Assembly (NCBI RefSeq): GCF_004010195.1
Contig: NC_057756.1
Location: forward strand, 10,047,442 to 10,088,366
Length of the DNA stretch: 40,925 nucleotides
DNA from: Chiloscyllium plagiosum
Lineage: Eukaryota
Direction: 5' to 3'
Below the pieces are notes generated by a model, which did no database searches, had not been told where the DNA came from, and worked only from the letters and a program-made list of their open reading frames with translations. The position numbers and the translations under genes are program-made. Of this stretch, positions 1 to 40,925 are shown one piece after another. The number at the start of each line of letters is the position of its first letter. Within the stretch, counting starts at the first letter, position 1.

Positions 1-399
1 CTGCCATCCATCACATACTGTTGCTGTTGCAAATTCCTCATCGCTTCTGTCAGTCTGTCCAACCGGTCCACTTGATCTGATAAGATTCGCATCCAACAGC
101 ATTTATGGCAGATATAATCCGCAGTAACCCTTAAATTCTCTTTAAACTTCCACATCTGACAAGAAGTACATATCACTGCAAAGGCCATTTTTGCTCCTTC
201 ACAATCTACAGACCCAGAAAATAACACCATCTTATTCCTCTACAAACACTGCCCCATGTTAAATTAATAGTTATATTTTAAGTTTAATCAAGAGACTTAT
301 CTCCAAAAACATATAATCAAGAAAGAATCCACTGTACCCACTACTGCAGCCTTTCTCTTGGACAGACTTAAAACAACAATTGACTTATCTGATTCTGTT

Positions 400-1975
400 G
401 GCTTCTGTCTTCCTTTTATGTATTTGAAGAGGTTCTTGCTGTCCATTTTGATATTACATGTGAGCTTAGCCTTCAAGTTTATTTTCTCCCTATTTATTTT
501 TGGAAACCAACAAAAGATGACCAAACTTTCCCAGTCCTCTGACTTATTAACATTTGCCACATTTTATGTATGTGTTTTCCTTTCGATTTGTGCTATCTTC
601 AACTTCCTCACTGGAATAGGTCTTTGCTGTAAGCCACAAATTATTACCTTAAACATCTGCCATTTGTTCCTCAACTACCTTTGTTGCTAAACTCCATTCC
701 TCGTGCACTCCAGCCAGCTCCACCCTTGGTCCTGAATAATTTGCCTTATTTGAGCTTAGCACAGTTGTTTCCAACCCAAGTTTTTCTATCTCGAACTGAG
801 TACTAAATTCTATCATCAGGGTCACTGTTTCCAAGGAGATATCTGACATCATTTATTAAACTTTGCACATCTTCAGATCCAAGATAGCCTAATTCATGGT
901 TAAATCCACAACGTATAGTTCTAGGAAACTATAGCAAATACATTCTATGAGTTCTTCCTCATGGATTCCTCTGCCAACCTGACTATCCCAATCTACATTT
1001 ACTGTCTTTGTTACATGTCCTTGTTTTCTCCTGATTTATTCTCTGTCGCCCTGCCTCACTACTGTTAGGGGGCCTATAGACTACTCCTCCCAGTGTTGTC
1101 TTTTCCTTTTTTACTTCTGCTGCCCACCCCGTATGGATTCTGCATCTTCTGATTCAAGATCATTTCTTGCTATCATGTTTATTCCATCCTGTACTGACAA
1201 TGTTTCCCCACCACCCTTTCCTTCCTGCCTATCCTCTTCAGAAGTCACCATACTCTGAACATTTTAGTTTCCAGCTTTGATCACCTTGTCCTTTGATCAC
1301 GTAATCATTAACCTGTGATGATGCCATTAATTTGGTCTGAATACTAAATGCATTCAAGTAGAATTAATTTTGCTTTTTTGCCATTTTTTTCCCTCTTTAG
1401 ACCCTATTTACAGCTGTTTTCCTGTTTGCAAATTCTGTCCCATCCTGTTCTCCTCTGGTTATAGTTATCCAAACAGTTGCCCTGTAATGCAGCGATATCC
1501 TCTTGCTTTGTCAGCTGATATTTCCCCTCCTCCCAAATTCATCCCCCCTTCCTTAATTAGTTTAAAGCTGTCTCTACAGTCCTAATTATTCAACTCACCA
1601 GGAATCTAGTCCCAGCACAGTTCAAGTGAAGCCCATCCCACCAGAATAGCCCCTTTTACCCCAGTCCTGGTGTCTGTGCCCATTCTACCCATACCAGTCT
1701 GAGCTATGCAAATAACTCCTTGATTTTAATTACTCTATGCTGATTTATCCATGGCTCAGGTAGCAATCTAGTAATTATTACCTTGTACGCTCTTCATTTG
1801 AAGTACTGATTTTTAATTTCACTCCGTGTTCAAAGACTTTCGGTAAAACACCCTTTCCAGATCCATCAATGTTGGTGATATCAATGTGGGTGATAATGAC
1901 TCTATTTCACCTGTCTCTCTTAAAATTCCTCTCCAGCCTCGGGGAGATGTCCCTAACATGCAACACTGCCTTTAG
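400..1975 (-). mobile_element. Degenerate CR1-type LINE remnant
   Basis: Minus-strand fragments such as NLFKYIKGRQK and nucleotide resemblance to CR1 ORF2/ORF1; boundaries approximate. Confidence 0.55.
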
Positions 1976-2039
1976 GACTCCCAATCACAGCTGATCAAGA
2001 CCCCTGACCCTGATCAAGATCGAGCCCAAAAAGGATTAC

Positions 2040-3045
2040 TCTAAATATCTCATCATGCACATGTGACAATGCAGGAGTCCTTTCACCCTACTTTGGGAAC
2101 ACCAGTCTCAAATATGTTGCTAATTTCATTCTAATAGATTAGAGTGAAAAATTACAAGGAGATAATTGACAAGAAATTAAAAATATTACTTTCAACACAT
2201 CGTAGGGCTGTGCGGAGATCCTCGAGTTCACGAGAAACCTTGTAAACATACAGAACATATGGAATGTCACGATCATCTTCAGACATGGAACTGTCCATCA
2301 GAATATCTTTGTGTACATCCCCTTGTCCATAACATACCACTGGAATAAGAGACCACATAATAAATCAGTTATCATGATACATGACAAGTGTTTACTCAAT
2401 CTCAGCAGGAACAAAATTCTCAAGTGCCAGAGAAAAAGGGGGATTAAATTTATAGTTGCAGGCCATTAATCGCATTAAGCTTCTTCTCATATTCAACCTT
2501 CTTGCTCATATATGATCCTCTTTCAGCCACCATCCTCCTCACACATATCTCCCCTAAAATTGTCCGCTTCCTCTCCCTTCTCCAGACTGCTTCCCATTCC
2601 TCTTCGTCAACTCTTCAACTTTTTTTTCACCCTCCCCCAATACCCATCGCCCCCATCCATTCCACTTCCTTGGCTGAGTACAGGTCCAACAACTATCGAG
2701 AAACTCAGCACTATAAAGGAAAAAGAGCAGCCCACTTTGTTAAACCTTACTGGGGTCGTGTGCTGGAAACCAAGTACAGGGTGACTGGTTTGTACTTATG
2801 AAAGGTGTCCCTGACGTACTAATTCAAAGTCACAGCTTACAGCACCTGTTGACATTAAAATAAACTGATATTTTAGTGAACAGTAACAGCTCCTGGGCTG
2901 GTGGGGATCAAATGGCTTCTCTGCTTCTTCAATGTTCAGAACTGTTCATTAACCCAAGAACCAATCACATAGTCTTTGACAGGCAAATGACCTTTGTAAT
3001 CAATAATAGTCATTAGTCCACCATCCAATCCGATGCCTTAAAACA
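2040..3045 (-). pseudogene. Decayed coding-like relic of unknown family, apparently continuing at about 4060-4200 beyond the Tx1 insertion
   Basis: Long protein-like stretches (YKFNPPFSLALENFVPAEIE*...EDDRDIPYVLYVYKVSRELEDLRTALRCVESNIFNFL) with scattered stops. Confidence 0.3.
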
Positions 3046-4058
3046 ACGATGCTCGCACCAGTTGGAGAATGCTCAGGTGTGCGGTGGAATCCCGTCTGTG
3101 TTTACCCCTGCCCGGACGGAATTTCACATTGGTCCCAAGGTCCCATAATTCCCGCGGGAGCCTGTGCCCCACAACCTGAGCTGCCTCCGGAATTTTAGTT
3201 TTGTCCCTTTTAAGGACGTAAGGACGTAAAAAGGCGAGCCCTGTATTGACTGCTGCTGCACACCGTCCACCTCTCCTCCCATCCACCGTCCGGACATGCC
3301 TTGGCGTGCCCATTCACCACCGGGCGGTGGGGATCCCCAGTGGAGGGCTCTCTACGTGGGAGTCCTCCCCCTTTCTCTCGGGGATCTGGGATGGAGGGTG
3401 CTGCACGCAGCGGTCCCCTGCAACCGCAGATTGTGGTGGTTCACAGACTCCCAGCCCAATTGCTTGTTCTGTGGTGCTGTGGAGTCCATGGACCACGTGT
3501 ATATTGGGTGTGAGCGTTTGCACTCCCTTTTTGATTTTCTCAAAAACCTCCTCCTTTGCTTTTGGTTGCACTTCAGTCCCATGCTCCTGATCTTCGGGCA
3601 CCCGGTACGGAGGAAGGAGGGCAGGTCTGAAGACCTCCTCATGGGTCTGCTCCTGGGCCTGGCCAAACTGGCCATAAACAGGTCCAGGCAGCGGGCCGTG
3701 GAGGGGGTCGTTAGGGTCAACTGCCTGCCCCTCTTCCGCAGTTACTTTAGAGCCCGGGTGTCTCTGGAAAAGGAACACACAATGGCCACCGACACCCTGG
3801 AGTTGTTCAGGGAGAGGTGGGCGCTGCAGGGAGAGGAGTGCATTATTTCCCCCTCCAACTCTATTTTGATTTAATCCCTGCCCTCCCATTCACTGTTTGA
3901 TCACACAGCATTGCCCTTTGATGTGAAGGGCACTGCTTGTAACAGGCTACTCGGGTGTTTCCTTTCTTTCTGGTGGTGGAAATTGAATAAAGATTTGTGC
4001 ACCTTGTGTCTCTCACTGTGTCTCACACCTGCACACACACATAAAAAAGGAGAAAAAG
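3046..4058 (+). mobile_element. 5'-truncated Tx1/L1-clade LINE (ORF2 C-terminal zinc-binding region plus 3' UTR)
   Basis: ORF 3296-3874 has LGWRVLH...CLFCGAVESMDHVYIGC (zf-RVT-type CCHC), AATAAA near 3987, an A-rich tail, insertion next to TTAAAA, and AACA on both sides. Confidence 0.88.
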
Positions 4059-4967
4059 AACACTGCCTGGCTCCAGCTCATCTACAGTGAGTATCAGGTC
4101 ATTTGCCTTAAAAAAACTGCAATAATCTTTCAATAATTGTTAATTTTAAGCATTTCTTTTACCATTTCACTCCTCAATTTAAAAATACAGAAAAATAAAG
4201 ATATATCTTCACACCTGGATTGGCATCTCATCCATCACCTTAAATGTACACTCCTTCACAGCTGACCAACAATGGCAGCGCTGTGTACCATCTCCAAGAT
4301 ATCCTGCAGCTCCTTCACAGTCCCATCACTATCCACGATCTCTGCTACCTTTTAAGAACAAGCACAGCAAACGGAGGGGGAGGCACCAACTGAAGGTACC
4401 CCTCGAAGTCCATTACAATGAGGAACTACGTCACTATCCTTCATCATCCCTGGCCCAATTCCAGGGATGGTGAAGGAAAGTGTCAGTGTAGTCACAGATG
4501 GACTGCAGGAGTGCTCAGCACCACCTTCACCAACTGTGTGACTACACACAGACATTGCATGAACAAAATGGATTTCTCAAATCTGCCCATTGAAGACTGA
4601 TCAACTTCTCTGCCCATTATGTTCTTATCACCTTTGACAGGCCTCACTGTCCACCTCCCTGTAGTACTTCCTCCGCCCCATAACCACAACTCCTCATCTC
4701 CACCAACTCCCGATCACACTTTCCAACCTCCAGATTCTGTGTTCCCTCTCCATCATGCATCCTCCCATATTGCCCTTTCCTTTCCTCACACACCCTCTCC
4801 TCCCTCCCACACATTCTCCCTCTTACCCTCCCATACTTTCTGTCTCTCCGTTCTTCTTACCCACTGCACTCTCTATCTCTTCCTTGTTCTCAACCTTCCA
4901 CAACCTCTCACTGTCCCGCACTCTCGAACAAATTCTCGCAATACCTCTCCCTTGCCTTCTCCTCTCT

Positions 4968-5165
4968 GAATCTGGATTAGTGGTGCTGGAAGAGCACAGC
5001 AGTTCCGGAAGCATCCAAGGAGCTTTGAAATCGACGTATCGGGCAAAAGCCCTTCATCAGGATTTCAAAGCTCCTCGGATGCTGCCTGACCTGCTGTGCT
5101 CTTCCAGCCCCACTAATCCAGAATCTGGTTTCCAGCATCTGCAGTCATTGTTTTTACCTCGTTGA
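4968..5165. mobile_element. Penelope-derived inverted (hairpin) pLTR remnant
   Basis: tctggattagtggtgctggaagagcacagcag... is followed by its reverse complement; mutated hammerhead core in the middle. Confidence 0.8.
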
Positions 5166-5272
5166 CTTTCTCCTCTCTGCAGCCTCCTCTACCTCCTTCC
5201 TTCTGTCTGGGCTTTGTGATTCTGAGCCCGGGGCGGGGGGTGAGGTACAAGAGCAAATTGCCCCCACCTTGA

Positions 5273-6358
5273 TTACCAACCTCTGAACCTCAGGTTCCGG
5301 TGCTTTAACCGTCTGTATAAGAAAATGGCAAGAATAATGACGATCGCGATCAAAATCCGGGTTACGTACTGGTTTTCCCAATATCCCACTGAAATTATTT
5401 GACATTGTGTTCGATCCGAGTCTCCCTCCGCTATTAACGGGAGTTGTGTTCCCGGATCCGACTCTCCCTCCGCTATTACCGGGAGTTGTGTTCCCGGATC
5501 CGACTCTCCCTCCGCTATTACCGGGACTTGTGTCCCCGGATCCGACTCTCCCTCCGGTTTTACCGGGAGTTGTGTTCCCGGATCCGACTCTCCCTCCGCT
5601 ATTACCGGGAGTTGTGTTCCCGGATCCGACTCTCCCTCCGGTTTTACCGGGAGTTGTGTTCCCGGATCCGACTCTTCCTCCGCTATTACCGGGAGTTGTG
5701 TTCCCGGATCCGACTCTCCCTCCGGTTTTACCGGGAGTTGTGTTCCCGGATCCGACTCTTCCTCCGGTTTTACCGGGAGTTGTGTTCCCGGATCCGACTT
5801 TCCCTCCGCTATTACCGGGAGTTGTGTTCCCGGATCCGACTCTTCCTCCGCTATTACCGGGACTTGTGTTCCAGGATCCGAGTCTCCCTCTGGTTTGACT
5901 GGGAATTGTGTTCCCGGATCCGACTCTTCCTCCGCTATTACCGGGAATTGTGTTCCCGGATCCGACTCTCCCTCCGCTTTTACCGGGACTTGTGTCCCCG
6001 GATCCGACTCTCCCTCCGATTTTACCGGGAATTGTGTTCCCGGATCCGACTCTCCCTCCGATTTTACCGGGAGTTGTGTTCCCGGATCCGAGTCTCCCTC
6101 CGCTTTTACCGGGAATTGTGTTCCCGGATCCGAGTCTCCCTCCGGTTTTACCGGGAGTTGTGTTCCCGGATCCGAGTCTCCCTCCGGTTTGACTGGGAAT
6201 TGTGTTCCTGGATTTGACGGTCCCTTCTGTCTGTATAAGAAAATAGCAATGACAAGCAGGATCACTGTCGTGACCCATGTCCGGCGTAAGTACTCGGATT
6301 CCCAATGTCTCTCTGGTGCTTTTTGAAGCGGTTTTCCAGAATGCGACCGTCCTGCCAT
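5273..6358 (-). CDS. Uncharacterised membrane protein: TM - (14-aa repeat)x19 - TM - basic tail, 361 aa from the first ATG
   Basis: ATG in strong Kozak context (AAAATGG); hydrophobic segments WVTTVILLVIAIFLY and ILIAIVIILAIFLY lie in the same frame on both sides of the array; several unit variants are synonymous in this frame. The frame stays open upstream to 6457, so it could be a spliced exon. Confidence 0.6.
   Translation of the reverse strand: MAGRSHSGKPLQKAPERHWESEYLRRTWVTTVILLVIAIFLYRQKGPSNPGTQFPVKPEGDSDPGTQLPVKPEGDSDPGTQFPVKAEGDSDPGTQLPVKSEGESDPGTQFPVKSEGESDPGTQVPVKAEGESDPGTQFPVIAEEESDPGTQFPVKPEGDSDPGTQVPVIAEEESDPGTQLPVIAEGKSDPGTQLPVKPEEESDPGTQLPVKPEGESDPGTQLPVIAEEESDPGTQLPVKPEGESDPGTQLPVIAEGESDPGTQLPVKPEGESDPGTQVPVIAEGESDPGTQLPVIAEGESDPGTQLPLIAEGDSDRTQCQIISVGYWENQYVTRILIAIVIILAIFLYRRLKHRNLRFRGW
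5413..6213. repeat. 42-bp tandem repeat, 19 copies (cccggatccgactctccctccgctattaccgggagttgtgtt)
   Basis: Directly visible; encodes PGTQ(L/F/V)PV(K/I)(P/A/S)E(G/E)(E/D)SD on the minus strand. Confidence 0.97.
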
Positions 6359-6747
6359 TTTCACTGGACGCCTTATTCCAGGATCCGACTCTCCCTCTGA
6401 CGGACTTTCCCTCCGCTTTTCCTGGACTTTGACTGTCGACACCGGGAGAGTTGCCAATTAGGGGTTTGGTGGATAAGGAACAACACTTTCTCTTTACTCA
6501 CTCCGCGAATTCAAGATAACATGGAACAAACTGTGTAGGAATCGGTTTTACTAAAATGCATCAAGAATGTATCCAGAGGGAATGTGAATCTCAAAATTAC
6601 GGATAGCCCTGTGTAAGCATGAAACATGGAAAACCTTGATGAAGACCAGCACTCAGCAAGTCCAAAGGGGGACAGAGTTCATGGGCTGAACATCTCGTGC
6701 TCAACATTGAGTCTCGGATGCTGTAAAGTGACTCAGAAGATGAGCTG

Positions 6748-7122
6748 CATTTCCGCCACCTCCAAAAAGACCCCACTACCAGGGATATATTTCCCTCCCC
6801 ACCCCTTTCCGCCTTCCGCAAAGACCATTCCCTCCGTGACTCCCTGGTCAGGTCCATGCCCCCCTACAACCCACCCTCCCATCCTGGCACCTTCCCCTGC
6901 CACCGCAGGAACTGTAAAACCTGCGCTCACACCTCCTCCCTCACCTCCATCCAAGGCCCTAAAGGAGCCTTCCACATCCATCAAAGTTTTACCTGCACAT
7001 CCACTAATATCATTTATTGTATCCGTTGCTCACGATGCGGTCTCCTCTACATTGGGGAGACTGGGCGCCTCCGAGCAGAGCGCTTTAGGGAACATCTCAG
7101 AGACACCCGCACCAATCAACCA
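6748..7122 (+). mobile_element. Penelope-like element, GIY-YIG endonuclease fragment
   Basis: ORF 6856 reads CHRRNCKTC...FTCTSTNIIYCIRCSRCGLLYIGETGR...RFREH. Confidence 0.9.
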
Positions 7123-7215
7123 NNNNNNNNNNNNNNNNNNNNNNNNNNNNNNNNNNNNNNNNNNNNNNNNNNNNNNNNNNNNNNNNNNNNNNNNNNNNNN
7201 NNNNNNNNNNNNNNN

Positions 7216-7889
7216 NGGGTTGTAGAGGGGGCGTGGACCTGACCAGGTAGTCATGGAGGGAACGGTCTTTGCGGAAGGCGGAAAGGGGTGGGGAGGGAAA
7301 TATATCCCTGGTGGTGGGGTCCGTTTGGAGGTGGCGGAAATGTCGGCGGATGATTTGGTTTATGCAAGGGGTGGAAGGTGAGCACCAGGGGCGTTCTGTC
7401 CTTGTTACGGTTGGAGGGGTGGGGTCTGAGGGTGGACATGTGGGATGTGGACGAGATGCGTTGGAGGGCATCTTTAACCACGTGGGAAGGGAAATTGTGG
7501 TGTCTAAAGAAGGAGGCCATCTGGTGTGTTCTGTGGTGGAACTGGTCTTCCTGGGAGCAGATACGGCGGAGGCGGAGGAATTGGGAATACGGGATGGCAT
7601 TTTTGCAGGAGGTAGGGTGGGAAGAGGTGTAATCCAGGTAGCTGTGGGAGTGGGTTTGTAAAAAATGTCGGTATCAAGTCGGTCGTCATTAATGGAGATG
7701 GAGAGTTCCTGGAAGGGGAGGGAGGTGTCGAGCACGAGGTGCTGCCAATGCAGTCATCAATGTAGCGGAGGAAGAGGTGAGGAGTGGTGCCAGTGTAACT
7801 ACGGAAGATCAACTGTTCTACGTAGCCAACAAAGAGACAGGCATAGCTGGGGCCCATATGGCTAGCCCTTTGGTCTGGAGGAAGTGGTT
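7216..7889 (-). mobile_element. Penelope-like element, reverse transcriptase/thumb fragment, frameshifted
   Basis: QTKG.AMGPSYACLFVGYVE, FLRYIDDC, TDIFYKPT; its start is an inverted copy of 6748-6875. Confidence 0.9.
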
Positions 7890-8790
7890 TTTAAACTCTA
7901 CCATGCAAGTAACCTCCATGAGCTTCATAAGCGCTTCCAGATTCTTGTCCATGTGTCCACATGTTAAAAAAAGTTTGCTGAACCATTTCAAATTCATTGT
8001 TAGTTGCATTAGACATTTGCTTTAAATTTGGAAACTTCAGTCTCCGTGTTTTCGGAATTACTGCTATGCTTCCACGATAGTCTTTTATCGCAGTGTAGAA
8101 AAAGTCTTGCTTTTTAACTTTAACAACAGTACATCTTTCCTGAGATAAGGGGAACGAGCTCAACTACATTCCCAAAGTTGTCTGCCTTGTTTTATGAAAT
8201 AACCGTCCCTGCTGCTGTTCACAGAATTCTGCTTGGCATGTTTTGATTTTACTTACATCAGGAGAGACGTCTGTTTCGTGATCAGTTTCAACATCATTAT
8301 ATGGTTTGTACAGTCACAGTGCTGAATATACTTGCAGCTTTTTCCTGGAGTAATGCATACTGGGTATGTTGCATTCCTATTAGTAATGAGTTTTACACTG
8401 CAGCTATTTTTCCAATTCCCTCAGCTTTTCGCTTTCCTTATCCAACTTTAAAACACACAATGACCACCACAGGCTGACTTATTCTTGCAAGCTTATGAAG
8501 GACACACTCATAATTACTATCGCATATTGTTACAATTTTCAGCACAGCGCCCTCTGCCAATAATCCTATCTTTTCCATAAACTATCAGTCGCATTTTAGA
8601 ATATCCCAATGCTGTGATACCTTTAATCGATAACTGCTGCATCTCAAAGCCAATTAAACACCGAAATCTGTGTTCCACTCCCGCCACAACGTTGATTTTA
8701 GAGGGGTTGTGATCACAGTTACATAATATAAGCACCGTCAGCTTTAAAACATTAAAATTGCGAAAGGTGCTATTTAGATGCAAATTTCTT
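7890..8790 (-). pseudogene. Decayed coding-like relic of unknown family, apparently continuing at about 6750-6500 beyond the Penelope insertion
   Basis: Overlapping protein-like ORF pieces (7818-8009, 7891-8163, 8517-8783), CpGs retained, no resemblance to the repeat families I recognise. Confidence 0.3.
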
Positions 8791-9229
8791 ACTTATTAGG
8801 GGTTGAATTTTCCCAGTTCCTAAACAACTTGGCAATGGCAAGTCAACTGGGAGAATGTGGTGATAATGGAAAAGTGAGATTCTTGCCGGAGAAAACAAAA
8901 TCTAACTTTCCATCCGAGGTTTGAACAGCAAGATGAGAATTTCACTGGTAAATGGTCTATTTTTCATGTATTTGCTATTCAATCTTGATTGTTTTGTTGC
9001 AGATAAATTAATGTTGGAGATCTGAAACAAAACTGAAATTGCTCGTGAAACGCGGCAGGTTTGGCAACATCAGTGCAGAGAAAGCAGAGTTAACATCACT
9101 AGTCCAGTGACACTAGATCAGACCTGGTGAATTTTGCCAGCAATGTTTGTTCATTTATCTGTAATTTATGTTGCTATTGTTTCTACCAGTTACCTCAAAT
9201 CTGTGTGATCTAGTTCTCAACTCATTCAT

Positions 9230-9869
9230 TGTCACAAACTAGTTCCTTTTTTCTCTAAAAGCTGTTTCTTGGTTCAAGGATACTTTATCCCTGATTTTTT
9301 TTCAGAGGGGCAATAAACCAGGCCAGGCTCTGATCAGTCTATTTGAGTACAGAGATGAAAAGGATTTTGAGCGGCATTTTGTTTACGTACAAACAGATTA
9401 GGCCAAAACAGTCATGTTTTAGAAGTGACCTGCATAAACAAAGGGGAGTGGTCAGCTCTCTAGTTGGGCTGAGCTGTTTTTAGTTCAGTCTTGAACTGGA
9501 AAGTTCAACAGGGAGCTGTGTGGAAACTCTCTCTCTTTTCTGCCCTTCAACTTCAACCGATAGCATGTATTCCATCTATACTGGTTTTTAAAGGGAGTTT
9601 TGCTTTATTGGGACTGTTGTGTGTATTCGGAACAGCATAATTAAGTCTAGCTGGATAGGTTGAGTTCTATAGAGGTTCTTCATTCTGTTCTTTGTGTTTC
9701 ATTGTATCAATTTGTGAATAAAGTTTTTGTCTGTTTTAAAATTTAGTAGTCAACTTAGCTATCTAACTCTGGGTAATTTTCACTATACATTTACCAAAAC
9801 AAATTGCAAACTTACAGTTTGGGCTGCCTGCTGAAGAATGTTTTGTGTGGTCTGGCCTAAATCATAACA
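9230..9869 (+). mobile_element. Solo LTR (640 bp)
   Basis: TGT...ACA termini, perfect 5-bp TSD TTCAT (9225-9229, 9870-9874), internal AATAAA near 9717. Confidence 0.85.
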
Positions 9870-10269
9870 TTCATCAATTTTTAAAATTCATTCATGGAAT
9901 GCAGATGGAACATGGATGGGCCAGTCTTTATTCTCCATTCCTAATTGCCTATCGTGAGCTGCCCTCTTGAAGCACTGCAGTCCATGTGGTGTAGGTAGAC
10001 CACAATGCTATTAGATAGGAAATTCCAGATTTTGACCCAGCAACAGTAAAGGAACCGTGACACATTTCCAAGTCAAGACAGTTTATGCCTTGGAGAGGAT
10101 GTTGCAAGTGAGTGTCTTGTATGTCTGTTCCCTTTAGTCTTGTGGGAGAGGTCACGTGGTTCAGAAGCTGCCTTTGTAGGAGCCTTGGTGAGTTACTGCA
10201 GTGCGTCTTGCAGATGATTGATCAATGGGAACAGTTTCTCTCCACCTACTGTGCCCAGATATCTTGTGA

Positions 10270-11660
10270 TGCTGAACGCCTCTGAAAAATTTCATTTTTC
10301 CATGGGAAATGGTATCTTTTAGCTGGGACGTAGGGAGAATTTCTATATCCAATGAATTTGAATCTTTGGAATTCTCTACCCCAGAGGATTGCGGATGTTC
10401 CATCACTGAATCTATTTAACATTGAGAGAATCTTGATCGCAAAAGAAATCAAGGGTATTGGGTAGTGTGTAGGGGAATGCTTTTGATTTAGGTGACAAAA
10501 TATATTGATGAGGGTAGTACAGTTGATGTGGTTTACATGGATTTCATTGTCTTTGACAAGGTCCCACATGGAAGGCAAGTCCAAAAAGGTAACAGAAAAG
10601 ATCTTCAGTGCCATTGGAGACCAGAAGACACAGGAACACAGAAGCAGGCTATTTGGCTCATCATATATGCTCTACCATTCAATGAGATCATGGCTGATCT
10701 AATAATCCCAATTCCATTTTCCTGCCTTATTCCATAACCCTCAATTCCCCCAATGACTAAAAATCTGTCTATCTCAGTCCTGAATCTAAAACGGAACATG
10801 AACAGCTGTCTGCAGTAAAGAATTTCACAGATCCAACACCCCTTGAAAAGAAATCCTCATCACTGTCTTAAGTGGATGACTCCTAACTGTGACCTTATAC
10901 ACTCTGGTCTTAAACATTCCCACAACTTCTCTGCACCTACCTTTTGTAAGTCTGATAAGAATATTGGATCTTTCAATATCTTATCTCTCATTTTCCTAAA
11001 TTCCAAACAATCCAAGCTGAACTGATGCATTTTCTCTTCATAAGAAAATTACTGCATACCCAAGAGCAATCTAGTGAACCGTTTCTAGACTGTCACCAAT
11101 GCCAGTACACAGGTGGCACAGTGATTAGCATTGCTGCCTCACAGTGCCAGGAATCTGGGTTCAATTCCAGCCTCAGGTGACTCTTCGTGTAGAGTTTGCA
11201 CATTCTTCCCCTGTCTGCGTGGGTTTCCTCCGGAGGCTCTGGTTTCCTCCTACAGTCCAAAGGTGTGCAGATGAGGGTGAATTGGCCATGGTAAATTGCC
11301 CATAGTGTTCACCTATGTATAGGTTAGGTGCATTAGTTAGGCATAAGTATGGGGTAGGGGGAATGGGTCTGGGTGGGTTACTCTTTGAAGGGTCAATGTG
11401 GACTTGTTAGGCCTAAAGGACCTATTTCCAGACTATAGGGATTCTGTGATCTGAATAAGGGGACCAAAACTGTTCATCGTATTCCAGCTGTGGTCTGATG
11501 AGTGTGTTGCACAGCTTTAGTGAGACTTCTCTATACTCCGTTCACTTTGAAATACTGGTTGATATTCCATTTGCCTTCCCTATTATTCACATAGATGTTA
11601 ATTTACTGTGATTCATGCACTCAGACTCCCAAATCCTTGTGCTGCAGCTTTCTGCAGTCT
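10270..11660. mobile_element. Cluster of degenerate CR1 fragments in both orientations, interrupted by a SINE
   Basis: VTKYIDEGSTVDVVYMDF..FDKVPH on the plus strand; CR1 3'-end-like sequence on the minus strand. Confidence 0.7.
11111..11450 (+). mobile_element. tRNA-derived SINE (HE1/V-SINE-like)
   Basis: A box TGGCACAGTGA, B box GGTTCAATTCC, core gagtttgcacattct...gggtttcctccgg. Confidence 0.85.
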
Positions 11661-12829
11661 CTTTCCCCCCCACCCCCATCTAAAGAATATTTGAGAGCAT
11701 GCAAAGCAATAAGCAATGCTCAAATAGTAGGATGAGGAAGAAAGCATGCTGCTTTCACAAGTAGTGCAAAGCTGAGGATAAATTAAAGCACAAGTAGTCA
11801 ACACACATGAGCACAACCTTACCAGTGGATTAATAATTGTCTGTCTTCAACCATATTCAAGATAAAAAAAATTAAATAAATACTTAGGTAATGTTTCTTA
11901 TTTGATTGGCTTGGACTCAAAGAGCCAAAAGGGATCTTTTTCTATGTTACTCACCTCTATGACTCCAAACCCAAGCTGTTTAAAGGGACTTTCAGAACTC
12001 ACGTTGTCAGAAACAGAATTAAAGTCAAGTCTTCAATGTGGAGATCTCCAAATCTTTCACACCCAACAAGAACACACTGTGGGAGAACAAGTACTTCTAA
12101 ACCACCTGAATTTGTGAATTCAGAGTCTTGGGAAGAGATACAGAATGGAAATAGTAATTATGTACATGAAAGTGTAAATATCATAATGGAAGAAAACCTT
12201 GGTCCAAGAGAAATTTGTGTAAGGGTTCTAAGGCCATTAGCGTCACCCAACTGGGTACCACAGACCTATCTAAAAGAGGATAGTGGCAGCAAATCTATGT
12301 TATACTGCACAATGATGCAGAGAGTTTGTAAAACATGATGAGCAGCAGGATTCATTCCTAATACAACAACTGGGTTCCCCTCTTTTTAAGTTCTGTCCCA
12401 CCACTGCTCTTTTCACACTCCCTCTCTGCACATTCTCTGTACGCTCATCTTCTCACATTGTCTCACTCCTCACACTATATTCTCTCTTCACATTATATTT
12501 CTGTTTCTGTTAGGATAAGGAACAGACTGAAGGATGTGAGGAATGTCAGTTCAGCTGTGATCTTATTGAATGGTGGAGCAGGATCAAGGGGCCAAAAAGC
12601 CTACTCCTGTTCCTATTTCATATGGTCTTATGGGCTACCGCTGACCTCAATAGTTCAATCATGAGTTGTCGGTTATGACCACCCTTTAATGAATGGGATG
12701 GTTGCACTGTTAGATGTTAGCATGAATAGAAATGGATATATAAACAGGACGACAGTAAGATGTATTAATTAAAACAGAAAATGCTGTAAAGAAAATCAGC
12801 TGAATAACCGGCTGTTGTGGATGCAAACC

Positions 12830-13088
12830 CCTACAGTGCGGAAGCCCACACTGACCCTCTGAAGAACATCCCACCCAGATCCCTACCCGTAACCCCACAT
12901 TTCCCATGGCCAATCCACCCTGGCAATTTAGCATGGCCAATCCATCTAACCCACATATTTTTGGACTATGGGAGGAAACTGGAGCACCAGGAGGAAATCT
13001 ACGCAGACACGGGAATATGCGCAAACTCCACACAGTCAGTCGCCCAAGGGTGGAATCGAACCCAGATCCCTGGCGCTGTGAGGCAGCC
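12830..13088 (-). mobile_element. tRNA-derived SINE (HE1/V-SINE-like), 5'-clipped
   Basis: Reverse complement of the 11111 copy; B box GGTTCGATTCC. Confidence 0.85.
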
Positions 13089-13975
13089 GTGATGTAATTT
13101 ACAGGAAAATCTAAAAGGAACATCACACAACACAAAAGGAAAGGTTGCATTCTCCACCTTCCTATTTCTGCCCAGCTATTAGTCTTCTATAAGTCATGCC
13201 TTTTAAGGACTTATGCAGTGAAAATGAATTGAAAAATCAATGTGACCATAACTGCAGTCATTGTACACTTCCTGTTAAAATTCCCGTGTAGAAGAATACA
13301 AAACGAAGAAGGGTCACTCGCCTCAGAACGTTAACTTTGCTTTTTCTCTACACATGATGCTAGACCAGTTGAGTTTCTCCAAGAAAACATTGTTTTTAAA
13401 CCAACGACCAAGTCTTTGACCTCCACTCGGTGAAGGAACATTGAACAGCAGCTACATTATTGTCATTGGTATCACCACCTGAAGACTATATTATCCATAG
13501 TTTATAAGTGTCATTATCGACGAAAATATTTTTATTTCCAGAATATTAATTTAATTGGATCTAAGCGGTATAATTCAGGAGAAATATACATCTGTATAAT
13601 CATCAATCTTCTTCAATGGCTATGCAGAAGCAATGGTTAAAGGATGGTAACAGGATAGCAAAAGGAGGGGAGGCATGAGTAACTCTGGAAGGTAAGTGGA
13701 ACAGAAATCATGGAGAGCATCCCTAGACCAAAGAGAAGCTCAAAGACAGCAGTGAAAATCTCCAACTACCATGATGGTCTTCCCTGTGATGTAGGCTGTG
13801 TCTTGTCGACAGAGGAAGGAAACAGAACCTGCAGACTCCTCAGGTTCGTTAATCCCATGCATAGCGACGGTTTCATCAAGCCATTGGTACGAGGTATTGT
13901 TCTGACAACACAATGACGCTGAAGTGGGTCCTGATGAGATCTGAGGTCCAGGCAGTTGACCAAGATATTGGTAGA

Positions 13976-14203
13976 AGAAAGTGGGGACTGCAGATGCTGG
14001 CGATCAGAGTCGAGAGTGTGGTGCTGGAAAAGCACAGCAGGTCAGGCAGCATCTGAGGAGCAGGAGAATCGATGTTTCGGGCATTAGCCCTTCATTTGGG
14101 CATAAGCCCTTCATCAGGAAGGGCTTATGCTCGAAGCGTTGATTCTCATGCTCCTCAGATGCTGCCTGACCTGCTGTGCTTTTCCAGCACCATGCTCTCG
14201 ACT
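13976..14203. mobile_element. Penelope-derived hairpin pLTR insertion with 14-bp TSD
   Basis: Inverted arms; AAGATATTGGTAGA duplicated at 13962-13975 and 14204-14217. Confidence 0.85.
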
Positions 14204-14755
14204 AAGATATTGGTAGAGGCCAGTTTACCTGGCAGTACCTTGATCAGGACTAACAGAGCCGTTTTAATGACATTGTTAGGACACGATGGTGGGCAAGATG
14301 TAAGAAGTAGTGCCTGAGTCCACCAGCTCCACAGATCCATTGCCTCGTTGATCTATGTGTGGCACAACCAGCTTGGCCAGGAGGAAGGTTGCTTTAGTGT
14401 TGATCTTAGATTTTGCCCCAAGCTCCCTCTGAGCAATCCAACAGCCTCCAACGAAGGGGTTGACATCAGTGCTGGTCACCAGGATGTTGATGGCTTCATG
14501 CCATTTCCAGCACAAGCCCCTTACAGTTCACCCTCTTGCCCACATGGCAGATGGTGCTTGAAACACACAGAAGTTCAGCCTACAGCTGTTCCAGGGCACT
14601 GTCCACATTGGCCTTCTTATGTCTACTCATCTCGATATGGGCACCATGCGATGGCCAGCCTGATCCCCTGGTTAGAAACAACGACTACATGCACTTTGCC
14701 CCTCAGTGAGCCCAGTTCCATGGTGTCAGGAAATGGGTCTTGAACTGACTCCTTC

Positions 14756-15407
14756 TGTAAGAGATGGGGAAGTGTGTTGTTTTCGCAAAAAGGTAGTGAT
14801 AATAAGCTTAAGTATAATGCTGATAAATCGAGTGTAAAGGGCAGCTGCAGACAATGATTAAATCAGCAAGCACTAGGGAAATGTATAATTGGGTACCCAC
14901 TTTAATGCATAATTATTCTAGTAAATAATTTCTTTCATCATGATAGTTTAAAAAAATTAGTCTCAGCAAAATAGCTGAGATAGCTGAAACACATAAACTA
15001 GGCAAGAAAAGACACATTGTTAAAATGTATATTCAGGAATGGAATGTACCTATGAACAATGGAAGATGTTACAAGCAAACAGATAAACTGAAAGGAACAT
15101 CAAGATCCAAGTTTAGCAAAATCTTCCTTATGTCAGCACTTACAGAGGGAAGGGTCGCCAACTTGGAGAAGGGGGGGAAATAATAAGAACGGATCGCAAG
15201 TTAGTTAGAGAATAAAGTTGATTGGGTAATGTAGGAGTCAGAAGAGGTGACCTCACGCAGCTCAAAAGTATAACTGTGTACTAGTTTGAATGTTCATTGC
15301 TCATTTGCTTCTGCATTTGATGACCTTTCTTGCAAGATCGTAGAATAAATTGTCTTGTTTCCAGTTTTGGTGGTCTCGTTTAAATTTTATTAAATTTGTT
15401 TCTAACA
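14756..15407 (+). mobile_element. Solo LTR
   Basis: TGT...ACA termini, 4-bp TSD CTTC (14752-14755, 15408-15411), AATAAA near 15344. Confidence 0.75.
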
Positions 15408-15701
15408 CTTCTGGTCAAGTGTTGACCCCCTTCCCTCAGGATATTCGAAGGGTCTCCAGACACAACCGTCTCTTTCCCGCTCCATCGAAGGTACCAGCCC
15501 GTTTCCTCGCTGTCAATCACCCGCATGGACCTGCAATTGGTTGAGGGGGGGTAGAGGCCCCACCCATTACTGCACGAGGACCTGCTGTTATTGGCCTCAT
15601 TAGAATAACGGTCATCTCATTACCATAATAGTCACCTCATTAGAATAACGATCACGGTCAGAAATTGAGGTAAAAACAGTTCAATGTTTGGGCTTGATAA
15701 T

Positions 15702-16338
15702 TGTAAGAAACAAACTTAATAAAATTTAGACAAGACCACCAAAACTGGAAACAAGACAATTTATTACAAACTTGCAAGTAAGGGCATCAATTGCAGAAGC
15801 AAATGAGCAAAGAGAATTCAAAGTACTACACAGTTATACCTTTGAGTTGCGTGAGGTCATCTCTCCCGATTCCTACATTACCCAATCTTTCTTAGTATTC
15901 TGCCATTGCCCAGCTATGCTCCACTCTTATTGCCCCCTTCTCTCTAAGTTGGCAACCTTTCCCTCTGTAAGTGCTGACACAAGGCTAAACTTGTATCTTG
16001 ATGTTCCTTCTTCACTTTACTTGTAACATCTTCCATTGTCCATAGGTACATTCCATTCCTGAACATACGTTTAAACAATGTATCTTTTAGTGCTTAGTCT
16101 ATGCCTTTCAGCTATCTCAACTATTTTGCTGAGACTATTCTTTCAAACGTTATGAAGAAATTATTTACATTAATAATTCTGCAGTAAAGTTAGTATTCAA
16201 TTATCCACAATTATACATTAAGGATTAAGAAACATTTCTCTAATGCTTGCTTAGCTGATTTTTTTTACCTCGTTTCTGCACATACACACTCTTGCTTTTC
16301 TATATCTGCAAAAACAACACACTTCCCCATTTCTTACA
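15702..16338 (-). mobile_element. Solo LTR of the same family, inverted
   Basis: Diverged reverse complement of 14756-15407 along its length; TGT...ACA termini; no clear TSD. Confidence 0.75.
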
Positions 16339-17051
16339 ACTCACCCATTTTCTTTTTTTTAACATTTGTTGTTTTTGCAATTTTATTTTCTGCCCTCTTT
16401 TCACCCTATGGTTCCGAGGTTCACAATCTTGTTATTTCTGTCCTTCTAAGTCTGTCTTTTTCAAACTCTAAGAGTAATCTCGACTCTCCCTTTCTTGCGC
16501 TTGTGCTATTGTCATGACCATTATTGATTGTTGTCCTCCCAAAGACATTACCAGCTTAGTCAATATCCACTTTAACACATTAAATCCTATCAGTTGACCT
16601 ACAATTATTAGTAATACATAAATGCCTAAATTAACTAACCATTTTCCCCAACTGGTCAGTCTTCAGTCACCCCATCCCCATCCTTCATCTTTTCGGAGTT
16701 CATCCCCAATTTCTCTTACATTGCTTATCTTTTTCTTTACTATTTCTGCCTTATCTTCCAGTATGGCAGAGGAAGTCAAATAATAAATTCAGTGATGGGA
16801 AGAAAAACAGTTTTTACGTTTCATCAAAATACACAAGAGCGGTTCCACTGTCACCAACTGATAAGTGTGGACGGGAACTATTCTGTTACCATCTCAACAT
16901 CTGATCCAAATAAGATATATTTATGTGTCATGTGACCCACCTACAAATGGCACACTTTCTGTGCAACTTGTAAAACATGAAATTTGATGACAATCAAATC
17001 TATTGGACCAAATTTTCCTTTTTCAAAATGGACACCCGACAAGTTTCAAAG

Positions 17052-17290
17052 GCAAAAACAACGATTGCAGATGCTGGAAACCAGATTCTGGATTAGAGTG
17101 GCGCTGGAAAAGCACAGCAGTTCAGAAAGCATCCGAGGATCGGCAAAAGCCCTTCATCAGGAATACAGGCAGGGAGCCTGAAGGGTAGAGAGATAAATGT
17201 GGGGGTGGGGAGAAAGTAGCATGTTTTGTGGTGGAGGGGATGAAGGTGATAGGTCAGAGAGGAGGGTAGCAAAGAGTAACAATGAGTGAA
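17052..17290 (-). mobile_element. Penelope pLTR fragment
   Basis: Same family as 4968-5165 and 20108-20270. Confidence 0.75.
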
Positions 17291-19092
17291 TGGGGGTGGT
17301 GATGGAGATGATAGGTCAGGGGGAAGAGAAAAATAAATTGCAGATGGTAACTATTGCTGTTCTCATTCCTTGTTACAGTCCAAATGACATTTCTGACTCG
17401 AATGGGTCATTCTCCAACAAAAATGATGATTGACTCAAAGTGAATGTAATCAAACAATGATCCAGGATGGGGGTTGCAGGGAGAGGCATATTTGGAAGAA
17501 GACTTGAAACTACGAAAAGCCATATGGTAAGGAAGTCATGTTTATTTGTTTTATTTAATAAGTTGGAAAGGAACTATCTTCAAACATAGTTTATCAGGAA
17601 CAACTTGAAGATGCAAGCAGCCTAGGGAGCAAAATCTGTAATGGAGAGCTGGAGGCTATCGGGTAAGGTGAGATTTATATGTATTTATTTTAGAGTTTGA
17701 AATTTGATTTAGTGGAGGTGGGTTTGGGATCTGTGTGTGTCATGGCTTTTGATGATCAATTTGTAATGCTTTCTGGAGCCATGGTTTGTTTAGAAATAAA
17801 CTTTGGGTGTAAACCTGGCTATAAAAATGGACAGTAAAAGTACCTTAAGGTCTACAAAAGGAATGGCAAGGCCATAGTGAAACGAGGCCACTTTGAGAAT
17901 GAGGCTGAGGAAATAGTAATGAGGAACGGTCAGGGAGTTGAATAAATACTTTGCATCTGTTTGGTCAGTGACAGTGGGTGACCATATCGGGGAAAGTGAC
18001 CACAATTTGGGTACATTTAGCCTATGGAAAAGCTTTAAGACATTGTGAGATTGCAAAAGGTGCTATTTTGATGCCGATTTCTTGCTTGTCAGGGGCTAAA
18101 GTTTCCCAGCCCCTGAACAACTTGCCAATGGCAGGTGATTTGGGAGAAGATGGTAGAATCAGAAAAATGAGATTTTTGTCAAAGAAAGAAGTGCGGGTGA
18201 ATAGGATTATTGTGTTTGATGGTTGACAAAGACATGGTAAGCTGAAAGGTCTGGTTGTCTGCTGTACGATTCTATGACTCTGAGATGAACCATGATTGTG
18301 TTGAATAGTTGGATAAATTTGAGGGGTCGTACAGTTTACTCTTTCTGTTATTTCTCAGGCTTTTGCATTGTGACAACATTCATAATTTATATTAGTCAGA
18401 TGAAGATGTTTCAAAAATGGAAAGTTGTGCAATGCTGTCGTGAATAAGAATAATATATTTCCTCAGAGTTAAAGCAATTTTATCAAAAAGCAATTGCCAG
18501 CACGTACTCATCCTTTACTCCAGGAGATTGGCTTCCCCTCCTAAAATGGCAAAATCAAAGGCAAAGTTGACAATAAAACCCTTAACCATGAACAAAAAAA
18601 AATTGTTGATAAGAGATTTCATGTAGTCTCGGAAGGATAAAGCAAATAAGTCTTGACGCTCATGCACATCATACAAGATAAACAACATTTGATCGTAACG
18701 TGCATTTTCAATAACTCAATCACTTCCCAGTTGAGGAAACATATGCTCTTCCCACTGGAGTGCAGCAATTGAATTAAGTCTTTTGGATGATGGTTGTCTA
18801 CTTCAGGAGATGTAAACCCACATTCAATACCTTCTCAGCTTGCACCACCTTTTGCTACAGTTTTGCACCTTTTGTAAGTCTAAACATTCTCATATGCTTT
18901 GCAATAATTAAGCAGGTGATGAATTTAGAATTTTCAAACACTCATAAGGAACAGCTTTTTCTTATCCAGTGCATATTGACAAAAACAAGTTTAGATTCTG
19001 TTCATCTTTCTAAATACATGATTTTTATTCTTTAATTACAGAAAAACTGTTACAGTGATGTTATGGACCAGACCAAACCCCTTCAAAACATA

Positions 19093-20270
19093 TTCTGGAT
19101 TAGTGGTGCTGGAAGAGCACAGCAGTTCAGGCAGCATCCGAGGACAGGCAAAATTGACGTTTCGGGCAAAANNNNNNNNNNNNNNNNNNNNNNNNNNNNN
19201 NNNNNNNNNNNNNNNNNNNNNNNNNNNNNNNNNNNNNNNNNNNNNNNNNNNNNNNNNNNNNNNNNNNNNNNNNNNNNNNNNNNNNNNNNNNNNNNNNNNN
19301 NNNNNNNNNNNNNNNNNNNNNNNNNNNNNNNNNNNNNNNNNNNNNNNNNNNNNNNNNNNNNNNNNNNNNNNNNNNNNNNNNNNNNNNNNNNNNNNNNNNN
19401 NNNNNNNNNNNNNNNNNNNNNNNNNNNNNNNNNNNNNNNNNNNNNNNNNNNNNNNNNNNNNNNNNNNNNNNNNNNNNNNNNNNNNNNNNNNNNNNNNNNN
19501 NNNNNNNNNNNNNNNNNNNNNNNNNNNNNNNNNNNNNNNNNNNNNNNNNNNNNNNNNNNNNNNNNNNNNNNNNNNNNNNNNNNNNNNNNNNNNNNNNNNN
19601 NNNNNNNNNNNNNNNNNNNNNNNNNNNNNNNNNNNNNNNNNNNNNNNNNNNNNNNNNNNNNNNNNNNNNNNNNNNNNNNNNNNNNNNNNNNNNNNNNNNN
19701 NNNNNNNNNNNNNNNNNNNNNNNNNNNNNNNNNNNNNNNNNNNNNNNNNNNNNNNNNNNNNNNNNNNNNNNNNNNNNNNNNNNNNNNNNNNNNNNNNNNN
19801 NNNNNNNNNNNNNNNNNNNNNNNNNNNNNNNNNNNNNNNNNNNNNNNNNNNNNNNNNNNNNNNNNNNNNNNNNNNNNNNNNNNNNNNNNNNNNNNNNNNN
19901 NNNNNNNNNNNNNNNNNNNNNNNNNNNNNNNNNNNNNNNNNNNNNNNNNNNNNNNNNNNNNNNNNNNNNNNNNNNNNNNNNNNNNNNNNNNNNNNNNNNN
20001 NNNNNNNNNNNNNNNNNNNNNNNNNNNNNNNNNNNNNNNNNNNNNNNNNNNNNNNNNNNNNNNNNNNNNNNNNNNNNNNNNNNNNNNNNNNNNNNNNNNN
20101 NNNNNNNAGCTTATCTCTCCACCCTTCAGGCTCTCTGCCTTTATTCCTGATGAAGGGCTTTTGCCCGAAACGTCAATTTTGCCTGTCCTCGGATGCTGCC
20201 TGAACTGCTGTGCTCTTCCAGCACCACTAATCCAGAATCTGGTTTCCAGCATCTGCAGTCATTGTTTTTA
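19093..20270. mobile_element. Young Penelope-like insertion with inverted pLTRs, interior in an assembly gap, inserted in an LTR-like sequence starting about 19059
   Basis: Ends are perfect reverse complements over about 78 bp; TSD CCCCTTCAAA(A/T)CATA at 19078-19092 and 20271-20285. Confidence 0.85.
20147..20174 (+). ncRNA. Minimal hammerhead ribozyme motif in a Penelope pLTR
   Basis: CTGATGA-a-GGGC-TTTT-GCCC-GAAA-CGTC. Confidence 0.65.
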
Positions 20271-22019
20271 CCCCTTCAAATCATAGCGAATCCTCTCTCT
20301 CTTATCCTTTTTAAAAGGCAAGTGTAAGGCACTGCATTTCAGATGTGATTTGTTTAGTCAAACTGCTAGGTTTTAAGCAAAATAAAATTTATCCTTACAC
20401 TACAGTTAAAATACAAAGAAGAATTGGCATAACTTTAATTATATCAAAATAGTTAACAAATGTAATAGATGATTTAACTATTAGTTATCAACTGATCCAA
20501 TATGTCAGCATCCCATAAACAATGCCTTGTCAAAGGCAAATTCAGCAAAACCGATTTCCCTCATTTCCTATCTCCTCCAGTCCAGGAGAAGGAACACTGT
20601 CAGAAAGAATCTAGCAGCAGAGAGAGAGTTGTGGCTGGTAGTTTCAACTCCAACAATCCCAACGTCAATAGCTGAAAGCAAAACTAAAATCCAGGGTTGT
20701 TTGAGCCTGACTCCACACACACACACACACATTCATTTTTAAACATAAAAAAAATGCTCCTGACTTTGCTTTTCCAAGCAGCAGAAACCTTGGCACCAGA
20801 TTTACAATACCCCTCTTAAAGAGAAAGAGGACAGAACCAATCCCTCTTAAATGTACAACGATACTAATTGAACTGAAAACTTTTTGCTGGACTCTGCCAG
20901 TAGAATCATGGAACAATTGTAGCACTGGAGGCCACTGGATCTACTGTGTCCATACTGCAATGAAAATCATAGGAGATAATATGTTTGTGACAAAACTTCA
21001 TTGACTTGATTGCAGCATTGAGTTTACCTTACCATTAAACATGCTTTGTATCCATCCAACTGGTACCAGGTATTGCTTTTATAATTAACATTTTATGCTT
21101 TACAAAGAATGAAAATAAAATAGAGAACAAAACACATCTAAACTATTTATTACATAAGACTACCAAACTTGTGACACCATTATAAGATGACACTCCTAGG
21201 CTGCCCTCACAGTCATATACTATTTTGACTTGGAAATATCAATGTTCCTTCACCGCTGCCAGGTCAAAAATGTGGAACACTCTCGCCTTCCCAAAAGGCA
21301 GTGCAGGTCTTCCTATCACAGTGGTTCAAGAAGGCAGCCCATCATCACCTTCTCAAGGCAACAAGGGATGGGAAACAAATACTGGCCTGGTCAGTGATAC
21401 TCACGTGAGGAATCATGAAATCAGGGGAAAATTAGACACCTGGAGCAGGGTATGATTTTGATACCACAAAAGATATAACTGATATTCGTATGTCTTGAAA
21501 ATTGACCTGATGAATGCAAGGGACAAGGTTCAGCAAAGTTTGCCTTTTTTTCAAGCAGTGCTAAATAAGCAGAAGACGTTTCCAGTGGAAAAATGGTTGC
21601 TACCTAGACAGTTGTAGATGTAACAACGAGAGGGGGAAATGAGAATGTTTTGTTTGTTTACTTTACATAATGAGTTGCTGTGATCTGGAATACAGTGCGT
21701 GCACGAGTGGTGGAAGCAGATACATGAGGAGCGTTCAAAGGTGAATTTGATAAATACTTGGATAATAAACATATGCAAGGTTATGGGGAAGAGGCAGTTG
21801 GGAGTGGAGTTGATTGAATGGATCTTTCAACGCGCCAGCACATACAAGGGGGCTGAATGGTCTTTTTCAATGCTAACTGATTCTGTGACTGCAGCCACTG
21901 TGGATCTTTATCAAACAAGAATATATAGAGTACTTATACATTAGGCCTTCAAATGCCAACCATCTTTAAATGCTGGGAAATTCTAATAATTCACAACAGT
22001 CCGATAGCTTTTGTCAAGG

Positions 22020-22182
22020 GAGCAACAGAGTAAACGTTTTTGAGTCAAGGAGGAGAACTGGAGGTTCTGAAGAATAGTCCTTCTGGACCTGAAATATGTC
22101 TTTACAGATGCTGCTGTCAGTGTTCCCAGCATTTTTCTGTTTTCATTTCAAATTTCCAGCCTCTGCAGTATTTTGCCTTTTA
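22020..22182 (+). mobile_element. Old Penelope-derived short repeat overlapping the IFI44L-like stop codon
   Basis: cagcatttttctgttttcatttcaaatttccagcctctgcagtattttgc resembles the reverse complement of 9010-9090; degenerate CTGAAGA..GTCC-TTCT-GGAC..GAAA. Confidence 0.55.
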
Positions 22183-22337
22183 AGTTTAATAGATGGGTCT
22201 ATGTTTTTGACTATATTTTTCAGAGCGTACAAAGCAAGAATACATTTTGTCTTCTCAATCTTATCACCTTTCCACTCATTCGAAATAGCAAACATGGTGC
22301 GTTTTTTCATCCCAGTATAATCCGACAACATTGCAAA
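22143..22337 (-). CDS. IFI44L-like terminal exon (FAMLSDYTGMKKRTMFAISNEW...ILALYALKNIVKNID...NLK*)
   Basis: Strong acceptor ctccctttctctttcctag, phase 0, ends in TGA; resembles the IFI44 C-terminal helix. Confidence 0.82.
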   Translation of the reverse strand, partial: FAMLSDYTGMKKRTMFAISNEWKGDKIEKTKCILALYALKNIVKNIDPSIKLKRQNTAEAGNLK

Positions 22338-25300
22338 CTAGGAAAGAGAAAGGGAGACAGGTAAATTGATATGAAATGAGTTGAGGTGATTATATTCTAC
22401 ATCACCAATAAAATGTACTGACATTAGCTGATCATTGGCTTATTGCTGCTTGAGGGAGCTTGCTGTGTACAAACTGGCTGCTGTATTTCCTGTATTGCAA
22501 CAGAATCCCAATTTGCTGTGAAATGTTTGGGAAATGCAGAGATTATGAAAACAATTATCATTTAAGTCTGTTGTTAAACTGGAGAGGGTGCAGGAAAGAC
22601 TTACAAGGATGTTACCAGAACTGGAAGGTTTGAGATCTCGGAAGAGGCTGGAAAATGCTGGGGCTTTTTTCCCCTGGGAGATTAGAGGCTGAAATGTTGA
22701 CCTTATGTATAAAATCATGACAGCTATGGATAGGGTAAATAGGCAATGTCTTGTTTTCCCCCTAAAGTAGGGGACTCAAATTGGAGGGTATAGGTTTAAA
22801 GGTGAAATGGGTAAGAATTAAAAGAATCTGAGGTGTAACTTTTTCATTTAAATTGTGGTACCGTGAATGGAGCGAGCTGCCAGTGGAGTGGTGGAGGCTG
22901 GTACAATTACAGCATTTAAAAGGCATCTGGATGGATATATGAATAGGAAGGGTTTAGAGGGACATGGGTCAAATGTTAGTAAATGGGACTAGATCATACT
23001 GGGATGTCTGGTCAGTGAGTTGGACCAATGGGCCTGTTTCCGTGCTGTATAGCTTCATGACTCTCGAAGTCATTTTGAATCATGAGGAAAGCTCACCACT
23101 GGGTCAAAATCCTGAAACTCCCTTCCAAGCAGTACTTCAGATGTAATCACACAGAGTGCAGGCCTTGTTCAAGGTCGTGACTCATCATTGCCTTCTCAAA
23201 AGTAGTTAGGGCCAGGCCACAAATGTTGGCCATGCCTTGTTGTTCACATCCCATGAAAGAATAAAAATGATGTTAGCTCCCCAAAAGTTTGTTGATACAA
23301 CTTCCCTTCAGTAATATCATTTTGATTCTGTCACTCTCTTTGTGTGCCTATCCCTCTGCCATCCCATCTATTTTTGTCACATCTGCAAACATGGCGATTG
23401 GATATTCACTTTGCTAATCCAAGTCACTGATGTATAGTGTCAATAATTGTTACTCCAGCACTGATTCCTATGACACACCACTAGTTCCAGATTTAACCTT
23501 CCTGGAAATGCTCTCTGTATCCCAAATTTTCTGTCTTCTATATTCCAATCCTTAAAACCTGATGAGGAAATATATAACTCTTCTTTTACTGTCATCACAC
23601 CTGTTTTTATGTTGTATAGTGCACTTGATTTTAGAAATGAAAACCCTTCAATTACCTTCCGTTTTAGTTTTCTGTTTTCATAAATGCGATTATAGCTTTT
23701 CTGTGGTATCCTCAATCGATCAAAGTTGTTCCCAATCACAATATTGTAAATACCTGAAAAGAGACGATAGTTGAAAAAACGAATGTTAAATGTAAAACAG
23801 AATGGTGACAAAGGTTTATCAGCAGACAGCAAAATAATCTTACCTTTCTGTGATACAATGGTTTGTAGTTCCTGAAATTGCTTCATCAAATCCATATTAA
23901 TGCCCTCCATAGTGAAAATATTAAAAATGAATGCAACAGCATGAATTACATTTTCTGGAATGACTGGATTTTGTGCACCATCTGAATGAGGATTGAAATC
24001 CTGCAACTAAGGTGAAGAAAAATAAACCTGTTATACTGAAAGCTACCATAAATATTCATAAGTATTCTGTATTAAGGAAAATGCTGATTGAAGGGGTTCC
24101 TATCAGCCCCTCTTTTTTTTTCCCCCACAACATTCCTGATGAAGGTCTTATGCCCAAAACATCAACTCTCCTGTTCCTCAGATGCTGCCTGACCTGTGCT
24201 TTTTACAGTGCCATACATTTTGATTGACTTTCCAGCATCTGTCATCCTCACTTTCTCCCATTTGTGTCATACAAGACCCATTCATCTTATTCACCAATCT
24301 TAGTGAGATCAAGATTGCCCCCATACTGAAAGGGTTGCCTTCACTCTCCATGAAACCAGAACAGTGTATTCTTCACAATTTATTTATTTTCCCATGTTTC
24401 ATTTTCTTTGTGCATTTAAGACGATGCTTTACATTTCAGTTATATGCTCTTCGGTTACTTTGCTTAATCTGTTCTTTAATACTCTGTCCTTGTGTGTTGT
24501 TCTTGGACTATTCTGTGTTTAGTCACGCTGTCCTGTGCATAATTCTTGGATTATTCTCTAGAATTTTCTATTACTGGGTTTTAAAATTCATTCAAGGGAA
24601 ATGGGCATTACTGGCTAGGCCAGCAATTATTGCTCATCCCTACTTGCCCAGAGGGCATATGAGAGCCAACTATATTGTGGGTTTTGAGTCACATGTCAGT
24701 CAGACCAGGTAGAGACAGCAGACTTCCTTCCTTTTTAAAGGACATTAGTAAACCAAGTGATCACATGATTGCCCTTGGTTAGATTTTTATTGAATCTTCC
24801 AAGGTATTCAAACCCATATCCTCAGAACATTAGCTGGGATCCTGCGTTACTAATCCAGTGATATTACCACCCTACCACTGCCTCCCCAACTCCAAAGCTG
24901 TGTGTTAATTTTGATTTTTCCATTAATTACACATTTTCCACTGATATATTTTGACGTACAGATCTATCTTGGAATGCTTAATTCAAATGCATCACTATTC
25001 ACTTTTAACGTGGAGTCTGAAAAGGTATTTTCAATTTTCTGTGGTCTCAGAACAAATACATTTTTTACATATAGCATTGCTCTTCCATATTTTCTTCAGA
25101 TATTTTGGTATAAACCCAATTACAAATCCCTTTAACTGATTTCATTATGGTACATTGTATTGATGTAGTTTATTGTAGCAGTAGATTTATGCAAAATTTT
25201 CTTACTTTCAGACTTGGCTTAGTTTCATCTTCTGCATGAAATATTAAATCAAAGCTCCCTTCAGCAGTTCGAAACAACAATTTATTGATTTATCACTTTC

Positions 25301-28300
25301 CTGTTTTGTGGGAATTTGTTGTGTTTTCTGCATTGTTAAGCATAATATTCTAACTTGAAAACCTATCAATACAGTATAAACTCTTGGCTTTTTGATAACC
25401 TTTGTGTTTTGGGGTATTGAGCACATGCTTTGTTTTGACAGATATTCCTTTAAGTCTAAAGTAAAGCCTTTGGTATGAGTGGATTAAAAAGACCAGAAGT
25501 CACATGACACCAGGTTATCATCCAACAGGTTTATTTGAAACCATAAGCTTTCAAAGGTGTTGCTCGTTCATCAGGTGAAGAAGCAATGCTCAGAAAACTT
25601 ATGATTTCAAATAAACCTGTTGAACTACAACCTGGTATCATGTGACTTCTGACCTTATCCACTCTAGTCCAACACTGGCACCACCACAGAGTGAGATAGT
25701 ACTTGTAGACCTGCGCTTTGTTGGTCTGGACGGTGTCCAAGAATGTGGGATAGATCACAGTCACTGGTTAAAACGACTAATGTGCAGAATTCATTTGAGT
25801 GACAAAATGAGGGATCCTATGTATCGGAGAGTACTTTGGAGAATTCTGCAACAACTCTCCAACAATGCATGGTGCTACATGCCACAGGCTAACAATGTGC
25901 ATAGTTTACAAAGTGGAAAAGGCTGACAGAAGTATCACTTTAATATTTTGAGAAATACAACACTTTTTCAATTCTGGCACTATGTGCTCTGGTCTCTGAA
26001 GTTAAAGTGAGCACACAACCAACTTGCTGTGAGATGGAAGTGCTACCAGTTTAGCTTCTGCTGTCAGATACAAAGCTTTGTCGTGTAAACATTGCCCCTC
26101 ATTCCAAAGAAGAGCTTGAATTTAGTGAAATTGTCTGAAGTTTTACAAGTATGAAATTGTTTTGTAAACTCACAACAGTTCCTGGTGGCACCCTTCCTTC
26201 CAGTATCATTGTTAATAGTTCCTTTCTCTTGTCCACATCTTTCAATGAATCCCAGCCAGCAGTATCCCAAAACTGCAATGAGTTTGACTTGTAGGACTTG
26301 AGCTGTTAAATAATTTTAAAAAAGATTTACAATTATACAGTTCCTCTCACATCCTTAGCATGACCGAAAGATCTTTACTGTCAGTGAAGCAACATTCTGA
26401 AATCTGTTCACGGCTGCAATACAGAAAATATCAGAATCAATTTCTGACCAGCAGACACCCACAAACAGCAATGAGTTAAATAACAAATCATTTGTTTTCA
26501 ACATGGTCAGAGGACAAATATTGATCCTAGTCATTAGGATGACCACCTCTGCTATTCAAAATAATGGCTGTGGGATCAGTGAAGGCTTCTGTAGTGTTTG
26601 TTTTAACATCTTTTCCTAAAAATGTCACTTCATTGAGAGTGTCTGAATTAGTGTTCAAACTGCTGAAACAGAATTCAAATCTCAAACATATGGCTTAATG
26701 CACTGCTTCAATAAAAATAACTATACATATAAAAATCAAATTTAGGGATTGGATCATGTACAAGCAACATAACAGGGCCTTAAGGAGTGTAGTGGAACAA
26801 AGGGACCTTGGAGTTCAGGTGCAGGGTTGGTAGACAGGGCAGTGAAGAAGGCTTTTGGCACACTGGCCTTAATCAGAAAGAACAAAGAAAATTTACAGCC
26901 CAGGAACAGACCCTTCAGCCCTCCAAGCCTGAGCTGATCCAAATCCACTGTCTACATCTATTTCCCAATTCCTAAGCATCTGTATCCCTCTGCTCCCCAC
27001 CTACTCATGCATCTGTCCAGATGCACCTTAAATGAATCTACTATGCCTGCCTCCATTACCTCTGCTGGCAACACGTTCCAGGCACCTACAACCCTCTGTG
27101 TAAAATATTTGCCATGTATATACACTTTAAACTTTTCACCTCTCACCTTGAAAGCATGACCTCTCGGTATTGAATCCTTCACCCTGGGAAAACGCTTATC
27201 TCTATCTACCCTGTATATACCCTTCATTATTTAATAAACCTCAATCAGGTCCCCCCTCAATCTCCTTTTTTCTAATTAAAACAATCCTAACCTACTCAAC
27301 CTCTCTTCATAGCTAGCACCTTCCATACCAGGCAACATCCTCATAAACCTTCTCTGCACCCTCTCCAAAGTATCCACATCCTTTTGGTAATGTGGCGACC
27401 AGAACTGTACACAGTATTCCAAATGCGGCCGAACCAATGTCTTGTACAAATTTAACATGACCTGCCAGCTCTTATACTCAATACCCTGTCTGATGAAGGC
27501 AAGCATACCATGTGCCTTCTTGACCACTCTATGCACCTGTGCAGCCACCTTTGGGTACAATAGACTTGAACTCCCAAATCTCTCTGCTCATCAACTTTTC
27601 CCAAGGCTCTTCCATTTACAGTATAGTTTGCTCTAGAATTAGACTTCCCAAAATGCGTCACCTCACATTTGCCTGGATTGATCTCCATTTGCTACTTCTT
27701 CGCTCAACTCTCCAATTTATCTATATTCTCCCATATTCTTTGACAGTCCCTTATGCTTTCTGCTACTCCACCAATCTTTATGTCACCTGCAAACTTACTG
27801 ATTAGACTAACAATGCCCTCTTCCAGATCATTTATGTATCTTACAAACAACAGTGGCCTGTTGCTCAACCAGTTCTTTATCCACCTAGCCAGAACACCCT
27901 GCACACCATGTGACTTCACTTTCTCCATTACTCTACCATGGGAAACCTTATCAAACGCCTTACAAAAGTCCATGTATATGAAATCTACAGCCCTTCCTTC
28001 ATCTATCAACTTGGTCACTTCCTCAAAGAACTCTATTAAGTTGGTAAGGCACGATCTACCCCACACAAAACTGTTGCCTATCACTGATAAGCCCATTCTT
28101 TTCCAAATATAAATAGATTTTATTCCTCAGTAACTTCTCCAGCAACTTTCGCACTACTGATGTCAGGCTTACTGGTCTGTAGTTATCAGTCAAGACACTG
28201 AGCATAGAAGTTGGGAAGTTATGTTACAGTTGTTAAAGATATTGGTGAGGCCACATTTGGAGGATTCTGTTCAGTTTTGATCACCTTGCTATAGGAAGGA

Positions 28301-29698
28301 TGTTATTAAACTGGAAAGAATGCAGAAGAAATTTACAAGCATGTTGCGAGGACTTAAGGGTCTGAATTATAGGGAGAGGTTGGACAAACTAGAACATTTT
28401 TCTTTCGAGCGTAGGAGACTGAGAGGGGGATTTTATAGAAGTGTATACAATCATGAGAGGCATGGATAGGGTGAATGCGCTGAGACATTTTCCCAGGGTT
28501 GGGGAATCAAGGACTAGAGTTTAAGGTTCAAGGGGCAAGAATAAAAGGGAACCTGAGGGGCAACTGTTTTACACAGAAGGTGGTACACATGTGGAATGAG
28601 CTGCCAGCCTAAGTGGTTGAGGCTGGTACATTAACAACATTAAAAATAGCATTCAGACAAATACATGGAGAGGAAAGGTTTAGAAGAATATGGGCCAAGT
28701 GCAGGGAACTGGGGTTAGTGTTGATGGACATTTTGGTTGACATGGACCACTTTGGGCCGAAGGGCCTGTCTCCGTGCTGTGGACTCTCTAATAGTGCAAA
28801 AGCCGTGAGTTCAAATCACACTTTCTAAATTGAGCAAAATACCCTTGGTCATTTCAAACTTTTATATTGTTCAAAGAGAACAGATATGCCATTAAAGCTT
28901 TTCATCTTGCACTGATAAGGACCGAATCACAGGAATATGAAATTTCAAAGGGTAAAAATCACCCAATTTAATACTGAACATCAGCTTTAAAAATCTTTTA
29001 AGTGCCAGTCTCAGTAACTGATGCTATTGGATTGTGTTAAATATCTAACCGTGTCATTAATCTGCCTGAAGGGAAGGGCAGCTGTCATTCTTTCCAAGCC
29101 GGGTCTCGATGTGGAGAAAGTGAGGACTGCAGATGCTGGAGATCAGAGTGGAAAAATGTGTTGCTGGAAAAGCGCAGCAGGTCAGGCAGCATCAAAGGAG
29201 CAGGAGAATCGACGTTTCGGACATAAGCCCTTCTTCAGGAAAATGAAGAAGGTTATGCCCGAAATGTCGATTCTCTTGCTCCTTGGATGCTGCCTGACCT
29301 CCTGCACTTTTCCAGCAACACATTTTTCAGCTCTAATAAGACACAAGCACAAACATGCATTCAATGTAACAAAATGCAGGGATTTATTAAAGTTCAATTC
29401 AGTATATTTTTGACAGTTCTTAAAGCTTTGCACTCTTCAACCTAGCCACAAAAAGAAAGGAATCCAAATTATAATCCATATAATAGCTTGGTATAACTTA
29501 TTCTCAGTAATTCCTATGGAAATGTGTTTTTATTAAAATAAATGTATTTTGCTAAGTTACACAGTCATTGTGAAACAATCAGTCCTGACACCTGGGTGAA
29601 GGAAGATCATGTCCAAGGGCTATAACTTTCACATCAAAGACCCTCTCCCAAGGTCCCAATGCATTATGTCATTACAGCCCCTCAAGTGTGTTTGTGTC

Positions 29699-29736
<38 letters not shown>

Positions 29737-32700
29737 TGATAAAACTTCTATTATCATTTCATGACAGTGTTCTAAAACCAGAAAAGGAACATATTTTATT
29801 CTTAATACTGGTTCCCAAAGGAGAGGTATCAGACTCATTTTTAAATATTAACGTGCTGAATAAGCTGCTGAAATATAAAATTCAGTATCATGTTGGCGTG
29901 TTTTAAAGTTTAAACGTCATTAAATTTAATAAAAATGAACTAATTCCACACAACCATGTGAGCTATCAATCAAAGTTTTCTTTTCAAAGTATGACAAATG
30001 CAAATTTTTGTTAATTGGTATAACCTCTCTAACTGAACCCTCAAATACCAAAATATGGTGACAATGACATTTTAAATTGTGCACTTTTAATAAATGTTTG
30101 CAGGAGATAATCAGACAAAAAGATTTATGTGAGACAAACCCTTTTTGGAAATTTGGTCAATAATTTGATTTGCGGGGGCAAATTTTAGAGCTTAGGATCT
30201 AGATGGTTGAAGGCAAATTCATCAATGGTAGTGCAACAAAAGTTAAGGATACGTGAGAGATAAAATTTGGTAGAATAAAGATGATCATTGGTAGGCTGTA
30301 AAGTGACTAAGACCATGAAGGATTTGGACGCAAGTATGTTCATTTTTAATTCAATGATTTTTCAGTTTGAGAATCATTTTAGAACGACAAGTGTGATATA
30401 TTATGTATGGGTATTTTTAGTTAGTGTACTTCAGTCTCCTGGAATAAAGAAGTTGTAATCATATAATTTATCTCATAACCTTGAGGCATTCCCAACATAT
30501 ATTAGAGCTAATTAAATAATAGTAGTGGCTACAGATTTCTTGAATCAATTCCAGGTACCACTGATAACAATAATGAAATGATGCAAAAACAACTGAAGAT
30601 AAATGGGTGAATTATAAATAGGAGTAGGCCATTTAGCCTTCAAGGCAGCTGTGCCATTCAGTTAGGTCACAGTTGATCTGGTTGCTCCATATTCTCCAAA
30701 AGCCTTTTACCCTCTTCCACGAATCTTTAATTCCTCTCTGGCCACAGGGGAAGTGCCAGAGGACTGGAAGGTGGCAAATGTAGTTCTACCTTTTAAGAAG
30801 GATGCTAGAGATGAACCAGGAAATTACAGAATGGTGAGTCTCATTGTCAGTGATAGGGAAAGTAGTGGAGAAAATTCTGAAGAAGTGAATTAATACCCAC
30901 TTGGAAAGGCATGGGGTTAATTAGGGGTAGTCAGCATAGCTTTGTCAGAGGGAGGTCATGTCGAACAAATTTGTTAGAACCTTTGAAAATGTGATCATTT
31001 GTGCGGATGAGGGAAGTTCAGTTGTTGTAGTTTATGTGGATTTTAGCAAAGCTTTTAACAAGGTCACACATGGGAGACTAAATGAGAAGGTTAAAGCCGG
31101 ATGGGATGGAGAAAAACTGGCTTACGAATAGAACATAAAGGATAGTGGTAGAAGGCTGTTCGAGTGACTGGAGGCTTGTGTCCAGTGGTATACCACTTGG
31201 CTCAGTACTGGAACCTTATTGTTTATTATATACATAAATGATATAGATAAAAATGTGGGGGGCATGCTAAGCAAATTTGTAGAGGGTACTGGTTGGGTCG
31301 GCGGGAAAGGAAGAAGCAGAGGGCTTTGAGGCCTTCGTGATGGGGGATGGAGGTGTATAGGGACTGGATGTCCACGGTGAAGATAAGGCATTGGGGACCG
31401 GGGAAGCGAAAATCATGGAGGAGATGGAGGGCGTGGGAGGTGTCCCGAACATAGATGGGGAGTTCTTGGACTAAGGGGGACAGGACCGTGTCTCGATGTG
31501 ACAACATTTAAAAGACATTTAGACAAATATATTGAGAGGAAAGGTTTAGAAGAATATTGGCCAAGTGCAGGGAAATGGGTTGATTCTTAACGAGTTGTAT
31601 CTGGGTGAGAAAGGGTGGGCACTAAGTACCAGCCTTGCCTACAATGCCTACATTCTAAGGATTTAATTTCAAAAATAGGTGGGAGAGGGTACCTTGGTTG
31701 TGATAGAATCAGGATGGACTCCAGTTGGGACACAGCTTATCGTTCTTCTACTTGGATTCAGAGCTGAGAGAAATGTATTAATGGTGGCTGATTTACCAGC
31801 TCCCACCAAGCCAACCAGCAAGATGTTTATACAGTGCCCACATTTTGTGGGAGGGTTGTATGTAGACAGATGGCACCTCAGAGCTTCCAAGACACTGTCA
31901 AAGAACAAGAATTAAAGGAGTTAGATCTCAGGGTGAATTTGTTCAAATAAAGTAAACATTATTCTTCTTGTACCTGGTTTGGAAACACAGTTCCTGAACA
32001 AGACAACTTACCTATGGTTACTAGTTAAACGGCGAACAACATGATACCTTGGATGTTTCTGCTTTGAAAAATCTGAAATTAAAATTTATTACGTTAAATT
32101 CTACTTCTTAAATATCAGTGGGATGCAGAAACAACACACTTACAACCTCCCACATCAGCATTCAGTTATAATTACAAAATCCATAACATGCAAAAGAATT
32201 AAATAACTAGTGTCCAGGCTTTGAAAAAAATCAAATTGATTTTATATTAATTTTCCCTTTAGAAATGACCCTGACAATGGACTGCAATTTATGTCCAGGC
32301 ATATTTCACAGGTTCCTGTATGTGTGGTAAGGGTGACATTATCAGACATATGGCCTCCAGCAGGCAGAATTCGCACTTGGGTAGATCAGGCAACTTTCTC
32401 AGAGATGTTCGCAATGATTGACATAATTGTAGATGCACATAGAATTAGTATCCAGTGCTTTGACTAGCAAATTTGACCAAGATCGAGCTTGTTTGAGAAC
32501 AATTGGAAATTGTTATACAATTGTGTTATTCATCACAAGATTAACAAGTTGACTGTGCAAATACAAATAAATTGTTATTGTTTTGTAGCCATTATGGAGA
32601 CATGGTTGCAAAGTGACCAAAGCTAGAAATTGAATATTCAAAAGGTATTTGATCCTTTTGAAGAATAAAGAAAAAATGTCATTGTTCATGAAGAGAATGA

Positions 32701-35700
32701 TATAGAAGCGAGAAATGTTAATGACTCAGAAGATGACAATGTACAATTAATTTTGGGTGGAAATGGGAAATACCAAGGAAATCTAGTCCCTAGTGTGAGC
32801 AGTTTACTGGGCCTTAAAGCTTATTTCAAAAAATAATGGAAACCTGTAAGAAAGGAACAAGAACAAACATGGGCTACTTTAATCTCCATAAAAATCAGAC
32901 TGATCAAATGTAGTTTTGAGGACAATTTCATTGTGTATTTTCAGGACAGCTTCTCAGAATACCATGTTCTTGTACCAACTGGGGAATAGACATCTTAAAC
33001 CTGGTAAAATATGATACAAATGAATTGATTAACAATCTAGCAAAATTCCCACCATGTATAAATGATCACAACACTGTATAATTTCACTCAGTTTGACCAT
33101 GAGAAACTTCGGCCAAAACTGGTGTCTCAAACGTAAATAAAGATACAGTAATTCAAAGAATACTGAGGTCCTAAAGTGGAGTGGAAAACACCGATTATAA
33201 CGTAAGAGTAGCAGATATCTAAAGAGATATTTAATAACTTTCAAATGTTTTTCTTTTATGCAAGTATGATCTCAGGTGATGATAATACTGGACAAGTTAG
33301 ATCACAGAGCAAGACTTAGCTTGATAGATCATAGGTTTACCTTTCATTTACTTACGAGTCAGTCACTGTACATATTCACAAGAGGTTTCCAAAGTACTTT
33401 TAACAAAAGGACATCAAAGATCATTACATAAAAGAATTACACAAGAATGTGAAGCTATCCAAGAAGTATTTGAAACAAACTCTTTAAACACCTTGTAGAC
33501 ACTCAAACTCAGTGAAGGGTCATCTGTATTTCCATGCTAAAAGTTCCTTATTTGTTTGGCTGTAAGCAGTTTCCACTTTTGCAAGTGTCTGTGTATTCAT
33601 TCAATGCAATTATCTTCAAATAATGTCTCTCCCAGTGACATTTAAACAAGCTGCCACCGATGCTCAGTATTCATATCAGTCAAGGTTTGCTTAAACTCAC
33701 CTCAACAACCTGAGAGGATTTCTTCCTTTCTGACACCACAAAGGCCTTCTACTTCTGGAGTTTTTTTCTGAGTAACTCAGAACTTCTCCCTTCTGCCCTG
33801 ACTATTTGGAGACCGCTAAACTAAAAGCACTTGTACTGTTGTTGACTTTTTCTCTCTGGGTGAACCTGTGCCAACGTCCCTCTCTCTTTCTGCACGGGTT
33901 ATAACACTCAAATGAACAAATACTTTAACAATTGTCTCTACAGTGGTGATTTGGTCATCATTTAACAGAAATTATGAGGTTGCATGTCATACAGGATCTT
34001 AAAATTGGACAAACATTGAGCTGGTAATATGAACATGATGGTTAACTTTATCAAGCAGCACAATAATAGGAGTTTTCAGCACTGGGATCCCAGCCCTCTG
34101 AATCCTTCGAACATCCAAGCAACATCTGTTGTTCCTGTCACTTAGTCCATCCAGATTTCCACCTTACCTTCCAGGCTGACCTCAGAATCAGTTGAGTCTT
34201 CGCCCCAACTCGAATCTGTCAGAGATTCAGGGAAGAAGCAGATATGAATTAGGAAGCTGTTGCTGAGACGTGTGCAAGAGTTGGTAGTTGTGGAGAATAG
34301 GGCAGTTTTTCTGCCTCAACAATGACAGTGTATTGGGAATTTTATTGTGTATTTTAAAAGGTGGCCTCAACTCTTAGTAAACATTTGCTTTATTGTATTT
34401 TTCCTGATTTGACTCAAGTCCCAATATACCATGTCGGCTGTTGGAATTTAAATTCAATTAATAATATCTGGAATGAAAAACTCATCTCAGTATTGGTGAC
34501 TGGGACAACTGATGCCATTTTAAAAATCTGACTTACTCATATCCTTTAGGAAGAAATATGTCATCCTTACCAGTTCTAACCTAACGGCAACTCCAGGTTG
34601 CCCACGGTATTGTGGATGATTCTTAACTACCTTCTGGAAACATCCAGCAAGGCACTGGATTGAGGAGCAGATAGCAATTAGAAATCACTGAACATGAGCA
34701 TCCAAGTTGAGAGGGTAATAGGAAAGGCAAATGGAAAGGGAGTGGAGTTTAAAAATGGGAATATCTTTCTAAAAATACACAAGGAACTAATCAGACCGTA
34801 GCTGGAATACTGAGAACAATTTCACCCATTACTGAAGGGAAGATATACTGGCATTGGAAGCACTGCAGACAAGGTTCACGAGGCTGACATCGGGAATAAA
34901 GGATCTGGTTTATGAGGAGATGTTGTACTCATTTGTGTTTAAAACAATGAGAAGAGGCCTTATTGAAACATAAAAGATTCTTCGAGAACTTGACAAAGTA
35001 GATGTGGATAGGTTGGTTTCCCCTTGTGGAAGAGTCTAGGACGAGAGGCCAAAATATCAGAATCAGGAGCGGCACAGGCTGACATCCCAAGAAAACCAAA
35101 ATCAATTTGAGAGCTTAAAGTTTTCAGTATTCTCCTTTTTCTACTGAATGGTAGTTGACCAGGTGCACAGTTCTGTGTTGATTTACAAATATTGATCTTC
35201 AGCTGTCACATTAAATCTACCCCATTAATGTGGGGAAACATTTACCCTGATAATAACCCACACCCTGGGTAGAGGCAGATCGTGAACTAGAACAATTGTT
35301 AACCTATCGTTTCCTGTTGCCATCTTGACTGTGTACCACTTCGGTACAGCTGAAGCCAGAATGGGTACCACCCACCTCTCCAAAGAAGCTGCAAAGATTG
35401 ACAAAGAGAAACAACCAGATATGGGCGGCTGCTCATTGGGTCGGTGTTATAAAGCAGAGGTTACTCCCTCTTTTAAAAAAAACTGTAACACCCAAGGAGG
35501 AGTACCTCTCCCTATAATCTGTAAAAAGAGTTTGAAAAGTGGTGTAACCTGCTTTTCAGCAATTTCGAGCAGTTAAACAAAATAAATTCCTGACACTGAC
35601 TTTAAAATCAACAAATACAATTCATTTATCTAACTCTACCAATGAACAACTTAACTAAACTATTAACAAATCAAATAAATTTGTTCTAACTACTAACTAT

Positions 35701-38700
35701 TCACAAGTAATCTAATGGTATGCTGTTCCAATACCACTCATAAAACAAAACAATAGAATTTAGTCTCTCAAAATTACAGCCAGTTTATGTGTCTTCCAGC
35801 ATGTTCTGTGCCTTTTCCATTGATTCTTTTCTCAGGAATGCCTTCTCTGTCATTGGTACCATTGTTATTTGGATGGTCCTTCTTCTAAGACACAGAATCA
35901 GTGGCTCGCACAATCATCTATTTCAAGCACTGAGGGTGGTTAATTCTTGAAGATGGCAGTTAGCTCTTGGCTCCATGTCCAACTGCCTCCTTTATACCCT
36001 TGATGACATATCAATATTTCTTACAATAGGACTAGTCCTATGTTGTCAAAACCATCAGATTTAAATTTAATAGGCTTTTGGTGTCTTACGTACCTAGTTC
36101 AAACTGGCTAAATTGAAAAGACTGGCGTCTTGGTAAAAATCGCCGCTTAGCCTGCTAACTGTATGGCCTTTCGATGCAAATGTTTCAGTTCCATGCTCTC
36201 TGTACACCTGCAAACTCCCAACCTGCTGCTCACATACATTCATACATTTAAATCCCCACACACAGAAAAATCACCATCTTTCAAATGGTCCATATTATGC
36301 TTCCCCCCCCCCCCCCACATCTTTAGAATTTTACAGTTTTTACAATTTTATAAACCTAATTCTAACTTGCTGCCTCCCAGTTTACAATTTCCTTCCCAGC
36401 GAAGTTGGGTAGAGTATGTCACTCGACCATAACTGAGGAACAGGTCTGTGTCAGACGGGGGGTGGTGGTGGGGATGGGCACCAAAACAGGGGCTTCCCTA
36501 AAATTATAGCAGGCAAATTCATCAACCCATCAAGACGTTAACCTTGTCCAAATCATAGACATGGTATGTTACATCAGCCAGTGACCAACCAAATAAGAAG
36601 TGCCCAGCCCCATTCCAAACCCTGACAATAAGCCCAAAATACAAGATAACAAATCCAAACCCACCCCCCCTTCCTGTATATTACTTACCTTCACTCACAA
36701 TGTTCTCTGGTATCACTCTTACCCCCATTTCAGTCAGATCCTGTGGTTTTATGTGCAATATTGAGTAAGTCATTTGAAGATCTTCTATATCTGAAAGAAG
36801 CGTATTTCAATGAGAAATGTTATGGCTGGGCATTGTGAAAATGGCAGGGAGGGACAAACAGGGCAGTTTTTATATCTCTCAAAGACCAGTACATTGTGAA
36901 TTTATCCCGTATATTTTATCAGTACAGAGGAACCTCGATTATCCGAATATGTATTATCCAAATATCGGATTATGCAAAGGAGATCTCAAGGTCTCGATAG
37001 AAACATTATATCAAAGACGTGTTTCCAACACTGTTGGCATCTTTTGTTTACAGTGATTAAATGTGAACTGGGCTAACTGAAATGCTGGCGGGATCAGTCC
37101 TGGACTGATGGGAGCCCAGGAGGACCATCTCCAAATGACTGACTTCCCGCCCTCTCTCTCTTCGCACACTTTCCCTTGAGTTCTATACAGGTGTGTACTC
37201 TAAACCCCCGTTCCCCAAATAATCTCTCCAACATTGTCCTGTACAGGGCAAAGACAGAACCTGTCAAAAAGTTCTGTGCGCGCACGCTATTTGGAGACTC
37301 AACCCCCAAAAGGCAGCAGCAGTCTTGTTGTTGGTGTCCAGTCTGGCTGCCCTGGAGAGGGGGTATGGGTGGGTGGGAGGCAGGCGGGGGGGGGTTGGGC
37401 GAGGAGCAAGGTTAGAGGGCTGGGGTGGGGGCGGTGTTGGACAGGGCAGAAGGCTCATGCAGTGTGCTGCTGCCTAGTGTCCTGAATGGGAAGCAGACTT
37501 AACAGAAAACTCCGAGGCCCAGAAGAAAGGTATTGAATCAATTAACCGAATATTCAATTATCTGAACCAAATAGTTCCCTCCCATCTCGTTCAGATAATA
37601 GAGGTTCCTCTGTATTCTATTCTGAGCAGACACATGCTGTGTTGTATTTTACCTGATTTTTCTCCTAGTTCCTCATCATATATTTTCAGGTATCTGAATC
37701 TGGATATCCAAATCAATTTGAGGGTCCACTAGAGTTTTGGGAGCCCACCTTTCCTCCAGGAAAGATAACTGAAGGGGTATTGAAGTCTTGAGTCTCCCCA
37801 ACTTCCACCTCCAACTGTTAAACACTCTCAATCACATTGTGGAACCATTTCCCTCAGCATTAATTAACGCAGTGGCAGGACAGCCACTGTGAACCAGAAT
37901 ACCATTACCGTGACCTATCCTTACGGATCCTCTCATTGTCTCGGACACTGTACTGTTTCAGGATGGGAACCACTCACTTTCCAAAGAAGTTTTAACAACT
38001 GTTCTTGGTAGCTGGAGAGGCAACACAACAAGGACTAGAAAGATTATCATCAGAACACACTGGCACTGGGAGGAGCAGAAGAACCAGTACCAGGTCACAA
38101 AGGGACAGGGAAACCCCATACTAGATCAGGAAGGGAGCTCCATGAAGCTGTACAGATGGAAGTTTCAGTGCACTGAGATCTTTGGAGCTCCCAGCACCAA
38201 ACATTGACACTCAAGCCGTAGGTATCCATCAACACCACAACCAAGAGTTTTCTGCACTGGTGACCCAGACCCTCTGATGTATGCTTCTTAGTCCCATCAC
38301 AGAGCCCCAACTTCAGCACACTCCGCTTTCACTTACATTCATCCAGGCTAGCATCGTTGTTTTCTGAGCTGTCCTCTGAATCAGTCGACACTTTCCACCA
38401 GTTCGACTGAGAATCACCGTCTAGTCTGAAGGGATCAGTCAGAGACTCATCTGCGAATGAAGAAGCAGGCATTAATTACAAACTTGCTGGTTGCCTGTTG
38501 TGGATACAGTTGGTAGTTATGGAGAACAATAGTTTCTCAATCTCTCCGACAACTCTGTTACTAGAGGAAATACACAAGTGTCAGAAACTGGACGGTGGCT
38601 GGTACAGGCAGTTTTTAGATGTCTCAAGTGACCATATTTTGGGAGCCTTGATGTGGAGGTGCTGGTTTTGGACTGGATTGGACAAGGTCAGAAATCACAA

Positions 38701-40483
38701 CAGGTTATTGTCTAATAGGCTTATTTGAAATCACAAGCTTTCTGAGTGCTGCCCATTCATCAGGTGAAGTGAAGAGAAGCACTCAGACACAGAATTCATA
38801 ATCTGAGAGATCAAAGGACATGCAAATAGTGTGATTAGAGTGTTGACAAGCCAAATAATAGATCTCTGTAGATGATCAAGAGTGTCAGATGGCATGAGTA
38901 AAGCGCCAACAGCTGCACAGCAGGTAAGACCAAAGAAACCAAATGGCTGAAATAATATGATAGATATGAGTCGCATGCCCAAGGGTCTAGCCAAAGTAAC
39001 AAGTAATCTATAACTGTACAAGCTAATTAGAGAGATCATAACGAGTTATAAAAGTAATGGTGTCAAAACAGGACAGGAAGGAAGATTTTACAACTATAGA
39101 ATAGTTTGGTGGGGTCACGTGTAGCGTGACATGAACCCAAAATCATGGTTGAGGCCGTCTTAATAGGTACAGAACTTGGCTATCAGTTTCCACTCAGTGA
39201 TTGTGTTGTTATGTATCTTGAAGGCCACTTTCCCAAAGATTAGAGGCTGAATGTCCATGATTGCTGAATTGTTTCCCGATTGGGAGAGAACATTTCTGTC
39301 TGGTGATTGTTGTGTGCTGTCCATTCATCCATTGTCATAGGATCTGCATGGCCTCACCAATATACCATACATTGGGGCATCTTGCCTGCAGCTTATGAGG
39401 TAGACAGCATTGGCCGAGTCGCATGAGTATCTGCCATGTATGTGGTGGGTGACGTTCCCATGTGTGATGGTAGTATTTATATCAATGATCTGACAACTCT
39501 TGCAGAGGTTGCTGTGGCAGGGTTGTGCGCTGTTGTGGTTTATGTTTATCTGGAGGCTGAGTAGATTGCTATAAACAATGGTGTGTTTCAGACTTGGTGG
39601 TTGTTTGAAGGCATTAAGTGGAGGCATAGGGCTATCTTGGTGAGTCTGATGATGGCATGAAACTTATTTGTATCGTTGTGTCGTTACTTCAGAGATTTCT
39701 CACCGTGAGTCCAAAGGAAGAAAATGTCGTCAAAGTATCTGATGTATAGCATCTGTTTGAGATCCGGCACAGCAAAAAGGTTTTTCTTGAACTTGTGCAC
39801 GAAAATGTTGTCATATTGGGATGCAAATTGGATCCCCATTGCTGTGCAATGTATCTGGGTAAAGACATGGACCATTCCTGCTCATCCAGAGAGCGAGAGC
39901 GAGTGGGAGACAGAGCAAGAAAGCAGCTTCACAGACCCAGAGGTAGAGCCAGAGAGACAGCAACTGTGTAAATCTACAAGAGACTAGGCAAGTAACTATG
40001 ACATGCTAAATAGTATTAAAGCTTAGTTTCATGTTAAAGATTACTGTAACTTTGTTCCTAAAGTTGTGACTATTTTGTATTGGTACTGGTGTGTATCCAT
40101 TTTCATTTGATCACTTTGGTATTGTGGGACACCTTGGCAAACTCCTTCACAACATTCTGGTAGGAATTGTGTGTAACCTGATTAAAGTATAACAGGGAAC
40201 ACTTCATACTGGGATAACTGTTTAGCTGTGCTGTACTGTTCTGTATTGCCTTCTCACCCACCCCATATCCCATCTTACCACTAACAACTTCCATTCCCCC
40301 CTCTAGCTGTGACGTTGCTATTGTGTGGAAGTATTTATCTCAAGAAACACGCCAGGAAAGACAAATAGAGGAGGGGACACCTTTTCTCTTGAACCCTCTT
40401 GCGGTTCTATTACCTGATTCTCGCATACATAGTGAGTGTTTGTCTGTCCATCTTTCTTCTTTCCATCTGCCAAAAGATATCAT
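22143..40483 (-). CDS. IFI44L: IFI44/IFI44L-like P-loop GTPase, 10 coding exons (40483-40414, 38450-38337, 36790-36689, 34215-34168, 32072-32012, 31894-31693, 26302-26174, 24006-23844, 23753-23656, 22337-22143), about 393 aa
   Basis: All introns are GT-AG with matching phases (1,1,1,1,2,0,0,1,0); the spliced CDS is 1182 nt with no internal stop. Motifs ILLVGLVGAGKS (G1), SITTK (G2), FWDTAG (G3), ILEGRVP..DFNP, IHAVAFIF and IVIGNNFD (G4-like) follow the order known for IFI44-family proteins. The symbol is a family-level label and orthology is unproven. The five 3' exons are firmer than the 5' ones. Confidence 0.8.
22575..23065 (+). mobile_element. CR1 3' fragment
   Basis: ctggagagggtgcaggaaagacttacaaggatgttacc (LERVQ.R.T.ML) through a CR1-type 3' UTR. 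Confidence 0.8.
23656..23753 (-). CDS. IFI44L-like exon 9 (GIYNIVIGNNFDRLRIPQKSYNRIYENRKLKRK)
   Basis: Acceptor ctcttttcag, donor AAG|GTAATT, phase 1 to 0; G4-like NNFD. Confidence 0.85.
23844..24006 (-). CDS. IFI44L-like exon 8 (LQDFNPHSDGAQNPVIPENVIHAVAFIFN...IVSQK)
   Basis: FNP and IHxVAF motifs of the IFI44 family; donor AG|GTAAGA; alternative acceptor would start the exon at 24000. Confidence 0.88.
24131..24260 (+). mobile_element. Penelope pLTR fragment with mutated hammerhead
   Basis: cctgatgaaggtcttatgcccaaaacatc...gatgctgcctgacctg. Confidence 0.7.
25490..25686. mobile_element. Hairpin remnant of a second Penelope family
   Basis: agaagtcacatgacaccaggtt...aacctggtatcatgtgacttct inverted arms; same family as 38650-38770. 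Confidence 0.75.
26174..26302 (-). CDS. IFI44L-like exon 7 (LKSYKSNSLQFWDTAGWDSLKDVDKRKELLTMILEGRVPPGTV)
   Basis: DxxG motif; acceptor tttaacag, donor GTGAGT; 129 nt, phase 0-0; this frame is not in the ORF track. Confidence 0.88.
26876..28185 (-). mobile_element. CR1 LINE (RT region, internally deleted) nested in an older plus-strand CR1
   Basis: GRSCLTNLIEFFEEV, YMDFCKAFDKV, YINDL, LYKTLVRPHLEYCVQFWSP. Confidence 0.93.
28186..28790 (+). mobile_element. CR1 3' part, continuing the fragment at about 26740-26875
   Basis: LVRPHLE..VQF.SP-like coding remnant and CR1 3' UTR; ATCAG at both junctions of the nested element. Confidence 0.82.
29110..29335. mobile_element. Penelope-derived hairpin pLTR remnant
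   Basis: Inverted arms; minus-strand CTGAAGA-a-GGGC-TTAT-GTCC-GAAA-CGTC. Confidence 0.8.
29704..29733. repeat. (TA)n microsatellite
   Basis: Directly visible. Confidence 0.95.
30720..31580 (+). mobile_element. Degenerate CR1 RT fragment with a minus-strand Penelope RT piece inserted at about 31280-31500
   Basis: GEVPEDWKVANV, PGNYR, DFSKAF.KV on the plus strand; YVRDT..DIQSLYTSIPHHEGL on the minus strand. Confidence 0.8.
31693..31894 (-). CDS. IFI44L-like exon 6, P-loop exon (INILLVGLVGAGKSATINTFLSAL)
   Basis: Walker A GxxxxGKS after a hydrophobic strand; acceptor ttctttgacag, donor AAG|GTACCC. Confidence 0.9.
32012..32072 (-). CDS. IFI44L-like exon 5 (DFSKQKHPRYHVVRRLTSNH)
   Basis: Acceptor aatttcag, donor AG|GTAAGT, 61 nt, phase 1 to 2, exactly what the P-loop exon requires. 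Confidence 0.7.
34168..34215 (-). CDS. IFI44L-like exon 4 (DSSWGEDSTDSEVSLE), paralog of exon 2
   Basis: Acceptor ctctgacag, donor AG|GTAAGG, 48 nt, phase 1-1, similar to exon 2. Confidence 0.55.
34690..35070 (+). mobile_element. Degenerate CR1 3' fragment
   Basis: Remnants of LIRP.LEY and ALEA.Q.RFTRL. Confidence 0.6.
36689..36790 (-). CDS. IFI44L-like exon 3 (IEDLQMTYSILHIKPQDLTEMGVRVIPENIVSE)
   Basis: Acceptor cttctttcag, donor AG|GTAAGT, 102 nt, open in phase 1-1. Confidence 0.7.
36925..37612. mobile_element. Non-autonomous Tc1/mariner (Tigger/pogo-like) DNA transposon
   Basis: 23-bp TIRs CAGAGGAACCTCGATTATCCGAA (21/23 match), flanked by TA on both sides. Confidence 0.88.
38337..38450 (-). 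CDS. IFI44L-like exon 2, acidic (DESLTDPFRLDGDSQSNWWKVSTDSEDSSENNDASLDE)
   Basis: Acceptor cttcttcattcgcag, donor GTAAGT, 114 nt, open in phase 1-1. Confidence 0.65.
38650..39870 (-). mobile_element. Degenerate Penelope-like element (RT, GIY-YIG, pLTR)
   Basis: GTAMG-like CTAMG, YIRYFDDIFFLWTHG, CKSC...YSCDSANAVYLISC; pLTR with cacctgatgaatgggcagcactcagaaagc. Confidence 0.85.
40414..40483 (-). CDS. IFI44L-like putative first coding exon (MISFGRWKEERWTDKHSLCMRES)
   Basis: ATG with A at -3, in-frame upstream TAG, donor AG|GTAATA in phase 1 matching the next exon, TATA box about 200 nt upstream. Confidence 0.5.
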
Positions 40484-40682
40484 CCTTTCTTCAGAGAGAG
40501 AGACAGCAAGTGCTGGAGAGGATTTTGACCTGGCCTGCCAACGGGGAATATCAGCACAAGCGAAGTTCTAAGTCTAGCCGGGATTGTGGGAGGGTAATTT
40601 TTGTAACTGAAAAAAAGCGGAATGTGATGGCGGAACATTGGGGATGAACAGGGAATCGTGGCGGGAGAATACTGGACAGTAA

Positions 40683-40737
40683 TTTATATCGCAGATTTCT
40701 TTATTGCACAATTACTCAGCGGTTTTCCGGAATTCCC
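40683..40737 (-). promoter_or_regulatory. Candidate promoter: kB-like site, C/EBP-like site and TATA box
   Basis: Minus strand GGGAATTCC (40737-40729), ATTGTGCAAT (40712-40703), TATAAA (40688-40683), upstream of the predicted first exon. Confidence 0.5.
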
Positions 40738-40925
40738 TTCTGTAGTGCTTATTAACTCTCATGCAGAGACCAGAGGAGAAACTCCTAGTCTATTTCCTCA
40801 AGAACTGCACCAACCGCTTTTGGCAGTTGCTGAGGAGGAAAGGTAACAGTGAAGGTGAAGGGTCACAGTGGGAGTGGGGGGGACAGGCGCCACTGGGTCA
40901 CACCCGGAATGGGGGGGGAGAGAGA

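Follow-up and report, generated by a model that had tools for sequence, protein, structure and literature searches.

A bamboo shark gene among IFI44-like genes is predicted to encode a membrane-anchored, repeat-bearing protein with an unnamed C-terminal domain

Results

Features of the locus

The window analyzed here is the whole stretch of 40,925 nucleotides from the bamboo shark Chiloscyllium plagiosum (G000:C47:10047442-10088366), and positions given without a contig label are counted from its first letter. Its minus strand carries an open reading frame (ORF) of 361 codons (6358-5273), which a first-pass annotation had picked out and which proved to be present, as did the strong Kozak context of its ATG at 6358 (A at -3, G at +4), the 19 PGTQ units recovered by translation and the two hydrophobic segments that enclose them (residues 28-42 and 335-348). 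The location downstream of an IFI44-like gene also holds, with that neighbor ending 15.8 kb upstream of exon 1 (Table 1). The IFI44-like gene is frame-consistent, has its own stop at 22143 and contains G1 and G3 motifs; its first exon was not found. The G4 position of this gene (in 23656-23753) reads NNFD, without the usual lysine. Direct splicing of the IFI44-like gene into exon 1 was considered and rejected, as the gene terminates at its own stop (22143-22145) and no sign of a join was seen.

Table 1 Features of the locus, with positions in the window unless a contig is named
Feature	Position	Strand	Remarks
Predicted coding exon 1	5281..6358	-	1078 nt; phase-1 end at GT donor; N-tail, helix 1, repeats, helix 2, basic juxtamembrane stretch
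Helix 1 (residues 28-42)	6233..6277	-	Apparent DNA duplicate of the repeat-plus-helix-2 unit; likely signal-anchor or signal peptide
Repeat array	5413..6213	-	19.1 x 42 bp, 92% matches (Tandem Repeats Finder); codes for acidic, Pro-rich loop
Helix 2 (residues 335-348)	5315..5356	-	Anchor common to the single-helix relative P0006
Degenerate repeat-like sequence upstream of ATG	6359..6457	-	In frame up to stop 6458-6460; probably 5' UTR
Predicted intron 1	2340..5280	-	2941 nt, GT-AG, phase 1; contains retroelement remnant and SINE-like repeats
Predicted coding exon 2	2190..2339	-	150 nt, phase 1-1; first half of C-terminal domain; 45/49 residues identical to ortholog
Start of predicted intron 2	1..2189	-	Phase 1, GT-AG
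Predicted exon 3	G000:C47:10037080-10037312	-	10 kb outside the window; 233 nt with stop; 74/76 residues identical to ortholog
Neighboring IFI44-like GTPase gene	22143..31890	-	Exons about 31890-31693, 26302-26174, 24006-23844, 23753-23656, 22337-22143
Penelope-like retroelement pieces	6760-7890	two orientations	GIY-YIG match E 9e-5; just upstream of the gene
zf-RVT-bearing retroelement remnant	3296-3874	+	E 2e-5; inside intron 1

Inspection of the loop between the two helices reveals 269 residues with a net charge of -46 and 46 prolines, the longest proline-free run being 8 residues; a sequence scan of the loop returned no N-glycosylation sequon. Three of the six frames are free of stops across the repeat array, so that openness over the array could by itself be due to chance. 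What fixes the coding frame is comparison with the ortholog described below, where the N-terminal part outside the repeats is identical at 41 of 49 residues and unit spacings differ by whole codons: the ortholog has 13 repeat units versus 19 in the bamboo shark, and of its 12 spacings, 3 lack exactly one codon. The remaining open frames over the array (5157-6497 on the minus strand and one plus-strand frame) have no Pfam match or other support and are read as shadows. A Pfam SH3_7 match on the ORF (E 2.6e-12) was set aside, as it arises from the repeats and no individual stretch is significant by itself. Matches of the repeats within the same genome, at 16-40% identity, were judged compositional. 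The non-repeat N-terminal part matches the bamboo shark genome at the exon-1 locus only. Upstream of exon 1, a phase-1 AG at 6432 (12/20 pyrimidines) could be a candidate acceptor.

The reading frame is predicted to be the first of three coding exons

Among 8000 scored candidates, a single relative of the whole ORF was found, the 382-aa protein XP_060708658.1 of Hemiscyllium ocellatum (P0001, LOC132833970). This ortholog shares the start methionine, both helices and the repeat unit, and after ...NLRFR it runs into a C-terminal domain of 127 residues. A GT donor lies in the window at 5281/5280, exactly where the ortholog leaves the ORF. Intron sequence would then account for the stop of the ORF and its final two residues. 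Given the ortholog model and the intact, in-phase GT-AG exons of the bamboo shark, the gene is modeled with three coding exons, whose lengths (1078 + 150 + 233 = 1461 nt) amount to 487 codons, or 486 residues and a stop, with no internal stops. It is thus very probable that the ORF is only the first coding exon of a predicted 486-residue protein that ends in the 127-residue domain. The first-pass view of a 361-aa product with a C-terminus of its own is probably wrong, since the ortholog model exits the ORF at ...NLRFR toward two more exons. The basic stretch RRLKHRNLRFR after helix 2 is real; its standing as the C-terminus of the protein was not confirmed, and in the spliced model it would be juxtamembrane. 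The product of the window gene itself was absent from protein database searches and from an exact look-up. Intron retention could still give rise to a shorter, minor product; a truncated isoform (P0041, 139 aa) is annotated for the relative P0006.

Sequencing reads bear on splicing in several ways. No RNA reads across either predicted junction were seen in the sequencing runs examined, where the four runs that contain exon-1 words look like DNA, with uniform 13-17x depth and unspliced sequence over 6205-6745. Two contigs of run X4 lose their match precisely at the donors at 5281 and 2190 and run on for 28 and 948 nonmatching letters. Depth at these ends (2190 and 5281) is 55 and 31 versus 8-15 for intron contigs. 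These ends at both donors suggest a spliced form; the run type is not on record, and if the run is DNA, they would mean a processed copy of the gene in that animal. Of two single-cell runs, for both of which the 3' end of the gene falls outside the stretch examined, X5 (~2/100 sampled) has reads on the repeats and none on exon 2, and X6 has zero reads placed. A contig of run X3 fuses 30 bases of the helix-1 region (window 6224) to sequence of another contig (G000:C15:45616797, L039); the reference has no such gene piece at that site, and the contig is either a chimera or a structural variant. No ISRE-type site was found within 740 bases ahead of the ATG, where a weak IRF-like site lies at 6495, one of 5 in the window.

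Copies of exon 2 are found elsewhere in the genome. Orphan copies with flanking intron sequence lie at G000:C21:37139733-37139888 (L044), C29:8189431-8189580 (L048) and C2:80569901-80570104 (L050/L051), are 75-85% identical and are broken by stops or a frameshift. Neither exon 1 nor exon 3 occurs in the flanking stretches examined, and the copies look like DNA-level captures, not retrocopies.

The first helix appears to be a duplicate of the second

The two repeat-plus-helix units were compared at the DNA level. The unit that carries helix 1 aligns to the unit that carries helix 2 over ~180 bases. In Chiloscyllium punctatum, the relative P0006 has two degenerate repeats and one helix ahead of the domain, and it is closer to the helix-2 unit (49%) than to the helix-1 unit (31%). 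We infer from this alignment and from the better match of P0006 that helix 2 is the ancestral anchor and helix 1 its duplicate. P0006 groups as sister of the ortholog (support 99/96), and its exon-3 identity is only 76% versus 96-97% for the Hemiscyllium protein, so that P0006 is probably a paralog showing the layout before duplication. No separate P0006 copy was found in the stretches of the bamboo shark assembly that were searched.

The charges that flank each helix were used to consider topology. For helix 2, the charge difference (+6.5 in the bamboo shark, +7 in the ortholog) gives a strong C-in bias. The corresponding values for helix 1 are +1.5 and +3.5; this helix spans 15 residues and sums to -2.6 on the hydrophobicity scale versus -5.0 for helix 2. 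The domain would most simply remain in the cytosol if helix 1 served as a signal-anchor or signal peptide and left the loop outside. We consider this arrangement, with a lumenal or extracellular loop and a cytosolic domain, somewhat more likely than not. The earlier proposal that both termini are cytosolic thus describes the likeliest topology, but it conflicts with the charges of helix 1, which point the same way as those of helix 2.

The predicted fold of the C-terminal domain ties between G-domains, TIR domains and flavodoxins

No convincing Pfam family and no sequence match among solved structures were found for the 127-residue domain. AlphaFold2 models of two members that are 33% identical (pLDDT 85.7 and 86.7) each depict a small alpha/beta sandwich, with four strands of 3 or more residues in model 1. 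A Foldseek search of the PDB gave no match below E 0.16, the best TM listed being 0.47. Structure searches gave no match that reached Z 8 for either model; below that value, according to the tool, a match may reflect no more than a widespread arrangement. G-domains take up 10 of the top 12 VIA rows for model 1 (best Z 7.2, rmsd 3.3, 117 aligned), flavodoxins follow at Z 6.5-6.6 and the TIR structure 9lmq stands at Z 5.8 (rank 25); a second-look list is led by the flavodoxin-like NrdI at Z 6.9. For model 2, the same bacterial TIR (9lmq, TIR-STING; rmsd 3.6, 111 aligned) ties with the Roc GTPase domain of LRRK2 at Z 7.6.

Sequence comparisons were then set beside these folds. AIG1 or Ras families of Pfam match weakly within the domain in 3 of 44 relatives (E 0.0017, 0.09 and 0.29), and TIR families match 0/44 relatives in Pfam and 0/22 in PADLOC at E up to 1, a search in which a remote member could be missed. 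The G1 motif GxxxxGK[ST] is absent from the 31 aligned domains, which have a Y-G-x-G-x-[VI]-H type of sequence after strand 1, without Gly-Lys-Ser/Thr; neither G3 DxxG nor G4 [NT]KxD is conserved in the same alignment, and the end of strand 3 mostly reads L-L-[EQD]-K. By hhalign, the domain shows no significant similarity to the IFI44-like G-domain (probability 0.1%, E 0.58), the latter being represented by a shallow alignment of six rows. An Asp in the second helix of the domain is at least 90% conserved and may sit roughly where TIR enzymes carry an acidic residue. We give the domain an even chance of being a stripped, nucleotide-free G-domain and lean to that origin over TIR descent, which is less likely, without assigning the domain to either class. 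The absent motifs predict that GTP binding has probably been lost.

Domain genes alternate with IFI44-like genes

A phmmer search with the domain among 1.84 billion sequences (E up to 0.001) gave 36 family representatives. The 20 of these 36 that were looked up all belong to sharks, skates or rays, and all named relatives are annotated as "uncharacterized" or "hypothetical". Among 56 family proteins, isoforms included, a helix precedes the first domain in 9, two helices occur in the ortholog alone, and many contain 2-5 domains in tandem. IFI44-like sequence follows the domain in 8 of the 56 and is missing from the other 48. The fusions come from three rays, Hemitrygon akajei, Mobula hypostoma and M. 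birostris, at several loci; they come from automated annotation of genes in tandem and could be read-through merges. Structure matches in the ESM Atlas (TM 0.70-0.73 to unnamed chordate clusters) and feature matches of 0.83-0.89, which serve as leads only, hint at a family wider than the 36 representatives from elasmobranchs.

On the bamboo shark contig, domain genes lie at 9.79, 9.98 and 10.04-10.05 Mb and IFI44-like exons at 9.82, 9.95-10.01, 10.07-10.08 and 10.12 Mb, such that the two alternate over 9.78-10.13 Mb. Half of the six own-genome matches to the IFI44-like P-loop exon fall within this cluster, the other three on two small contigs. Interleaving with IFI44-like genes, together with the ray fusions, supports by context the earlier suggestion of a lineage-specific immune-cluster gene. 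Gaps are frequent in this region, which also contains pieces that are broken or inverted. A fragment of domain exon 3 and IFI44-like exons 3-4 are inverted relative to their neighbors (G000:C47:9953924-9967830, 10118530-10123173), through inversion or misassembly, and exon 4 of one further IFI44-like copy is interrupted by a stop.

Several details concern the IFI44-like sequences themselves. The P-loop lysine is lost in the IFI44-like parts of the ray fusions P0007, P0055 and P0029 and kept in P0015, and the next IFI44-like paralog downstream of the window gene (G000:C47:10005424-10005615) also lacks it; from their sequences, the parts without this lysine may be pseudo-GTPases too. In the RefSeq models P0019 and P0037, domain exons are spliced directly to the IFI44-like exon that carries G4, and domain genes and IFI44-like genes both have a phase-1 intron in the loop before the G4-bearing strand. 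This splicing and the common intron position are suggestive of exon shuffling or remote kinship. A complex prediction for the last domain of P0055 with its IFI44-like part, run without alignments, scored 0.22 (mark 0.34) and was not counted either way.

A possible look-alike fold in a viral replicase model

The best viral match of model 1 is to the first 1366 residues of the replicase pp1ab of Chinook salmon bafinivirus (BFVD A0A2P1GMV5_1), with a Foldseek probability of 1.00, TM 0.70, rmsd 3.5 and 16% identity over 136 columns (E 0.031). Model 2 gives the same entry third by E-value (probability 0.97, rmsd 4.0, E 0.082). The next-best viral probabilities are 0.23 for model 1 and 0.51 for model 2. 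This is a comparison of model with model, neither E-value reaches significance, and the search output does not say which residues matched. A scan of viral contigs for sequence relatives gave 156 pattern matches, none confirmed, and the search for longer proteins covered 581-2000 residues, a range that viral polyproteins exceed.

A generic match of Rossmann type is possible, because the available text on white bream virus, a related virus, describes a Rossmann-fold methyltransferase at pp1a residues 1374-1668 (PMC9638943). No viral cap methyltransferase stands among the PDB matches listed. Isolates of the Chinook salmon virus differ by deletions of 537 and 480 nt in ORF1a, according to the accessible part of the report (PMC7290303). 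If the viral match is real, capture from host to virus would be the likelier direction, since the host gene has introns and belongs to a host multigene family. The opposite idea, put forward in the first-pass annotation, that the ORF is a retained viral membrane gene does not agree with the two GT-AG introns, the host multigene family or the viral contig scan, which found no relative.

Discussion

We read the gene as encoding a host membrane adaptor that docks the neighboring IFI44-like GTPases in antiviral defense, with a probability of roughly 0.4. Under this reading, helix 1 would act as signal-anchor or signal peptide and place the acidic repeat loop outside the cell or in the lumen, where the loop may be a length-variable spacer. 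A folded GTPase-like domain, probably nucleotide-free, would then lie beside the membrane in the cytosol and could dock IFI44-like GTPases there, a step suggested by fusion and clustering only. The ray fusions would be a soluble, covalently linked version of the same pairing of domain and IFI44. A role in interferon responses may go along with this.

A partnership with IFI44-like proteins, taken alone, falls a little short of an even chance and is proposed on the basis of clustering, fusion and the antiviral and regulatory roles known for IFI44. The portions available of two studies describe IFI44 as an interferon-induced antiviral and regulatory protein (PMC6712396; 10.1101/2020.02.24.963900), which dampens interferon through FKBP5 (PMC6712396) and restricts RSV without need for its G1 motif (10.1101/2020.02.24.963900). 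In zebrafish, 7 of 19 ifi44 genes are given as interferon-stimulated genes (ISGs) in the accessible text of 10.1101/693333, which also lists 14 fish-specific ISG families; these may, as far as that text goes, include bony-fish relatives of the domain.

Two alternatives accept the spliced gene and differ in what its domain or its helices do. The domain could be a divergent TIR-like module that signals by self-assembly, in a receptor or adaptor independent of IFI44. A helix followed by a cytosolic TIR is a common receptor layout, the up to five tandem copies per chain suggest homotypic contacts, the Asp conserved to at least 90% may fall roughly at the place of the TIR acidic residue, and 9lmq ties for first with model 2 at Z 7.6. 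The same structure reaches only Z 5.8 and rank 25 with model 1, itself built on four strands of 3 or more residues, and with no TIR profile match in Pfam (0/44) or PADLOC (0/22) we regard this alternative as rather unlikely. Another topology has less to recommend it and is improbable: helix 1 could sit N-out with a cytosolic loop, topologies could be mixed, or a signal could be cleaved to leave a single-pass protein. With helix 1 N-out, helix 2 would have to insert against its bias of +6.5 to +7, and in single-helix relatives such as P0006 the helix separates repeat-like residues on its N-terminal side from the domain on its C-terminal side. These points are set against the origin of helix 1 as a copy of an N-out/C-in anchor unit, its charge difference (+1.5, or +3.5 in the ortholog), its shortness and lower hydrophobicity relative to helix 2, and a loop without any N-glycosylation sequon to mark the lumenal side.

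The remaining alternatives remove either the immune role or the domain. The gene might be a non-immune bystander that came to lie among IFI44-like genes through block duplication, with ray fusions that are annotation merges. The want of a clear ISRE and the broken, inverted pieces and many gaps of the region would fit such a history, which is nevertheless improbable in view of fusions that recur in three ray species at several loci and of the look-alike fold in a fish RNA virus model. Least credible of all is a single-exon product of 361 residues, either a BST2-like double-anchored tether or a retained viral membrane gene. That the unspliced frame ends three codons past the donor and that the truncated isoform P0041 is annotated for P0006 would be in its favor; it is opposed by two conserved, in-phase and stop-free downstream exons together with the ortholog model, by a loop incapable of forming a coiled coil and by the finding of no viral sequence relative in the phmmer search or the viral contig scan.

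Returning to the membrane adaptor as the preferred reading, its interest lies in the unsettled question of how IFI44 proteins act, for which a domain that travels with IFI44-like GTPases would be a testable partner. An extended version, in which membrane-anchored, pseudo-GTPase-like adaptors partner IFI44-like GTPases and the domain was captured by a fish nidovirus as a replicase decoy, is unlikely in its entirety. Were both parts true, IFI44 biology would gain a membrane-proximal partner and the pathway would be a viral target; the matching fold in a nidovirus replicase would mark a host pathway worth copying by a virus. The gene further illustrates how a single-pass protein may become a two-anchor protein via duplication of a repeat-plus-helix unit, with a spacer whose length varies between species, and it corrects the record in that the 361-aa ORF is probably not the protein. 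We found no published description of the domain family, of its link to IFI44 or of the viral match in the literature searched, which was without subscription papers and preprint supplements.

Among known systems, BST2/tetherin shares with the shark protein a short N-tail, an N-terminal helix (by hydropathy only) and a second anchor after a long ectodomain. In contrast to tetherin, the shark loop cannot form a coiled coil, with 46 prolines in 269 residues, and its second anchor is predicted to be a transmembrane helix, after which come a basic stretch and, in the spliced model, a domain with a polar end, with no terminal GPI signal. That is to say, the stand-alone tether of BST2 type first envisaged is not upheld, helix 2 being predicted to precede a folded domain. 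TIR-STING (9lmq) is alike in its similar size and parallel-sheet sandwich. Pseudo-GTPase domains have a small, G-domain-like alpha/beta fold without intact nucleotide motifs and are used as binding modules. Two of them, pG1 of p190RhoGAP-B (5u4v) and the CCAN chain 7pkn_M, which we take to be CENP-M, appear in the VIA list at Z 5.8 and 6.0; these middling values are below those of active GTPases, no sequence link was found, and neither is anchored by duplicated helices. IFI44 and IFI44L are the genomic neighbors and fusion partners of the domain, which differs from the IFI44-like G-domain in having no detectable homology to it and no G1, G3 or G4. Within the family, the ortholog, already annotated but uncharacterized, differs from the bamboo shark protein in its number of units (13 vs 19), and other relatives have one helix or none, tandem domains or an IFI44-like tail. 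The predicted layout that the two orthologs share would be that of a putative adaptor, anchored in the membrane and built around a domain without a family name.
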